DNA of 64,000 bases from an uncultured Candidatus Competibacteraceae bacterium (GCA_964545365.1 CAZJFM010000001.1:30948-94947); one strand, 5' to 3'; shown: positions 1 to 64,000, counted from the first letter of the stretch. Notes: generated from the letters alone by a model not told the origin. Made by a program: numbers and translations.

Positions 1-803
1 ATCGAATGATTAATGATGACCCGGATCAGGGATTTAGAGTAGCGAGCATTGCTGTTTCGACCTTTAACGATGGCACCACCTCGTTTTTTCATCATTCCAT
101 AGGTGGGTATCATGGGGCCAAGATTCGTCGTTACCAAGATTTGGTAGAGCGGAGATTGGGTGGAGATTTGAGTGTATTGGTGAGTCGATTGCAGCGCGCC
201 AAAGATATAAGGGAGCAGAACGAGGCATTTAAAGGCTTGGCAGCTTTGAATATGTTGAATACTAAATACCTGCTTTATGATAAGCAAGCAGCGCCTTTTA
301 TGAACCTTCACAGATACGGTGCGGCTTGGTTGGCAGATTCGGTAGTTATGGTTACGGATGCCGATGCAGCCATAGGCGAAGTGATGCGGAGGGAGGATTT
401 GAAGCGAGTGGCGGTGGTTGAGGAATCCTTTTCTGAAGAAGTTGGCGGATTAAGCTTTGGCAAGGATAGCCTAGGAAGTGCAGAGCTACTGACATGGGCT
501 CCGGAGGAAGTAAAGTATAAGGTAAACCAAAGCAAAGAAGGCCTGGTGGTTTTTTCTGAGATATATTACGACAAAGGTTGGAAAGCAGAGATAGACGGAA
601 TGCCGGCAAGCCCGATACGTGTAAATTATGTACTTCGCGGCTTAAAGGTACCCGCGGGGAATCATGAGGTACGCTGGTATTTTTATCCGGAGACGGTGTA
701 TAGGTCTGCGGGTTACAGTAGGATAGGTAGTATAGTATTGTGGTTGTTGGTTATTGGAGGGGTGTTGGTTTTTTGGAGGGGAGTAAGTCGCTCCAATCAA
801 TAA
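1..803 (+). CDS. C-terminal part of a large polytopic membrane protein, YfhO-like (5' end lies outside the window)
   Basis: The frame is open to the window edge. It has a long soluble segment followed by a terminal hydrophobic helix (IGSIVLWLLVIGGVLVFW), an architecture typical of YfhO-family glycan-related membrane proteins. The family call is a weak by-eye call. Confidence 0.35.
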   Translation, partial: RMINDDPDQGFRVASIAVSTFNDGTTSFFHHSIGGYHGAKIRRYQDLVERRLGGDLSVLVSRLQRAKDIREQNEAFKGLAALNMLNTKYLLYDKQAAPFMNLHRYGAAWLADSVVMVTDADAAIGEVMRREDLKRVAVVEESFSEEVGGLSFGKDSLGSAELLTWAPEEVKYKVNQSKEGLVVFSEIYYDKGWKAEIDGMPASPIRVNYVLRGLKVPAGNHEVRWYFYPETVYRSAGYSRIGSIVLWLLVIGGVLVFWRGVSRSNQ

Positions 804-2214
804 GTTTTGACTTGAAAATTACTATAGCATTGATTAATGTAAATGCAAATGTTTTAAGAGACTGTATGAGAAAAAGATTCCCTTCCATATTAATTTTACT
901 TAAGGAAATTCCAGAAATTAATATTATAGAAACAACAGATACAAGCCTAAGGCTAATAGGGCTGAAATTAAACTTCTTAAAAAGTATCCAATACTTAGCA
1001 AAATTATAGATTACCATAGAAAGGAAGGTGGCAAAGGCGCCTCCTGTCATTCCGTAGATGGGTATAAAAGAATAGTTAAAAATAATAACGCAAATTCCAA
1101 ATGAGACCACTAAAAGTGCGTTGTATTTGTACAGTTTAGAAAACGAAATAATAGTTGTATTTATACCAGAAACTAAATCTGCAACTGCTGCTAAACCAAG
1201 CCAAAAAATAACAGGGGCAGCGGAGGTATATTCTGGAATTATCAAGAAAGCAATCGGCAAGTTTATAAGGATTAAGCCAAAGAATGCTCCTCCGATAATC
1301 CCCTGGTAAACGCATGATTTTCTATACACCTGCAATACTTTTACATGGTTATTATTAGCAAAGGACTCAGAAATAAATTGATTGCTTGAAATGTTAATTA
1401 CCCTACCAGGGACAAGAATAAAAGAACCAAAAAAGGCTCCGACAGAATAGACACCAGTGGCTTGGAGACCAATAAAGAGATTTACAAAAATAAGGTCAAC
1501 TGTAGTGACTAAGTAGTTAGACACACCAGATATTAGTGAAAAAAGACTTACAGAAAACATTTCTTTTTTCAAACTAGGTTTAATTTTTTTTAAGCTAAAG
1601 GGTTTCAGGCGAAGTCCTGATTTATATGAAAGAGTCAGCCAAAGGACAGGTGTCATTAAAAAGAGGATGAAAAAGTAATTGAATATGAAGAAAGACTTTG
1701 AAATAATATTTAAAAAGAAGAGAAGGGATATTAAAAGGATTGCAAGTCTTTGATAAAAATCACGTAATGATATACCAAGTTGACTCCTTTTTTTGCATCT
1801 TCCATAGTAATCCAACATATAGAATAAGCTAAAAGAAAACGTTAGTGGGAGAACTATTAAATAGTTGAATGGAACATCCTTTGGGACTGTTTGGTCATCC
1901 AAAAAGTACCCATAAGTAAATGTATAGAGACTACTTACTACTAAAAATCCGATGAGGGAGATAGTTAATGAAAAGAGTAAGAAGCCATTTTCATTTTTTT
2001 CTTTTTCAAAATAAGGAAAGAACCTAGGGCTTAAAAAACCTAGACTAGATACAAAAGCTGCGGCCGTAGAAATTCTTACAACTAGGTTTAGGAAACCTAT
2101 TTCCTCTTTCTCTAATAAATTAGGGAGGGCAATTCCTGAAATAATAAAGCCTAAGAATACGCCACTTAAGGCATAGCCAATTCCATAAACTGATTGGCGC
2201 TTAATTGATGCCAT
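751..2214 (-). CDS. wzx: Polysaccharide (O-antigen/capsule) flippase, Wzx/MOP superfamily
   Basis: 487 aa with about 12 hydrophobic helices throughout. It sits at the edge of a sugar-biosynthesis operon, and its composition and length are typical of Wzx. Confidence 0.65.
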   Translation of the reverse strand: MASIKRQSVYGIGYALSGVFLGFIISGIALPNLLEKEEIGFLNLVVRISTAAAFVSSLGFLSPRFFPYFEKEKNENGFLLFSLTISLIGFLVVSSLYTFTYGYFLDDQTVPKDVPFNYLIVLPLTFSFSLFYMLDYYGRCKKRSQLGISLRDFYQRLAILLISLLFFLNIISKSFFIFNYFFILFLMTPVLWLTLSYKSGLRLKPFSLKKIKPSLKKEMFSVSLFSLISGVSNYLVTTVDLIFVNLFIGLQATGVYSVGAFFGSFILVPGRVINISSNQFISESFANNNHVKVLQVYRKSCVYQGIIGGAFFGLILINLPIAFLIIPEYTSAAPVIFWLGLAAVADLVSGINTTIISFSKLYKYNALLVVSFGICVIIFNYSFIPIYGMTGGAFATFLSMVIYNFAKYWILFKKFNFSPISLRLVSVVSIILISGISLSKINMEGNLFLIQSLKTFAFTLINAIVIFKSKLIDWSDLLPSKKPTPLQ

Positions 2215-2227
2215 TCAAGAAACCTTT

Positions 2228-3214
2228 TTAAAGGTAAAAGTCTCTTTGTCCAAAATGATTTCGATTTTTTTCATCTGTGTACCAATCAATAGTTTCCTTA
2301 ATTCCTTGATCAAAGGAAATCGATGGCACCCAGTCTGTAAGGAATACAAGTTTCTTGTTACATCCCAAAAGTCTCCTCACTTCACTCTTTGACGGCCTCA
2401 TTCTTTTCTGATCTTGCTTGATTTTGGCGGCAGGATTTATTTTGTTAATAAGGGCTTTAGCGATTTCTCCAATGGAAATTTCTTGACCTGTGGCAATATT
2501 AACGGTTTGCCCTACGCATTTTGCTTCTTCTGAAATTACTTTAAAACCCTCTGCCGTATCTTTTACGTATACCATGTCTCTAGTTGGACTTAAATCACCC
2601 AACTCAATAACTTCCTTTCCATTTAATAATTGTAGAATAATTGTAGGAATAATTGCACGTGGAGATTGCCTTGGTCCATAAGTGTTAAATGGTCTAACTA
2701 TGGTAATTGGAAGATCGAAAGAGAGGTTATAAGATTCTGCAAGCTTGTCAGCACCAATTTTAGAGGCAGAATAGGGGGATTGTCCTTGTAAGGGGTGTTC
2801 TTCATTAATAGGTGTGTATCGAGCTGTTCCGTAAACCTCTGATGTTGATGTTATTATAGTGTTTAGTATGTTGTTGATGCGTGCTGCTTCTAAGATATTG
2901 TATGTACCCATTAAGTTTGTCTCAATGTAGCTTTTTGAGCTTTTATAACTGTAAGGAATGCTTATTAGTGCAGCTAAATGGTATATTTTTTGGAACCCTT
3001 TTGTCTGTTTTCTAATAAACTCTCCATCTCTGACATCTCCAAACAAAATATTAGTTTCGTTAAGAACCTCTTGAGAGAGGTTTTTTAACCAACCTTCTTG
3101 GCCAAATGAATTGTATTGAACAAGCGCGGTAACCTCATATCCAGACCTGACAAGTTTTTCCGTCAAGTGGCTACCAATAAAACCCTCACTTCCTGTAATA
3201 AATACTTTTTGCAC
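2228..3214 (-). CDS. NAD-dependent sugar epimerase/dehydratase (extended SDR; 4,6-dehydratase-like)
   Basis: Rossmann motif VFITGSEGFIGSHL and a YxxxK-type catalytic region. A GTG at 3214 giving MQKVFITG is the most plausible start; the upstream ATG at 3298 would overlap the preceding gene by 112 bp. Confidence 0.75.
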   Translation of the reverse strand: MQKVFITGSEGFIGSHLTEKLVRSGYEVTALVQYNSFGQEGWLKNLSQEVLNETNILFGDVRDGEFIRKQTKGFQKIYHLAALISIPYSYKSSKSYIETNLMGTYNILEAARINNILNTIITSTSEVYGTARYTPINEEHPLQGQSPYSASKIGADKLAESYNLSFDLPITIVRPFNTYGPRQSPRAIIPTIILQLLNGKEVIELGDLSPTRDMVYVKDTAEGFKVISEEAKCVGQTVNIATGQEISIGEIAKALINKINPAAKIKQDQKRMRPSKSEVRRLLGCNKKLVFLTDWVPSISFDQGIKETIDWYTDEKNRNHFGQRDFYL

Positions 3215-4130
3215 GACTGTTGATTTGTTTGCATAAAAATAAGGAGTATTTTCTTGCACCTCGTATATTAAGATGATCAATGTCGCCAAAATAATCACTC
3301 GTGTAAGAGCTTTTTGAAGTTTGGAAATAAGAAAACCTTTGAAATGGGTTAAAAAAGCTTACCATTTCTCCTTTATACTTTTCGTATCTGTTTAAATATA
3401 TGGCATTGAAATATTGCCCCAGCTTATTATTTGGAGGCTCATGAATGAAAACAAATTTTTCCTGCTTCAGGAGTCTGTATATGATCCCGCAGAAACCTTT
3501 AAAACTTAACCAATCAAATTCTGCGTTACGATAAACGAGATATGCATTATTTTTTTCGCTATTATAAATTTTTGTTTTTGGAATAAAACCTTTGTAAATG
3601 TGACTATTTTGTTTTCCATTTTTTGGCTCATATTTAAAAAAATATGAAAAAGCTTTTCTATAACTTTTAAAATAACTAGGTAATAGCTGCGAGAATGATA
3701 CGCTTCCGTTCTGAAACATGAAAAAATGGGTTTTAGGATTCTTAAGGTGTCTGTGAATAGGAAATAATTCAAAGTTGTCGGCGCCAACTGTAAACATCTC
3801 AGGCCCAATATTTATAATTAGAGTTTCTGGCTTTAGTCGCTGTTGTAGGCTCAAATCCTTTATTAAAAGATCTATTGTTTCTGGACCAGCAGAAGGTAGG
3901 CCTAGATTGAACGATTTCATTTCTGTTAATGAGTCAAGAATTTCTGGAATTACGCCATTGTAAGTATGACTGTTACCTAGCAAAATTGTATTGTAAAACT
4001 CTTGTCTTGTTGAATATTGTTTAATTCTCTCACTATGTTCATTATTACTTAATGAATCAAATCGTGATACTATGCTAATAGGAGCAAGTCCAATAATTAA
4101 TTTAATAAAAAAGAGATATTTCTTTTTCAT
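3186..4130 (-). CDS. Secreted SGNH-like (AlgX/AlgJ-like) partner of an MBOAT O-acyltransferase
   Basis: N-terminal signal peptide (MKKKYLFFIKLIIGLAPISIVS), a GNSHT motif resembling the SGNH block I, and a position immediately downstream of an MBOAT gene, as in AlgI/AlgJ and PatA/PatB pairs. Confidence 0.35.
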   Translation of the reverse strand: MKKKYLFFIKLIIGLAPISIVSRFDSLSNNEHSERIKQYSTRQEFYNTILLGNSHTYNGVIPEILDSLTEMKSFNLGLPSAGPETIDLLIKDLSLQQRLKPETLIINIGPEMFTVGADNFELFPIHRHLKNPKTHFFMFQNGSVSFSQLLPSYFKSYRKAFSYFFKYEPKNGKQNSHIYKGFIPKTKIYNSEKNNAYLVYRNAEFDWLSFKGFCGIIYRLLKQEKFVFIHEPPNNKLGQYFNAIYLNRYEKYKGEMVSFFNPFQRFSYFQTSKSSYTSDYFGDIDHLNIRGARKYSLFLCKQINSRAKSIYYRK

Positions 4131-4135
4131 CTTTC

Positions 4136-5530
4136 TTAAAATTGGAAGTATATAAAATGTTGTTTATCTGTCGCTGAAAATAAGAAAATTAATTGTAGTC
4201 CGATAATGAATATACCAAATCGGAGAAGGTGATGGCGAATAAAAACTTTTTTAATATCCCTTTTTTGAAAAAGTGTTTCTACTATTAAGAATATGCATAG
4301 CAAGAAGAAGTATTTCGTTAAATTTTGGATATTAAAATCCACTACACTAGGTACTTTTGTGAATAAAGACTTAATTGTAAAGATGGCATCATTAAATGTA
4401 TTTGATCTAAAAAATATCCATGCTATTGACACATTTATAAATGTGAAGGTCAATCCTAAAGCCTTAGGTAGATAAAATAAAAATTTTGTAGCTTCTCTTT
4501 TAGAAAAGAAATGATAAGATATTATTAGTATGCCATGGAAAGCACCCCATATTATAAAGTTCCAGGATGCTCCGTGCCATAAACCGCTTATAATAAATAC
4601 AAGGAACAAATTTCTTAGCCATAATAACTTTGAACCCCTATTTCCTCCTAAAGGTATGTACAAGTAATCCCTAAACCAAGTACTTAATGAAATATGCCAT
4701 TTGTCCCAAAACGCCTTTATTGATGTTGCTCCATAAGGTTGCTTAAAGTTTATCATAAGCTTTATTCCTAGAATTTTAGCTATCCCAATGGCAATGTCTG
4801 AATAGCCGCTAAAATCATAGTAAATCTGAAATGTGAAAGCGATAATAGCAAATAGTGTAAAAGCGGAATTTTCTGTATTGGGGTTGTTAAAGTAATAATC
4901 AGATACAGTTGCTAAATTATCTGCGATAACCATTTTTTTAACAAAACCCCATGTTGCGATTTCTATTCCCCTGAAGGCTCTGTTTACAGAGAAGGAGTAA
5001 TTAATTCTTAACTGGTGTAAAATGTTTTGCGGTCTTTCAATTGGTCCTGCTACTAGTTGAGGGAAGAACATGACATAAAGAGCAAACCTAAGGATTGACT
5101 TTTCTGGAGAAATTCTACCGTAATAAATTTCAAAAATGTAGCTTAGAGATTGAAATACATGAAATGATAAGCCGATTGGTAATATTATATTTAGATAGCT
5201 TATTTCGGCGTTTGGAACTATGTAGTTGTAATTTGAAATAATAAAGTTGGCATATTTAAAGTAGGTGAGCAGGCCTAAATTTGTGCCTAAACTAAGAAAT
5301 AGGTACAATTTTTTTCTTTTGTTTGATTTCGTTTCATGTAAGAGTCTTCCTAAAGCGAAGTCTATAATAATTGTTGCAGCAAGAATTATAATGTATTCCG
5401 CTTTAAAAAACATATAGAAAAACGCTGAGCAACCTAATAAGAATGTCATTCTTATATTTTGCCGCAGCAAGAAATAACCTATGGTAGCAATAGGCCAAAA
5501 TATTATGAATTCTAATGAGTTGAAAATCAT
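4136..5530 (-). CDS. Membrane-bound O-acyltransferase (MBOAT; AlgI/DltB family)
   Basis: Polytopic membrane protein with the MBOAT signature around the conserved His (WHISLSTWFRDYLYIPLGGNRGS). The likely start MIFNSLEFIIFWP at 5530 overlaps the stop of the upstream gene. Confidence 0.8.
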   Translation of the reverse strand: MIFNSLEFIIFWPIATIGYFLLRQNIRMTFLLGCSAFFYMFFKAEYIIILAATIIIDFALGRLLHETKSNKRKKLYLFLSLGTNLGLLTYFKYANFIISNYNYIVPNAEISYLNIILPIGLSFHVFQSLSYIFEIYYGRISPEKSILRFALYVMFFPQLVAGPIERPQNILHQLRINYSFSVNRAFRGIEIATWGFVKKMVIADNLATVSDYYFNNPNTENSAFTLFAIIAFTFQIYYDFSGYSDIAIGIAKILGIKLMINFKQPYGATSIKAFWDKWHISLSTWFRDYLYIPLGGNRGSKLLWLRNLFLVFIISGLWHGASWNFIIWGAFHGILIISYHFFSKREATKFLFYLPKALGLTFTFINVSIAWIFFRSNTFNDAIFTIKSLFTKVPSVVDFNIQNLTKYFFLLCIFLIVETLFQKRDIKKVFIRHHLLRFGIFIIGLQLIFLFSATDKQHFIYFQF

Positions 5531-6477
5531 TAAGACCCGTTTCTTAGCATTGTGCAAACCTGCAAAAGATTCTTTTGATTTTCAATAGTTGCTAAATGTT
5601 TATTTAATTGGTTGGAGTCAAAAAAAGCCTGAATCATATTAAATAGACCTGGTTTAAGGCTTTTTGGCTCTTGATATTTTTCGGGGATTTCAATAGTTTC
5701 TTTTGTTAAACATTCCCTAATCTGTGATTGCAAAGTTTCAATTGGGCTTAGATGCCATGATCCTCCATCGTACTTTATTTCTATAGACCATCTTCCTGCG
5801 CTTCTCCAGTCAGAGTTAAAAACAAAAGGGGTATCTTTTTCAGTTTTACCAGAGCCGGTGAAACCTACAGGGTTGTGCCAACTATAATGACCCGAGGTAT
5901 ATGCTTTGAGTTCCTTTGGATAGCCGATTAAAAAAAATACTAAATCTAAAATATGAGACGAATTTGCTTCTAACCAATTTGCTAATATGAATTTAGAACT
6001 CTGTGCAGCAAGAACACGAGAACTCCATTCTGTAAAATCAAATGAGCAACTTATTATTCCGTTGTTATTGATTAATTCTTTAGTGTATAGGGCGCTAGGT
6101 AAAAATCGTCTGTTGTAGGCAACAAATATCCTATCTGGATACGTAAGTTTTCCGATAGATGAAATATTAAGTATTGCAGGTTTCTCTGCCAATATTTTTA
6201 TTTTAGAATTCAAAGCTTTATCTAATAATATTAGATGACTTTCTATTTTGTCAACTGGTGTTGCTAAAATTAAGTGTGTGTGGGTGTTTAGAACGTCAAT
6301 ATATTGTTCAAATCCTCCAGAGCTTACCTTGACCTTAAACTCGTTGGAAATGTTTTCACAATTTTGAGAGCTATTCCCAAATACCTCAATAGTACAATTT
6401 GGGTAAGCGTATAAAATTGCTTTTATGTACTCTTTTGTCATTCTACCTGCTCCAATGATAGCTACTTTCATAATCAT
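5530..6477 (-). CDS. Gfo/Idh/MocA-family NAD(P)-dependent sugar oxidoreductase (paralog 1)
   Basis: N-terminal Rossmann motif IIGAGRM and the family EKP motif (ILAEKPAIL). Confidence 0.7.
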   Translation of the reverse strand: MIMKVAIIGAGRMTKEYIKAILYAYPNCTIEVFGNSSQNCENISNEFKVKVSSGGFEQYIDVLNTHTHLILATPVDKIESHLILLDKALNSKIKILAEKPAILNISSIGKLTYPDRIFVAYNRRFLPSALYTKELINNNGIISCSFDFTEWSSRVLAAQSSKFILANWLEANSSHILDLVFFLIGYPKELKAYTSGHYSWHNPVGFTGSGKTEKDTPFVFNSDWRSAGRWSIEIKYDGGSWHLSPIETLQSQIRECLTKETIEIPEKYQEPKSLKPGLFNMIQAFFDSNQLNKHLATIENQKNLLQVCTMLRNGS

Positions 6478-7457
6478 GTTATTTTTAAGGTCAGGTTAGG
6501 ATTACAAGACAAAAATGTGTCCGTAAAAACCTCAATTAGGGCAGTATGTTGTTTTAATGATTCACCTAATGTCGGCAATGAGTTTATTGTTTTATAATCT
6601 TTGAACTCTTTCCAATAATTTGATGTTAATGTACTTTGATAGGGCAGTGTTATATTTTTGGGAATTAAATTTGCTAAATAGGATTCTTTTTTTGATAATA
6701 ACTTAACTTTTTTAGTTGTTTCATTAATTTCCATGACAAAAGTACCGTAGTCTAGATGGATGAGTAGGTTGCAAGATTCCTCCTTACTTATAAACTTGAA
6801 GTTTGTACTACCAACAAAGCCCTGAATCCATCCGGTGGCCTCGTAGAAACCTTCTCTTTTTATTGATTTGAACCAATTTAGATTAGCATCAGCAACTAAC
6901 ACCTTATCATCGATACCATTGTTTGCAAGAAAGCAGATGAGATCTAAAAAGTGTATAGAGTTACTTGCCATGTTCCAATTAGAACCTGTTACCAGGACTT
7001 TTTTCAAAGAATATTCGGTTGTTAGATACTTTAATTTCTTGTAAATAGGATAAGCTCTTCTTGGTGTATTAACAAAAGCATTGGTATTATTACTAATCGT
7101 TTGCCACTCTGTGATGTTGTCTAAAGAGTCGAAAAGCAGTTTTTCAATTATAATTACATCCGGCGAAGTTTTTCTTATTAGTTCCTGACAGGTTTTCAAC
7201 CTGCTTGTAGAATCTGTTGCGATTATTGCAAAATCAATAAAAACGGTTGGAATAGATTGTAATGGTATGACTGAAAATGACTCATTGGGATTTTCAGATT
7301 CTAATAGTTCTGAAACCTTTTCAGCTCTTTGAATATCGAGATCTATTAAATAGAGTGTGCTACATGTATTAAGTAGGGATTGAGCATGTCGATAACCCAT
7401 ATTCCCAGCTCCTACTATACAGATACTAGTTGTTTTATCTGATTGAATATCCTCCAT
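6474..7457 (-). CDS. Gfo/Idh/MocA-like oxidoreductase (paralog 2, divergent)
   Basis: Rossmann motif ICIVGAGNMGYRHAQ and an EK(L) motif (IIIEKLLFD). It overlaps the neighbours on both sides by 4-23 bp. Confidence 0.55.
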   Translation of the reverse strand: MEDIQSDKTTSICIVGAGNMGYRHAQSLLNTCSTLYLIDLDIQRAEKVSELLESENPNESFSVIPLQSIPTVFIDFAIIATDSTSRLKTCQELIRKTSPDVIIIEKLLFDSLDNITEWQTISNNTNAFVNTPRRAYPIYKKLKYLTTEYSLKKVLVTGSNWNMASNSIHFLDLICFLANNGIDDKVLVADANLNWFKSIKREGFYEATGWIQGFVGSTNFKFISKEESCNLLIHLDYGTFVMEINETTKKVKLLSKKESYLANLIPKNITLPYQSTLTSNYWKEFKDYKTINSLPTLGESLKQHTALIEVFTDTFLSCNPNLTLKIT

Positions 7458-8181
7458 CCACTATTAAATTATGTCCTGTTATATAACTGCTTTCTTCTGA
7501 TAGTAAGAATATTGCAGGGGCAGCTGCTTCATATGGAGTAGCTAACCTGCCTAAGGGTGTTATATTAGAGTAGCGTGCCACAAATTTAGGATTTTGCTTA
7601 TCCAAAACACCGCCGGGGCTTACGCAATTAAATCGAATATTTTTCTGCCCATAAATGGATGCTAAATATTTTGTAGCGTTTATAATCCCCGCCTTGATTG
7701 GAGCATATGGAAATGGAACACCCATATTTAGGTCATTATACAAGTTGGGGTTTGGACCAAGAAATCCATAAATAGAGCTATAATTTACCAAAGAAGCCTT
7801 TTGTTTCTTATTCGAAAAATAATCACCAAAAATTTTTGATATCCACGTGTAGCTATTGAGATGAAGGTTAAGGTTCTCAGAAAAAGAACCGTAGGAAATA
7901 TCTGAAAGCGAAGCTCCCCAATCTTTAGTTCTTGGATAGCTACAATTTACTACACCAGCAAGCTTAACTTCTGAAAAGTTTGTATGCAGGAAATCCTCAA
8001 AATTTTGGAATTGGGTTATGTCAAAAACTATTGAATGTAAGTTGGGATGGGTAATAGCGCTTATTTCCAAATCTATACAAATTACAGAATGGTTCTTTGA
8101 AAGAAGAATATTGGTGATTTCTTTCCCGATTAGGCCATTTCCTCCAATTACTGCAAAAGTTGATGTGTTAGATTTCTCCAT
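7435..8181 (-). CDS. Short-chain dehydrogenase/reductase (SDR)
   Basis: TGxxxGxG-type motif (AVIGGNGLIGKEI) and a length and C-terminal region typical of classical SDRs. Confidence 0.7.
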   Translation of the reverse strand: MEKSNTSTFAVIGGNGLIGKEITNILLSKNHSVICIDLEISAITHPNLHSIVFDITQFQNFEDFLHTNFSEVKLAGVVNCSYPRTKDWGASLSDISYGSFSENLNLHLNSYTWISKIFGDYFSNKKQKASLVNYSSIYGFLGPNPNLYNDLNMGVPFPYAPIKAGIINATKYLASIYGQKNIRFNCVSPGGVLDKQNPKFVARYSNITPLGRLATPYEAAAPAIFLLSEESSYITGHNLIVDGGYSIR

Positions 8182-9055
8182 TGCAAACCTTTAAAACCTT
8201 TATGCCGTCAAAAATAGTATTATTTGACTTCTGTTTTTTTGTAATAATATTTAGAAAGGTTGTCCATTGGCTAACATAAGTATCATTTATTGTTTCATTG
8301 AAAACTTCTATAAGAGTATCATTTAACTCTAATTGACCAGTTAATAAGTTAGCCTTTATTTGCCCTTTAGTACCCAAAAGCTTCAATTCCCTTTTATTTG
8401 TTTTGCTAAGGTAGCTTAAATTAATATTGACAGTCATTTTGTCGTGGTATAATAGATGATAAGAGGCAGTTTCAAACGAGTTAATTTCTAGCTCACCCCA
8501 GTTTTCTAACGATGACATTACTTTGCAAGGCATTCCAAATAGGAAATAAGCTAGGTCTATTTCATGTATCAGGTCTAAATGGACTCCACCACCTTTATTG
8601 CTATTGGCTGAATATGATTCCTTAAAATTTCCACTTCTCCATTCTGGTAAATAACTAAGACACTCGAAATGCGCAGACCAAATCTTACCAATAACCCCTG
8701 ACTCCAGAAACTCTTTCAACTTTTGTATTATTTGAAGGTATCGAAGGTTACAACCCATCAATGTGTTGATGTTTTGTAAACATTTTATTTGTTTGCGTGT
8801 GAAATTTGGAACGGTGTGGGAAACTGGCTTTTCAATAAATAAGTTATTACTTAAATGAAGGTTATCAAGGATATGTTTGGTATGGAGGTAGGTGGGGGAA
8901 CAAATTAAAACAGCATCATAAAAGTCTGTTTGACTTATCTGTTCCTTTTCACTCCTTGAGTCAATAATTTCAAAGGAAATTTTGGGATTTAAGCTTTTAA
9001 GTATTTCCATATGCTTTCGGGCTATCGACCCGTTTCCAATTGATTTAAACTTCAT
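8168..9055 (-). CDS. Gfo/Idh/MocA-family oxidoreductase (paralog 3)
   Basis: N-terminal dinucleotide-binding region and the EKP motif (FIEKPVSH). Confidence 0.7.
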   Translation of the reverse strand: MKFKSIGNGSIARKHMEILKSLNPKISFEIIDSRSEKEQISQTDFYDAVLICSPTYLHTKHILDNLHLSNNLFIEKPVSHTVPNFTRKQIKCLQNINTLMGCNLRYLQIIQKLKEFLESGVIGKIWSAHFECLSYLPEWRSGNFKESYSANSNKGGGVHLDLIHEIDLAYFLFGMPCKVMSSLENWGELEINSFETASYHLLYHDKMTVNINLSYLSKTNKRELKLLGTKGQIKANLLTGQLELNDTLIEVFNETINDTYVSQWTTFLNIITKKQKSNNTIFDGIKVLKVCNGEI

Positions 9056-9767
9056 ACCTTTTTTCTAGCTTAAATTTTACATAGAGATAATCTTCAATTG
9101 AGTCAATGTCAATGCATTTAGTTTTTTGGACTTTAATCGAAAAATTTGCATCGGTAACTTTTCTGTAGCCCATTTCAAAGAATTTTTTTCTGTATATATA
9201 AAATGCTGCGCTCAATTCATATACATTGGGAGCATCTTGTCGCCGTAAATAGCCATCTGAATCTTTGCAAATTTTGTAAGTGTTTTCTGGCCCCTTCTCA
9301 ACCATATTAAAATATGGGTTTTTAGTTGCGTGATTTACGCTCATAATTAGATCAAGGGATTTATCAGAGTCCAAAAGGTTTAAGGCGGATATTATATCTT
9401 CAACCTCGCGTTCAGGTGCAGTAACATCAAGGTCAATAACTGTATCGAAGATTAAGTTAGATTCTGCCTCACAGTATTGAATTAGATCATTTATTGCTTC
9501 AATTTTGCCTGACTGGTCGGAGGCTAGTTTTTGAGGCCTTGATCTCAGGAAATCTACACTACCATTGCCTTTATTTAGTATTTTGTCGTAGTCACTAGAA
9601 AGGCCAATTAACACGTTAATTTTAGAGGTTTTTATTCTTTGGGCTAACTCTTTAGCATGATTTATCGTAATAACAACTAATGGCTTTTCATTGATAAGTA
9701 GTAAATTTTTATTGGGAATACCCTTGGACCCTCCTCGAGCACAAATAGTTATTAATATATTTCTCAT
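9045..9767 (-). CDS. CMP-nonulosonic acid synthetase (acylneuraminate cytidylyltransferase family; NeuA/LegF/PseF-like)
   Basis: N-terminal ICARGGSKGIPNKNL motif, characteristic of CMP-NeuAc/CMP-KDO-type cytidylyltransferases. Confidence 0.8.
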   Translation of the reverse strand: MRNILITICARGGSKGIPNKNLLLINEKPLVVITINHAKELAQRIKTSKINVLIGLSSDYDKILNKGNGSVDFLRSRPQKLASDQSGKIEAINDLIQYCEAESNLIFDTVIDLDVTAPEREVEDIISALNLLDSDKSLDLIMSVNHATKNPYFNMVEKGPENTYKICKDSDGYLRRQDAPNVYELSAAFYIYRKKFFEMGYRKVTDANFSIKVQKTKCIDIDSIEDYLYVKFKLEKRYEV

Positions 9768-9773
9768 AATAAG

Positions 9774-10835
9774 TTATTTGAAGTTTACAGAATCAATTAT
9801 TTGATTAGCTTTATCATAGTCCATTGGATTCCCAATGTCTAGCCAGAAGTCTTTCATTTCGAATGGCGCAACTTTAAAACCATTTGAAAGACATTGCTCA
9901 ATTAATTCGGTAGCATCTAAGTACTTAAAGCTGTTAGCAAGTTTCCTGACTCTTTCATTCATTAAGTAGATCCCCGCATTTGCCAGATATGTGTAAGTTG
10001 GCTTTTCGGATAAGCTGGTAATTAATCCGTTTTCTAAATCAAAAATCGCATATGGAACTTTTGTAGTGTAGGGAATAGCTGCGACTACTAAATCTAACCC
10101 TTTTTCCTTAAAGCAATCATAGAAGCCCCTGAAATCCAAATTGGTTAATAAATCACTATTCATTAAAATAGTGTCTTCATAATTTAGCTTTGCATCAATA
10201 AGGTTCAAAGCTCCTGCTGTTCCTAATGGCTCCTCTTCCTTAATAAAGTTAAAATGTATATTTCCCTTGTACCTTTCTCTTAAGGATTTGATGATTTTGT
10301 CTCCTAAATACCTGATTGATATATTATAATTATCTATCCCATGTTTATTCAACCAATCTATGTTATGACAAATAATTGGTTTTTCGCCAACTTTAAGTAA
10401 GGGCTTAGGTGTGGTTAATGTATAAGGGCGCAAGCGTGATCCTTTGCCTCCTGCCATTAATAGAACGTTTACAGGCAATATCGTTTTTGTAACATTTAAA
10501 TCAATAAGTTTAACTAAAAGCTTTTCATTGTTCAATAAAGGTATAATAGTTATGTTTCTTTTCTTATAAGTTTCAAAGTCATTATAATAACTCTTTGAGC
10601 TAGTTTTAAGAAAGGCAAATTCTTTCTTCATAAAATCTTGTACTTTATCTTCCAGATTAAGGCCTGAAATTAAGCCTCTCCTTAAATCACCATCCGTTAT
10701 TGACCCGATAATTTTGTTATTTTGACTATCCTTAACAAAGAGTACTAAAGCTTTCTTATTTGAGATCCTTTCTAATTGAATTAAGGCTTCTCTTGCCGTT
10801 CGATTATTCCCTATAATATGATTATCAACAACCAT
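9774..10835 (-). CDS. CBS-domain sugar-phosphate nucleotidyltransferase (PtmE-like, GDP-sugar branch of legionaminic acid synthesis)
   Basis: A CBS pair (IGSITDGDLRRGL) is followed by the NTP-transferase motif LLMAGGKGSRLRPYT. This architecture is known from Campylobacter PtmE. Confidence 0.7.
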   Translation of the reverse strand: MVVDNHIIGNNRTAREALIQLERISNKKALVLFVKDSQNNKIIGSITDGDLRRGLISGLNLEDKVQDFMKKEFAFLKTSSKSYYNDFETYKKRNITIIPLLNNEKLLVKLIDLNVTKTILPVNVLLMAGGKGSRLRPYTLTTPKPLLKVGEKPIICHNIDWLNKHGIDNYNISIRYLGDKIIKSLRERYKGNIHFNFIKEEEPLGTAGALNLIDAKLNYEDTILMNSDLLTNLDFRGFYDCFKEKGLDLVVAAIPYTTKVPYAIFDLENGLITSLSEKPTYTYLANAGIYLMNERVRKLANSFKYLDATELIEQCLSNGFKVAPFEMKDFWLDIGNPMDYDKANQIIDSVNFK

Positions 10836-11901
10836 GGTGTATTTTTTTTAGGACTTCAATTATTTTTTTACTCGCACATTTGTCACCGTATGGGTGAGAA
10901 TTCATACTAAGACATGTGGGTGAATTCATTAGTTTTTTAACGGTATTTTGGATGAGCGTGTGGTTAAACGGTAAGTTTATGACATTTTGTCCAAAAGGTC
11001 TTCCTTTTTGCCTAATACCTACGTTAATTACCCATTTATTAAAGGCTCCTGCTTCGATTATTCCACTTGAACTATTTCCAATGATTAAGGTTGCTTTTAA
11101 GAACTCTTCCGGATACTTAGAACCTAAGTTGGGTATTATTTGAACATGTTTTGGCCATTTAATTTTTTCGATAGTTTCAATGATTTCTTCTCGACCATAA
11201 TCAGAGTTCGGATAGGTTATGATACCTTTATAACCACTTTGTAAAATTGCTTCAAAGAAATCATTAATTTCTTCTTTTGTTTGATTAATATATGGGTGTA
11301 AAGTTGCAATAAAGCACTTTTCAACATCTCTTTTTTCTTGTGCTTGAGTGGCTATTCTATAGTTGTTAAGATACTCAATACCCAATGAACCAACTGGGTA
11401 AATATTCTCATTACTTCCTGTAATACAAGATATTCGTTTCCCAAACTCTTTTGTGCTTGGAAAATGTAAGCTTGATAACCTAGTTATGAAATCTCTATAA
11501 TAGTTGTCATACGATCCTGATGTAATTTCTCCTCCGTGAATATGAGCGATTTCAAAATTGGCTAATTTAAGTGCTAATGATGCAGCAAACATTTCGTATC
11601 GATCACCAAGTGAAATGATAATATCCCAATGTTTTGATTTAGTCTGGAGAAACTCATTGAACTTATTTAAAAAGAATGCAATCTTTAGGGAGTCAGTTTT
11701 TGAATCTAATTCATCATGCTTGGTGTGTATTGTTTGTAAGCAAATAGTTTTAAATTTTATATTTTCCCAACCTTCGAAAAGAAAATGATCTCCAAATAGA
11801 ATGATTGAGGCGTTTATCCATTCTTCATTCTCAAGGGATTTAAGTAATGGAGTATAAATGTTTATGTCGGCCCTGGATGAGCTTAATATTCCTATATTCA
11901 T
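10825..11901 (-). CDS. neuC: UDP-N-acetylglucosamine 2-epimerase, hydrolysing (NeuC/LegG family)
   Basis: MNIGILSSSRADINIYTPLL, GDRYEMFAA and HIHGGE motifs typical of hydrolysing 2-epimerases. Confidence 0.8.
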   Translation of the reverse strand: MNIGILSSSRADINIYTPLLKSLENEEWINASIILFGDHFLFEGWENIKFKTICLQTIHTKHDELDSKTDSLKIAFFLNKFNEFLQTKSKHWDIIISLGDRYEMFAASLALKLANFEIAHIHGGEITSGSYDNYYRDFITRLSSLHFPSTKEFGKRISCITGSNENIYPVGSLGIEYLNNYRIATQAQEKRDVEKCFIATLHPYINQTKEEINDFFEAILQSGYKGIITYPNSDYGREEIIETIEKIKWPKHVQIIPNLGSKYPEEFLKATLIIGNSSSGIIEAGAFNKWVINVGIRQKGRPFGQNVINLPFNHTLIQNTVKKLMNSPTCLSMNSHPYGDKCASKKIIEVLKKIHHGC

Positions 11902-12911
11902 TTAAATAGAGTTAGTTTTACGGGGGCATATTTCAAAACATCTTGTTTTAGAGTTTTGCCAATTAGCGACCAATAAAGTGTTGGTGAAACTCCATTCTGG
12001 GGACGACTGACTAGAATGTCAGTTTCAGTAATAATCTTTCCTTTAGGTATAGACTTTGAAAAGTAAAGGCCTTTTCTTGCATGGTTTATATTTTCTAATT
12101 CTGTTGGACTTGGTTTAATTGTTTGATTGCCCATTAATTGTTCTGCTAATCGAATTTTAGAGACGTAATCTTTTAATTCATTCGGCTCTAAAGATGATTT
12201 ATGGTCTGGTCCTTTTAATTCTCTGCTAAGGGTAAAGTGCTTTTCAACAATTGAAATGCCAATTGCAACAGCCATCATTACACTGTAATAACCTTGTGTA
12301 TGGTCAGACAAACCTACCTTGCAGGGAAGTATTTCTTTTAACCTAAATATTTGGGAAAGATTGACTTCACTTGACGGAGTTGGATAAGCCGTTGTGCATT
12401 GCAAAAACGTAGCTTTACTCGGTGCGAATTTCAATTTGTTAAACAGAAAGTCTGAGGTTTCAATTATTTCTTTTTCTGAGGTCATTCCGGTTGATAAAAT
12501 TAAACCAATGTTTTTTTCTGCTGCATGTTTTATGAGGTGAAAATTATTGAAATCTCCTGAAGATAGTTTGACTTTTTTAACGCCTATTGAATTGAGGAAA
12601 TGAAGTGAATCAATGTCAAACGGAGTTGATATGAATTCAATGTTTATGTTTTCACAATGCCTTTTAATTTCTTCAAAATCTTCAAATTTGAGTTCTAGAC
12701 TTTTTAAAAGTTTAAATTGCGAACTTCGCCCTGTTTCTTTCTTTTGATAGGGTGCTGATAAGGCGTCTTTCAGGACTAAATTTTCTGTTTTAAAAGTTTG
12801 AAATTTCACGGCATCCGACCCGGCCTCCTTTGCATAGTCAACTAGTTTTAAGGCGTTACTTAAACTCCCATTATGGTTGATACCTGCTTCGGCAATTACA
12901 AATGTGTTCAT
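11898..12911 (-). CDS. neuB: N-acetylneuraminate/legionaminate synthase (NeuB/LegI family)
   Basis: N-terminal FVIAEAGINHNGSL...AVKFQTF TIM-barrel signature of NeuB-family aldolase-type synthases. Confidence 0.85.
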   Translation of the reverse strand: MNTFVIAEAGINHNGSLSNALKLVDYAKEAGSDAVKFQTFKTENLVLKDALSAPYQKKETGRSSQFKLLKSLELKFEDFEEIKRHCENINIEFISTPFDIDSLHFLNSIGVKKVKLSSGDFNNFHLIKHAAEKNIGLILSTGMTSEKEIIETSDFLFNKLKFAPSKATFLQCTTAYPTPSSEVNLSQIFRLKEILPCKVGLSDHTQGYYSVMMAVAIGISIVEKHFTLSRELKGPDHKSSLEPNELKDYVSKIRLAEQLMGNQTIKPSPTELENINHARKGLYFSKSIPKGKIITETDILVSRPQNGVSPTLYWSLIGKTLKQDVLKYAPVKLTLFK

Positions 12912-12920
12912 TTTTTACTT

Positions 12921-14087
12921 TTATCTTTTCACTGAACTTGGTAAATTCAATGCTACTTTTGATAACTGCATTGTGTTACTCAATTCTTGGAAGATTAGAC
13001 TCTTTTCTTTGACATACTTAAATGTATGCGCTGGTTGCCAAGGAGGGCGGACCATAATATTTGCATCGATACATGTTTTTATATTGTGTGCTCTTTCTCT
13101 TTCATTTTCAAAAATAACGGTGTTGAGCCAGTAATTTGAAATTGTTCCTTCTTTCGCAGTTAAAACATAGCCTGGGAATTTTATTGCTTTAAGAGTTTCT
13201 AAGTAATATTTATGTAACTTCTGTTTTTCAGAAATTAGAAATGGTAGTTTTTTTAGTTGTGCTACCAATAATGAGGCATTTAAATTGGGAAGTCTGTAAT
13301 TATAGCCTAGTTGATCATGATAATACTCAATTGGATCTGGAAGTTTTGCTTGGTTTGACAAATGTTTGATTTTCTTGGCTGTTTCTTCATCCTTAGTTAA
13401 TACCATTCCCCCTGAACCCGATGTAATGATTTTGTTACCGTTAAATGATAGAACGCCCATATCTCCAATAGTTCCTAGGTGTTGAGTGCCAATTTTTGAT
13501 CCTAATGATTCTGCTGCATCTTCGATGAGCTTAATATTGTATTTATGACATAAATCCCTAATAAGGAAAGCGTCTCCAGGTATGCCAAAGCTATACATTG
13601 GGATGCAAGCTTTAATTATTTTATTTGTGGTTATGTGTTTTGTACCCTCTTCTGTAATAATGCATTCGGTTTCTAAGAATTCTTGTAGCTTTTCGGGTGA
13701 AAGGCATAAATTCTTCCAATCAATGTCAATAAACAATGGTGTAGCCTTGCAGTATAAGATAGAGTTAATCGTTGCAATAAATGTGAAGCTTTGAGTGAGT
13801 ACAATATCACCTTCGGCAATATTCCCAGCAATCAATGATAAGTGTAAAGCGGCTGTACCAGAGTAGACTGGTACTGCAAATGTTACATCGCAATACGTAG
13901 ATAACATTGTAGCTGTCAGCTCCACATTGGGTCCAACGGAGGATACATAAGTAGAGTTAATACAATTTATCAACTCATCCTCCTCGTCTTGGTTGAAGTA
14001 GGGTTCATGGAGTAGAATCTGTTTATCCTCGCTAACCTGAAACCAATCTCTTATTACTTTAGGAAGTTTTATATTGTTAGATTCCAT
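12921..14087 (-). CDS. DegT/DnrJ/EryC1/StrS-family PLP-dependent sugar aminotransferase (LegC/PseC-like)
   Basis: Fold-type I aminotransferase pattern with the PLP-lysine region SFNGNKIITSG and DAAESLGS. Confidence 0.85.
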   Translation of the reverse strand: MESNNIKLPKVIRDWFQVSEDKQILLHEPYFNQDEEDELINCINSTYVSSVGPNVELTATMLSTYCDVTFAVPVYSGTAALHLSLIAGNIAEGDIVLTQSFTFIATINSILYCKATPLFIDIDWKNLCLSPEKLQEFLETECIITEEGTKHITTNKIIKACIPMYSFGIPGDAFLIRDLCHKYNIKLIEDAAESLGSKIGTQHLGTIGDMGVLSFNGNKIITSGSGGMVLTKDEETAKKIKHLSNQAKLPDPIEYYHDQLGYNYRLPNLNASLLVAQLKKLPFLISEKQKLHKYYLETLKAIKFPGYVLTAKEGTISNYWLNTVIFENERERAHNIKTCIDANIMVRPPWQPAHTFKYVKEKSLIFQELSNTMQLSKVALNLPSSVKR

Positions 14088-14977
14088 TTTTCATCTTTTG
14101 TGTAAGCATCTATATAAGAGTTCTGTGTTGTATTGATAACTACTGCCCCCTTCTTTTGAATGAGAATTTTTAAATCATGGTATCCTTTAAAGGTCAAATA
14201 AAGTTTTTTAAATTGCTCGTGAAGCAAAAAGTCAGTCCCATCAAGCTTTTCAACTGTGTTGTTTTTTGATTGCCAAAATGCATGTTTGTAGGATGTTCTT
14301 AATCTGTTATTGTCCAAAGAAATGTGTTTATGCCAGTCGTGATCAGTTCCAAATAGAAAGATTTGCTTAAACTTAAGCATAAGACTTAGGTAAATCGCAG
14401 CAACTAGTGTGTTATGAATACGTGGTGTGCCCAATCCCTTGTTCCAGAAATAATAGTTTATTATTTCTGACCCATCTACAGGTACTTGGTTAAAGAATTT
14501 TATTTCTAGATTCGGATTTTGCGAAATCTCTTTAATAAAGGTTTTTTTAGTGGCAAGCTGTGGAAGAAAAATATACATTTTCCAAGTCACCTTCATTAGG
14601 TTTTCGATAGTTTCCTTTTGGAGTTTTTGATATTTATCACTTACATTATCGGACCAGTATTCGTTGGCCTGTAACAAATGGATTTCAGGCTTCCATCTCC
14701 AAAACGCATCCGCTTTATAGAATTGATTAATTGTTAGTAACTTTACTTTATGGCGATTCTCGTTTATTTTATTTTCTTGGTGTTTAAGTGAGGGCCCATT
14801 TCCCAATATGAATAATGGGCTTTGTGAGTGTTCAAACTCTTTACTTAGCTTTTCATAATTGTGCTTTGCGTATTTTTGCTTTGCTAAATACAAAACTTTT
14901 AAAGCACTCAAAAAATCCTTGTGAACCATCTTTATCGCCATCAAAACAAAATTAGAAAGAATGTTTGGAAGGTTCAT
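14069..14977 (-). CDS. GT42-like sialyltransferase / nonulosonic-acid transferase (CstII-like)
   Basis: GNGPSLK followed by INQFY matches the Campylobacter CstII N-terminal motifs (AGNGPSLK...CNQFYFED). A later IFLFGTDHDW resembles the CstII catalytic-His region. The gene sits next to the CMP-sugar pathway. Confidence 0.5.
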   Translation of the reverse strand: MNLPNILSNFVLMAIKMVHKDFLSALKVLYLAKQKYAKHNYEKLSKEFEHSQSPLFILGNGPSLKHQENKINENRHKVKLLTINQFYKADAFWRWKPEIHLLQANEYWSDNVSDKYQKLQKETIENLMKVTWKMYIFLPQLATKKTFIKEISQNPNLEIKFFNQVPVDGSEIINYYFWNKGLGTPRIHNTLVAAIYLSLMLKFKQIFLFGTDHDWHKHISLDNNRLRTSYKHAFWQSKNNTVEKLDGTDFLLHEQFKKLYLTFKGYHDLKILIQKKGAVVINTTQNSYIDAYTKDEKWNLTI

Positions 14978-14983
14978 GTATTG

Positions 14984-17797
14984 ATGGACCTTCCCATAAT
15001 GTTTTTAATGATTTGCTTTTTTCAAGGTAGCATATTTACACCTTTATTTTCTCAATCAATAGACCTTTTAAATAGTAAACTCGCTGATGAAGAAGTCTAT
15101 GATTTACATGAACCTATTGCAGGCGAGTTGCTTTTAATGACTTCCAGAGGTTTAGTGCATGCGAAAAGGAGAAATTCTATTCAATTGGACGTAAGGCGCT
15201 ACTATGAAGGATTTCAGTTTTGGGAGGCATATGAAGATTCAACAGGGGTCTTGTGGTTAATTGGGAATAATCCCTATTTAATTCGATTTACACATAGTGG
15301 CGTTTCAAAAGTTTCCGTAGTGAATAGTGATGGTCAATTCCCATTTGGTTCATTTGGCCTAGGCGTTGTTTCAGGGCCAGTGGGAGAACTCTATCTACCC
15401 ACAGTTACTGGAAACCTTTCTTTGCTTGGTGATCGAAAGGACTTTTTTGAATCAATACGTTTTTTGAGTGAAAAGGCTCGGTTACTGCATCTAAATGATA
15501 CGATTGTTGTTGCTCCTTTGTATATATTCAATAAAAAGGATTCTAGTATTTTACAATTTGCAGATGCTCCTCCTCGGTCATCTAGAAACTATGTAATGTT
15601 TCAAAGTTTAGAGGGTATTTATGTTACCCATACTTTTCACCCTAATGAAGTGTGGTTTATTTCAAGGGAGACCGCTGATCCTCAATCAATTTCTTTAAGT
15701 GTGATTCCTGAATTAAAAGATGGTTTAATCTTTTTAGGGCATTTTTATAATCGACTTTGGTTTAGGAGTAGCAATTCATTGTTGTGGTTTGATATGCATG
15801 GAGAGTTTGGGGGCAAGTACCATCTCCCTTTTAGATTTCAACCAACGAAACTAGTTCCTTCTTTGGGGGGCGGGCTTTGGGTTCTAAGTCTAAATCATGG
15901 AATTCAACATATCAGTTTGACAGAATTAAGAGGTGATCAATATACAGGGGAAGGGGTACTTTCAACAGAAATTAATCTATTGAATGGCCTTGGTGCAGTT
16001 ACTCACGATAGGGAAAGTAAAGAAGTTGCAGTATTCAGGGGTAATCAGAGAACAAAAAAGTTTAATTATAAGCAAGAACTTCCTAAGCTTTGGGAATCTG
16101 AAGTTGTTTATTTATTTAACCAAGTTTTTATTGCATCAGAGGAGTGGTTGTTATTGGGGGATGGGGGGGCAACAACCTCTTATGAGTCATTGAGGGTGAA
16201 CCCAAGGTATATTGAGACAGAGGATAGCATTGGTGTTATGTTGACTTACAAGGGTACTTTTGGGTTGACACTTTGTCCTAATGGTACAATATCTTCGTAC
16301 AAGATATCCCCGAATACTTTTGGTAAGGCATCTTTGGGTGGAAATGGGATTTTTTTGTCTAATAATTCTGGTCTTTGGTTTTCGGAACAATCCGGAACCA
16401 AATTTCTTCCCGCAGAAAGATTAAGTGAAGAGCCCGTTAATTTTATGGGGTCTTTAAATGGAGTGACTTTTTTCCAAATGAAGGGGGGGGGGTGTTTTGT
16501 CTCAAATGGTAAAGAGCTTGTTAACCTCAATATTAGGTTGGGAGAGGTCGTCAAGTGTTTTGGTTATTCAAAACGCATTAGGGGATATTATGTGATTACA
16601 TCTAATACAATTTACCGCCTAAAGAGAATAAACAAAAATGTTTTTGTTAGGGAAGAATCTTCTTTCTTGGCCTCAATTTCAGGAATCGTAAAAGATGCAA
16701 CTATTGTAGACGATGAAGTCTTCCTTATTCGCCAAAATCATAGAGGAGAAAGTTTATGGTCATTTAGTTTGGAAGACCTATTTATTGCGGTTAAAGGTGA
16801 ATCTCATACTACTAACTTAGAAGGAGAATATATTATTCCTGAAGAGAATCCAGTATTAAATCTCTCTTTGGGAACAAACGCAATGCTTACAATGGATTCA
16901 GTTCATTTCATGTGGAGGTTGGACGGTGTTAGTAATGAGTGGAAAAGCTTTGATGGGTCTTCCATTGACTTTACCGGTTTCAAGCCTGGGAGTTTTCGTA
17001 TTTCAGTTGTCCAGCATTTTGCAAGGCATGAAATCGATAAGGACTCTTTTATAGTCCATATAACAAGACCATTTTACCAAACGCCAGCTTTCTGGGTAAT
17101 AAGTTTGTCATTATTTATTTTAATATTGACGCTTCTATTGGTTTGGAAGATTAAATCTTATGCCATTAAAGCACAGCTCGAGCTGCGTTTAATGCAGCTG
17201 GACCGTAAAGTTTTTGGCAGCAGGCTGAATGCTCATTTTGTTTTTAATACACTAAATAATTTAAAAGGGCTAGTTGAAAGTAGAAGAGCTGAGGAGGCTT
17301 CTTTTTACTTAACAAAGTTTTCAAAGGTTTTGCGCAGTTTTCTTGAGCAAACCTTTTCTGACGCAACTCCCGTTAGCAAGGAGGTTCATTTTTTATTGGA
17401 TTACCTCAGCTTAGAACATATGAGATTTCCTGGAGCATTTGAATTTACGATACGTTCTGGAGAGGATGTCTCGGAGCTTGAATTCCCAAGTGGGATTGTT
17501 CAGCCTTTTGTTGAGAATTGCTTCAAACATGCCATTTTAAAGAGGCCAAATGGTGGTGGCCATATTGATATTGTTTTTTATAGGTCAGACTCCAACGGGG
17601 TTTGTGTTGAAATTTCCGATAATGGCCCTGATAATAATAGCCAGCCAATAAAGGAGTCAGATTTTTCAGGTAGAGGGCTTCAAATCATTAAGGAGCACCT
17701 AGAGCTTTTGCGAAAGTTAAAAAGGTGGGATGTTCATTTTCAAACTGAATTTCATTGCACTGGATCGAAAATCACTATCTTAGCGAAAAAAATGTAA
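14984..17797 (+). CDS. Sensor histidine kinase, LytS/YehU type (PF06580 His_kinase + HATPase), with a roughly 700-aa extracytoplasmic sensor domain
   Basis: A signal-like N-terminus (MDLPIMFLMICFF) and a large sensor domain precede a single TM helix (AFWVISLSLFILILTLLLVW). LytS-family motifs NAHFVFNTLNNL and LEHMRF and the ATPase G-box (GRGLQII) follow. A G10 tract lies in-frame at 16491-16500. Confidence 0.8.
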   Translation: MDLPIMFLMICFFQGSIFTPLFSQSIDLLNSKLADEEVYDLHEPIAGELLLMTSRGLVHAKRRNSIQLDVRRYYEGFQFWEAYEDSTGVLWLIGNNPYLIRFTHSGVSKVSVVNSDGQFPFGSFGLGVVSGPVGELYLPTVTGNLSLLGDRKDFFESIRFLSEKARLLHLNDTIVVAPLYIFNKKDSSILQFADAPPRSSRNYVMFQSLEGIYVTHTFHPNEVWFISRETADPQSISLSVIPELKDGLIFLGHFYNRLWFRSSNSLLWFDMHGEFGGKYHLPFRFQPTKLVPSLGGGLWVLSLNHGIQHISLTELRGDQYTGEGVLSTEINLLNGLGAVTHDRESKEVAVFRGNQRTKKFNYKQELPKLWESEVVYLFNQVFIASEEWLLLGDGGATTSYESLRVNPRYIETEDSIGVMLTYKGTFGLTLCPNGTISSYKISPNTFGKASLGGNGIFLSNNSGLWFSEQSGTKFLPAERLSEEPVNFMGSLNGVTFFQMKGGGCFVSNGKELVNLNIRLGEVVKCFGYSKRIRGYYVITSNTIYRLKRINKNVFVREESSFLASISGIVKDATIVDDEVFLIRQNHRGESLWSFSLEDLFIAVKGESHTTNLEGEYIIPEENPVLNLSLGTNAMLTMDSVHFMWRLDGVSNEWKSFDGSSIDFTGFKPGSFRISVVQHFARHEIDKDSFIVHITRPFYQTPAFWVISLSLFILILTLLLVWKIKSYAIKAQLELRLMQLDRKVFGSRLNAHFVFNTLNNLKGLVESRRAEEASFYLTKFSKVLRSFLEQTFSDATPVSKEVHFLLDYLSLEHMRFPGAFEFTIRSGEDVSELEFPSGIVQPFVENCFKHAILKRPNGGGHIDIVFYRSDSNGVCVEISDNGPDNNSQPIKESDFSGRGLQIIKEHLELLRKLKRWDVHFQTEFHCTGSKITILAKKM
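16491..16500 (+). repeat. G10 homopolymeric tract inside the sensor-kinase coding sequence (a G5+G7 pair also lies at 16156-16169)
   Basis: Read directly: aag ggg ggg ggg tgt encodes K-G-G-G-C, in frame with the kinase ORF. Confidence 0.9.
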
Positions 17798-18531
17798 TGA
17801 AGATAATTGCTGTAGATGATGAGCAGCTGGCGCTTACTCAGCTGAGTAAAGTTTTTGAACTTGTTGACGTACAGGTAGTAGAACTTGATCTTGAATCCAA
17901 TCCCTTAAAAGCGATATCTAGGATAAAATCAAATAGCTATGATATAGCTTTATTGGATATCGAGATTGGTGCTGTATCAGGTTTTGACCTGATGGAAGAA
18001 ATTAAGGGAGATGTGAAAAAGATCGTTATAACCACAGCTTATGAGAATTATGCGATAAGGGCTTTACGTGAAAGAGTCTATGATTACCTTTTAAAACCTG
18101 TTGAGATAGATGATTTGAACGGGATGCTAAACAACTATTTAGAAGAAACCGCCCCAAATTCTTCTAAATCAAAAGGTAAACAAAGGATGATTTGTACGAT
18201 ACCTGTTCCTAGTGGAAAACTGTCTATTCCCTCTCTAAGCGGTTTTCGACTTATAGACTTAATGGATATCACCTATATTGAATCAGAGAACACTTATTCA
18301 AAACTTCATTTTAAAGATGGAGGCAGTCTTTGGGTTACAAAACACCTCAAGGAGTTTGATAGTGAGCTGTCAAACAATGGATTTTTTCGAATTCACCAAT
18401 CTTTCTTAATAAACCTCGCTTATGTTACAGGTTTCAACAGGGTTGAAGGTGCTAAAGTCGAGCTTTTAAATAGTATTCAATTGCCTGTAGCTCGCCGCAA
18501 GAAAGACGAGTTTCTTTCCTGCTTTAAATGA
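17797..18531 (+). CDS. LytTR-family two-component response regulator
   Basis: Receiver domain (MKIIAVDDEQLAL...LLDIEIG) plus a C-terminal LytTR DNA-binding domain. The start overlaps the kinase stop in a TAATG junction. Confidence 0.85.
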   Translation: MKIIAVDDEQLALTQLSKVFELVDVQVVELDLESNPLKAISRIKSNSYDIALLDIEIGAVSGFDLMEEIKGDVKKIVITTAYENYAIRALRERVYDYLLKPVEIDDLNGMLNNYLEETAPNSSKSKGKQRMICTIPVPSGKLSIPSLSGFRLIDLMDITYIESENTYSKLHFKDGGSLWVTKHLKEFDSELSNNGFFRIHQSFLINLAYVTGFNRVEGAKVELLNSIQLPVARRKKDEFLSCFK

Positions 18532-18592
18532 CCAAATTCTTCTTGGTTGAGGAGTTACTTCAATCTTTCAATTGCTTTTGATAATTTTGAAT

Positions 18593-21211
18593 ATGAAGTT
18601 TTATGCCTCAATTTCACTCGAAACTATCACATTTATAGTCTTTTTTTTCGTTTGTGAGACCTTGAGTGCCCAAGGGGGGTATGATCAATGGTTTTTCTCC
18701 CAGCAAACGAATTATGGACTTTCATTTTCTCCAAATGGTTCAGTTGCTGTAACATCAACCCATGCAACTCCTTTTGCTGAGGAGGGTAGTGTTGTTGTTG
18801 TTGATCCAATCATTGGAAACCTTTTATTTTACTCAAATGGAAATGTGGTTTGGGATGGAAATCATAACGTGATGCCAAATGGGGTAGGGCTACTTGCCAA
18901 CCCTTCAGTTTCAGAAAAGTGTGAAACCATCCAAATTCCAGGTGAATGCGGCCGCTTCATGATGTTTCATTCTACAGCTGTTGCTGAGAATAATGGTAAT
19001 GGTAGTTTATACTACTCTATTGTAGATATGAATTTGCCAGGTAATGGTAGTATCGCATCCCCACTTGGTGACCTCGACCCAACCCACAAAAATGTTCCTG
19101 TAATGTCAAACCCTGTGGAAGGTCTGGAGATTATAAAAGGCCCTTCGGACACAGTGGCATGGCTATTTACTGGTGTAGTTGGAAGTGGAAATTTAGAGCT
19201 CTTTAAAATTACAGTTGGAGGTGGAATAATAAATCAGTCTACAATTCCCTTAGGCATCAATTATGACGATATAAGATCTTTAGTATTCTCTTACGAGTCC
19301 TCCAAACTTGCAGTTGTTTCAAATCAAGAAAGTAAGCCAGTTATTATTATAGATTTCGACCTTTATTCCGGAGCGGTAGGGGCTGTGAATCAAGTGCCTG
19401 GGTCAATAACAGGGCCCAGTAGCTTCTATTGGACAGGTTTTTTTGATGTAGAGTGGTCGCCAAGTGGAAGATGGCTTTATTTAGCAAAATACAGGCATGG
19501 CAATCTTGCTGGCGGTATTTACCAGTACGACTTACTAAATCCGGCAGTTCCAATAACTCTACAATATTCTAACCCAGGAGGAGGTTCCAATAATTGGGTT
19601 ACTGATTTAAAAAGGACTGTCAATGGTGAAATTTTGTTTTTTGACTATCAAGGTTCGAATGGGGGGACACAAATGACTTTAGGTGAGATCCAGAATGCTG
19701 ATTCTTCTAGTCCTCAATACGTTGCCTCCAATTTATCATTTAGTCAAAATTTTAGTCCTGCCCACAAGTTTTCGAATTCTTTGAGTTCTTTCCCTGCTCC
19801 AGAATTGAATGATGATTCAGTTGTCTTGAATTGCTTAAGTTCAGTTGATACTTTATTCCCTTTTTTGAATGACGACATCGTTGCCTCAATAGCTGATTTT
19901 AATTTCACAGTTATTCAGAACTTTTCTTCCGTTATAGGCACATTTAGTGGGGATACCTTGTTTGTAGCTAGTAATAGTTCATATTCCTTAGACACCTTAA
20001 TTTATGAAGTTTGCACTGTGGGGTGTAGTCCATTTTGCGATACAGCAATTATTGTGGTTTCAGATCAAGGCCCAAGCATATCCCTTCTTCAGGACACAAC
20101 TATACTTTGCAAACCAGATTCAATTTTTATTGATACCAATGGTGTTTCTTGGGATTCATTGATTTGGTCAGATGGTTCAAATGGTGCTGCTATTTTCATC
20201 GATACAGCTGGCTCATTAGAAGTTAAAGGTTATTACGGAAATTGTATTGTGAGTGATACCATTTCTGTCTTTTTCGCACCAAGCTTGATGGAACCAGATA
20301 CAACTTCCTTAATATTTTGTGAGGGAGACTCTCTTCTTTTGTTTTTTGAGTTGGAATGCGACCTTTGTACGTATCAATGGAACACTGGGGTCGTTTCAGA
20401 TACAATTTATGCCAATACAGATGGCGTTTATCGCTTCAGTTTTTGGAATAGTTGTGATTCTTCCTATCAGGACTTCGAGGTATTTAAAAGGAATCAGCCA
20501 CCTTCAATAGCGACTGTTGATACAATTGTTTGCCCTGAGGATTCCGTCGTATTTAGTCCTTTAAGTTATTCTAGTGACTCTAGTTTAACTTGGGCAGTTA
20601 ACGATACCTATATCCCGAGCGATACCAATTTGGTACTTGGTGACTTTTTTAATGAAGTTCGGGCATCCAACGAATGTGGAATGAATACCTTCTTCATAAA
20701 CGTTAGCTATTTGATGGAGCCATTGCCTTCTGATAGCGTAATTATTTCATGTTCAGACTCTTTGCTATTTAAATTCCCTGAAGCTCTTGTTGTTTTTGAC
20801 AGTACTGGAAACCATATTAATTCAGAGATTTGGATTAAGGAAAACGAGTCAATTACGGTCTCTTACCTTTATTGTGATAGTGTGCGCTTTTTTAATTTAT
20901 TTAAAAAGTCTATAACCGAAGATATTTCAAATGCAATCCTTTCAAATGTATTCACACCCAATGGTGACGGAATTAATGATTTTTTTCATCCTGTTCCACT
21001 ACAGTTCCTTAGTACCTCAAGCTTGATCGGGGAATTCTTTATTTTCAATAGGTGGGGTTCTGAACTTTTCCATTCAACCAGCCTTAAGACACCATGGGAG
21101 CCCAACTTGGACGTTCCAGAAGGGACCTACTATTGTGTAGTTATTCTTGGTGACTCTTGTTCCCCCGGTACCCAAACTAGGCTTGTTAAGTCTTTTCAAC
21201 TGTTCCGTTGA
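18593..21211 (+). CDS. Large secreted cell-surface protein with a T9SS type-B C-terminal sorting domain (gliding-motility-associated CTD); adhesin-like, paralog 1
   Basis: Signal peptide, an N-terminal roughly 250-aa domain shared with the next gene, and Cys-containing repeat modules. The C-terminus has the FTPNGDGINDFF...IFNRWGSELF motif typical of the TIGR04131/CHU_C sorting domain. Confidence 0.7.
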   Translation: MKFYASISLETITFIVFFFVCETLSAQGGYDQWFFSQQTNYGLSFSPNGSVAVTSTHATPFAEEGSVVVVDPIIGNLLFYSNGNVVWDGNHNVMPNGVGLLANPSVSEKCETIQIPGECGRFMMFHSTAVAENNGNGSLYYSIVDMNLPGNGSIASPLGDLDPTHKNVPVMSNPVEGLEIIKGPSDTVAWLFTGVVGSGNLELFKITVGGGIINQSTIPLGINYDDIRSLVFSYESSKLAVVSNQESKPVIIIDFDLYSGAVGAVNQVPGSITGPSSFYWTGFFDVEWSPSGRWLYLAKYRHGNLAGGIYQYDLLNPAVPITLQYSNPGGGSNNWVTDLKRTVNGEILFFDYQGSNGGTQMTLGEIQNADSSSPQYVASNLSFSQNFSPAHKFSNSLSSFPAPELNDDSVVLNCLSSVDTLFPFLNDDIVASIADFNFTVIQNFSSVIGTFSGDTLFVASNSSYSLDTLIYEVCTVGCSPFCDTAIIVVSDQGPSISLLQDTTILCKPDSIFIDTNGVSWDSLIWSDGSNGAAIFIDTAGSLEVKGYYGNCIVSDTISVFFAPSLMEPDTTSLIFCEGDSLLLFFELECDLCTYQWNTGVVSDTIYANTDGVYRFSFWNSCDSSYQDFEVFKRNQPPSIATVDTIVCPEDSVVFSPLSYSSDSSLTWAVNDTYIPSDTNLVLGDFFNEVRASNECGMNTFFINVSYLMEPLPSDSVIISCSDSLLFKFPEALVVFDSTGNHINSEIWIKENESITVSYLYCDSVRFFNLFKKSITEDISNAILSNVFTPNGDGINDFFHPVPLQFLSTSSLIGEFFIFNRWGSELFHSTSLKTPWEPNLDVPEGTYYCVVILGDSCSPGTQTRLVKSFQLFR

Positions 21212-21228
21212 TTGTAATTAAATTGTCT

Positions 21229-21236
21229 TAAATTTG
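21229..21236 (+). promoter_or_regulatory. Bacteroidetes sigma-A -7 box (TAnnTTTG) upstream of adhesin paralog 2
   Basis: TAAATTTG lies 18 bp upstream of the ATG at 21254. Confidence 0.3.
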
Positions 21237-21253
21237 ATTACCAATTCTAAATC

Positions 21254-24058
21254 ATGAAAGCTTTGAGATTTTTTGTTCTTTTAATACCATACTTATTGGG
21301 CATTTCTGCACTTGCTCAGAGTGAACGGGTAAACTGGTATTTGGGTGATGCTACAAGTTTGGGGGTTCAATTTCCTTTGCCCAATTATGTTCCTAATGTT
21401 ACCACAGGTAATGCCGTTCCGATGGGGCGTGAAGGTCGATTTGTTGGCACTCACCCCATCAGTGGAAACCTTTTGTTCTATGGGAATGGCACTGTACTTT
21501 ACGATGCGTCGGGGATGACTATGACAAATGGTGCGGGGTTATCAGGCAATGTTGGTAATTTTCAGTCGGCTTGGTCTGTTCCAAATCCAGCTAATTGTGA
21601 CCAATATTACTATATCTACAATTCCGCGGTTAGAGAAAATGCTCCTGGAGGAGTCTTTTATTCAATTATAGACATGTCAGCACAAGGGAATGGCACTCCA
21701 GGCAATCCACTTGGCGAAGTTGTAATGGCTCAAAAGGATGTTCCTATTTATCAGCCCTCTTGGGAAGGTTTTACAGTTATTCAAAGTGTTGGTAATCATG
21801 CATACTGGCTTTTAATAGGAAATGGAAACGGCTCTTCGATTGAGGTATTCAATATTTCTGCTGGAGGTGTTAACTTTTCCAGTTCATTTCCTTTGCCAGC
21901 AGCTTTAGGCGACATAAGAACAATAAGAGCCAATCGATTAGGAACACAAGTGTTCTTGGTTAGTGGTGTTGAGTCTGACCCATCCTATATTATTGACTTT
22001 AATCCTGCTATCGGGGCTCTTTCTAACCCAATCGCTATCCCAGCATTTGGTGCAAGTAACAATTTTTTTGACGGAAATTTGGATGCGGAGTTTTCATTTG
22101 ATGGTACTAAAGTGTATGTTTCAAAAATGCGCAACCCAGGCGCAGGGTCGGGTGGGCAGATATATCAAGTTGACTTATCAAATTTAGGAAACCCACCCGT
22201 AATAGTGTATGATAATATGGGTGGCAATAATGATTTTGTTAGCGGTTTGAGGAGAGGGCCTAATAAGCAAATTTACTTTGTTCACCGGGAGCCGACAAAT
22301 GGGTATCGTTATTTGGGTGTTATCCAAAACCCCAATGCTGCCGGCCTAGCCTGTAACCCACTTTCCTCTGGTATTGATTTGGGCCAAGGGTTCAATGAAG
22401 AATATTTTGGATTACCTAATTTTTTTCTGGAGAACTTCAAACCTGTTGCAATAACTGATTCAATTATAGTCCCGTGTAATCAAGGTTTTGCGGCTCAGGT
22501 TTCACCACTAATCAATGATTTGGATTCCAACTTTACTGCTTTTTCATTATCCCTTATTGATATTCCTCAAGGGGTTCAAGCTTCAATTAATGGTACGCAG
22601 GTTGATGTTGTTTTTCCAAATGTTTTCTTAAATCAGGACACTATTTTTTATGAGGTTTGTGACGATCATTGTTTTCAAAAGTGTGACACAGGCTTTATTG
22701 TGTTAGTTCCAATTTCCAATGTTCCTTCGCCTTTTTGGCCTAATGATACAAGTCTTTGTGCTTCCAGCCCATTACCGCTATTTACCCCATTATCTAATCA
22801 AGGACTTTTACATACTTGGAGCACTGGAGCGACAACTGATACCATATTCGTTTCTAATACTGGTGACTATTCAGTAGAAGTTAACTTGGGCAATTGCGTA
22901 ATTCGGGATACTATTTTTGTAGATATTATATCAATTCCCAGCCCCAACCTAGGACTCAACCGACTCATTTGCTCCGGTATTCCTCCAATCCTTGACGCTA
23001 CCTGCTCCGGGTGCTCGTACCTTTGGTCTACTGGTTCAACTGCCGGGTCTATTGCTCCAACCCAACCCGGTAATTATTGGGTGCAAGTCACTTCCCAGTG
23101 CGGGGTCGGTTCCGATACCGTGGCCGTTACTTCCTCGGTTCAACCTTTTGTAGAACTTGGTCCTGATCGGCTCGTTTGCGATACATCAGACTTATTTATT
23201 GATTACTCTTGCCTTGGTTGCTACTACTTGGTGAATGACCAAGCAGCAGACTCCTCGCTTACTATTGAAGCCTCAGGAACCTATTGGGTGGAAGTGGGTA
23301 ACGATTGTGGTACGGTTTACGATACGGTAACCCTTGTTATGGGAGCCAATGCCGAATTTAATATCCTCGACGATTCCTTGGTTTGTCCCGGCGATACCGC
23401 TTACCTTACCTCTTCGGGTGCCGTTGCTCCATACACTTGGTCTGATGGTTCCTCGGGAGATACGCTTATGATTACCGAACGCGGTTGGTACACGCTCACC
23501 TGGAGCGGAGTATGCGGTGAAACTACTGACTCGGTTTATATAAAACAGCTCCTGCCTTCGGAAATAACGCTAGGTGATGACTTTACCGTGTGCGATAGTG
23601 GCTTCGCTCCTATTTATATTGAAAACTTGGGAGATGACGCCGAATACCTCTGGTGGAATGGTACAACAGGAGATACCGCTTACGTATTTAGAGAGGACAA
23701 CTACGTGGTGCGCGTGGATTATTGCGAAGATTTTTACACCGACACCATTTTTGTGCGGTATACCGACGAAACAGACGGCCTCTTTATACCCAATACCTTT
23801 ACTCCTAATGGCGACGGACTCAATGAAGTCTTTTATATTCGCGGGCTTGACCCGGCTTGGCTAAGTTTTGAATTTCTTGTGTTTGACCGTTGGGGGCAAA
23901 TTGTGTATCAAACCGATGATCCTCGGAAAGGATGGGAAGGATTAGATCCTTCCGGTGCCAATAAGCTCGACGACGGTTCCTATGTGTATAAGGTCATTTA
24001 TACCTCCCCTTGCCGATCGGAATGGGAATATACCGGCGTAGTAAACATGATTCGTTGA
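21254..24058 (+). CDS. Large secreted cell-surface protein with a T9SS type-B C-terminal sorting domain; adhesin-like, paralog 2
   Basis: Signal peptide (MKALRFFVLLIPYLLGISALAQS), an N-terminal domain paralogous to the previous gene, and four or five roughly 78-aa Cys-containing repeats. The C-terminus is FTPNGDGLNEVFYIRGL...VFDRWGQIVY. Confidence 0.7.
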   Translation: MKALRFFVLLIPYLLGISALAQSERVNWYLGDATSLGVQFPLPNYVPNVTTGNAVPMGREGRFVGTHPISGNLLFYGNGTVLYDASGMTMTNGAGLSGNVGNFQSAWSVPNPANCDQYYYIYNSAVRENAPGGVFYSIIDMSAQGNGTPGNPLGEVVMAQKDVPIYQPSWEGFTVIQSVGNHAYWLLIGNGNGSSIEVFNISAGGVNFSSSFPLPAALGDIRTIRANRLGTQVFLVSGVESDPSYIIDFNPAIGALSNPIAIPAFGASNNFFDGNLDAEFSFDGTKVYVSKMRNPGAGSGGQIYQVDLSNLGNPPVIVYDNMGGNNDFVSGLRRGPNKQIYFVHREPTNGYRYLGVIQNPNAAGLACNPLSSGIDLGQGFNEEYFGLPNFFLENFKPVAITDSIIVPCNQGFAAQVSPLINDLDSNFTAFSLSLIDIPQGVQASINGTQVDVVFPNVFLNQDTIFYEVCDDHCFQKCDTGFIVLVPISNVPSPFWPNDTSLCASSPLPLFTPLSNQGLLHTWSTGATTDTIFVSNTGDYSVEVNLGNCVIRDTIFVDIISIPSPNLGLNRLICSGIPPILDATCSGCSYLWSTGSTAGSIAPTQPGNYWVQVTSQCGVGSDTVAVTSSVQPFVELGPDRLVCDTSDLFIDYSCLGCYYLVNDQAADSSLTIEASGTYWVEVGNDCGTVYDTVTLVMGANAEFNILDDSLVCPGDTAYLTSSGAVAPYTWSDGSSGDTLMITERGWYTLTWSGVCGETTDSVYIKQLLPSEITLGDDFTVCDSGFAPIYIENLGDDAEYLWWNGTTGDTAYVFREDNYVVRVDYCEDFYTDTIFVRYTDETDGLFIPNTFTPNGDGLNEVFYIRGLDPAWLSFEFLVFDRWGQIVYQTDDPRKGWEGLDPSGANKLDDGSYVYKVIYTSPCRSEWEYTGVVNMIR

Positions 24059-24103
24059 GAAACCTGAAGGCTTTGTATCTTTGTAGGAAATTCAACATAT
24101 TCT

Positions 24104-24490
24104 ATGGAATTATCCGGCACCATTAAGCAAGTTCTCCCCCTACAAACTGGCGAAGGCCGCAATGGCCCGTGGCGCAAACAAGAGTTTATTCTTCAAACCG
24201 AAGGCCCATACCCTAAAGATGTGTGTATAGCCGTTTGGGGAAATAAAATCGACGGCGCCCCCATTCAAGAAAACCAAAAAGTACAGGTGTCTTTTGACGT
24301 TGAAAGCCGGGAATATAACGGTCGCTGGTATACCGATGTAAAAGCTTGGAAAGTTCAAGCGGCCGATGCTGCTGCTGCTCCGCCGCCGGCAGCAAATGCG
24401 CCTTCCGGAGCCGCAGCTCCTCCCTTTCCAGCAGCCCCTCCTCCTCCTCCTATGCCCGGTGGTGGTGGAGAAGACGATTTACCCTTCTAA
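24104..24490 (+). CDS. DUF3127-family small protein with a Pro/Ala/Gly-rich tail ending in an SSB-like acidic tip
   Basis: The N-terminal roughly 85 aa match the DUF3127 pattern (MELSGTIKQVLPLQTGEGRNGPWRKQEFIL...). The tail is AAAPPPAANAPSGAAAPPFPAAPPPPPMPGGGG followed by EDDLPF. Confidence 0.6.
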   Translation: MELSGTIKQVLPLQTGEGRNGPWRKQEFILQTEGPYPKDVCIAVWGNKIDGAPIQENQKVQVSFDVESREYNGRWYTDVKAWKVQAADAAAAPPPAANAPSGAAAPPFPAAPPPPPMPGGGGEDDLPF

Positions 24491-24559
24491 GGTCAGCTTT
24501 CAAAACTTCCTTTGATTTTCTCTTAAAAGGAAATCGCTTGAATAGGGCCCTTTATATTT

Positions 24560-24740
24560 AGCGCGTGGTCTTAATACGGAGCTTAAGCGGGAGGGATGGA
24601 GCCGATACCCCACAAGCCCAAAGCAATGACGCGCAAGGGCTTGCCGGGCGGCGCAACGCAAGCCACGGCAAGTCCTATGGGCGACTTGCTTTGGGGTGAG
24701 GAGTAAAGGTGAGAGCCCGTCCCTATGGGCCCGCCCAAAT
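24560..24740. other. GC-rich structured intergenic element between convergent genes
   Basis: A 10-bp inverted repeat CCCAAAGCAA (24617-24626) pairs with TTGCTTTGGG (24686-24695) around a GC-rich loop. GCCC-GTCCCTAT-GGGC forms a further hairpin. No ORF. Confidence 0.25.
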
Positions 24741-24965
24741 TCACTCCCCGTATTCTATGATTTCGTTGCCGTCCTTGTCTTTTCTGCTTCCCTTAGCTTT
24801 TAGTTCTATGGTGCCTTTTGGCTTTCGGGGCTCCGAATGGCCTCGGTTTGTGCTGTTGGGGTTGCTGCTTCCTTGGCGGGCTTTAAATAGACGGATTAGA
24901 AATTTTAGGGCATAGTACATGCCTATCACTAATAAAACGGTACGTGCTATGGCCCAGATTTTCAT
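24741..24965 (-). CDS. Small membrane-anchored protein (DUF4834-like?)
   Basis: 74 aa with an N-terminal TM helix (IARTVLLVIGMYYALKFLI) and a charged C-terminal tail, immediately downstream of the carB stop. The family assignment is uncertain. Confidence 0.3.
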   Translation of the reverse strand: MKIWAIARTVLLVIGMYYALKFLIRLFKARQGSSNPNSTNRGHSEPRKPKGTIELKAKGSRKDKDGNEIIEYGE

Positions 24966-24980
24966 GAGGCAAAGATAGGC

Positions 24981-27791
24981 TTAGCGGCTGAGGTAGAGGT
25001 TTCGTTCGGTGTAGATTTTGGTGAAATACCTGTCGCGCAAGCTGCTGATAAATCGGATTGCTTCTCCCGTGCTTTTCATTTCAGGTCCCAACTCTTTGTT
25101 GACATTGGGGAATTTGTTGAAGCTAAACACAGGAATTTTAATGGCGTAACCTTCCAACTTAGGTTTGTATTCAAAATCGTTAAGCGTATGTGTGCCCAAC
25201 ATAATTTTGGCCGCCCAATTTACATAGGCTTGACCGTAAGCCTTGCAAATGAAGGGGACAGTACGTGAGGCTCTAGGGTTCGCTTCAATGACGAACACTT
25301 CGTCGTCTTTTATGGCAAACTGTATGTTGATTAAGCCTTTAACCCCCATTTCAAGGGCTATTTTTTTGGTGTACTCTTCCATTTTCTCAATCACCAAAGC
25401 TCCAAGGTTGTAGGGCGGCAGAACGGCATAGGAATCGCCTGAGTGAATTCCGGCAGGTTCAATATGTTGCATGATTCCAAGAATTTGCACCTCATTTCCA
25501 TCGCAAATGGCATCGGCTTCGGCTTCAATAGTGCGCTCTAGAAAGTGGTCCAGCAGGACGTTGTTGCCTGGAATGTCTCTTAAAAGTTCAATTAAATGCG
25601 ATTCAAGTTCTTCGTTGTTGAGCACGATTTTCATCTTTTGTCCACCCAGAACATAGGAGGGGCGCACCAAAAGGGGAAAACCAAGTTCTCCACTAAGGCT
25701 TAGGGCTTCGTCAATGGTTTTAACCGTACCAAATTTGGGGTAGGGGATGTTAAGCTCATGCAATAGGCGTGAAAATCGACCTCTGTCTTCGGCTAAGTCC
25801 AAGGAGGCATATCCGGTGCCCAAAATGGGGATGCCGTATCGGTCGAGCTTTTCGGCTAGTTTAAGGGCTGTTTGTCCGCCGAGTTGCACCATTACACCAA
25901 CGGGCTTTTCGTGCCGAATGATGTCGTATAAATGTTCCCAAAAAACGGGTTCAAAGTAGAGTTTGTCTGCGGTATCCGGGTCGGTAGACACCGTTTCCGG
26001 GTTGCAGTTGACCATGATGGCCTCGAAGCCGGCCTCTTTGGCGGCCAACACCCCGTGAACGCAGCAATAATCAAATTCTATGCCCTGTCCAATTCGGTTT
26101 GGTCCGGCACCTAATATCAATACTTTGGCTTTGTCGGTGGTGGTAGACTCGTTCTCCTCGTCAAAGGTGGAATAAAAGTAGGGAGTATACGCTTCAAACT
26201 CTGCCGCGCAGGTGTCCACTTGCTTCCACACCCTATGCACCCCCTCTTTTTCTCTCTTAGAAAATACTTCGCTTTCTAAGCAATTTGTTAAGTGTGCAAT
26301 TTGTCGATCGCCATATCCCTTTTGTTTGGCTCGGCGTAGTAGATCCAGGGGCAAGGCTTCTATGCTGAATTGGGTGAGCTCTTGTTCAAAATCTACCAAA
26401 TCTCGGATTTGATTGAGGAACCAAGGGTGAATCTGAGTATGTCGTTGTACCGTAGACAAGGGCAAGCCCAGCTTAAATGCATCGTAGATGTGGAACAGCC
26501 GGTTCCAAGAAGGGTGGCTTAAGCTTTGTAGGATTTGGTCGCGGTTGCTTAATTCCTTTCCATCGGCACCCAAACCATTTCTACCAATCTCCAGGCTTTG
26601 ACAAGCTTTTTGCAAGGCTTCCTGAAAAGATCGGCCAATGCCCATTACTTCGCCTACCGATTTCATTTGAAGACCTAAAGAAGCATCGGCACCCTTGAAT
26701 TTGTCAAAATTCCAACGGGGAATTTTGACTATGACATAGTCCAAGGTGGGTTCAAATAAGGCCGAAGTTTTGGTTATAGGGTTTTCCAGTTCGTCCAAGG
26801 TGTAGCCAATGGCCAGTTTGGTAGCAATGCGCGCAATGGGATAACCGGTTGCTTTGGAGGCCAAAGCGGAGGAGCGGCTAACCCTTGGGTTGATTTCTAT
26901 GGCTACCATTTCTCCGGTTTCGGGATGAATGGCAAACTGTACGTTACAACCTCCGGCGAAATTGCCGATAGCGCGCATCATTCGAATGGCCAGATCGCGC
27001 ATTTCTTGGTAAAGGGTGTCGGGAAGGGTCATTGCAGGCGCTACGGTAATGGAGTCGCCGGTATGAATGCCCATGGGGTCCATATTTTCAATGGAACAAA
27101 TAATGACCACATTGTCGTTGGCATCCCGAAGCAATTCCAATTCAAACTCACTCCAACCAAAGATGGACTTTTCAATAAGTACTTCATGAATGGGGCTGGC
27201 ATGGAGGCCGTTGTTCAATAAATCGTCGAAGGATTCACGGTCATGCACAAAGGCACCTCCCGTTCCGCCTAAGGTATAAGAGGGTCGAATAACCAATGGA
27301 AAGCCAATGCGTTGCGCAATATCTTTGCCCTCCAAAAAGGAGTTCGCCGTTTCCGAAGGGGCCACGGGAACCTCTTCTTGCTGCATGAGTTGACGAAACA
27401 ACTCTCGATTTTCTGTTCGATCGATTGCTTCCAAGTCTACGCCAATCAACCGCACGCCAAACTGTTCCCAAATGCCTGCTTCGGCGCATTCCTTACACAG
27501 GTTTAGGGCGGTTTGTCCTCCCATGGTGGGCAGTACTGCATCTATATGCTCCGACTCCAAAATATCTACAATACTTTCTAGCTCAAGTGGTTTTAGGAAT
27601 ATTTGGTCTGCAACCACCGGGTCGGTCATAATGGTCGCCGGATTGGAATTGATGAGCAGCACCCTAATGCCTTCTTCTTTGAGCGCGCGGGCGGCTTGCG
27701 TTCCCGAATAGTCGAATTCACAGGCTTGTCCTATAACAATAGGGCCGCTCCCAATGATAAGTACGGACTTTATGGATTGATCTTTTGGCAT
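24981..27791 (-). CDS. carB: Carbamoyl-phosphate synthase large subunit
   Basis: Two ATP-grasp repeats and an MGS-like domain, with the start at MPKDQSIKSVLIIGSGPIVIGQACEFDYSGTQA. The upstream in-frame extension in the ORF track is probably not translated. Confidence 0.95.
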   Translation of the reverse strand: MPKDQSIKSVLIIGSGPIVIGQACEFDYSGTQAARALKEEGIRVLLINSNPATIMTDPVVADQIFLKPLELESIVDILESEHIDAVLPTMGGQTALNLCKECAEAGIWEQFGVRLIGVDLEAIDRTENRELFRQLMQQEEVPVAPSETANSFLEGKDIAQRIGFPLVIRPSYTLGGTGGAFVHDRESFDDLLNNGLHASPIHEVLIEKSIFGWSEFELELLRDANDNVVIICSIENMDPMGIHTGDSITVAPAMTLPDTLYQEMRDLAIRMMRAIGNFAGGCNVQFAIHPETGEMVAIEINPRVSRSSALASKATGYPIARIATKLAIGYTLDELENPITKTSALFEPTLDYVIVKIPRWNFDKFKGADASLGLQMKSVGEVMGIGRSFQEALQKACQSLEIGRNGLGADGKELSNRDQILQSLSHPSWNRLFHIYDAFKLGLPLSTVQRHTQIHPWFLNQIRDLVDFEQELTQFSIEALPLDLLRRAKQKGYGDRQIAHLTNCLESEVFSKREKEGVHRVWKQVDTCAAEFEAYTPYFYSTFDEENESTTTDKAKVLILGAGPNRIGQGIEFDYCCVHGVLAAKEAGFEAIMVNCNPETVSTDPDTADKLYFEPVFWEHLYDIIRHEKPVGVMVQLGGQTALKLAEKLDRYGIPILGTGYASLDLAEDRGRFSRLLHELNIPYPKFGTVKTIDEALSLSGELGFPLLVRPSYVLGGQKMKIVLNNEELESHLIELLRDIPGNNVLLDHFLERTIEAEADAICDGNEVQILGIMQHIEPAGIHSGDSYAVLPPYNLGALVIEKMEEYTKKIALEMGVKGLINIQFAIKDDEVFVIEANPRASRTVPFICKAYGQAYVNWAAKIMLGTHTLNDFEYKPKLEGYAIKIPVFSFNKFPNVNKELGPEMKSTGEAIRFISSLRDRYFTKIYTERNLYLSR

Positions 27792-28159
27792 GTTGCTTCG
27801 GTGTTGGGCAAAGGTAAGCAGCCTGATGCGGATTCGCCATTTTGAACCCCAAATCTTACGCGAGAATTGGGGGTGAGCTTTGGAAGCCCTGCTTCTCTCC
27901 GGCGTATGGCACAATAACCAATGCAGCCCTTCAAAAAATGCAGCTTCTCTTCACAAGCATTATACCCCCTGCCGATGAGCGTATGAAAAAGGAGAATTGG
28001 GGCAAGACTCTTTTGTTCCCAAACAATTCTCGTTAGGTACTGCCTTAAGATGGCTGCTCCCTCCTGTCTTTTATGGAGAGGCGGTGCCGAATTAAGCCAA
28101 AAGCTTGAAAGTAGGAGGTTATAAAGGCGCAAGCGGACTGGCCTAAGCCTATTTCTTCA

Positions 28160-28687
28160 TCAAGGCTTTGGAAACCAATCGGCATACATGGGGTAGCGAT
28201 CTGCAGTCCCGGAAATTAAACGCTCCCTTTCTTCCGTGCTTACTTTTCGTATGGGCCGTGCCGGGATTCCCGCATACAAGGTGTTCTTTTCCAGTATTTT
28301 ACCTTCTGAAACTAAGGCTCCCGCTCCAATGATGCAGCCGGAAGGTACCACGGCATGATCCATAACAATAGCTCCCATCCCTATCAATACTTCATCCTCG
28401 ATGGTGCAGCCGTGGATTAAAGCTCTATGTCCAATGGATACTCGGTGCCCTACCTCGGTAGCTGCCTTTTGGTAGGTGGCATGTATAATTGCGCCGTCTT
28501 GAATGTTGACTTCGTCCCCTATGCGAATGTGGTGCACATCGCCTCGAATTACGGCCTGAAACCAAACCGTGCAGCGATTTCCTAAAACTACATCGCCCAC
28601 TATGGTGGCGTTTGGAGCAATCCAACAGTCGCTTCCCCATTGGGGGCTTTGTCCATTTACCGGCAATATGAGCGGTTTCTGATTCAT
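28160..28687 (-). CDS. Gamma-class carbonic anhydrase-family / left-handed beta-helix hexapeptide protein
   Basis: Hexapeptide repeats and the conserved metal-ligand His region (IGHRALIHGCTIED), of the PaaY/YrdA type. Confidence 0.8.
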   Translation of the reverse strand: MNQKPLILPVNGQSPQWGSDCWIAPNATIVGDVVLGNRCTVWFQAVIRGDVHHIRIGDEVNIQDGAIIHATYQKAATEVGHRVSIGHRALIHGCTIEDEVLIGMGAIVMDHAVVPSGCIIGAGALVSEGKILEKNTLYAGIPARPIRKVSTEERERLISGTADRYPMYADWFPKP

Positions 28688-29337
28688 GAAATGGGGGGCT
28701 GTTGTGTGGCTAATGGAATGTGCCACAAGGTTTTCTCCAAAAACCAATCTACGGGCAATTGGTCGTGGAGCTCATACCGTTGGGGTTTCTGCTGAAATCC
28801 GGCAAACAGGGGTTCCGGTTCCGGGCCCTTTAAATACCAAATCCCAGCCTTTGTCGCGGTAGAATTTTGTTGAAAAAGGTGCTTCACTTGTCGGTAAAAG
28901 TCAAACAAAGGCCGCACGGCTCGGCCGGTAATATAGTCGCCCTTTTCTCGAAGCTGTTCTGCCCGAGTATGTATGGTTCGCACGTTTTTTAATCCGGCCG
29001 CCTCGGCAGCCGCCTCGGCCACCTTGAGTTTTTTGCCGATGGAGTCGACCAATACAAATTCCGTTTCGGGGAAAGCGATGGCCAGCGGTATGCCGGGAAA
29101 GCCGCCGCCTGTGCCAATGTCAAAACAGCGACTACCGGGACTGAATTGCGCCCATTTGGCCAGGCAAAAACTATGCGCGGCATGATGCAAATCAATGGAA
29201 TCGATGTCTTTTCGAGAAATTACATTGATTTTTTGATTCCAATCCAAATAGGCTTCCTTGGCTGCTTGCCACTGATTTACTTGTTGATCCGTTAAAAAGG
29301 GGAACCACCGCCTCCAGTCTATGCCCGGGTTTTCCAT
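28684..29337 (-). CDS. rsmG: 16S rRNA (guanine527-N7)-methyltransferase
   Basis: SAM-binding motif DIGTGGGFPGIPLAI and an overall match to the GidB/RsmG length and layout. Confidence 0.85.
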   Translation of the reverse strand: MENPGIDWRRWFPFLTDQQVNQWQAAKEAYLDWNQKINVISRKDIDSIDLHHAAHSFCLAKWAQFSPGSRCFDIGTGGGFPGIPLAIAFPETEFVLVDSIGKKLKVAEAAAEAAGLKNVRTIHTRAEQLREKGDYITGRAVRPLFDFYRQVKHLFQQNSTATKAGIWYLKGPEPEPLFAGFQQKPQRYELHDQLPVDWFLEKTLWHIPLATQQPPIS

Positions 29338-29338
29338 A

Positions 29339-29944
29339 TTAAAATCGGTTCTTTTTTCCCTTTAAAATATTGTATAATAACTCTTTGGCTCTAAAAAGCT
29401 GGGCTTTTACGGTTCCAATGGGAATGTTGAGCTCGTCGGCAATTTCTTCGTAGCTGAACTCCTCAAAATAGCGGAGCTCAATAAGTCGCTTGTATCGTGG
29501 CTTTAGCGTAGAAACTACTTCTCGAAGGGTATGTTTCTTTTGGGTTTTAATGAGCTCTTCTTCGGGGTCGGGTCGAAAATCGCGAACTTCCAAATTCAGC
29601 TCGTCTCCGTCTTTGTTGGTAAATGGGTTGTCTAGACTAGTGGTAGAGACCCTTTTCTTACGGATATAGTCTATGCCGTTGTTGGTGGCAATGCGGTAAA
29701 GCCAAGTAGAAAAGGCATAGCTGGGCTTGTAGTTGTGCAGGTTTTTAAAGGCCTTGCCAAAAGACTCAATCATTAAATCTTCGGCGTCGTCTTTGTTATG
29801 CACCATTTTAAGGAACATAAAATAGATGGACTCGCGGTAGCGTTCCATGAGCTCTGCAAAGGCTGTTTGGTCGTCTTCGTCCACTGCTTTGCGCACCAAT
29901 TGGTAGTCGTCTTTGGCCCGGTCCGAAAAGTTTTCTAGTCCCAT
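29339..29944 (-). CDS. RNA polymerase sigma-70-family factor (ECF-like)
   Basis: Region-2 (YRIATNNGIDYIRKK) and region-4 HTH (SYEEIADELNIPIGTVKAQLFRAK) signatures. The likely start is MGLENF. Confidence 0.7.
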   Translation of the reverse strand: MGLENFSDRAKDDYQLVRKAVDEDDQTAFAELMERYRESIYFMFLKMVHNKDDAEDLMIESFGKAFKNLHNYKPSYAFSTWLYRIATNNGIDYIRKKRVSTTSLDNPFTNKDGDELNLEVRDFRPDPEEELIKTQKKHTLREVVSTLKPRYKRLIELRYFEEFSYEEIADELNIPIGTVKAQLFRAKELLYNILKGKKNRF

Positions 29945-31023
29945 GTTTTTCCTCTGCCCACACCTTGAGTAATCCAAAGTATAGGATGTACGAAAATATA
30001 AATTAAATCTGCAGCAATAAGCCAATAGGCTTGCTTCGCATTTCCGGTACGCAAAGACCATACCATTGCTGCGGCTGCATGACAAAGCCAGGCCAAAAGA
30101 GTCATAATGGCAGCGGCCGGAGCAAGGAGTTTCGCAATAGACAACAGGGCGGCAGGGTATGCCAACACACGCAGCAATAAATAGCTTACATGAAGCGCTT
30201 TAATTCCCTTAGGGTAATGCGGCGCAGTGCTCCAATGTCTGCGTTTTTGCTCCGCCCAATCCAAAAGGTTAAGGGGAGCCTCGCTTAGAGTATATGTGGA
30301 CGGAGCTACAGACCATGCCTTGGCCGCAACGGTTTTCCAAAGGTAAAATAGAGACAAATCGTCGTCGCCACTTTGTAAGCCCTCCACATGGCTCTTTTGG
30401 AGTGCTTCCATGCCTTCTTTCTTGGGACAGGCCATATTTCTACCCACGGCCATGCTGCCTATGCCGAGTGAGGCGAGGCTCAGGTATTGTCTGGCAATTA
30501 TCCAAGCGTCCGCAAACACAAATTTACTGCATAAGTCCGCTCTAGTCCGGTAGGCTCCGTAACCCAAAAACAGGGTGGGTTTTTCTCCAAAGTAGGACAG
30601 AAGGGCTGCCAAACTATGGCTCGTGGCAGGCCGGCAGTCTGCATCGCTCAGGTATAATTGTTGGTGTGTGGCCGTTTTCATTCCTTCCAACAGCGCTGTT
30701 CTCTTTCCTAGCCCTGTTTTTTTGCTTAAATGAACCAGTCGAATGCGGGAATCTTCTGCTGCCATTTTTTGCAAATAGCCTAAGCTTTCGTCGGTAGAGG
30801 CATCGTCCACCAAAACAAATTCCACGGGAACCGTCAAGTTTTGTTGGTTTAGCCAAATGGGAAGGTTGTTTTGCCAGTGGCTTAGGGCATTTCGGCCGCA
30901 AATAACCACCGACAGCCCGGGGCATTGTCCTAGGCTTTTCCGGTTCCGGTAAAGGAAAACAGGCAAAAGGCTAATTATCTGTGCCAAAGCCCAAAGTGCG
31001 ACCAAGTAGGAAATCAAGTCCAT
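29935..31023 (-). CDS. Family-2 glycosyltransferase with N- and C-terminal TM segments
   Basis: VVICGRN...VLVDDASTD...SDAD (DxD) motifs of GT2. The start MDLISYLVALWAL is inferred. Confidence 0.7.
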   Translation of the reverse strand: MDLISYLVALWALAQIISLLPVFLYRNRKSLGQCPGLSVVICGRNALSHWQNNLPIWLNQQNLTVPVEFVLVDDASTDESLGYLQKMAAEDSRIRLVHLSKKTGLGKRTALLEGMKTATHQQLYLSDADCRPATSHSLAALLSYFGEKPTLFLGYGAYRTRADLCSKFVFADAWIIARQYLSLASLGIGSMAVGRNMACPKKEGMEALQKSHVEGLQSGDDDLSLFYLWKTVAAKAWSVAPSTYTLSEAPLNLLDWAEQKRRHWSTAPHYPKGIKALHVSYLLLRVLAYPAALLSIAKLLAPAAAIMTLLAWLCHAAAAMVWSLRTGNAKQAYWLIAADLIYIFVHPILWITQGVGRGKTWD

Positions 31024-31059
31024 AGATATTGCCGAAATTTGCGGACTTTTGCTGAGAAT

Positions 31060-32196
31060 ATGCACCGATTCGACATAGAAAGTACAGATTCCTCTTCTTC
31101 GGCAAGAGCCGGAAGCCTCCATACAGGCCGGGGAACCATCCAAACACCCGTGTTTATGCCGGTGGGTACTTTAGGTACCGTTAAGGCGGTGCACCAAAGG
31201 GAGCTCAAAGAGGATTTGGATGCCAAAATTATTTTGGGAAATACCTACCATCTGTATTTGAGGCCGGGAATAGACATTTTAAAGGATGCCGGTGGACTGC
31301 ATGGGTTCATGGGCTGGGATAGGGCCATACTCACAGATTCGGGAGGCTTTCAAATTTTTTCGCTTTCCGATATCCGAAAGCTTACTCCCGAAGGGGCTAC
31401 ATTTCGTTCGCACATCGATGGGTCTAAGCATGTATTTACTCCCGAATCGGTCATGGATATTCAACGAGCAATCGGTGCAGATATTATAATGGCCTTTGAC
31501 GAATGTCCGCCGCACCCTTGCACCGAAGACTATGCCTCCAAAAGTTTAAAGCTTACCAACGACTGGTTGGACCGGTGTTTTACCCGTTTCAATCAAACCG
31601 AACCATTGTATGGAAAACATCAGGCCCTTTTTCCAATTGTTCAGGGCAGTGTATATCCTCATTTAAGGGTTGCGTCTGCGGAATATATTGCTGCCTTAGA
31701 CCAATTAGAAGGCGTGGCTATAGGAGGCCTCTCGGTGGGCGAACCTGCCGAGGATATGTATGCCATGGTAGATTTGGTCAACGGTATTTTACCCAAAGAC
31801 AAGCCTCGCTACTTGATGGGCGTGGGCACTCCAATTAATCTGTTGGAGAACATTGCTTTGGGTATAGACATGTTTGATTGTGTAATGCCTGCCCGAAATG
31901 GAAGAAACGGCATGTTGTTCACTTGGGAAGGCATTATAAATATTAAAAACAAAAAGTGGGAGCGAGATTTTGAGCCATTAGACCCCCATGGTAAAGTATA
32001 TGTAGATGCGCATTACAACAAAGCTTATTTAAGGCATTTGTTTTCCTCAAACGAACGCTTGGCGGCTCAGATTGCTACCTTGCACAACCTTGGTTTTTAT
32101 TTGGACTTGATGCGCCAAGCAAGGAGTCATATATTGCAAGGTGATTTTTCTGTTTGGAAAAATCAGCAAGTTCAAAAGCTCGGTCAACGCTTATAG
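31060..32196 (+). CDS. tgt: Queuine tRNA-ribosyltransferase (tRNA-guanine transglycosylase)
   Basis: GTIQTPVFMPVGTLGTVKA N-terminal signature and zinc-site region; the length fits Tgt. Confidence 0.9.
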   Translation: MHRFDIESTDSSSSARAGSLHTGRGTIQTPVFMPVGTLGTVKAVHQRELKEDLDAKIILGNTYHLYLRPGIDILKDAGGLHGFMGWDRAILTDSGGFQIFSLSDIRKLTPEGATFRSHIDGSKHVFTPESVMDIQRAIGADIIMAFDECPPHPCTEDYASKSLKLTNDWLDRCFTRFNQTEPLYGKHQALFPIVQGSVYPHLRVASAEYIAALDQLEGVAIGGLSVGEPAEDMYAMVDLVNGILPKDKPRYLMGVGTPINLLENIALGIDMFDCVMPARNGRNGMLFTWEGIINIKNKKWERDFEPLDPHGKVYVDAHYNKAYLRHLFSSNERLAAQIATLHNLGFYLDLMRQARSHILQGDFSVWKNQQVQKLGQRL

Positions 32197-32197
32197 C

Positions 32198-33289
32198 ATG
32201 CGTTTTTTCTCCAAAATCGACCGGTACATTATCCGGAATTTTTTGCTCACCTTTTTGGTGGCTATCAGCCTTATTATTGCCATTACTGTGGTGTTCGACT
32301 TTTCGGAGAAAATCGATGGCTTCATGGGTAAATACGGCAAGATTCCTACCCTTGGAGAAGTGATATTCGACTATTATTTCAACTTCATTCCCTATTTCGT
32401 TAATCTGTTTAGCCCGCTCTTTGTCTTTATTTCGGTCATTTACTTTACTAGCCGAATGGCCTACCGGCTCGAAATTATTTCCATTATTACTACCGGTTGG
32501 AGCTATACTCGATTGCTTTGGCCGTTTATATTGGCTTCTACAGTGGTGGCCGCTATGAGTTACGGCTTAACCAACTTGGTGATTCCAAAAGCCAACGAAG
32601 GGCGGCTGGAATTTGAGAACACGTACTTTAGAAGGGGGCGTGTGAGTACAGGCGACGAGCATATTGCGCTTGGTAATGAGTGTTTTGTCTATGCCGAGTC
32701 CTTTAATTTGCAGCAAAATCTTGCGCTTAAGTTTTGCTTTACCCAAAAGGAGGGTTTGCGTTTGGTATACCGCATTCAGGCCCATGAAGCGCGCTACGAT
32801 TCTCTCCGAAATGTATGGACCCTACGCCAATACTTGGCCCGTCATATTGGTCCTGAAGGTGAGCGCATTCGCCAAGGGGAATCCATGGATACCACACTTG
32901 ACGTAAAACCTGCCGACTTTATACGTAATGTAAAAATTGTGGAGACCATGAGCAACAAGGAGCTCGCTGATTTTATTGAGTTTCAACGGTCAAGAGGGTC
33001 AAACTTTTTGCCCTATTTTCTAATTGAGAAATTTGGGAGGTCAGCAAATCCCATTGCTGCCATTATCCTTACTTTAATCGCTGTTCCCATCAGTGCCCGA
33101 AAGGTACGGGGAGGCATTGGCTTGCAATTGGCTTTTGGCGTAGCTTTAGCCTTTGCCTATGTGTTCTTGCAAAAGGTGACCGTGAGCTTTGCGCTTAATG
33201 GGGTTATTTCCCCTTGGCTTGGAGTTTGGCTTCCCAACTTTATTTATGTGGTCATCGCTTTTATTTTGGCTAAATTTGCTCAACGTTGA
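32198..33289 (+). CDS. LptF/LptG-family LPS export permease (YjgP/YjgQ)
   Basis: MRFFSKIDRYIIRNFLLTFL N-terminus, six TM helices and a large periplasmic loop. Confidence 0.8.
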   Translation: MRFFSKIDRYIIRNFLLTFLVAISLIIAITVVFDFSEKIDGFMGKYGKIPTLGEVIFDYYFNFIPYFVNLFSPLFVFISVIYFTSRMAYRLEIISIITTGWSYTRLLWPFILASTVVAAMSYGLTNLVIPKANEGRLEFENTYFRRGRVSTGDEHIALGNECFVYAESFNLQQNLALKFCFTQKEGLRLVYRIQAHEARYDSLRNVWTLRQYLARHIGPEGERIRQGESMDTTLDVKPADFIRNVKIVETMSNKELADFIEFQRSRGSNFLPYFLIEKFGRSANPIAAIILTLIAVPISARKVRGGIGLQLAFGVALAFAYVFLQKVTVSFALNGVISPWLGVWLPNFIYVVIAFILAKFAQR

Positions 33290-34252
33290 TTGAACGTTAT
33301 GAATTATTTGGATTTTGAACAACCTCTTCAGGAATTGGAAGAGGAACTGGAAAAGATAAAAGCCTCGGCAGAAAAGGCACAAGTAGATATGAATCCCAGC
33401 ATTGTTGAGCTGGAAGCAAAGATTCAGGAAACTACCCGCCAAATTTTCTCTGAGCTCAGCCCTTGGCAAAAGGTACAGTTGAGCCGGCATCCCGATCGAC
33501 CCTACACTTTAGCCTATATGGAGGCCATAACCGAGGGCAGGTTTGTAGAGTTGCATGGCGACCGAAACGTAAAAGACGACAAAGCCATGGTTGGCGGTTT
33601 GGGTACTATTGGGCATCTCAATTGTATGATGATTGGCCAACAAAAAGGCATCAATACCAAAATGCGTCAATACCGAAACTTTGGAATGGCCAACCCCGAG
33701 GGTTACCGAAAGGCCCTGAGGCTTATGCGCACCGCCGAAAAATTCGGCCTACCTGTAGTTTGCCTTATCGATACTCCGGGGGCTTTTCCCGGCATCGAAG
33801 CCGAAGAACGCGGTCAGGGCGAAGCCATTGCCCGAAACCTTATCGAAATGTTCCAACTCAAAGTACCCATTGTATGCATTGTGATAGGGGAAGGCGCTTC
33901 CGGTGGGGCCTTGGGAATCGGCATAGGCGATAAGGTGTTTATGATGGAAAATACCTGGTACTCGGTAATCTCTCCAGAATCCTGCTCCTCTATTCTGTGG
34001 CGCAGTTGGGAGCAAAAAGAGCAAGCCGCTCAGGCCCTAAAGCTTACCGCCGACGACATGCTCCGCCTCAAACTCATCGATGGAATCATTGAAGAACCTT
34101 TGGGTGGTGCCCACAGAAACCACCAAGGCGCCTTCGAAGCCGTCAAAGCTACCTTGCTCGAGCATTTGCCCAAGCTGCTTAAAATGAGTTCCGAACGCCG
34201 AATTAAGCAACGCATTGCAAAATTCGAATCCATGGGAGTTTACCATGAGTGA
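33290..34252 (+). CDS. accA: Acetyl-CoA carboxylase carboxyltransferase alpha subunit
   Basis: [10 protein letters not shown]...[11 protein letters not shown] and the CoA-carboxyltransferase motifs. 320 aa. Confidence 0.9.
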
Positions 34253-35144
34253 TTTTTTGACCTTCGACCCCAAAGATCTGCCCGTGCCTAAATTGCACGG
34301 TCTCATGCTCGGTGGTGTGGCGCCAAGGCCCATTGCCTTTGCCTCTACCGTTGACCGCGATGGAAATCCAAATTTGAGCCCCTACAGCTTTTTTAATGTA
34401 TTCGGCTCCAATCCTCCTTTGGCTATTTTTTCGCCGGCTAGAAGGGTGCGTGACAATACCACCAAAGATACCTTACGCAATGCTCAGGAAACCGGAGAAG
34501 TGGTCATCCATACCGTCTCTTACGATATGGTACAGCAAGTTTCTCTGTCCAGCGGGGAATATGCTTCCGGCATTAACGAATTTATTAAGGCCGGATTTAA
34601 CCCTGTGCCTTCCCTAAAGGTTGCGCCACCCAGGGTTAAGGAATCTCCCTTTCACATGGAATGTAAGGTTAGGGAAATCATTCAAACCGGAAGCTCCGGA
34701 GGCGCAGGAAACCTCATTGTTTGTGAAGTGGTTCTAATCCACATTCATAGCAGGGTGTTGGATGCTAAAGAGGCCATCGACCCTTTTAAACTCGACGCCG
34801 TGGCCAGAGCCGGTGGCAACTGGTACGTTCGAGCGCAAGGAGAAGCACTTTTCGAAGTGCCCAAACCTACCGGCAAAGGGGGCGTTGGTATAGATGCCCT
34901 TCCCGACCCTATAAAAAACTCAAAGCTGCTCACCGGAAACGATTTGGGACAATTGGGTAATCTGCCCGAACTCCCTACCATGGACCGCTGCCGTGACATG
35001 TGCCAAAGTCCTGCTTTGCAATCCTTTTTAGCTGAGCATGACAAAAACCTTTCTGCCGAACATTTGGCAAAAGTGCTTTTGGAACAACAGCAAGCCCAAG
35101 AAGCTTTTGCCTTGTTAATGGTTCATACGAACTCCAAGCTATGA
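34245..35144 (+). CDS. Flavin reductase-like FMN-binding split-barrel protein with a C-terminal extension
   Basis: [37 protein letters not shown] matches the flavin-reductase-like domain. Confidence 0.6.
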
Positions 35145-35467
35145 TTGTATACAACGTAACCGTTCATGTGCAAGAACAGGTAGAAAATGCATGGTTGGAT
35201 TATATGCTTGGCGAACATTTGGCAGATGTGCTTGCCACAGGTTGTTTTCTCGATGCCCGACTCAGCAAATTACTGCTCGATGAACCCCAAGGGGGATTTA
35301 CCTACAGCGTGCAGTACACCGCGCACGATCAAGAAAGTTTGGAGCGCTACCAAAGTGAGTTCGCCCAAAAGCTTCAAGCCGACCATGTGGCGCGCTTTGG
35401 AGAGCAATGTTTGGCCTTTAGAACGAGCATGCAAGTAATTGCCCATATTCCTGCTTCGAACCCTTGA
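35141..35467 (+). CDS. DUF4286-family protein
   Basis: About 108 aa with an [10 protein letters not shown]-type start, which I recall from Bacteroidetes DUF4286 proteins. Confidence 0.4.
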   Translation: MIVYNVTVHVQEQVENAWLDYMLGEHLADVLATGCFLDARLSKLLLDEPQGGFTYSVQYTAHDQESLERYQSEFAQKLQADHVARFGEQCLAFRTSMQVIAHIPASNP

Positions 35468-35477
35468 AAAGTTTTTT

Positions 35478-35969
35478 ATGTCCGAACAAGAAGTACTCAA
35501 CCTTTTGCTCAAACAAACCCGCGAGCAAAGCCTAAATTACTTCCACAAAATCCCTACCGAAAACCTGCATGGCAGACTCCATTTGGAAGGCAAAGCATTA
35601 AATTCTCCATTTTGGATTTTGGCTCACCTGGCCGTAAGCAGCAATTTCTTATTGTTGCATGCCACCGGCGGCGACAGGCTAAAACTGCCTTGGGCCCGTC
35701 AGTTTGGTTTGGGTAGTACCGTACCTGCCCCCGAAGATTGCCCTCCATTGCAGGAAGTTCTCGACGCCCTAGCCGAAATTCAAACGAGGGCACTCGCGCA
35801 TATCGCCGCAATGAGCAGCGAGGAACTGAGCTTGCCCACCACCACCGGCACAGCCTTTGGCGGAGTGGACACCCGACGCCACATCATTGGCCACTGCATA
35901 CGCCACGAGGCCAGCCACGCCGGTCATTTGGCCTGGTTAGCAAAAGCTTGGGGCGCTGCCCTAATCTAA
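35478..35969 (+). CDS. DinB/YfiT-like metal-dependent hydrolase-fold protein
   Basis: Four-helix DinB-family His triad pattern (WILAHL...HIIGHCIRHEASHAGHL). Confidence 0.55.
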   Translation: MSEQEVLNLLLKQTREQSLNYFHKIPTENLHGRLHLEGKALNSPFWILAHLAVSSNFLLLHATGGDRLKLPWARQFGLGSTVPAPEDCPPLQEVLDALAEIQTRALAHIAAMSSEELSLPTTTGTAFGGVDTRRHIIGHCIRHEASHAGHLAWLAKAWGAALI

Positions 35970-36514
35970 AAAGAGTATCCGGCTCCCAAACGAAGGCTTG
36001 GAAGCACCGGAACACTACCGGAATTGCCATAGATTGCAATGCCTATGCCGCCCATAAAGGTAAAACCGCGACCCTCTAAAGGTTGTAGCCTGTAACCTAT
36101 ATAAAACAGCTCTGCTGCTGAGCTAAACATTACAGACCTTTGTTGAGTAAGGGATGGGCCGTATAGCGAAGTAATGCGGTTTCCAAAAGCGGTGGCCGAC
36201 ATAGATAACTCCAATTTACCCCGCTTTTTCCCCAACAAAAGGGAAGGGGTCACCGAAAGCGCAAAGCCATAATCGTCCTGATGGTTTCCTGTTCTTGAAA
36301 GAAAGGTATATTTTGTCGTACCTATACTGCCGCCAAGCCATAATTGCACTCCCGGCACTTCCAACAATCGGTATTGATATTGAAGCCCCAAACCGGCCGG
36401 CACTATGCCTCCCATTAGGCTGTGCCGCGGCCCCACAGGATGTATGGGATCATTGCTTTGCGCCATCGAAGGTAAACTGCACATCAACAAAAGGAAAAGA
36501 ATAATAGGTCGCAT
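35966..36514 (-). CDS. Small outer-membrane beta-barrel protein
   Basis: Signal peptide (MRPIILFLLLMCSLPSMAQS), alternating amphipathic beta-strands and a C-terminal aromatic residue (…GAGYSF). Confidence 0.4.
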   Translation of the reverse strand: MRPIILFLLLMCSLPSMAQSNDPIHPVGPRHSLMGGIVPAGLGLQYQYRLLEVPGVQLWLGGSIGTTKYTFLSRTGNHQDDYGFALSVTPSLLLGKKRGKLELSMSATAFGNRITSLYGPSLTQQRSVMFSSAAELFYIGYRLQPLEGRGFTFMGGIGIAIYGNSGSVPVLPSLRLGAGYSF

Positions 36515-36669
36515 AATTAGTATTTGTACTTTAAAGATACAAAATCGCAGCCATTGGTTGCAAGCACCCCCATTTTTAATCAATAACTTCAACCCAAATA
36601 CGATTTTTTTTTGAGGGAAGGGCCTATGAACAGGCTAAACCAGCTAAGGGTAGAAGCATGTTTAAAATT

Positions 36670-36830
36670 TGGGCGCCTATCCCGCTTTCGGCGGTAGTCC
36701 TCGTTCGGGGGCTTATTGGCCATAGCCCGCCGGAGCGTTCGCATGCGCTCCACGTCCACCGGGCTTGGCCAAAAAAGCCCCCGCCCTGTGGGCTACCTGC
36801 CTCTATCGGGGGCGCTTTGTGCTCCGAACG
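36670..36830. other. GC-rich, highly self-complementary intergenic element (candidate sRNA / cis-regulatory RNA / REP-like repeat); it includes the ychF terminator at 36771-36813 on the minus strand
   Basis: Hairpin GGAGCG-TTCGCATG-CGCTCC (36732-36751). Long-range pairing between GGGGGCTTATTGGCC (36707-36721) and GGCCAAAAAAGCCCCC (36767-36782). Stem GCCCCCG/CGGGGGC followed by a U6 run in the minus-strand sense. No CDS in any frame. Confidence 0.3.
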
Positions 36831-36831
36831 A

Positions 36832-37932
36832 TTAAACGTTAAATCGGAAATGCATTACGTCGCCGTCCTGCACCGTATATTCCTTGCCTTCTACCCGCAA
36901 TTTCCCCTGTTCCTTAGCTGCGGTTTCTGAACCCAGTCTATCGTAATCTTCAAAGGCAATTACCTCAGCACGAATAAAGCCTTTTTCAAAATCGGAGTGA
37001 ATTACACCGGCCGCTTGCGGAGCAGACATGCCCTTGCGAATGGTCCAAGCGCGCACTTCTTTTTCTCCGGCGGTAAAATAGGTTTGCAATTCGAGCAAGT
37101 GGTAGGCCTCTCGAATCAATTGGGCTACTCCCGGCTCCTTTAAGCCTAAGTCTTCCAAAAACATTTGCCGTTCCTCGGGGTCATCCAAGCCGGCAATTTC
37201 TGCTTCAATACCTACGGCAATAACCAAAATGGAGGCACCTTCACCGGCTACGGCAGTTTTTACCGCTTCGCTGTGGGTGTTTCCTGTGGTGGCGCTTGCT
37301 TCGTCTACATTGCACACATACAGCACCGGTTTGGCGGTGAGCAAAAACAACTCCTTTAAAAAAACCGATTGCTCTTCGCTAACTTCCAGGCTGCGGGCAG
37401 ATTTACCTTGGCTTAAATGGTCTTTTAAACGGAGGTACAGTTCGTGTTTCTTTTTGGCATCCTTATCGCTGCCAATTTTTGCCATTTTTTCTACACGGGA
37501 GATTTGTTTTTCAACCGTTTCTAAATCTTTAAGCTGCAATTCGGTATCAATAATCTCTTTGTCGCGCACGGGGTTAACTGATCCGTCTACATGGGTTACG
37601 TTGTCATCGTCAAAACAGCGAAGCACATGCAAAATGGCGTCGCATTCGCGGATATTGCCTAGGAATTTGTTTCCCAAACCTTCGCCTTCCGAAGCGCCTT
37701 TTACCAAACCGGCAATATCTACTATTTCTACCGTGGCAGGTACCAACTGTTGGGGGTTTACCAAATCGGCCAAACGTTGAATTCTGGGGTCAGGAACCTG
37801 AATGGTACCCACATTGGGTTCAATGGTGCAAAATGGAAAATTGGCGGCCTGCGCCTTAGCGTTGCTTAAGCAATTGAAGAGGGTCGATTTGCCCACATTT
37901 GGGAGTCCCACTATTCCACATTTTAGCGCCAT
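36832..37932 (-). CDS. ychF: Ribosome-binding ATPase YchF (Obg-family GTPase)
   Basis: MALKCGIVGLPNVGKSTLFN P-loop and a TGS domain. 366 aa. Confidence 0.9.
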   Translation of the reverse strand: MALKCGIVGLPNVGKSTLFNCLSNAKAQAANFPFCTIEPNVGTIQVPDPRIQRLADLVNPQQLVPATVEIVDIAGLVKGASEGEGLGNKFLGNIRECDAILHVLRCFDDDNVTHVDGSVNPVRDKEIIDTELQLKDLETVEKQISRVEKMAKIGSDKDAKKKHELYLRLKDHLSQGKSARSLEVSEEQSVFLKELFLLTAKPVLYVCNVDEASATTGNTHSEAVKTAVAGEGASILVIAVGIEAEIAGLDDPEERQMFLEDLGLKEPGVAQLIREAYHLLELQTYFTAGEKEVRAWTIRKGMSAPQAAGVIHSDFEKGFIRAEVIAFEDYDRLGSETAAKEQGKLRVEGKEYTVQDGDVMHFRFNV

Positions 37933-38037
37933 ATCGTTTGGTTTGTTTTAGAGATTACATGCCCTATTAAGCCGGCAAATATAGAACATCGCGTGGGTTA
38001 TTACAGGGGGCTATAATTTTGGAAAGTCCTAAGGAGT

Positions 38038-38595
38038 TTATTTTTTGGGGAACTTCATGCGGTAATCGGCATGGACTTGTCCTTTGCTTATGCGTTCCAA
38101 TTTGCTCTTGAGCATTTTTTTACGCAATGGACCCAAGTGGTCGGTAAACAGAATGCCCTCCAAATGGTCGTATTCATGTTGAATAATCCGTGCCGCCATG
38201 CCCTCAAACCAAGCTTCTTGGGGCTCAAACTTTTCGTTGTCCCAAGCCAACAAAACTCGGGGTTTGCGTTGCACGTCTTCGCGTATGCCGGGAATGCTTA
38301 AGCAGCCCTCGTTAAAGGCCCATTCTTGGCCTTCTTCTTCCAAAATTTCCGGGTTAATAAACACATGTTTAAAGTGTTCCATTTCCGGGTCTTCGTCTGC
38401 AAAGCTGCTGCCGTCCACAACAAAAAGCCTTATGGATGCACCCACTTGGGGAGCGGCAAGTCCTACACCGCTGGCTTGGTACATCGTATCCCACATATTT
38501 TGGATGAACTCCGACAAATTGGGGTGTTCGGGTTCAATTTCTCGGGTAGGTCGGCGCAAGCTTAAATCGCCATAGGCCACAATGGGTAAAATCAT
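38038..38595 (-). CDS. def: Peptide deformylase
   Basis: GVGLAAPQVG, EGCLSIPG and HEYDHLEG motifs. Confidence 0.9.
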   Translation of the reverse strand: MILPIVAYGDLSLRRPTREIEPEHPNLSEFIQNMWDTMYQASGVGLAAPQVGASIRLFVVDGSSFADEDPEMEHFKHVFINPEILEEEGQEWAFNEGCLSIPGIREDVQRKPRVLLAWDNEKFEPQEAWFEGMAARIIQHEYDHLEGILFTDHLGPLRKKMLKSKLERISKGQVHADYRMKFPKK

Positions 38596-39011
38596 AGAGC
38601 GGTGGTTTGGTTTTGCAGAAATCGTTGCAAAATATGGACAGCAGAAACTTTGTCAATAAGCCCTTTTTCTCTTCGTTTTTTGGGGCTGGTTCCGGCTTGA
38701 ATAAGTGTGTTCAGGGCTTGTTTGGAGCTGAAGGCCTCATCTTCCAGAAAGATGGGCAAAGTGGGAAAGGTCGATTGTATTTTTTTTTGGGTGTCTAAAA
38801 CCAGGGCAGTGGCATCGGTGGCTTCGCCTTGGTGGTTCAGAGGAAAACCTAATACCAAGCCTTTAACTTTTTCTTGTTCGAGGTAATTTTTGAGCCAGGG
38901 AAGGACCTTGGGGGTTTCCAAAGTGGTGAGTGCTTGGGCAAACATACCTAAAGGATCGGTTACGGCTACACCGGTTCGTTTGCTTCCCATGTCAAAGGCC
39001 AAGTACCTCAT
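38592..39011 (-). CDS. ruvX: Holliday-junction resolvase-like RNase (YqgF/RuvX)
   Basis: MRYLAFDMGSKRTGVAVTD start and RNase-H-like fold motifs. It overlaps the def start by 4 bp. Confidence 0.85.
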   Translation of the reverse strand: MRYLAFDMGSKRTGVAVTDPLGMFAQALTTLETPKVLPWLKNYLEQEKVKGLVLGFPLNHQGEATDATALVLDTQKKIQSTFPTLPIFLEDEAFSSKQALNTLIQAGTSPKKRREKGLIDKVSAVHILQRFLQNQTTAL

Positions 39012-39099
39012 GGTGCAAAAATACAAAAAGGGAGTGTTGAAGCCTAGTAGATTAGCTTTGTTGGACTGTTTTGGTACAAAAATTGCGTTAAAGTAAGGA

Positions 39100-39276
39100 A
39101 GGGGTTTGCGCGTGGGCGGGGCCCGGATGGAGGAGCATAGCTGACTGCAGGCGCACCGTGCTGCGGCACCGAGCGAGGAGGCCCCCGTTAATTAGCGGGG
39201 GACCCCGGAGCCGGTAGCCGCAGCCGGTGGGCCAAAGGCACTATGCCCGAGAGCCGGAAAGCCCCCCAAAAAAAGC
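39100..39276. other. GC-rich self-complementary intergenic element downstream of the PBP4 gene (candidate structured RNA / REP-like repeat)
   Basis: Hairpin CCCCCG-TTAATTAG-CGGGGG (39182-39201), GTGCTGCGGCAC, and CCGG...CCGG repeats. About 70% GC in an otherwise roughly 50% GC context. No ORF. Confidence 0.3.
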
Positions 39277-40713
39277 CTAATAGGTTTCGTACAGCAATTG
39301 AAACAGGGCTTCGAGTGCTCTTCGGGCTTGAGCAGATTCGGTGTCGAAATGGTTGATTATGGCGGCCAGGGCATATTGTTTGCCTGATTTTGCGGTGAGG
39401 TACCCGGCGTAGGCGCGCACACGTTCCATGGAGCCGCTCTTGGCGCGCAAGTTGCCTTTGAGCCCATCGCTATTGAAACTGCTTAGGGTGCCACGGCTTC
39501 CGGCTAATGGAAGGCTTTCGTAATAACGCTCAAACCAGGGTTTTTTAGACATGCGGCATAGAAATCGGGTTAAAAAATCAGGGCTTAGTCCGTTGAGTCG
39601 GCTGAGTCCGGAGCCGTCCACCGGGTAAATCCCTCCCGTGTGTGGCATTTGCTGCGCAATCCATTGCAAAAGCCCCTCCAAACCGCTTTCTCCTCCTCTT
39701 TCCTTTGCGTTTTCGGGGCTTAAGGCCCAAAGCAGTTGTTCGGCAAAAAGATTGTTGCTAAAGGTGTTGGTTACGGTTACCAGTTCATGCAGAGGAGGCG
39801 ATTTCCAGGTGCCCAGCAAGCGCGCCTTTTCGCGGTATTGAACTTCCGAAGGAAGTATGTTGTAAAAGCCACAGCTTATCCCTTTGTTTTGTAGGCCTAA
39901 TTGCAGCTGAAATAGGGCAAATAGGGGAGGGTTGGGGACGGAAGCCCGCACCACAAAATCGTTTTTGTTGGGCGGAATGCTTCCTCTAACTATTCGATTT
40001 TCTTGGTTTTGTGCACCAAATACCCAGGCCTCATCTCCCGAACCGGGAGGTCCTGAGGTGACCAAAGACTCAAAACGGCAATCGGGTACTTTGGGATACA
40101 CGGACAAAAGTTTGGCCGGACTTCCGGGGGCATAGGATTGAAAGTGCAGGTCGGTGCGGTTGTCGGCGAAACAAAGACCGGAATTTGGGCATCCAAAATA
40201 ATTGCCTAGGTCGGCCCAAACCCAAGTGTCCGGATTGCCTTGGGTGGAGAAGTTTCCAAGGTCTGCGTAGATGGCTTCCAGCCGGGACACCTTGTTTTGA
40301 AGTAGCCAGGTATGTATTTCCCGTAGTATTATATCGGGGTTGGTTTGTCCAAACCAGGTTGATCCGAGGCTGGGGTCTCCGGCGGCTTCAATCACCAAAG
40401 AGGGCTGGGCTCCGGCCTCTCCGGGCAGCAACCAAAATTGAGTTTCGAAGCGGAAATCGGGGCCCAAAACATCCATTGCTGCGGCCGTAGTGATGAGTTT
40501 TTGCACAGAGGCGGGCGTGTAGTACACTTCCGATTGCCACTCAAGTACCATTTCTTCAGTTTGCACATGCTTCAGAGAAAGCCCAAAGGATGCACCGGCC
40601 ATTCCCTCACGTTGAGCAAATTTTTTTAAGTACATTGTAAGCTCATCGGCAGACTGTGCCTGCACAAGAATAGGAGTACACAGCCACATGGCAATGAAAA
40701 GTCTCAACAGCAT
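39277..40713 (-). CDS. D-alanyl-D-alanine carboxypeptidase/endopeptidase, peptidase S13 (PBP4 family)
   Basis: Signal peptide, a SxxK-like active-site region (TPASVQKLITTAAAM) and a length typical of DacB/PBP4. Confidence 0.7.
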   Translation of the reverse strand: MLLRLFIAMWLCTPILVQAQSADELTMYLKKFAQREGMAGASFGLSLKHVQTEEMVLEWQSEVYYTPASVQKLITTAAAMDVLGPDFRFETQFWLLPGEAGAQPSLVIEAAGDPSLGSTWFGQTNPDIILREIHTWLLQNKVSRLEAIYADLGNFSTQGNPDTWVWADLGNYFGCPNSGLCFADNRTDLHFQSYAPGSPAKLLSVYPKVPDCRFESLVTSGPPGSGDEAWVFGAQNQENRIVRGSIPPNKNDFVVRASVPNPPLFALFQLQLGLQNKGISCGFYNILPSEVQYREKARLLGTWKSPPLHELVTVTNTFSNNLFAEQLLWALSPENAKERGGESGLEGLLQWIAQQMPHTGGIYPVDGSGLSRLNGLSPDFLTRFLCRMSKKPWFERYYESLPLAGSRGTLSSFNSDGLKGNLRAKSGSMERVRAYAGYLTAKSGKQYALAAIINHFDTESAQARRALEALFQLLYETY

Positions 40714-40738
40714 CTTTAGTCGGTTTGGTCAGACAAAA

Positions 40739-42166
40739 ATGGTCAACAATTGTCAAAAGGCAGTTTTAATGATCTGTTTTGTTTGGCCTTGCCTCGGTTT
40801 TCTTCAGGGGCAGGTCCCTTCATTTGAATTGGACACGGTGTTGAATGCCCACCAAAAAAAGGGAGCAACAGAAGTAGAGCAATGGATAGGTTTGCCCGGT
40901 GGTGTGCAAGCCTTATCTGCAGATAATAAAGGCCGCATGGTAGTATGGGGTTGGCCCTCTTTGGAGCAGGACCAATGGCTGGAGGAACACCAAACGGGAA
41001 TCAACGCTTTGGTTGTTGCTCCGGGTGGAGCGAGTATATTTTCTGCCGATGGATCGGGACGCATTCGAGAGTTTAGGTATCCGGGCATGCTTTTGCTCAA
41101 AGCTTTTATTGCCTCCTTTGATGTGGTTTGTTATGTGAACTTTAATCCCAAACATGCCAGTTTGCTCATTGCCGGATACCACAGCAATTTGAGGGAAACT
41201 TCGGATGGTTTGGTTCGGGTGGGTAATCCCGACCGCATGCGGGATGTCCGTCGATTGGCGGCCTCTAAGTTTTATCCCAATGGGTACAGCTACGGAATAA
41301 CGGATGCTTGGCTGGATGCCTCAAAACAAGAGGTGTGGTATGCCGATGGTTTTCAGATTTTTGTTCGGTCCTTGCCGGAAGGGGAATTGCTCAGAACGTA
41401 CCTTTCTCCAACCGTTAGCAACAACCTCTTGGTCAGTGGAAATCAATTGTACGTTTGGGCTTCGGGGACGGTACATCGCTGGCCCATAGATGCTCCGGGA
41501 GAGATGCCGGAGGCTTCGCGTTTGTTGTATCCTACCGAGCTGGGGTATTGCCGATTGTTTAAGGCGCCCGGCAAGCCTTGGCTAATAACCGGAGATGTTC
41601 AAGGTAAAGTATATGTGCTTCATGCAGAGGATTTACGGGTATTAGCCGAATGGAAAGCTCATGAAGGTGGGGTGCGTTCTTTATGGATGCCGGCAGATGA
41701 GCAAGCGCTGGTAACTACAGGTCTGGATGGCTTAATTAAAATTTGGCGACCCAAAGAGGAGCTTTTGGTTTTGGAGGACAGTACGGTGGGAGAAGTAAAG
41801 GATAATCAGGTGGTTTTATTGCCTAAGGGCCTGGTGGAGCAGAGGCCGTGGCCCGCAACGGATGTGCCGGAGGGTACTTTTAACCTGAATTTGAGAGATG
41901 CGCAACAGGTAGACGGAGATAGTGTTTCGGTGTATTTGAACGACACCTTATGGATGGGGGATGTGGCCATTACAGGGCAAGGGATTTCTGCGGAATTGAC
42001 CTTAAAAAAAGGCACCTACCGATTGGGGGTGGTGCCTTTGAATGAAGGAGATGTTGCTCCGAATACGGCGGTTTTGTTGTTGACGGGGCCAAAAGAATTT
42101 AGAGCCCGAAAGGTGCTAAGGTCCAGCCCGGGAGAGGTACTGGTTTGGGAGCTTCTGGTAGAATAG
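40739..42166 (+). CDS. WD40-repeat beta-propeller protein with a C-terminal beta-rich domain
   Basis: Repeated GH...WD-like units (e.g. HEGGVRSLWMPADEQALVTTGLDGLIKIWRP) and a signal-like N-terminus. The start is uncertain, and the gene is divergent from the PBP4 gene. Confidence 0.5.
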   Translation: MVNNCQKAVLMICFVWPCLGFLQGQVPSFELDTVLNAHQKKGATEVEQWIGLPGGVQALSADNKGRMVVWGWPSLEQDQWLEEHQTGINALVVAPGGASIFSADGSGRIREFRYPGMLLLKAFIASFDVVCYVNFNPKHASLLIAGYHSNLRETSDGLVRVGNPDRMRDVRRLAASKFYPNGYSYGITDAWLDASKQEVWYADGFQIFVRSLPEGELLRTYLSPTVSNNLLVSGNQLYVWASGTVHRWPIDAPGEMPEASRLLYPTELGYCRLFKAPGKPWLITGDVQGKVYVLHAEDLRVLAEWKAHEGGVRSLWMPADEQALVTTGLDGLIKIWRPKEELLVLEDSTVGEVKDNQVVLLPKGLVEQRPWPATDVPEGTFNLNLRDAQQVDGDSVSVYLNDTLWMGDVAITGQGISAELTLKKGTYRLGVVPLNEGDVAPNTAVLLLTGPKEFRARKVLRSSPGEVLVWELLVE

Positions 42167-42175
42167 TTTTGAAGT

Positions 42176-42685
42176 TTATGCCTCTAAGGCAATTGTATCT
42201 AGAGGATTTCCTTCGGTATCTACCCAATTGTAAATGCCCCAAAAGGTTCTTGTGAGTTTTTCGCCTTTGTGGTTCTTTTTAATACCACTTAGTTCTCCCT
42301 TTCTTTTGTAGTTGCTGAGCACAACAGCTAAATACTTTTCAAACTTAGCCTCGTCTTTAACTAAATTTGGGTGTTTTTTGCTTATGATATCGCTAAGTTC
42401 ACGGCTATCCATAAATCGTTTTTGCTTTTTAAGCAAGCTCATAATTACTCCTATGAGGCTTCCTTTCCTCTTTTTAGAAAGAGGCCTTCTAGCAACCTTT
42501 TTTACAGGAGTTTTAGATGTTGATTCAGCTGTAATTGCGCTTTCGGCGCTAGCGCTCCCTGCTTCTATGGACTGAGAGGTGGAACCGTCTAAGCTTTGTA
42601 AAACACTTTTTAATGCGCTTAATTCTTGTTCGCGCTTTTCAATTTCCTTGCTTAGCAGGCCTTTAAAAACTGAAGAGTCGTTCAT
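42176..42685 (-). CDS. Hypothetical DNA-binding protein: N-terminal coiled coil, Ser/Ala-rich linker, C-terminal linker-histone (H1/H5)-like winged-helix
   Basis: The C-terminal roughly 80 aa (IGVIMSLLKKQKRFMDSRELSDIISKKHP...KYLAVVLSNYKRKGELSGIKKNHKGEKLTRTFWGI) follow the H1 globular-domain pattern. The surrounding DNA is very AT-rich. Confidence 0.3.
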   Translation of the reverse strand: MNDSSVFKGLLSKEIEKREQELSALKSVLQSLDGSTSQSIEAGSASAESAITAESTSKTPVKKVARRPLSKKRKGSLIGVIMSLLKKQKRFMDSRELSDIISKKHPNLVKDEAKFEKYLAVVLSNYKRKGELSGIKKNHKGEKLTRTFWGIYNWVDTEGNPLDTIALEA

Positions 42686-42791
42686 AAATCATAATTTGTA
42701 ACAAAGCAACAATAAAAATTTATAAATTAAAATAAAAGTAATTTGGGAATGGCTACTTTTAATATAAATTAAAGAACAACCTCAGATTAAA

Positions 42792-43787
42792 GTGCCTGTG
42801 AAAACGTTGCTTTTTATACTAAGGCTACTGCTTTTTGGATTACTAATATTTTTTTTGGAGCCAATAAGTTATTTTACACATTTAGCAAGGGGCAATCTTA
42901 AGCTCATGGTTTCGTCCAAATCATTGAACGAGGTACCCTTGGCTTACCAAGAAAGGTTTACTCAAGTGATTGGCGCATTGAGTTTTGCTAAAGATAGTTT
43001 GGGGCTTAATCCGGGTAGGGCATACCATAGCTATTTGCACCACGAAAGCCCTTTGCTGTATGTGGTGAGCGGTTCTAAAGCTTACGCTCTTCAAAGGTTG
43101 GAGTGGTACTATCCCGTTTTAGGAAGCCTGGGGTATAAAGGTTTTTTTTATCTCTCAGAGGCCGAAAGAGAAGCCAATATATGGCGTGAGAGGGGCTATT
43201 CTGTTGCTATTCGACCCGTAAATGCATGGTCTACTTTGGGTTTTTTGCCCGATCCGGTTACTACCTATATGCTGGACCAAAAGCCCGGTGTTTTATACGA
43301 GATTCTTTTTCATGAAATTACCCATCAGCATGTCTATGTCTCAGGAGACGATGCCTTTAATGAGAATTTGGCGCAGCATGTAGGCCAAGAGGCCGCAAAA
43401 CGTTATCTACTTTTTTTAGGCGACACAATCGCCATAAAGGCTTACCAAACGTATTTGAATCGTCAAAATTTGCGGCAGGTTTTTATGGGTTTTATGGTGC
43501 AAAAGACCAAAGGTTTTTATGCCTTTTTAATGGGAGGTCGGCCACATCGAATCGAGACTGAAATGCTGCGCAAGAAGTGGTTTAATTTTTGGTATGCACA
43601 GGCATCAGCCTATCCGGAACTGGGAGATATGCAGTGGTTAAAAGAGGCCGATAAGGTGAATGCACATCTTGTAGTTTATCAGCAATATCGTCAAGATGCC
43701 GCAAGGTTTAAAGCGGATTTAAACCAAACACACAAGGACGATTTAAGACGACAAATTCAATTTTTTATTGAAACCTACGGCAGGTAA
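42792..43787 (+). CDS. Predicted zinc aminopeptidase (PF10023-like, HExxH)
   Basis: N-terminal TM/signal segment and the HEITHQH zinc-binding motif in a roughly 330-aa protein. Confidence 0.45.
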   Translation: MPVKTLLFILRLLLFGLLIFFLEPISYFTHLARGNLKLMVSSKSLNEVPLAYQERFTQVIGALSFAKDSLGLNPGRAYHSYLHHESPLLYVVSGSKAYALQRLEWYYPVLGSLGYKGFFYLSEAEREANIWRERGYSVAIRPVNAWSTLGFLPDPVTTYMLDQKPGVLYEILFHEITHQHVYVSGDDAFNENLAQHVGQEAAKRYLLFLGDTIAIKAYQTYLNRQNLRQVFMGFMVQKTKGFYAFLMGGRPHRIETEMLRKKWFNFWYAQASAYPELGDMQWLKEADKVNAHLVVYQQYRQDAARFKADLNQTHKDDLRRQIQFFIETYGR

Positions 43788-43789
43788 GA

Positions 43790-45826
43790 TCAACTCTTTT
43801 GCCCTCCAACCTTTAAGACTAGTGGCAGCAGCCATTGGTCTACCAACCAGGCCAAAGCCATTCCGGCCCACATAAAAAGACAAAACAGAGCACTGGTTTG
43901 CAAAGAAGACCAAGCCAAAGGCAACAAGCCTATGCCAAGCGTTAAGCTGCTTAGGTACATGGCTCTGCTTTTATGTAAGAGGGCACGTTTCCAAGCGCTT
44001 TTGGGGTAACCGTCTCTTTTTTGGGCTTTGTACGAAACCATAAGATGCAAAGAATCGTCGGAGGCCAAACCGGAAACCACCACCAAAGCTACCAGTAAGG
44101 CTAAGTTGAGGGGTAAGCCAAGCAATCCTGCAAGACCTGCCAATGCTGCCGGGGGTAATACATTACTGGACCAAGCCAAACTACCGTTTTTAAAGCCGAA
44201 AGCAACCAAAAAAAGCAGCCAAAGGCCAACAAAACTCAAGGGCAAACTGTAGGTCAAACTTTTTATGAGGTCAGAAGCATGGCTTGGGCCATCAAAAAAT
44301 AAGCCTTGTGGCATAGGTAGTTTGCCGCTGTTAAGTTCGTTTAATGCGGCGGTGCCTCGGGCCGGTCCCGGAGCTAACCAAAACCAATGGTGCTCATTTT
44401 TTAAAGGATGACCCAATTGGTTTTCCAATCGCTCAAGGTAACGTGGCACCAGCGTTTGTTCTTCCGGGCTTAGGGGACTTAATGTGCGGCTTCCCCAAGG
44501 GCTTTTCCCAAGTTGCTGTGAGGCAAGCCTTAGGGCATCTAGTGGACTCCAAAGCGGGCCCAAAGTAAAATGGCTTTGAAGTTCTTGTTCCATGGACTCC
44601 AAAGCACGTAAGCAGCCCGCATCTTGTAGGCAATCAGCATCAGGGGCTTGGGTAGAAAATAAGTAGGGAATGGTTCCTCCTATGCGCTGCTCAAACCACT
44701 GTTCTTCCTCCTTTAATGATTGGTTAGAATAGAGTTCGTTATGCCAGCTTAGATCGGTTTTAAGAAAAAAGAGTCCGATACTTAGGGTCGGTAAAAGGAG
44801 CAAAGGCCACCAGCCTACCCATTTTAGTGCAGGAACCTGTCTTCGAAAGGTAGCTTTATTAGAAAAAAACTTAGGGGCTAAAAAAAAGCCGATACAAAGG
44901 GTTTGTAGGCCAAGGCCCAGGGCCGTCCAAAACCCAAAACTTTGAACCATAGGTACGGGCGCTGTGGTTAAAGCTAAGAGGGCTATAATACTGCTTGCGC
45001 CGGATAGCCATAAACCTTGTAAACTATTATGTCCGCTCTTTTTTTCAGCATTTAAAAGGTGCCAGCATTGACTTATGCCTAAGGCCAATATTAAGGCTGG
45101 AGAAACCGCCAAAAGCAAATGAATAGGCGGGCCAAAAACAGAAAGAAGTCCAAGCCAAGCGCAAAGACCGGCAAGTAGAGCCAACGAAATGTACCCCACC
45201 ATGCGCAGCGGTCGAATAAACCTCCAACAAAAAATCAAAAGCAAGCCAAGACCTATAAACGCTAGCCTAAGAGCGTCGGTTTTTAGCGCTTTAAAAAAAT
45301 GATGTTGCCAAACACTTTTTCCTATGGCTTTTAAACCGGGCTCTATTTTTTTAAGGGCTACTAAAGCCTTATAAATGTGCTCGTGTTTTTCTTGAGAGAG
45401 TCCTTCTTGGGGTTTGGCCAAATACAACCAAGAGCTGTCCCTGTAATCAAATACACGGCGGTCCACCAAGAAGTGGCTTGCCACTTTGGGGTGAGGATGC
45501 TTTTCATGGGGTTTCAGCACACTTTTTTGGGCACTTAATGGGCCAAGGCCCCATGGAAGTTTGAGCTTGCTCAGCGAAAAAACCGAGTCGGTGTAAGGTA
45601 ATGCCTGCAGCATAGCTTCCAAATCGGACCTTTCTCCTTGGATATCTCTTTCCCGGATACCCAAAAGCAACCAGCCCTCGCTTAATCCTGAATGCGCTTG
45701 AACTTTATTTCCAAATACGTTTTTGGCCATATCGTAATCAAAGCTCAGCCAAAAGGCTCCTATGCCCCCAGATAAGAAGCAAACCATCATTAGCCAACCA
45801 AACCTTTGTTGCCAAGCCATGCCCAA
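43790..45826 (-). CDS. MMPL/RND-superfamily-like membrane transporter (two 6-TM bundles)
   Basis: 678 aa with two clusters of TM helices separated by soluble loops. Confidence 0.4.
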   Translation of the reverse strand: MGMAWQQRFGWLMMVCFLSGGIGAFWLSFDYDMAKNVFGNKVQAHSGLSEGWLLLGIRERDIQGERSDLEAMLQALPYTDSVFSLSKLKLPWGLGPLSAQKSVLKPHEKHPHPKVASHFLVDRRVFDYRDSSWLYLAKPQEGLSQEKHEHIYKALVALKKIEPGLKAIGKSVWQHHFFKALKTDALRLAFIGLGLLLIFCWRFIRPLRMVGYISLALLAGLCAWLGLLSVFGPPIHLLLAVSPALILALGISQCWHLLNAEKKSGHNSLQGLWLSGASSIIALLALTTAPVPMVQSFGFWTALGLGLQTLCIGFFLAPKFFSNKATFRRQVPALKWVGWWPLLLLPTLSIGLFFLKTDLSWHNELYSNQSLKEEEQWFEQRIGGTIPYLFSTQAPDADCLQDAGCLRALESMEQELQSHFTLGPLWSPLDALRLASQQLGKSPWGSRTLSPLSPEEQTLVPRYLERLENQLGHPLKNEHHWFWLAPGPARGTAALNELNSGKLPMPQGLFFDGPSHASDLIKSLTYSLPLSFVGLWLLFLVAFGFKNGSLAWSSNVLPPAALAGLAGLLGLPLNLALLVALVVVSGLASDDSLHLMVSYKAQKRDGYPKSAWKRALLHKSRAMYLSSLTLGIGLLPLAWSSLQTSALFCLFMWAGMALAWLVDQWLLPLVLKVGGQKS

Positions 45827-45988
45827 AGGTCGTTATTTTGCTTGGCCTCTGCTTTATTTTTTAGGGCCTATATTTCTTGTTTTGCAAGGCATTTTCGTGG
45901 ATTATCGGATATTTGTAAGATGTCTGTTGAGAATAAGCTCTTTCCGTCATGCATCATAAATTATTTTAATATTCAGGAAACATAACTC

Positions 45989-46735
45989 ATGGGAATACTC
46001 GAAGGAAAATTTGCATTTGTAAGCGGGGCATCTCGAGGAATTGGCCGCGCCATTGCCTTAACTTTAGCCGAGGAGGGCGCTCACGTGGCCTTTACCTACC
46101 GCTCATCTAAGGATGCTGCCGAGGCTTTGCGTTTGGAATTGGAAAGCAAAGGCGTGCAAGCCTTATGTTTTGCTTGCGATGCGGCTTCTTTCTCTCAAAC
46201 CGAAGAAGTAGTAGGTAAAATTTTGGAGGCATTTGGACGGCTGGATGTTGTGGTAAACAATGCGGGTATTACGCGCGATAATCTGCTCATGCGCATGTCG
46301 GAAGAGAGCTTTGATGAGGTTATCCAGAATAATTTAAAGTCGGTTTTTAATGTTACTAAGGCGGTGCAACGTACCCTGCTTAAGCAACGGAGTGGCTCCA
46401 TAATAAATATATCTTCTGTAGTAGGCAAAGGAGGGAATCCTGGACAGTCGAACTATGCCGCATCAAAAGCCGGTATGAACGGCTTTACTCAATCGGTCGC
46501 TAAAGAGCTTGGCTCCCGAAATATCCGTTGCAATGCCATAGCACCCGGTTTTATTGAAACCGAAATGACAGCCGAGCTGGATGCCGCCCAAAAAGAACAA
46601 TGGTTGCAGCATATTCCTCTCAAACGAGGTGGAACACCGCATGATGTAGCTCGCTTGGTTGTGTTTTTGGCCTCCGATGATTCATCCTACATTACCGGTC
46701 AGGTGATAAATGTTTGTGGCGGTATGCAAATTTAA
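45989..46735 (+). CDS. fabG: 3-oxoacyl-[acyl-carrier-protein] reductase
   Basis: SGASRGIGRAIA, NNAGITRD, catalytic YAASKAG and IRCNAIAPGFIETEMT motifs. Confidence 0.9.
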   Translation: MGILEGKFAFVSGASRGIGRAIALTLAEEGAHVAFTYRSSKDAAEALRLELESKGVQALCFACDAASFSQTEEVVGKILEAFGRLDVVVNNAGITRDNLLMRMSEESFDEVIQNNLKSVFNVTKAVQRTLLKQRSGSIINISSVVGKGGNPGQSNYAASKAGMNGFTQSVAKELGSRNIRCNAIAPGFIETEMTAELDAAQKEQWLQHIPLKRGGTPHDVARLVVFLASDDSSYITGQVINVCGGMQI

Positions 46736-46744
46736 GCCCTAAGC

Positions 46745-48811
46745 ATGCAACTTAGTCTGGCATATCCTTGGTGGTTCGTTCCTGCTTGCCTTGCCCTTGG
46801 CTTGGCCTATGCCTGGCTGACCTATGGCTTTTCTTCGCCTTTCTCCAAGCCCAAGCGTTTGGGCCTTGGCTTACTCAGGACTTTGGCAGTTTCCTTACTC
46901 GCTTTTTTACTTCTGGAACCCGTTTTGAGGCGTCAGTTGGAGGTAGACGATAAACCACAATTTGTTGTTCTAAGTGATGTTTCTGCCTCTATGGGGGCTC
47001 ATCCTCAGGGAGATGCATATCGCGCCTGGCTTAACGACTCTCTTAGCCCTTGGTTAAACTCCATGGAAGAGACCTATCAAACCCATTGGCTTAGCTTTGA
47101 CAGAGAAGTGCTGCCGGGAAAAAGTCCCGCCTCGCTCCAAGGCAATCAAACCAACCTTTCGGCTGCATTAGAAGCGGTTTCTCTGCGTTTTGCCAACCAA
47201 TCTGTAGCGGCGGTGCTGCTCCTGTCGGATGGTATTGTGAATCAGGGAATGGACCCCGCATTTAAAGCAATTGATTTTCCATTTCCTTTGTATACCATGC
47301 CTTTAGGAGATACTACACGCTTTGCAGATGCACGTGTAGTAGACATTAGGCACAACGAAATCGCATACCTTGGCAATACTTTTCCCGTGGAGGTGTTCCT
47401 GGAAGCCGATCGGCTTGCCGGAGAAACCCTCCAAATACGTTTGCTTAAGGCTGGAGCACTGGTGGAGGAAAGTTCATGGAAGGTGAATGGCACACGCGAT
47501 GCCTTTCGTCTGGAATATACACCCGAAGCCAAAAATGTAGGCTTGCAAAGGTATTCGGTGGAAGTGAGCCTTAGCGATTCGGATAAGCTTCCGGCCAACA
47601 ATACCGAAGATTTTGTGGTGGAGGTTATCGATAGCCGACAAAAAGTGCTTATCGTGGGCGCAGCACCACATCCTGATTTGGGTGCCTTGGCACAGGCATT
47701 GGGGCAAAGTGCAGACCTTGAGGTAGAAACAAGCATGTTTGATGAGGTAGATCCCACAGGACTGAAAAAGTTTAGTTTGGTGATACTACACAACTTGCCT
47801 AAGATAAATCCGGGTTGGTTGAGTAAGCTCAAAGCATTGGGTATCCCCGCTTGGTTTATTCTAGGCAGCCAAACACAATTGGAGGCATTTAATTCCTTGG
47901 AAACCCTGCTTCGCATTACCGGAAGCAATGCCGAACCGGACTTGGTTACCGGCCTTATGACTCCAAATTTCCGAAGTTTTCAGCCGGAAGCGGATTGGGA
48001 GCCTACCGACTGGCCTCCCTTGTTGAGTCCCTACGGAAACTATCAGGCGCTCCCTCCCACCGAAGTGTTTATGCAACGAAAAGTTGGGCGAGTCAACACC
48101 GGTCAACTGCTTTGGGGCTTTGCCTCCCTAAATGATTGGAAGCATGCTGTGTTGGCGGGTGAAGGTTTGTGGCGTTGGCGCTTGCATTATTACAAAAATC
48201 ACAACAGCTTTTCCGGCTTCGACGCAACACTCCGCAAGGCAGTCCAGTGGCTGGCCTTGCGTGAGGACAAAAGCCGTTTTCGTGTACGCACCAAAGCTAA
48301 GTTTGCCTCAGACCAAAATGTCCGTTTCTTTGCAGAGGTATATGACGAGGCATTGGAGCCTTTGCCCAACCAACAACTGGCCTTGGAGTTAACCCATGAG
48401 TCAGGTGCCAATTACAGTTTTTATTTTAATGCCTCAGCACAAGGGTACAGCTTAGATGCAGGATTGCTTCCTCAAGGGATTTACCAGTGGAAGGCCATCT
48501 GGGAAGGCCAAGCCGAGGTCAAGCCTAGGACGGGTAGCATTCAGGTAATCTCTTCCAAACAAGAAATCTCCGACCTCCGTACACGTCTTCAGGTGCTCCA
48601 AACGCTTAGCCAATCCACCGGAGGAAAAATGTTGGCCTTTGGCGATACAAAAGGCTTGGAACAACTGCTGTCAGAAACCCCTACATCTGCTACGGTAATA
48701 CGAAAAGAACTGCAATTGGACCCCTTGCTTGATGCCTTGTGGTGGCTTTTGCTTATTGCTGGTTTGTTGCTTGCCGAATGGGTGCTGCGTAAGTATTTCG
48801 GTCGTATTTAG
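46745..48811 (+). CDS. vWA-domain protein with an N-terminal double-transmembrane anchor (BatA/BatB-like, TIGR02226-type)
   Basis: Two N-terminal TM helices are followed by the MIDAS motif (FVVLSDVSASM). A terminal TM helix is also present. Confidence 0.5.
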   Translation: MQLSLAYPWWFVPACLALGLAYAWLTYGFSSPFSKPKRLGLGLLRTLAVSLLAFLLLEPVLRRQLEVDDKPQFVVLSDVSASMGAHPQGDAYRAWLNDSLSPWLNSMEETYQTHWLSFDREVLPGKSPASLQGNQTNLSAALEAVSLRFANQSVAAVLLLSDGIVNQGMDPAFKAIDFPFPLYTMPLGDTTRFADARVVDIRHNEIAYLGNTFPVEVFLEADRLAGETLQIRLLKAGALVEESSWKVNGTRDAFRLEYTPEAKNVGLQRYSVEVSLSDSDKLPANNTEDFVVEVIDSRQKVLIVGAAPHPDLGALAQALGQSADLEVETSMFDEVDPTGLKKFSLVILHNLPKINPGWLSKLKALGIPAWFILGSQTQLEAFNSLETLLRITGSNAEPDLVTGLMTPNFRSFQPEADWEPTDWPPLLSPYGNYQALPPTEVFMQRKVGRVNTGQLLWGFASLNDWKHAVLAGEGLWRWRLHYYKNHNSFSGFDATLRKAVQWLALREDKSRFRVRTKAKFASDQNVRFFAEVYDEALEPLPNQQLALELTHESGANYSFYFNASAQGYSLDAGLLPQGIYQWKAIWEGQAEVKPRTGSIQVISSKQEISDLRTRLQVLQTLSQSTGGKMLAFGDTKGLEQLLSETPTSATVIRKELQLDPLLDALWWLLLIAGLLLAEWVLRKYFGRI

Positions 48812-48883
48812 TCCGCCGCCTAAGCGGAATGATTCTTTTTCCAATTCCAACTGGGCCAATTCCTTTTAAGCTAGCGTATTCAT

Positions 48884-48891
48884 TACCTTTG
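48884..48891 (+). promoter_or_regulatory. Bacteroidetes -7 box (TAnnTTTG) upstream of gltX
   Basis: TACCTTTG lies about 19 bp upstream of the ATG at 48910. Confidence 0.3.
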
Positions 48892-48909
48892 CCCAAATTT
48901 TGACCAATT

Positions 48910-50433
48910 ATGTCTTCCGATATTCGCGTTCGATTTGCCCCAAGCCCTACAGGTCCACTCCATATTGGCGGTGTCCGTACTGCTTTGTACAATTATTTGT
49001 TTGCAAAAAAGCATGGGGGAACCTTTGTCTTGCGCATAGAGGATACCGACCAAACCCGCTACGTGCCGGGGGCCGAAGCCTACATTATGGAAGCTTTACG
49101 TTGGATTGGTATGGAATGGGACGAAGGACCAGAAAAAGGAGGACCTTACGGCCCATATAGGCAGTCGGAACGCAGAGAAATTTATGCTCAATTTGCCCAG
49201 AAAATGATTGACGAAGGTACCGCTTACTATGCCTTCGATTCTGCTGAGGATTTGGAAGACATGCGAAACCGCATGAAAAAAGGAGGAAATCCCACCTGGC
49301 AATACAATCATATTACCCGGGTACACATGAAAAACTCCTTTACCCTGCCCGCCGATGAGGTGCAGCGAAGGTTGGACGCAGGTGACCCTTACGTAATCCG
49401 ACTTAATGTCCCACGAAACCAAGAAATTAGGGTAGAAGACATCGTGCGCGGGGTGGTCGTTGTAAAATCGGACCATGTAGACGATAAGGTGCTGTTTAAA
49501 AGCGACGGAATGCCTACCTATCACCTGGCAAATGTAGTAGACGACTACTCCATGAAAATTACACACGTTATACGCGGTGAAGAGTGGTTGCCTTCGGCTC
49601 CTTTGCATGTGTTACTCTACAAAGCTTTAGGTTGGGAAAAGGCCATGCCCCGTTTTGCGCATTTGCCGCTGATTCTCAAACCTGAAGGCAACGGAAAACT
49701 TTCCAAACGCGACGGCGATCGCCTCGGCTTTCCGGTTTTCCCTATTGAATGGAAAGGCCAAGACGGCGAAACCGCTTCCGGTTACCGCGAAAATGGCTGG
49801 TTCCCCCAAGCAGTGGTTAACCTCATGGCGCTTTTAGGCTGGCATCCTTCCGACAATACCGAGGTGTTTTCTATGGAGGAGCTTATCCAAGCCTTTGCTT
49901 TGGAGCGCGTTTCTAAAGCCGGAGCCAAGTTTGATTTAGAAAAGGCCCGCTGGTTTAACCAGTATTATCTGCGCCAGACATCCCCAGCAATTTTGGCTGA
50001 TATGCTTGCCAACGAAGTAGATACCTCTAAAGGTCGAAGCTACCTCGAAAAGGCCATAGCCCTAGTTCAAGATCGACCCACTTTTGTTCCTGAGCTTAAA
50101 GAGGACCTTAGCTACCTGCTCTCTGCTCCCCAAAGCCTAGATGAGCAAATGCTTGCCAAAAAGTGGAAAAGCGACAGCCACGAAAAGGTGGATGCTATTA
50201 TTCAGCTCCTTAACGAAACCGATTGGCAAAGCCCGGATGCTCTCAAGCAAGCCACCAAGGACTTCCTTGAGGCCAAAGGCTGGGGCTTCGGATCAGTTAT
50301 GCCGCTCGTGCGCATACTCCTCACCGGCAGCATGGCCGGCCCCGACCTGTTTGATATGATGGACCTTTTTGGCAAACAAGAAACCTTAAATCGACTGGAA
50401 CAAGGTCTTGGAATGGTAAAATCAAAAGAATGA
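48910..50433 (+). CDS. gltX: Glutamate--tRNA ligase
   Basis: RFAPSPTGPLHIGGVRTALYNY (HIGH) and KLSKR (KMSKS) motifs. Confidence 0.95.
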   Translation: MSSDIRVRFAPSPTGPLHIGGVRTALYNYLFAKKHGGTFVLRIEDTDQTRYVPGAEAYIMEALRWIGMEWDEGPEKGGPYGPYRQSERREIYAQFAQKMIDEGTAYYAFDSAEDLEDMRNRMKKGGNPTWQYNHITRVHMKNSFTLPADEVQRRLDAGDPYVIRLNVPRNQEIRVEDIVRGVVVVKSDHVDDKVLFKSDGMPTYHLANVVDDYSMKITHVIRGEEWLPSAPLHVLLYKALGWEKAMPRFAHLPLILKPEGNGKLSKRDGDRLGFPVFPIEWKGQDGETASGYRENGWFPQAVVNLMALLGWHPSDNTEVFSMEELIQAFALERVSKAGAKFDLEKARWFNQYYLRQTSPAILADMLANEVDTSKGRSYLEKAIALVQDRPTFVPELKEDLSYLLSAPQSLDEQMLAKKWKSDSHEKVDAIIQLLNETDWQSPDALKQATKDFLEAKGWGFGSVMPLVRILLTGSMAGPDLFDMMDLFGKQETLNRLEQGLGMVKSKE

Positions 50434-50786
50434 ACTGCTCCATTGAGCTGAATGGAATGCGGTTTTACGCCTACCACGGGGTATATGACTCTGAACAACA
50501 CATTGGGCAGTGGTTTTTGGTCGATTTGCGCTTGGTCTGGTCCGCTAGCTCCGATGACTTAGCCTCCGATCGGCTTGACAAAACCCTCAATTATGAAATT
50601 GCTCGTGAAATTATTGCCCGGCAAATGGAGCAAAAATCTCGATTGCTGGAGCATGTGGCATGGCGAATTCAGCAGGCTTTGAGCCAATCCTTTCCAAAAA
50701 TCACCTCAGGTCATATCCGCATTTCAAAACAACATCCACCTTTTGATAGTTACTTAAGTGACGTGACTGTTCAGCTAGATTTTTAA
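50430..50786 (+). CDS. folB: Dihydroneopterin aldolase
   Basis: GMRFYAYHGVYDSEQHIGQWFLVDL signature. 118 aa. It overlaps the gltX stop. Confidence 0.85.
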   Translation: MNCSIELNGMRFYAYHGVYDSEQHIGQWFLVDLRLVWSASSDDLASDRLDKTLNYEIAREIIARQMEQKSRLLEHVAWRIQQALSQSFPKITSGHIRISKQHPPFDSYLSDVTVQLDF

Positions 50787-50790
50787 ATGC

Positions 50791-50982
50791 GTGGAGTTTA
50801 AACCAATACATGGAGCAAAAATTTGTGCCAGATGCAAGCAACGGTTTGTTTGCGACGAGTCGGTTGGCTGCTGGTGCGAAACCGTGCAGGTGCCCCGAGA
50901 GGCCCTCTCCATTTTACGTAAAAAGTACGTAGACTGTCTTTGTAAATCTTGCTTGGAATCCTTTAACCTTCGATCCAATTGA
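50791..50982 (+). CDS. Cysteine-rich CWC-family small protein
   Basis: 63 aa with a CxxC...CDESVGCWCE...CLCKSC pattern. Confidence 0.5.
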   Translation: MEFKPIHGAKICARCKQRFVCDESVGCWCETVQVPREALSILRKKYVDCLCKSCLESFNLRSN

Positions 50983-50989
50983 TTTTTTG

Positions 50990-51174
50990 GGCGGCTAATC
51001 CGTCTCCGGCTCCAAATCCTCGGTTGCCTGCCTGCTTTGGCTAAGCGGTGCGCGGGCTCGCTACCACTCCGCCTCCGCCCGCCAAGCCAAAGCGGCAGCC
51101 ATCCTCCGGGTTTTTCACCTCCGCCGGGCCGCTTATGCTTCAAAGTAAACCACACAAAACACAAATGCCGGGTA
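50990..51174. other. GC-rich intergenic element with multiple short inverted repeats
   Basis: No coding frame. GC is above 65% (GCCTGCCTGCTTTGGCTAAGCGG, CCTCCGCCCGCCAAGCCAAAGCGGCAGCC, CCTCCGGGTTTTTCACCTCCGCCGGG). It lies between convergent genes. Confidence 0.25.
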
Positions 51175-52389
51175 TTAGCCGCTGGTTTTTTTCCTTTCCG
51201 CTTCCACAACCCTATCTATAGCCTCTAAAATCAAGCCGCATATCTTTTTTATTTCTTTTTCGGTCATGATTAAAGGAGGGGCAATGCGCAAACTTTTCGC
51301 ATTAAATAAAAACCAGTCGCTTACCACACCAAGCTTTAAGCATTGTTCAATGACTTTAAAATTGAATGCTTCACTCTCAAACTCAACGGATAAAAGCAAA
51401 CCCTTGCCAAAAACTCCTTGAATTTTTGAATGGTTTAGGTACTTCCTAAAAGCAGCTTCCTTTTCTACGGCTTGTTCTCCCAGGCCCTCCTTGGCAATAT
51501 ATTTTAAACCGGCTAAACCGGCTGCACAGCTTAAAGGGTGACCGCCAAAGGTGGTTAAATGCCCCAAAATAGGAGCGTGGCTAAAATGCCGCATCAATTG
51601 GGGCGAAGAAATTAACGCACCTATAGGCATTCCTCCTCCCAAAGCTTTAGCGCTGAGTACCATGTCCGGAACAAAACCCAAAGTGCTTGTCGAAAACATA
51701 GGACCGGTGCGGCCTAACCCTGTTTGGATTTCATCCAAAACCAACAGAGTGCCCGTTTCTCGGCAGCGCGCGCAAAGGGCGTTTAAAAAGGCTTGCGAAA
51801 CGGTGCGGGTGCCTGCTTCAGCTCTTACTGTTTCAAAAAATACGGCAGCCGTTGACTGGTCTATTTGCTGCAAACTTTCTTTTTGTTCGTAATGTAAGGT
51901 AGTAATCCCCGGAAGCAAAGGTCGGTAGGCTCCTCTAAAGTATTCGCTTCCCATAAGGCTAAGGGCACCTTGAGACGACCCATGGTAGGCCTCATGAAAG
52001 GCTGCAATTTTGGGTCTCCCCGTGGCTCTTTTGGCCAATTTCATAGCCGCTTCCGTAGCCTCAGTTCCGGAGTTAACAAAATAAACACAGTCTAAGGGGG
52101 ATGGTAAAAACTCAGAAAGTTTTTTTGCAAACAATACTTGAGGGCCTTGCACCATTTCCCCGTAAACCATAACATGCGAGAATTTTCGCAGTTGCTTTTT
52201 AATGGCTTTATGTATTGCCGGATGCCCATGTCCTAAGCTACACACCGAAATGCCACCTATTAAGTCGTAAAGCCAGCGGCCCTGCACATCTTTCAACCGC
52301 ACTCCCCGTGCAGCTACCACTTCAAGTCCCATGGGTGCAGGACTAGTTTGTGCCAAATGCCTTAAGAAATCTCCGCGATGTGAATACAT
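51175..52389 (-). CDS. Class-III (acetylornithine/GABA-type) PLP-dependent aminotransferase
   Basis: Fold-type I class-III pattern (VNSGTEATEAAMKLA, LLVLDEIQTGLGRTG, PDMVLSAKALGGG). Confidence 0.8.
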   Translation of the reverse strand: MYSHRGDFLRHLAQTSPAPMGLEVVAARGVRLKDVQGRWLYDLIGGISVCSLGHGHPAIHKAIKKQLRKFSHVMVYGEMVQGPQVLFAKKLSEFLPSPLDCVYFVNSGTEATEAAMKLAKRATGRPKIAAFHEAYHGSSQGALSLMGSEYFRGAYRPLLPGITTLHYEQKESLQQIDQSTAAVFFETVRAEAGTRTVSQAFLNALCARCRETGTLLVLDEIQTGLGRTGPMFSTSTLGFVPDMVLSAKALGGGMPIGALISSPQLMRHFSHAPILGHLTTFGGHPLSCAAGLAGLKYIAKEGLGEQAVEKEAAFRKYLNHSKIQGVFGKGLLLSVEFESEAFNFKVIEQCLKLGVVSDWFLFNAKSLRIAPPLIMTEKEIKKICGLILEAIDRVVEAERKKTSG

Positions 52390-52464
52390 AATGCAAAGGT
52401 GCGCATTCTAACAAATCTCCAACAACTAAACAATTTTGGTATTGCTAGGTTCTTGTCTTTGTGT

Positions 52465-53142
52465 ATGGAAAATTCTAATCAACAGTCAGATGTCTTTTTC
52501 CTACCGGTTTTTCCTCTTCATGTGGTGGTGTTCCCGGGAGAGGTATTTAATCTCCACATATTTGAGCCGCGCTACAAGCAGCTTGTGCATCATGTGAAGG
52601 AAAATAATGGTTTGTTTGGAGTGCTTCCTGTGTTGAACAAACGTCCCACGGACTTTTTGACCGTGGTGGAATTAAAATCCATATACCGCACCTATCCTGA
52701 TGGAGCTATGGATATTCGCACTCACGGAAGGCAAGTGGTGCGCTTGCTTAATTTTGATCAAAAAAACGAACGCTTTGCATATCCTTCAGGTGTGGTTACC
52801 GCAAAGCATCATTTGCAACCGGGCTTAGCACACTCTGCCGCTGTACCTTCAGTGTGGCAACGTTTTCGAGAAGCGCTATTTGAGCTGAGCCATCACCTGG
52901 GAGTAACAAGAAACTTTATACCTTCGGAAAACCATTTTGCGGTTTTTAAGGTGGTTCACTATTTGGGCTTTTCGCCGGAACAAGAGTATGAATTGCTTTT
53001 TTGCAGCAATGAAACAGAGCGTATGCTTTGGGTTATTAACATGTTGCAAAAGATGCTCCCCGATGTCAAGCACAAAGAAGAAATGCGCCACCGAATTTCC
53101 CTAAATGGTCATTTTAAAGAGTTAAAATCACCGGAATTTTAA
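52465..53142 (+). CDS. Stand-alone LON substrate-binding (Lon N-terminal) domain protein
   Basis: FLPVFPLHVVVFPGEVFNLHIFEPRYKQLV is the canonical Lon N-domain start. No ATPase or protease domain follows. Confidence 0.6.
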   Translation: MENSNQQSDVFFLPVFPLHVVVFPGEVFNLHIFEPRYKQLVHHVKENNGLFGVLPVLNKRPTDFLTVVELKSIYRTYPDGAMDIRTHGRQVVRLLNFDQKNERFAYPSGVVTAKHHLQPGLAHSAAVPSVWQRFREALFELSHHLGVTRNFIPSENHFAVFKVVHYLGFSPEQEYELLFCSNETERMLWVINMLQKMLPDVKHKEEMRHRISLNGHFKELKSPEF

Positions 53143-53150
53143 TTAAGCAC

Positions 53151-55004
53151 ATGACTTCTTTGGTTTCATTTTCTACCCTTAGTCTTTTAGGTCTTTTGGG
53201 AGCCTCATCTATCCATGCCCTGGATACCTTGGCTGTAGATTTGCATATGAATCAAACGCCCGACGACCGTGTTCGGGTGGTTTGGCACCTACCCAATTCC
53301 ATGCAAGGCCAGCAAAGATTTAGAATGCCTGCCGTGGTTCCCGGAACTTACAGCGTGTATAATTTTGGCCGCTTTGTTAAAGACCTTCGTGCGTATCGAG
53401 GAGCCAAACCCGAGACCCCGGAACAGGAAGATCAAAATACTTGGCTATTAAAAGATTCAGAAAGCATCGATTCATTGGTATACTGGGTAGACGATACTTT
53501 TGACGATACCAATTACCAAAACTGGGTTTTTGAGCCTGCAGGTACCAATTTCGAAGAAGGGAAAAATTTCTTGCTGAATTTCCATGGGCTTGTCGGCTAT
53601 GTTGAAGGGTTTCAACACCAAATGCCCTACGTGGTGAACTGTTGGGTGCCGACAGACTTTAGGGTGGCTACCGGTCTAGAAATTATAGACAATTCTCCCG
53701 GCAGGGTGCGGCTTACCGCCCAAAACTACCATCAACTGGTGGATGGACCCGCTATGTTTTGCAAACCCGATATGGTAACCAAAAGTTTGGGAAGCGCAGA
53801 AGTTACGGTAGCCGTTTACAATCCATCCGGAAGAATAAGTGCCGAGAAAATTATGGGCGTGGTTTCTCCTGTTATGGAAGCTATATATAGCTATTTGGGT
53901 GACAGCCTTCCCGTTGATAAGTATGCCTTTATCTTTTATCTGGTGGATCAAATGAGGTCTCCCGGTGCCGGTGCTTTAGAGCATGGAAACTCCTCGGTAT
54001 ATTACTTGCCGGTGCTCACAGAATCCATGCTTCTAAACATGGTGCGAGACGTGGCGGCCCATGAGTTTTTTCATATCGTTACGCCCCTGAACCTGCATTC
54101 CGAAGACATTCATTATTTCGATTACCACGCTCCTACCATGAGTAAGCATTTGTGGCTTTACGAAGGGGGGACGGAGTACTCCAGTGGATTGGTTCAAGTG
54201 AGGCATGGTCTTATGGACGGTAATGCATTTTTGGATTGGCTTAGGGAAAAGGTTGTTGGAGCAACTGCCCATTCCGATAATCTTCCATTTACAGAACTTT
54301 CTGAGGGCTGTTTGGACGAGCACAAAGAGGAGTACGGAAACGTGTATCAAAAAGGAGCCTTAATTAATGCCTGTTTGGATTTGGTGCTTAGGCACAAGGG
54401 AGGCAATGTACAGTTTGGATATCCTGACCTTATTGAACAGCTGTCCGAAATGTATGGACCAAGCCGTCCCTTCCCTGACGATTCCTTGTTCATCTTGATT
54501 CGATCCCTAGGCCACGAACATGCTGCAGACTTTTTAGAAAGGCATGTGGCCGGCCCAGCGCCTTTGCCCTTAAAAGAAATTTTTGACTGGGTTGGCGTAG
54601 ATTTTAGAAACCGAGATACATTCATGGTGCGCGACTTAGGTTTTGATATAAAGCGGCTCCTGTACGATGGCTCTGCGCAGGCCTATTATGTAAGCAGCAG
54701 CAGCGATGTTACCGAATTAGGGAAAAAGCTTGGGATAAAAGAGGGGACCTATATTCTCGAAGTTGGAGGTATTTCCCTGAAAAACAAAGAGGATTTGGCG
54801 AAGCTGAAAAAGGGGCGCCTCGCTTTTGCCTTAGACAAGCCTTTGGATATTCGCCTGGGCAAGCAAAAAAAATCCGGTATGAAATCCAAGCAAAAAACCT
54901 TGAAGCCCGGAGCGGTAGCTTGGGTGTCAGGTATTGAATTTGTGCGCCGGAGCAACCCAACCCAAGCTCAGGAAACCCTTTGGAAAGCATGGCTAAACCT
55001 TTAA
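53151..55004 (+). CDS. Secreted M61-like (glycyl aminopeptidase family) metallopeptidase with a C-terminal PDZ-like region
   Basis: Signal peptide and an HEFFH zinc motif followed by a downstream Glu. Roughly 600 aa with a C-terminal beta-rich tail. Confidence 0.5.
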   Translation: MTSLVSFSTLSLLGLLGASSIHALDTLAVDLHMNQTPDDRVRVVWHLPNSMQGQQRFRMPAVVPGTYSVYNFGRFVKDLRAYRGAKPETPEQEDQNTWLLKDSESIDSLVYWVDDTFDDTNYQNWVFEPAGTNFEEGKNFLLNFHGLVGYVEGFQHQMPYVVNCWVPTDFRVATGLEIIDNSPGRVRLTAQNYHQLVDGPAMFCKPDMVTKSLGSAEVTVAVYNPSGRISAEKIMGVVSPVMEAIYSYLGDSLPVDKYAFIFYLVDQMRSPGAGALEHGNSSVYYLPVLTESMLLNMVRDVAAHEFFHIVTPLNLHSEDIHYFDYHAPTMSKHLWLYEGGTEYSSGLVQVRHGLMDGNAFLDWLREKVVGATAHSDNLPFTELSEGCLDEHKEEYGNVYQKGALINACLDLVLRHKGGNVQFGYPDLIEQLSEMYGPSRPFPDDSLFILIRSLGHEHAADFLERHVAGPAPLPLKEIFDWVGVDFRNRDTFMVRDLGFDIKRLLYDGSAQAYYVSSSSDVTELGKKLGIKEGTYILEVGGISLKNKEDLAKLKKGRLAFALDKPLDIRLGKQKKSGMKSKQKTLKPGAVAWVSGIEFVRRSNPTQAQETLWKAWLNL

Positions 55005-55420
55005 AAACCCTACGCTTTTTAGGCGAAAAAGTAGCGGAGTTTCACACCGCTTTCCTCATTGGCAATAAGCGCAATCCCGACTTGCTTTCTTTGCAGGAGG
55101 CTACCTTGAGGTATACCCTAATGAGGGAAGAAAACGAGGAATACCTTGAGGCTTGCCGAAAAGAAGACTTAGAAGGGGTTGCAGATGCACTGGGCGATCA
55201 ACTGTACGTTTTGCTGGGAACGGCTCTAAGGCACGGCCTTATGGAGCGTTTGGATACCATTTTTTTGGAAATTCATCGCTCCAATATGTCCAAGCTGGAT
55301 GCTCAGGGTCGACCCATCTTTAGAGAGGATGGGAAAGTTCTGAAAAGCAAAGGGTGGTCTCCTCCTAATTTAGCACCTTTACTCAAAGAGCCGGGAGATG
55401 AGGAGCCTAGCCATGGATGA
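54980..55420 (+). CDS. MazG-like all-alpha nucleotide pyrophosphohydrolase domain protein
   Basis: EExxE/D-type helical motifs (MREENEEYLEA...DALGDQLY). Low certainty. Confidence 0.4.
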   Translation: MESMAKPLKTLRFLGEKVAEFHTAFLIGNKRNPDLLSLQEATLRYTLMREENEEYLEACRKEDLEGVADALGDQLYVLLGTALRHGLMERLDTIFLEIHRSNMSKLDAQGRPIFREDGKVLKSKGWSPPNLAPLLKEPGDEEPSHG

Positions 55421-56183
55421 GCCTGCTCTAAAAGACTGGTTAGATGTCAAATTCAAGCAATTTGCCTCTCCCGACTTTATAGCTACCGACCCTATTTCTA
55501 TTCCGCATCAGTTTAAGGCCAAAGAGGACCGCGAAATTGCCGGCTTTTTGACCGCCACGTTGAGCTGGGGCCAACGCCCAACGATTTTAAAAAATGCCCA
55601 ACGGTTGTTGGATTGGATGGATAATGCTCCACACGATTTTATCTTACACCATACACTGGCAGATGTAAAGCCATTTTCCTCCTTTGTTCATAGGACCTTT
55701 AATGGCACCGATTGCTTGTTTTTCCTTAGCTGTTTACGGCAGCTTTACACAAGGTATGGATGCTTGGAACAGGTTTTTTTAAAAGCCCAAGAGAGCGAAG
55801 AAGAGGATTTGGGACCGGTATGGTTTAGGTTTAGAAGGCTGTTTTGCGGTGAGCTGGAGCCGGGGCGCACCGGAAAGCATTTGCCAAACCCTTTAAAGGG
55901 AGCTGCTGCCAAACGTTGGAACATGTGGTTGCGCTGGATGGTTCGTCCGGCGACGGAAGGTGTTGACTTTGGGATTTGGAAAAAAGTGAGCCCAGCCTGC
56001 TTACACCTTCCCTTAGACTTGCACTCGGGCAAAACAGCTCGAACCTTGGGTTTACTGCATCGAAAGCAAGACGATTGGAAGGCCGTTCGAGAGTTAACCT
56101 TGACATTAAGGCGTTTTGATCCTGCTGACCCTTGCAAATATGACTACGCTTTATACGGAGCAGGAGTTTTTGAACGTTTCTAA
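55413..56183 (+). CDS. TIGR02757 (DUF2400) family conserved protein
   Basis: N-terminal DWLDVKFKQFASPDFIATDPISIPHQF pattern, recalled from Bacteroidetes TIGR02757 proteins. Confidence 0.45.
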   Translation: MDEPALKDWLDVKFKQFASPDFIATDPISIPHQFKAKEDREIAGFLTATLSWGQRPTILKNAQRLLDWMDNAPHDFILHHTLADVKPFSSFVHRTFNGTDCLFFLSCLRQLYTRYGCLEQVFLKAQESEEEDLGPVWFRFRRLFCGELEPGRTGKHLPNPLKGAAAKRWNMWLRWMVRPATEGVDFGIWKKVSPACLHLPLDLHSGKTARTLGLLHRKQDDWKAVRELTLTLRRFDPADPCKYDYALYGAGVFERF

Positions 56184-56244
56184 TAGGGGTTGTTAAGTGC
56201 TATTTGTTGAAAATAACCCTTAGCAAGGTGTTGAGGCCATACAA

Positions 56245-58848
56245 ATGCCCGTACTTTTAACAGGAATTTCCAGTCCCCTTATGGCGGCCAAAGAAAAAAA
56301 AAGAAAGCAAACTCCACAGAACGTTTTTCGGGATGCTCCTGAAGAAGAAGTGAAGCCCAAAAGCAAGGCTCCACGGCCCAAAAGTAGGGGTCTAAAATTG
56401 CGTCGCCCTGATTTTGTTAAAAGGTTTTGGTCCAGTAGTTCCAACAGGAAGCTTAGCGGCCTCGTGCTGCTTGTTTCCTCTGCTTTTTTGTTTGCCGCTT
56501 GTATAGAGTACTTAAGGCATTGGGAGTTTGACCAATCGGTGCTGCATCATGGTGCAGACCTGTCTGAGCCCCCCAGAAACAGCTTGGGTTTTATTGGAGC
56601 TTGGTTGGCGCACCAGTGTATGTTTCACGGGTTTGGTTGGTCCTTTTTGTTGATATTTCCCCCTTTATGGCGCACCGCCTTGAGGTGGTTTACCCAAAGA
56701 CCTTTGGCTTGGTTCTCTCTACCCTTTAGCCGGTTTGTTTTTGGTATGATCTGGCTGTCTGCAACTTTAGGACTTTTGGTGCCCGGTTTGCAAAATGGTT
56801 TGGCCGCAGGGTCTTTGGGGTTAAAAATGACGCACTTTTTCTCCTTGTATGCGGGAAGCTTAGGCATGGGGCTTTTGCTTTTGGCCTCCGCTTTGGCCTA
56901 TGTGGTCTTATATGAACCTTTAGTGGCCGGGTGGCTCTGGAGGTCGGCTCAAAAAGTGGGTGAAGAGATACCTGATGAAGAAGAAAGTGCTCCTCTGCCC
57001 GAAGTATATACCCACCGAAATGCTATTCCTGAGGATGCCTCGGAAGATGAGGTACATCCAGCAGAGGATGTAGAAGTGTCCGAGGACGATTTGCTGGTAA
57101 GGGATGTGACTCCAAACGAAGAAGATGTAGTGGAGACCCCTATTGCTGAAGGAGAGGGGAATGAAGAGTCTGTAGACGAGACCTACAGCCCTCAGGAAGG
57201 AGAAACGGTTTCTTTTGAGGTGCCTAAAGCCCCTCCAAAAGCTCCCAAACCTGGTCCCGAAGAGGATTTAACCATGGAAGTGGAAGTTGCAGAGGCCCAA
57301 GATGAGGTGGCCGACCTGAGTGAGGGGGAAAGTCCTAGGCAAGGGTTAGATACAGGATATGATCCCACTTTAGATTTGAGTGGTTTTAAATTTCCTCCGC
57401 TTGATTTATTGGTCGACCATGGAAATTCAGAGCTAAAGGTGGATCAGGAAGAGCTCGAAGCCAATAAGAATCGAATTGTTGAAACCCTGCGTAACTACGG
57501 GGTAGAAATTGCAAAAATCAAGGCTACCATTGGCCCTACGGTTACCTTGTACGAAATAGTGCCGGCACCGGGGGTGCGTATTTCAAAAATCAAAAACCTG
57601 GAAGACGATATTGCCCTAAGTTTGGCAGCTCATGGCATTCGAATTATTGCTCCTATTCCGGGAAAGGGAACCATTGGCATTGAGGTGCCTAATTCTAACC
57701 GCGCTGTGGTGGGAATGCGCAAGGTTATGCAAAGTGAAAAATTTGCCCAAACCCGATTCGATTTACCCATTGCTTTGGGTCGTACCATTTCCAACGAGGT
57801 TTATGTAGCCGATTTGGCAAAAATGCCCCACCTTTTGGTTGCCGGTGCTACCGGCCAAGGTAAATCGGTTGGAATTAATGCACTGCTTGTTTCCCTCTTG
57901 TACAAACGGCATCCTTCGGAACTTAAGTTTGTGATGGTAGATCCTAAAAAAGTGGAACTTACCCTGTATGGCATTATTGAAAAGCACTACTTAGCCAAAT
58001 TGCCCGACGAGGAAGAGCCCATTATTACGGACACCAAAAAAGTGATTCACACCTTGAATTCCTTGTGTATTGAGATGGACAACCGTTACGAGCTTCTAAA
58101 GACGGCCAAAGTTCGGAACCTAAAGGAATACAACAGTAAATTTAAGTCAAGAAAGTTGAATCCCGAGGAGGGGCACCGCTTTTTGCCCTATATCGTTTTG
58201 GTTATAGACGAATTTGCCGATTTGATTATGACGGCAGGAAAGGAAGTGGAAATGCCCATTGCACGAATTGCTCAGTTAGCCAGGGCGGTGGGAATTCACC
58301 TTATTATTGCTACCCAGCGGCCTTCGGTAAACATTATTACCGGAACCATTAAGGCAAACTTCCCGGCGCGTTTGGCATTTAGGGTTTCTTCTAAGGTAGA
58401 TTCTCGTACCATTTTAGATGCCGGAGGGGCAGAACAGCTGATTGGGCAAGGAGATATGTTGCTTTCTTTGGGGAGCGACTTGGTACGTTTGCAATGTCCT
58501 TTTGTAGACACCCCTGAGGTTGAAGATATTGTCCGTTTTATTGGGGAGCAACGAGGCTACCCGGAGGCCTTCTTATTGCCGGAATATGAAGGCGATGAAG
58601 AAAGCGCTAAAGGAGGCCTAGACCCATCGGAGAAAGATAGCTTGTTTAACGAGGCTGCTACCATTATTGTGCAAAGCCAACAGGGAAGTGCCTCCTTACT
58701 GCAGCGCAAGTTAAACATTGGATATAATCGGGCGGGAAGGCTCATTGACCAAATGGAAGCTGTGGGCATTGTAGGGCCAAATAGGGGAAGTAAGCCTAGA
58801 GAAGTGCTCATTAAAGATGAGGCCAGTTTGGATATTTATTTGGATTGA
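56245..58848 (+). CDS. ftsK: DNA translocase FtsK/SpoIIIE
   Basis: N-terminal TM helices, a Pro/Glu-rich linker, the Walker A motif LVAGATGQGKSVGIN, Walker B VLVIDEFADL, and a C-terminal winged-helix gamma domain. Confidence 0.9.
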   Translation: MPVLLTGISSPLMAAKEKKRKQTPQNVFRDAPEEEVKPKSKAPRPKSRGLKLRRPDFVKRFWSSSSNRKLSGLVLLVSSAFLFAACIEYLRHWEFDQSVLHHGADLSEPPRNSLGFIGAWLAHQCMFHGFGWSFLLIFPPLWRTALRWFTQRPLAWFSLPFSRFVFGMIWLSATLGLLVPGLQNGLAAGSLGLKMTHFFSLYAGSLGMGLLLLASALAYVVLYEPLVAGWLWRSAQKVGEEIPDEEESAPLPEVYTHRNAIPEDASEDEVHPAEDVEVSEDDLLVRDVTPNEEDVVETPIAEGEGNEESVDETYSPQEGETVSFEVPKAPPKAPKPGPEEDLTMEVEVAEAQDEVADLSEGESPRQGLDTGYDPTLDLSGFKFPPLDLLVDHGNSELKVDQEELEANKNRIVETLRNYGVEIAKIKATIGPTVTLYEIVPAPGVRISKIKNLEDDIALSLAAHGIRIIAPIPGKGTIGIEVPNSNRAVVGMRKVMQSEKFAQTRFDLPIALGRTISNEVYVADLAKMPHLLVAGATGQGKSVGINALLVSLLYKRHPSELKFVMVDPKKVELTLYGIIEKHYLAKLPDEEEPIITDTKKVIHTLNSLCIEMDNRYELLKTAKVRNLKEYNSKFKSRKLNPEEGHRFLPYIVLVIDEFADLIMTAGKEVEMPIARIAQLARAVGIHLIIATQRPSVNIITGTIKANFPARLAFRVSSKVDSRTILDAGGAEQLIGQGDMLLSLGSDLVRLQCPFVDTPEVEDIVRFIGEQRGYPEAFLLPEYEGDEESAKGGLDPSEKDSLFNEAATIIVQSQQGSASLLQRKLNIGYNRAGRLIDQMEAVGIVGPNRGSKPREVLIKDEASLDIYLD

Positions 58849-58849
58849 A

Positions 58850-59050
58850 CCAGGGGAGCGTTTGCTCTTGGACGTGGAACTTTGCGGCAAGGATTGCAGC
58901 GGTAGCCCACAGTTTCAAGGCCTTGGTATTTGCGGCTTGCCGGGAGCGACCATAGGAAGCTCCCCGGAAAGCCTGCAAAACCTAGCCTTGAAACGAGGAC
59001 TACAAGCGGAAAGCCTGCTCGGCCGCCCAATCCAATATTCATGCATCTAA
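58850..59050. other. GC-rich structured intergenic element between ftsK and lolA
   Basis: Hairpin CCGGGAGC-GACCATAGGAA-GCTCCCCGG and a GGAAAGCC motif also seen near 39255. The ftsK-lolA spacer is about 260 bp. Confidence 0.25.
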
Positions 59051-59108
59051 TGTGTCTTTTGAATCGCTTTTCGATCAAAGACCTTACCTTTGGAACGCTC
59101 TTTGTACT

Positions 59109-59777
59109 ATGCAAAACAAATACGACAAGATGAAGTACCTGGTATATATGGTGGTAGGAATGTGGAGCCTTTTTGGGTTTCTTGCGGAAGCTCAGAATGT
59201 TGGAGAAGCAAAGACCCTGTTGGATAAGTTGAGTGAGAAGACTAAATCTTACGAAACGGTAGAGGTGGCGTTTAGCTTTTTAGTGACCAACAAAGAGCAA
59301 GACATTCGCGAAGAACGCAAGGGCAAGCTTAAAATGAAAGGCGAAAAGTATGTCCTTGAAATGGACAGTTTGTTCATTGTTTGCAATGGAAAGCAAGTGA
59401 CCAGTTACAGTCGGGAAATGAATGAGGCTCAGGTGATTCCTGTAGATGAGCTGGATGAGGATGCGCTTACTCCTGAATCTATGTTTACTATTTATGAGGA
59501 AGGGTTTAAGTCTCGAATTCGCGAAGAAAAAGTTGAGGATGGACGGAAAATCACCGTGGTGGACTTGTATCCTTTAGAACCTAAGGAAAAGGATTATACC
59601 ATTGTACGCTTGGATATTGACGAAGAAAAAATGCGGATTACCCGTGCCGTAGTGATTGGTAAGAATGGTACCCTATACAGTTACACCATTCACCAGTTTA
59701 AGCCAAATGGACCTTTAAGCGAGGCGGAATTTGAATTTAATGAATCTGACTTTCCGGGAGTTACCGTTATAGAGTAA
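59109..59777 (+). CDS. LolA-like outer-membrane lipoprotein carrier/sorting protein
   Basis: Signal peptide and a roughly 200-aa beta-rich body. Gene order ftsK-lolA is conserved in many bacteria. Confidence 0.55.
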   Translation: MQNKYDKMKYLVYMVVGMWSLFGFLAEAQNVGEAKTLLDKLSEKTKSYETVEVAFSFLVTNKEQDIREERKGKLKMKGEKYVLEMDSLFIVCNGKQVTSYSREMNEAQVIPVDELDEDALTPESMFTIYEEGFKSRIREEKVEDGRKITVVDLYPLEPKEKDYTIVRLDIDEEKMRITRAVVIGKNGTLYSYTIHQFKPNGPLSEAEFEFNESDFPGVTVIE

Positions 59778-59783
59778 CGCAAA

Positions 59784-60395
59784 CTAACGAATGTTGAGGC
59801 TAAAATTCTTTTGGCCTTCCAACATACCTTCCAATTGGTCCCCTGGCTCTACTTTTCCAACTCCTGCCGGAGTGCCTGTAAAGATAAGATCGCCTATTTT
59901 AAGCATAAAGTATTGGGAAATTTCCTCCACCAGGGTCGGTATGGAAAAGAGCATATCTCCGGTGAATCCATCCTGTACGGGTAAGCCGTTTTTCAGCAAT
60001 TGAAAGCGAAGGGATTGCAAATCGCCAAAGCTTGCTGCAGGAAGCAAGTCGCCTACAAACGCAGCGCCGTCAAAGGCCTTGGCTTTTTCCCACGGGAGTC
60101 CTTTGGACTTTAGTTCTTGTTGCAGGTCGCGTGCCGTAAAGTCAATGCCCAGGCCAATGCTATGGATGTACCGGTGGGCAAATTTTTTTTGGATGTGTTT
60201 TCCGGCACGGCCAATGCGAAGCACGAGTTCACATTCGTAGTGAATGTCCTTAGAGAAAGCGGGAATAATAAAAGGGTTGTTTTTGGGAACGAGCGCCGAA
60301 TCGGGTTTAAGAAATAAGACGGGTTCCTGGGGTACTTCATTGCCTAATTCGGCAGCGTGGAGTCCGTAATTTCTGCCAACGCAAATGATTTTCAT
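59784..60395 (-). CDS. Fumarylacetoacetate hydrolase (FAH)-family protein
   Basis: MKIICVGRNYGLHAAELG start and the ECELVLRIGR FAH-fold metal-site region. Confidence 0.8.
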   Translation of the reverse strand: MKIICVGRNYGLHAAELGNEVPQEPVLFLKPDSALVPKNNPFIIPAFSKDIHYECELVLRIGRAGKHIQKKFAHRYIHSIGLGIDFTARDLQQELKSKGLPWEKAKAFDGAAFVGDLLPAASFGDLQSLRFQLLKNGLPVQDGFTGDMLFSIPTLVEEISQYFMLKIGDLIFTGTPAGVGKVEPGDQLEGMLEGQKNFSLNIR

Positions 60396-60415
60396 AGCTA
60401 CACCAAATAATCGCT

Positions 60416-60550
60416 TATGCTTTTTCGCTTTCGTTGTCTTCCTGTTCGGCTTTCGGGGGCGTCTTCAGGACTTTTCGCGAAAAATAAATCAAAAGAGAAA
60501 TAACGGTACCGTGGGTAAGCACCATGGTAATCAATGCTGAAGTATTCATG
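60416..60550 (-). CDS. Small (44 aa) single-TM ORF translationally coupled (ATGA) to the upstream SNF transporter gene
   Basis: MNTSALITMVLTHGTVISLLIYFSRKVLKTPPKAEQEDNESEKA. Its ATG overlaps the transporter's TGA stop. It is below the ORF-track length cutoff. Confidence 0.25.
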
Positions 60551-62528
60551 CGCGTCCTTCTTTTTTGCGTTTGAGGTAGGCCATGTAGACCAAAAATGCG
60601 ATGCCACTAAACAGAATCACCAGCAGGGTTCGCCCAATATTGGCCAACATGATTTGTTGTTCAATCAACTGGATTTGATCCTTGTGGTTTTCTCGGGCCT
60701 TTAAATCTTCTGCGCTTTCGCCCAGTTTGGCCATATCTTCTTGGTGTTTTTGAATGCGTTGGTATTGGGCGCCATTCATTACACGTTTGATGAGGCTTTC
60801 GTTGTCTAAGTTCCAACCTTTACCACTGATGAGGTTGTTGAACTCCAGCGCCCAGTCTTGGTAGTCGTTGAGGCGGTAGCTTTCTTTTGTTAGGCCTGTT
60901 TCTGTGGTTTCAATCCAGCCTCTAAAGTCTTTGATTCCGGGGAACAATGCTTTAAAATCATTCTTTGACATTTCTCCCTGCACCGAGTTTCCTTTGACTT
61001 TTATGTCTACAAAACCAGCTTTCTCCATTTGGTTCTGCAAGAATTCTTGCTTGGATGGGTCCTTTATATCTGCTTTGACCACCGTAATGGAAGGTGGGGT
61101 TATAAGGGAACCCACAAAAACAAACAGGAGGAGAAGTGGGGTAATGTATTTTAAGATGTATTTAAAAATGCCAGGGATGCGCATGTCGGCGCCTCGGTTG
61201 ATCTCTTTCCAACCTTTGTTGATTCCAAATACCCAAGCAAATAGGATAGCTTCTGCCAGTGCAAATACCACCAAACTTACCGTGCCGGCCCAATAGTCGT
61301 ACTCATCAAAAATGGGTTGCGCCAAAAAGGAAATTTTTCCGTTTTCGTCGTAGCCACTTACATAGCCAAGTACAGTAGGCAGACCAAAGAGAAGAATTAT
61401 AAGGCCAAAGCTCCATGCGGCCACCTTGTGGGGCAGTTTAAATTCGTCTTTTACGAAGCCAATCCAAGGGGTGCCCATGGCCAGGGAGGAGGTGATTCCT
61501 GCAAAGAACAAAAGGCCAAACCAGAGTACGCCGGCAATTTTGGCCAAGACTAAGCCCCATTGTTGGAACAAGAAAGGCATGGTTTGAAAGGCCATACCAA
61601 AGCCTGCGTTGTCCAACACCCAGTCGATGCCTAAGTAACCTGCTGCAATAGGAATAACAATAAGGCTTCCCAAGACTACTTCCACAAATTCGTTGGCAAA
61701 GCCAGAGGTGGTTGCATTGAGCGCAATGTCGTCTTTGGAGCGTACATAACTGGCATAGCAGTGAATGGTGCCCATGCCCAAGGAGAGGGTAAAGAAAATT
61801 TGTCCGGCGGCTGCCAGCCAGACTTTAGGGTTGGCGAGGGAGTCAAATTGGGGCGTCCATAAAAAATTGATGCCCTCCCAGGCGTTGGCTTCGGGGTATT
61901 CGGGGCTTGCGGCACTGGTGCCTAAGGTGAGACCGCGGATGGCCAGTAGTGCTCCAAAGCCAATGAGCATGGGAACACCAATTTTGGCTACTTTTTCAAC
62001 GCCTGATAGCCCTTTGGAGAGAATATAGGTGTTGAGCACTAAACAAATCACAAAGAAAATTACTCCTTCGAAGGGAATACCGGTGGTGGATTTGCTAACG
62101 TCTATGTAGCGGAGAAAGAAATAGGAGGTATCGGCCTGGCTTACTCCGGTGAAGGTGTCACCAATGGAATGAAATACGTAGGACAGGGTCCAAGATTCGA
62201 TGTAGCAGTAGTAGGAAGCAACGGCGATGTTGGTAAAGATGCCAAAGACGCCAAAGTATTTCCAGAGTCTTTTTCGGCCGAGGGTATCAAAGATGAATGG
62301 GGTGGAGTGGTTGCCCATTTTGCCGCCGAATCGACCCATGCCCCATTCCATCCAGAGGAGCGGGATGCCCATAAGAAGGAAACAAATGAGGTAGGGAATA
62401 ATAAAGGCTCCGCCGCCATTATTTACGGCTTGTACGGGAAAGCGCAGAAAGTTGCCCAGACCTACGGCATTTCCTGCCATAGCCAAAATTAATCCTACGC
62501 GTGAGCCCCATTGTTCTTGTTTGGCCAT
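60546..62528 (-). CDS. Sodium-dependent transporter of the SNF/NSS family with a roughly 200-aa C-terminal extension ending in an extra TM helix
   Basis: MAKQEQWGSRVGLILAMAGNAVGLGNFLRFP is the NSS signature. Twelve TM helices are followed by a soluble domain and a terminal TM helix. Confidence 0.85.
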   Translation of the reverse strand: MAKQEQWGSRVGLILAMAGNAVGLGNFLRFPVQAVNNGGGAFIIPYLICFLLMGIPLLWMEWGMGRFGGKMGNHSTPFIFDTLGRKRLWKYFGVFGIFTNIAVASYYCYIESWTLSYVFHSIGDTFTGVSQADTSYFFLRYIDVSKSTTGIPFEGVIFFVICLVLNTYILSKGLSGVEKVAKIGVPMLIGFGALLAIRGLTLGTSAASPEYPEANAWEGINFLWTPQFDSLANPKVWLAAAGQIFFTLSLGMGTIHCYASYVRSKDDIALNATTSGFANEFVEVVLGSLIVIPIAAGYLGIDWVLDNAGFGMAFQTMPFLFQQWGLVLAKIAGVLWFGLLFFAGITSSLAMGTPWIGFVKDEFKLPHKVAAWSFGLIILLFGLPTVLGYVSGYDENGKISFLAQPIFDEYDYWAGTVSLVVFALAEAILFAWVFGINKGWKEINRGADMRIPGIFKYILKYITPLLLLFVFVGSLITPPSITVVKADIKDPSKQEFLQNQMEKAGFVDIKVKGNSVQGEMSKNDFKALFPGIKDFRGWIETTETGLTKESYRLNDYQDWALEFNNLISGKGWNLDNESLIKRVMNGAQYQRIQKHQEDMAKLGESAEDLKARENHKDQIQLIEQQIMLANIGRTLLVILFSGIAFLVYMAYLKRKKEGRA

Positions 62529-62620
62529 AGAATAGAGTGTTAATCTTTAGGTTGCAATAGCCGAAGATACAATTCTTGAAGAAGACCCAAAGAACAAAAG
62601 CCGGTAACGCTAGTTTAGCT

Positions 62621-63529
62621 TTACAAGCTTATGCTTTGCATTTGCTCTTGCACAATGGCTAATCCTTCCTCCAATTTATGTGGGTCATAGCCCAGCTCAT
62701 TTTTGGCTTTTTCGATAACCAAACCTGTGCGGGGCGGGCGTTTTGCCGCTTGGTTTAAGCTGGAAGAATCGGTGCGGCTTAAGGTGTCTGTGCTCAGTCC
62801 AAAAAAGGCGGCGATGCGCTGGACCATGTCAAAGACACTCATGATTTCGGGGCCAGAGATATGAAAAACACCGCAAGGCTGTCTTTGGGCTGCGGCGATG
62901 CATGCATCGGCCAAATCCTCGGATAGTGTAGGAGAGCGGAATTGGTCGTCAACTACCCGAATTTCTTTTTTTTCTTTCAAGGATTGGTGTGCCCAAAGTA
63001 CGATATTGGTGCGGCTCATGCGGTGGGTTAATCCGTAAACCAGGCCGGTGCGAATAATACACCATGGCTGTTCGAGTTGCATAACTACCTTTTCGCCTTC
63101 CCATTTGCTGTGGCCATATACACTTATGGGATTGGGTTGGGCGGATTCGTCGTAAGGGCCACCTTCTCCGTCAAAAATAAAGTCGGTGCTTACATGAACC
63201 AGATAGATTCCAAACCTTTGGCAGGCTTCACAGAGGTGTTTTACGGCTTCCACATTGGCTCTTTGGCAAGCCTCTTGTTCGGTTTCACATAAGTCCACCT
63301 GCGTCATGGCAGCCGTATGAATAATGGTGTCCGGTCGTTCTTTTTCGAGCAAATCGAGTACGGCTTGCCTGTCCTCAATATCCAAACTTTGATAGTTCAG
63401 TGCGGGATGTTCCTCTCCTCTCCAAAATCCTCTACCAGTGGCCAGAAGGTCGTGTTCGGGTTGGTCGATAAGCTTAGTTACCAGTTTTTGTCCAAGTAAG
63501 CCATTGGCACCGGTTACCAAAATTTTCAT
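62621..63529 (-). CDS. dTDP-4-dehydrorhamnose reductase-like SDR (RmlD family)
   Basis: MKILVTGANGLLGQKL start, about 300 aa and a YxxxK region. Confidence 0.65.
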   Translation of the reverse strand: MKILVTGANGLLGQKLVTKLIDQPEHDLLATGRGFWRGEEHPALNYQSLDIEDRQAVLDLLEKERPDTIIHTAAMTQVDLCETEQEACQRANVEAVKHLCEACQRFGIYLVHVSTDFIFDGEGGPYDESAQPNPISVYGHSKWEGEKVVMQLEQPWCIIRTGLVYGLTHRMSRTNIVLWAHQSLKEKKEIRVVDDQFRSPTLSEDLADACIAAAQRQPCGVFHISGPEIMSVFDMVQRIAAFFGLSTDTLSRTDSSSLNQAAKRPPRTGLVIEKAKNELGYDPHKLEEGLAIVQEQMQSISL

Positions 63530-63641
63530 GCACAATATTAGCACCTTTTGCCCGAAATATGGCCTTTTTATATTCCCAATTTCATTAAAAACTCCTTGAT
63601 TTCTTATAAAGGGTTGATGCTGGAGGATGGTTTTAGGTTTG

Positions 63642-64000
63642 CTAGATTCCAAAAACCAAATGTTTCCCTATGGCACAGTCCATGCAGGCTTTTTTTTGAC
63701 AGGCACGTTCGTAGCGTTCCAACGCAGCTTGGCTGTCTAAAGCATTACGCATGGGGATTCCGGAGTTTTTCCACAAACGAGTGATTCGGTTGTTTTCCGG
63801 TGGTAATTGGGCCAACCAGTCCAATACCTGTTGATGGGCAAAACCTTGGTTTCTTAGTTCGGCACGCAGAAACAGAATGGGGGCAATGCCGTTGATAAGG
63901 GTTCCGTGCCAAGCATGGTTTGACTGTCCTGAAGCTTTGGTTTGCCTTGGCTTAGCAAAATGGTAATGCTTTTGCCAGTAATCCGGCAGGGCTTGACTCC
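63642..64000 (-). CDS. Hypothetical protein, C-terminal part (gene continues beyond the window end)
   Basis: The minus-strand frame is open to the window edge and ends ...CQKKACMDCAIGKHLVFGI. No family was recognised. Confidence 0.3.
   Translation of the reverse strand, partial: SQALPDYWQKHYHFAKPRQTKASGQSNHAWHGTLINGIAPILFLRAELRNQGFAHQQVLDWLAQLPPENNRITRLWKNSGIPMRNALDSQAALERYERACQKKACMDCAIGKHLVFGI

Follow-up and report, generated by a model that had tools for sequence, protein, structure and literature searches.

The GC-rich spacer behind ychF in a lineage of uncultured Flavobacteriales, which is represented by metagenome assemblies only, holds one of several dispersed copies of a structured element, and we are highly confident that this element is a long-stem member of the Flavo-1 family (RF01705). 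For the locus as a whole, the explanation towards which we lean, by a modest degree, is a dispersed Flavo-1 hairpin that here forms the 3' end of ychF. Five copies were identified in the window, by which we mean the whole 64,000-nt stretch of DNA that was analysed. Each element is about 170 nt long with a GC content of 56-69%, compared with about 48% for the genome, and copies occur at a density of about one per 10-13 kb in this region.

A GC-Rich, Extensively Paired Stretch Behind ychF

The ychF gene (36832-37932, minus strand), whose product has the Pfam domains MMR_HSR1 and YchF-GTPase_C in a syntenic locus, is followed on the same strand by a gene for an OMP-like, 182-aa signal-peptide protein that ends in GAGYSF (35966-36514, minus strand, ATG at 36514). 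This protein had no Pfam match, and its cluster contained three homologs among 5.8 billion proteins. The contigs of these three homologs provided the syntenic loci for comparison, and a fourth genome was added afterwards. The spacer between the two genes measures 317 nt and contains no genes. Its GC content reaches 0.67 at positions 36700-36799, compared with approximately 0.45-0.53 nearby. The stretch from 36600 to 36840 has predicted folding energies of -106 kcal/mol on the minus strand and -110 kcal/mol on the plus strand, with z-scores of -4.8 and -4.7, respectively, and none of 200 shuffled sequences was as stable on either strand. The base composition, these z-scores and the conservation described below thus bear out the description of a gene-free, GC-rich and extensively paired stretch in an earlier, sequence-only reading of this DNA.

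The individual pairings listed in that reading fared differently. The apical hairpin GGAGCG-TTCGCATG-CGCTCC is present exactly as described at 36732-36751, and the listed stem TCGTTCGG/CCGAACGA was found at 36701-08 and 36824-31. The long-range pairing described as 15 perfect base pairs does exist, but it consists of 9 bp and 7 bp around a bulge (81% complementarity over 16 nt). CCGC-TTTCG-GCGG is present as a sequence, but in the family-wide fold its CCGC and GCGG bases pair over a long range instead. Similarly, the pairing of CGTTCGG with CCGAACG is broken by uncompensated changes in the orthologous loci L082 and L083, and the paralogs do not have it.

The ychF copy, hereafter E1, spans 36661-36832 on the minus strand, where the family model R2 (see below) matched over its full length (1-170) with 169 bits. 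Its first base coincides with the final base of the ychF stop codon on the same strand. From 5' to 3', it comprises a tail, a rod of 143 nt and a second tail, CCAAA. The single-stranded 5' tail, AUCGUUCGGAGCACAAA (36816-36832), carries a GGAGC(A)nAA motif that is common to copies E3, E4 and E6. The rod is closed by the covarying helix P1, in which GCGCC (36811-36815) pairs with GGCGC (36673-36677). Inside P1 lies the 5' half of the Flavo-1 base, CCCG-AUAGA-GGC-A-GGUAG-C-CC-ACA-G (36786-36810), which aligns with the published ccGAUuGaAGcGG..AGCCCACAG and in which GGTAGCCCACAG is identical in E2. The 3' half of the base, AACGAGGACUAC-C-GCC-GAAAG-CGGG-AUA (36678-36705), aligns with the published GCGAGGACUAC..AAGCGGAAAGCCCG and shares AACGAGGACTAC with E2. 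Between the two halves is a GC-rich distal hairpin of about 80 nt (36706-36785), which includes the apical hairpin, varies between copies and is short in classical Flavo-1 members. The CCAAA tail directly follows P1 (36668-36672); it is found in all five window copies, in two relatives from a Pedobacter metagenome-assembled genome (MAG) and an IMG/VR contig (L008 and L102), and in the flanks published for Flavo-1 in F. johnsoniae and F. psychrophilum. A single rod, closed by a 5-bp helix, makes up the entire 143-nt core, and the previous division of the stretch into a terminator and some 150 remaining nucleotides does not stand.

Dispersed Copies in the Window and in Sister Genomes

A weak blastn match led to a second copy within 58849-59040 on the plus strand, between ftsK and lolA. 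E1 and E2 share the two motifs GGTAGCCCACAG and AACGAGGACTAC exactly, with a spacing of 81 and 80 nt, and the sequences between the shared motifs are unrelated, yet equally paired. The cores of all six E1 and E2 orthologs are exactly 143 nt long. A first covariance model, built from these six cores, revealed three more copies in an unfiltered run over the window. A second model, R2, was built from 12 sequences of this clade only and returned exactly five copies in the window.

All five are intergenic and GC-rich, and they occur in both orientations. E1 lies between tandem genes, as does E2 (58869-59038, plus strand), which is located between ftsK (56245-58848, plus strand) and lolA (ATG at approximately 59110, plus strand) and has orthologs in L095, L096 and L097. 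E3 (24571-24746, plus strand) lies between convergent genes and has an extra small hairpin, CCC-UAU-GGG, as in classical Flavo-1. E4 (50979-51148, minus strand) is found behind an aminotransferase gene (51175-52389, minus strand) that is convergent with folB. E5 (39103-39277, plus strand) is located between a PBP4-type peptidase S13 gene (39277-40713, minus strand) and ruvX (38592-39026, minus strand), is antisense to both, and has orthologs in L082, L092 and L171. Additional copies were found in sister genomes. These include E7, which lies between divergent genes (L095, 15881-16024), two copies in inverted arrangement that precede a giant PKD/CHU_C gene (L171, 19777-19950 and 20006-20185) and one incomplete copy at the end of a locus. 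In total, the clade contains at least nine element loci.

The cores of the five window copies are 55-67% identical to each other in pairwise comparisons. A closer pair is formed by E3 and E6 (the latter in L082 and L171), which are 71-79% identical in different contexts, adjoining a variable giant-adhesin locus.

The relative L098, whose LolA is 55% identical, has an ftsK-lolA spacer of 26 nt with no copy. In the nearest outside relatives by ychF (77-79% identity), the gene order differs, the spacers are approximately 78 nt and no element was found, and among the matches listed in a ychF-based genome search, the relatives (up to 72% identity) had none either. Some 560 kb of sequence around ychF in 80 other Bacteroidota yielded a single hit, a short relative in the Pedobacter MAG. 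Searches for the exact 20-mer of the apical hairpin returned two chance matches in GC-rich coding sequence among JGI metagenome contigs and none in IMG/VR. The pattern of the two shared motifs had no match in IMG/VR, nor did blastn find a match among plasmids and phages. A degenerate Flavo-1-like pattern retrieved 72 stretches from IMG/VR, one of which (L102) was matched by R2; none of 20 loci from this pattern search that were checked with Rfam reached the Flavo-1 threshold. Twenty Flavobacteriales ychF loci likewise contained no Flavo-1 at the gathering score.

A Shared Fold with Strong Covariation

Each copy independently folds into the same rod. From the outside inwards, it consists of P1 (5 bp), P2, an internal loop of GAUnGA(G) opposite GA(A/G)AG, P3 and P4, a second loop of CCCACAG opposite CGAGGA, and the long distal hairpin. 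In a MAFFT alignment of 12 rows, 79.6% of the cells are paired compared with 61.4% after shuffling, and double changes occur in 38 of the 53 pairs; none of 500 shuffles reached this level, and slid controls gave 34-49%. A model-fitted alignment of 20 rows yielded 83.2% paired cells compared with 60.1% after shuffling and double changes in 45 of the 53 pairs (0/500 shuffles; slid controls 35-47%). The model-fitted alignment favours the structure, which makes the MAFFT figures the more cautious measure. The covariation across homologous regions, for which the sequence-only reading had suggested to look, is thus strong in both alignments.

The terminal helix takes part in this. In the 20-row alignment, P1 is 93.7% paired and four of its five pairs have double changes. 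Its strands differ between copies (GCGCC, GCGGC, GCGGG and GGGGC), and across these copies and the published Flavo-1 members, the variants include GCGGC/GCCGC, GCGUG/CACGC, GCAUU/AAUGC and GUGUU/AACAC. Helices 2-5 are 78-100% paired in the same alignment, with double changes in nine of 13 pairs.

The unpaired bases are 70% purine on one strand, and the strand concerned does not change among the five copies, irrespective of how the adjacent genes are oriented. The purine-rich strand, which is also the strand annotated by Weinberg et al., carries 5-9 GGA motifs compared with 0-2 on the opposite strand. Choosing the strand by counts of G.U versus C.A pairs gave an ambiguous result (14 versus 9). 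The many GGA motifs also brought to mind a sponge of the CsrA type, for which no partner is known in this phylum.

The Element Is a Long-Stem Member of Flavo-1

The Rfam model of Flavo-1 (RF01705) covers 76 positions and has a gathering score of 42 bits. It had no match on 36450-36950 or anywhere else in the window, even at E ≤ 10, and no other Rfam model reached its threshold over the locus or the window. A CRISPR-DR28 match at E = 3 was dismissed as chance. We tentatively attribute the miss to the distal insertion of about 80 nt, at a place where the model expects approximately 11-23 nt. Because the Rfam model misses E1-E5, the assignment to the family rests on direct alignment and on transitive model matches.

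Two relatives provide the transitive matches. The copy in the Pedobacter MAG (L008) scored 49.7 bits with R2 and 28.6 bits (E = 1.7e-4) with RF01705, in a match that spans the whole model but falls short of the gathering score of 42. Similarly, the copy on the IMG/VR contig (L102) scored 39.5 bits with R2 and 32.8 bits (E = 9e-4) over the full length of RF01705, again below 42.

The decisive evidence is direct alignment with the published seed rows, which is close. The base of E2 reads GCGGCAAGGAUUGCAGCGGUAGCCCACAG...CGAGGACUACAAGCGGAAAGCCUG, and the F. psychrophilum seed row reads GCGUGAGGGAUUGCAGCGGUAGCCCACAG...CGAGGACUACAAGCGGAAAGCCCG. The 5' base consensus, (GCGUG)AGGGAU[UA]G[N]AGC-GG[UA]AGCCCACAG, is present, and E2 agrees with F. 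psychrophilum (NC_009613.1/727266) in 26 of 29 letters; in E1, this part reads GCGCC-CCCGAUAGAGGCAGGUAGCCCACAG. The 3' base consensus, GCGAGGACU[AU][CU]..A[AG]CGGA[AU]AGCCCG, is present as well, as ACGAGGACUACCGCCGAAAGCGGG in E1 and as ACGAGGACUACAAGCGGAAAGCCUG in E2 (23 of 24 letters). The Rfam base helices H1-H4 are retained with covariation in the clade copies. In the supplement of Weinberg et al. (2010, PMC2864571), the seed rows of F. psychrophilum and F. johnsoniae read GCGUGAGGGAUUGCAGCGGUAGCCCACAG-CCUGACGAAGG-AAGUGCGAGGACUACAAGCGGAAAGCCCG, which is nearly letter-for-letter the base of E2 and E1, with a short hairpin in place of the roughly 80 nt found in this clade. The published seed rows range from 58 to 149 nt and include members of 132-149 nt (PMC2864571). 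In addition, the published Flavo-1 flanks contain a P1-type helix (GCGUG...CACGC, GCAUU...AAUGC) and CCAAA, both of which were derived independently here and both of which lie outside of the 76-position Rfam model.

The element therefore resembles Flavo-1 in its base (ccGAUnGnAGc / GGUAGCCCACAG ... GCGAGGACUAC / AAGCGGAAAGCCCG, with agreeing helices), its distal stem of variable length, and its multi-copy, intergenic occurrence in Bacteroidota. It differs in that the distal hairpin is about 80 nt long and GC-rich in all clade copies, and in that the small extra hairpin before the 3' strand of P1 is kept only in E3 and E6.

The earlier statement that nothing in the stretch matches tmRNA, RNase P, SRP or 6S signatures holds in that none was found at the Rfam threshold. 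Kinship with a known Rfam family, a match to which the sequence-only reading had listed among its grounds for refutation, weakens the novelty of the element. Several other identities were considered and rejected. 6S RNA would have a central bubble, and SRP RNA a GGAA loop and further SRP motifs, none of which is present. The bulged strand has no GA, as a k-turn would require, and the open frames +0 and -2, which might have suggested a hidden small ORF, are disrupted by an indel of 2 nt that distinguishes the orthologs.

Orthologous Copies Are Nearly Invariant

E1 has orthologs in L081, L082, L083 and L171, and it is almost invariant against a synonymous-site divergence of 18-32%. A block of approximately 160 nt from the ychF stop codon onwards is nearly unchanged, with two changes in the core in L082 and four in L083. 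E1 is 98.6% and 97.3% identical over 143-148 nt, compared with 82% and 68% for the third codon positions of ychF. One of the four core changes in L083 is a compensatory replacement of C-G by U-A. The E4 ortholog (L095, 1832-2001) has GAC/GUC in place of GGU/GCC in P3, which includes a compensatory G-C to A-U change as well as a U.G to C-G change, and the E6 orthologs contain two double changes that preserve pairing. Beyond the limits set by the 5' tail and CCAAA, the flanks of the orthologs diverge. Both the pairing and the loop sequences of the copies are under selection.

Neither a Canonical Terminator nor a Regulator of One Locus

The 3' part of the stretch had been read as a textbook intrinsic terminator of ychF, GCCCCCG-N23-CGGGGGC-U6. 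This sequence exists, but its loop would be 23 nt long, and a scan for intrinsic terminators on the minus strand of the locus called none. In the conserved fold, both of the proposed arms have other partners, and the U6 run is not common to the other copies. The rod is instead followed by CCAAAUUUU (CCAAA). With CCAAA and no U-tract behind the rod, E1 is not a canonical intrinsic terminator. It does resemble one in being a very stable, GC-rich hairpin on the sense strand directly after a stop codon, but a 143-nt rod with conserved internal loops exceeds what termination needs, and some copies are found where no transcript must end.

The same stretch, between ychF and the OMP gene, had been proposed as a candidate sRNA or riboregulator. 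In an explanation along these lines, E1 would be an sRNA derived from the ychF 3' UTR, or else a leader of the OMP-like gene, and its 5' end would hold a separate terminator for ychF. The position of E1 between both genes, and on their strand, is consistent with it, as is the presence of GCCCCCG...CGGGGGC with U6, and the gene that follows E1, E2 and the Pedobacter copy encodes, in each case, an exported or envelope protein. Still, copies are also found behind ftsK, an aminotransferase gene and others, and in gaps whose flanking genes converge or diverge. Neither the U6 run nor the 7-bp stem is a feature of the family; in the conserved fold, their bases pair elsewhere. The terminator scan made no call. 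In addition, the predicted promoter of the OMP-like gene lies downstream of the element: a block at 36532-36563 (minus strand), made up of TTG, 21 nt and then TATCTTTA, resembles the Bacteroidetes -33/-7 promoter type and is invariant in the ortholog alignment. This promoter-like block is located about 100 nt downstream of E1, and the OMP-like gene 153 nt downstream, while the intervening 100 nt have diverged among orthologs. With at least five copies in the window and at least nine loci in the clade, in all intergenic contexts and both orientations, the paralogs already contradict a unique regulator, and we regard a locus-specific regulator as very improbable. Many dispersed Flavo-1 copies argue that E1 is not a riboregulator of ychF or the OMP-like gene.

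More generally, because copies occupy tandem, convergent and divergent gaps in both orientations, the family as a whole is not a leader or 3' UTR element. A search for a Bacteroidetes -7 box upstream of each copy revealed no conserved box.

A Dispersed Hairpin That May Form the ychF 3' End

The explanation that we prefer has two parts. The first, to which we would give an even chance, is that the element is dispersed in a REP-like manner. It would have spread into the gaps between genes before this Flavobacteriales clade diversified, in its ancestor, and the copies would since have been maintained by selection on their fold. Five copies in 64 kb and more in the sister genomes, all of them intergenic, argue for this, as do the ftsK-lolA and ychF junctions of outside relatives, which are empty. 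The second part, which we put forward tentatively and hold somewhat less probable than the first, concerns the ychF locus. E1 directly follows the ychF stop codon on the sense strand, so that ychF transcripts would carry it as their 3' end, where a rod of approximately -90 kcal/mol may arrest or terminate transcription or block 3' exonucleases. E1 would thereby insulate ychF from the OMP-like gene, which has a promoter-like block of its own. Because E5 is antisense to its neighbours and E7 lies between divergent genes, such a 3'-end role is not the general function of the family.

REP elements and REPINs with their RAYTs offer the closest parallel, in that they are extragenic, GC-rich, multi-copy hairpins, often found behind genes and in either orientation (PMC3733652, PMC6006769). 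REPs are also known as stabilisers or terminators of transcript 3' ends, and they combine a hairpin with a short conserved single-stranded motif. Conversely, REP units are 20-40 nt long with copies that are very similar within a genome, whereas the copies described here are about 170 nt long, 55-67% identical and marked by compensatory changes. The GT[AG]G foot of REPs is not conserved either. GTAG/CTAC occurs only in E1 and E2, within the rod rather than at its foot, and the equivalent site reads ATAC in E3, AAAA in E4, ATAG in E5 and GCAC or GTAC in E6. Without a conserved GTAG foot and at 55-67% identity, the copies are not classical REPs.

ERIC and Correia elements are imperfect palindromes of approximately 127-155 bp in transcribed intergenic regions, where they form long RNA hairpins that alter mRNA processing or stability. 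They have conserved terminal inverted repeats, target duplications and mutually similar copies. The element described here has a covarying terminal helix, its flanks contain no visible target duplication, and its copies have diverged deeply. On the first two of these counts, the copies are not classical MITEs. The age and divergence of the copies, together with the purifying selection on orthologs, loops included, run against the pattern of a selfish REP or MITE, and the unpaired positions, being 70% purine, look like those of a functional RNA. Integron attC sites were considered and rejected, as the ends are unlike RYYYAAC/GTTRRRY cores and the neighbours are syntenic housekeeping genes (ychF, ftsK and ruvX).

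A Protein-Bound RNA or a DNA-Level Element

Features of this kind also bear on an explanation in which every copy, E1 among them, is a structured RNA module that has a function and is bound by a dedicated protein. Here, the base with its tandem G.A-type purine loops and CCAAA would form the recognition site and the distal stem a spacer, and the modules could be co-transcribed or released from longer transcripts, for instance through a cut at the foot of P1. The strong covariation that extends to the closing helix speaks for such a module, together with the near-invariance of orthologs, the purine-rich unpaired positions and the bias in GGA motifs on the same strand in five copies. Changes of U.G to C-G or U-A in E4 and E5 fit the modelled strand as well, and Weinberg et al. 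(2010, PMC2864571) rated Flavo-1 as a likely RNA with covariation, although they described its occurrence only and no function. Against this, no conserved promoter or terminator flanks the copies, and E5 and E7 would require transcription of their own. In the F. psychrophilum transcriptome, Flavo-1 matches are sense, antisense or outside of transcripts, "without real clues on function" (PMC9723704), so that many of them are untranscribed or antisense. Two observations fit the opposite strand: a double change in E2 of L097, from G-C to C.A, fits only that strand, and the conserved C.A mismatch of E1 and E2 would be a U.G pair there. On balance, we consider this explanation rather unlikely.

A further alternative is a pure DNA element, a single-stranded DNA hairpin recognised by a RAYT-like HUH/Y1 enzyme, with incidental effects at the RNA level. 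The dispersed, intergenic and orientation-independent distribution speaks for it, and a covarying hairpin next to an invariant single-stranded CCAAA follows the logic of an HUH substrate. The occurrence of E3 and E6, at 71-79% identity, in different contexts next to a variable giant-adhesin locus is also consistent with mobility at the DNA level. Two of the published Flavo-1 rows, NC_006873 and NC_004703, are presumably Bacteroides plasmids, which would fit as well. [quoted passage not shown] On the other side, a GT[AG]G foot is missing across the copies, GTAG being limited to E1 and E2, and no transposase ORF was found by regular expressions for the HUH and Y motifs in six-frame translations of the window and the clade loci (~150 kb). 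The copies are also old and individually conserved rather than recently amplified. We therefore consider a pure DNA element improbable.

A reading that spans both possibilities is that Flavo-1 copies, E1 among them, are individually selected RNA or single-stranded DNA modules rather than inert repeats, with a fixed three-dimensional base, bound by one dedicated protein. Candidates for this protein would be an enzyme of RAYT subclass 2.6, which is specific to Bacteroidetes and whose "atypical" hairpins would in that case be Flavo-1, or an RNA-processing factor that cuts the foot of P1 beside CCAAA. We judge both the reading and these candidates unlikely; the near-invariance of orthologs, the covarying P1, the invariant tail and the purine loops on one strand are the reasons for which we keep it under consideration beside the preferred dispersed hairpin.

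Implications for the Flavo-1 Family

The finding is genuine, though of a familiar sort, in that Flavo-1 gains a new member with a long stem and a high GC content. It removes a false lead, as the element is no dedicated regulator of either ychF or the OMP-like gene, and it reveals that RF01705 misses a lineage-specific expansion of long, GC-rich members. In the Flavo-1 literature that we found, the closing 5-bp helix, the CCAAA tail and the slow evolution of orthologs are not spelled out. These three facts, the last being that orthologous copies evolve far more slowly than synonymous sites, would be useful for rebuilding the model and for deciding whether Flavo-1 acts as RNA, as a REP-like DNA element, or in both ways. 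If the reading of a dedicated protein were true, Flavo-1 would, 15 years on, cease to be an orphan in Rfam and gain both a partner and a mechanism.

Element copies and the Flavo-1 model

Besides the copy directly behind ychF (E1), the window holds four further copies of the same Flavo-1-type structured element, all of them in gene gaps. E3 (24571-24746, + strand) lies behind an ORF of 128 aa, E5 (39103-39277, +) in the gap between a peptidase S13 gene and ruvX, E4 (50979-51148, -) behind an aminotransferase gene and E2 (58869-59038, +) between ftsK and lolA. Together these four occupy a large part of the window's long intergenic regions. A search of the whole 64 kb against Rfam returned zero families at the gathering score, and no tRNA, rRNA, riboswitch or leader. 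The published flanks of classical Flavo-1 (PMC2864571, supplementary file 29), together with its short relatives in a Pedobacter MAG (L008 5729-5842) and an IMG/VR contig (L102 3715-3824), reveal three features that the 76-nt Rfam model does not include: a closing helix of 5 bp that covaries, an additional small hairpin (ACCC-loop-GGGU) and a CCAAA tail that is invariant. At either end, the curated model seems to be cut short.

A sister-genome copy between a DUF2851 gene and a gyrA/topoIV-type gene (L095 15881-16024, +) has a different outer closure and lacks the CCAAA tail. Because the flanking genes are divergently transcribed, this copy marks no gene's 3' end.

Neighbouring sequence features

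Directly 3' of the ftsK stop codon is a small hairpin (58850-58871, +), whose pairing is kept among the orthologs in L095 and L097 though the sequence has changed, and several of whose pairs are G.U when read on the sense strand. This hairpin is distinct from the element that follows it (E2) and probably represents the true terminator of ftsK.

The gene downstream of E1 (35966-36514, -) encodes a protein of 182 aa with a signal peptide and the C-terminus ...GAGYSF. A Pfam search with this protein gave no match, and among 5.8 billion proteins it had only three cluster homologs; we consider it a lineage-restricted, putative small outer-membrane protein. Upstream of the gene is an invariant promoter-like block (36532-36563, -) consisting of TTG, 21 nt and TATCTTTA, which ends 17 nt before the ATG and is similar to Bacteroidetes promoters of the -33/-7 type. 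Conservation is poor over the 100 nt separating this block from E1.

Assembly breaks and rearrangements

One Logan contig (L092) ends 45 nt past the ychF stop codon, within the element (3819-3864), and another element (L095 20551-20648) lies at the end of its locus. The GC-rich hairpins may be breakpoints in short-read assemblies, so the element may be under-represented in MAGs.

The genes ruvX, def and ychF all run in the same direction in this clade (window 36832-39026), whereas in the nearest relatives (L084-L089; ychF identity 77-79%) ychF is convergent with def-ruvX. The elements' appearance at these junctions therefore went along with an inversion. Two sister genomes carry an inverted element pair, flanked on one side by a hexapeptide-repeat gene and on the other by a PKD/CHU_C gene of 3176 aa (L171 19777-19950, -, and 20006-20185, +; L082 18587-18756, +). 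At that position the window has a different gene, of 977 aa (sites compared: 24571-24746 and about 27900-28100). E3, 71-79% similar to a copy in L082 and L171, lies on the far side of this gene in reversed orientation, which suggests a rearrangement or gene replacement with the elements as its boundaries.
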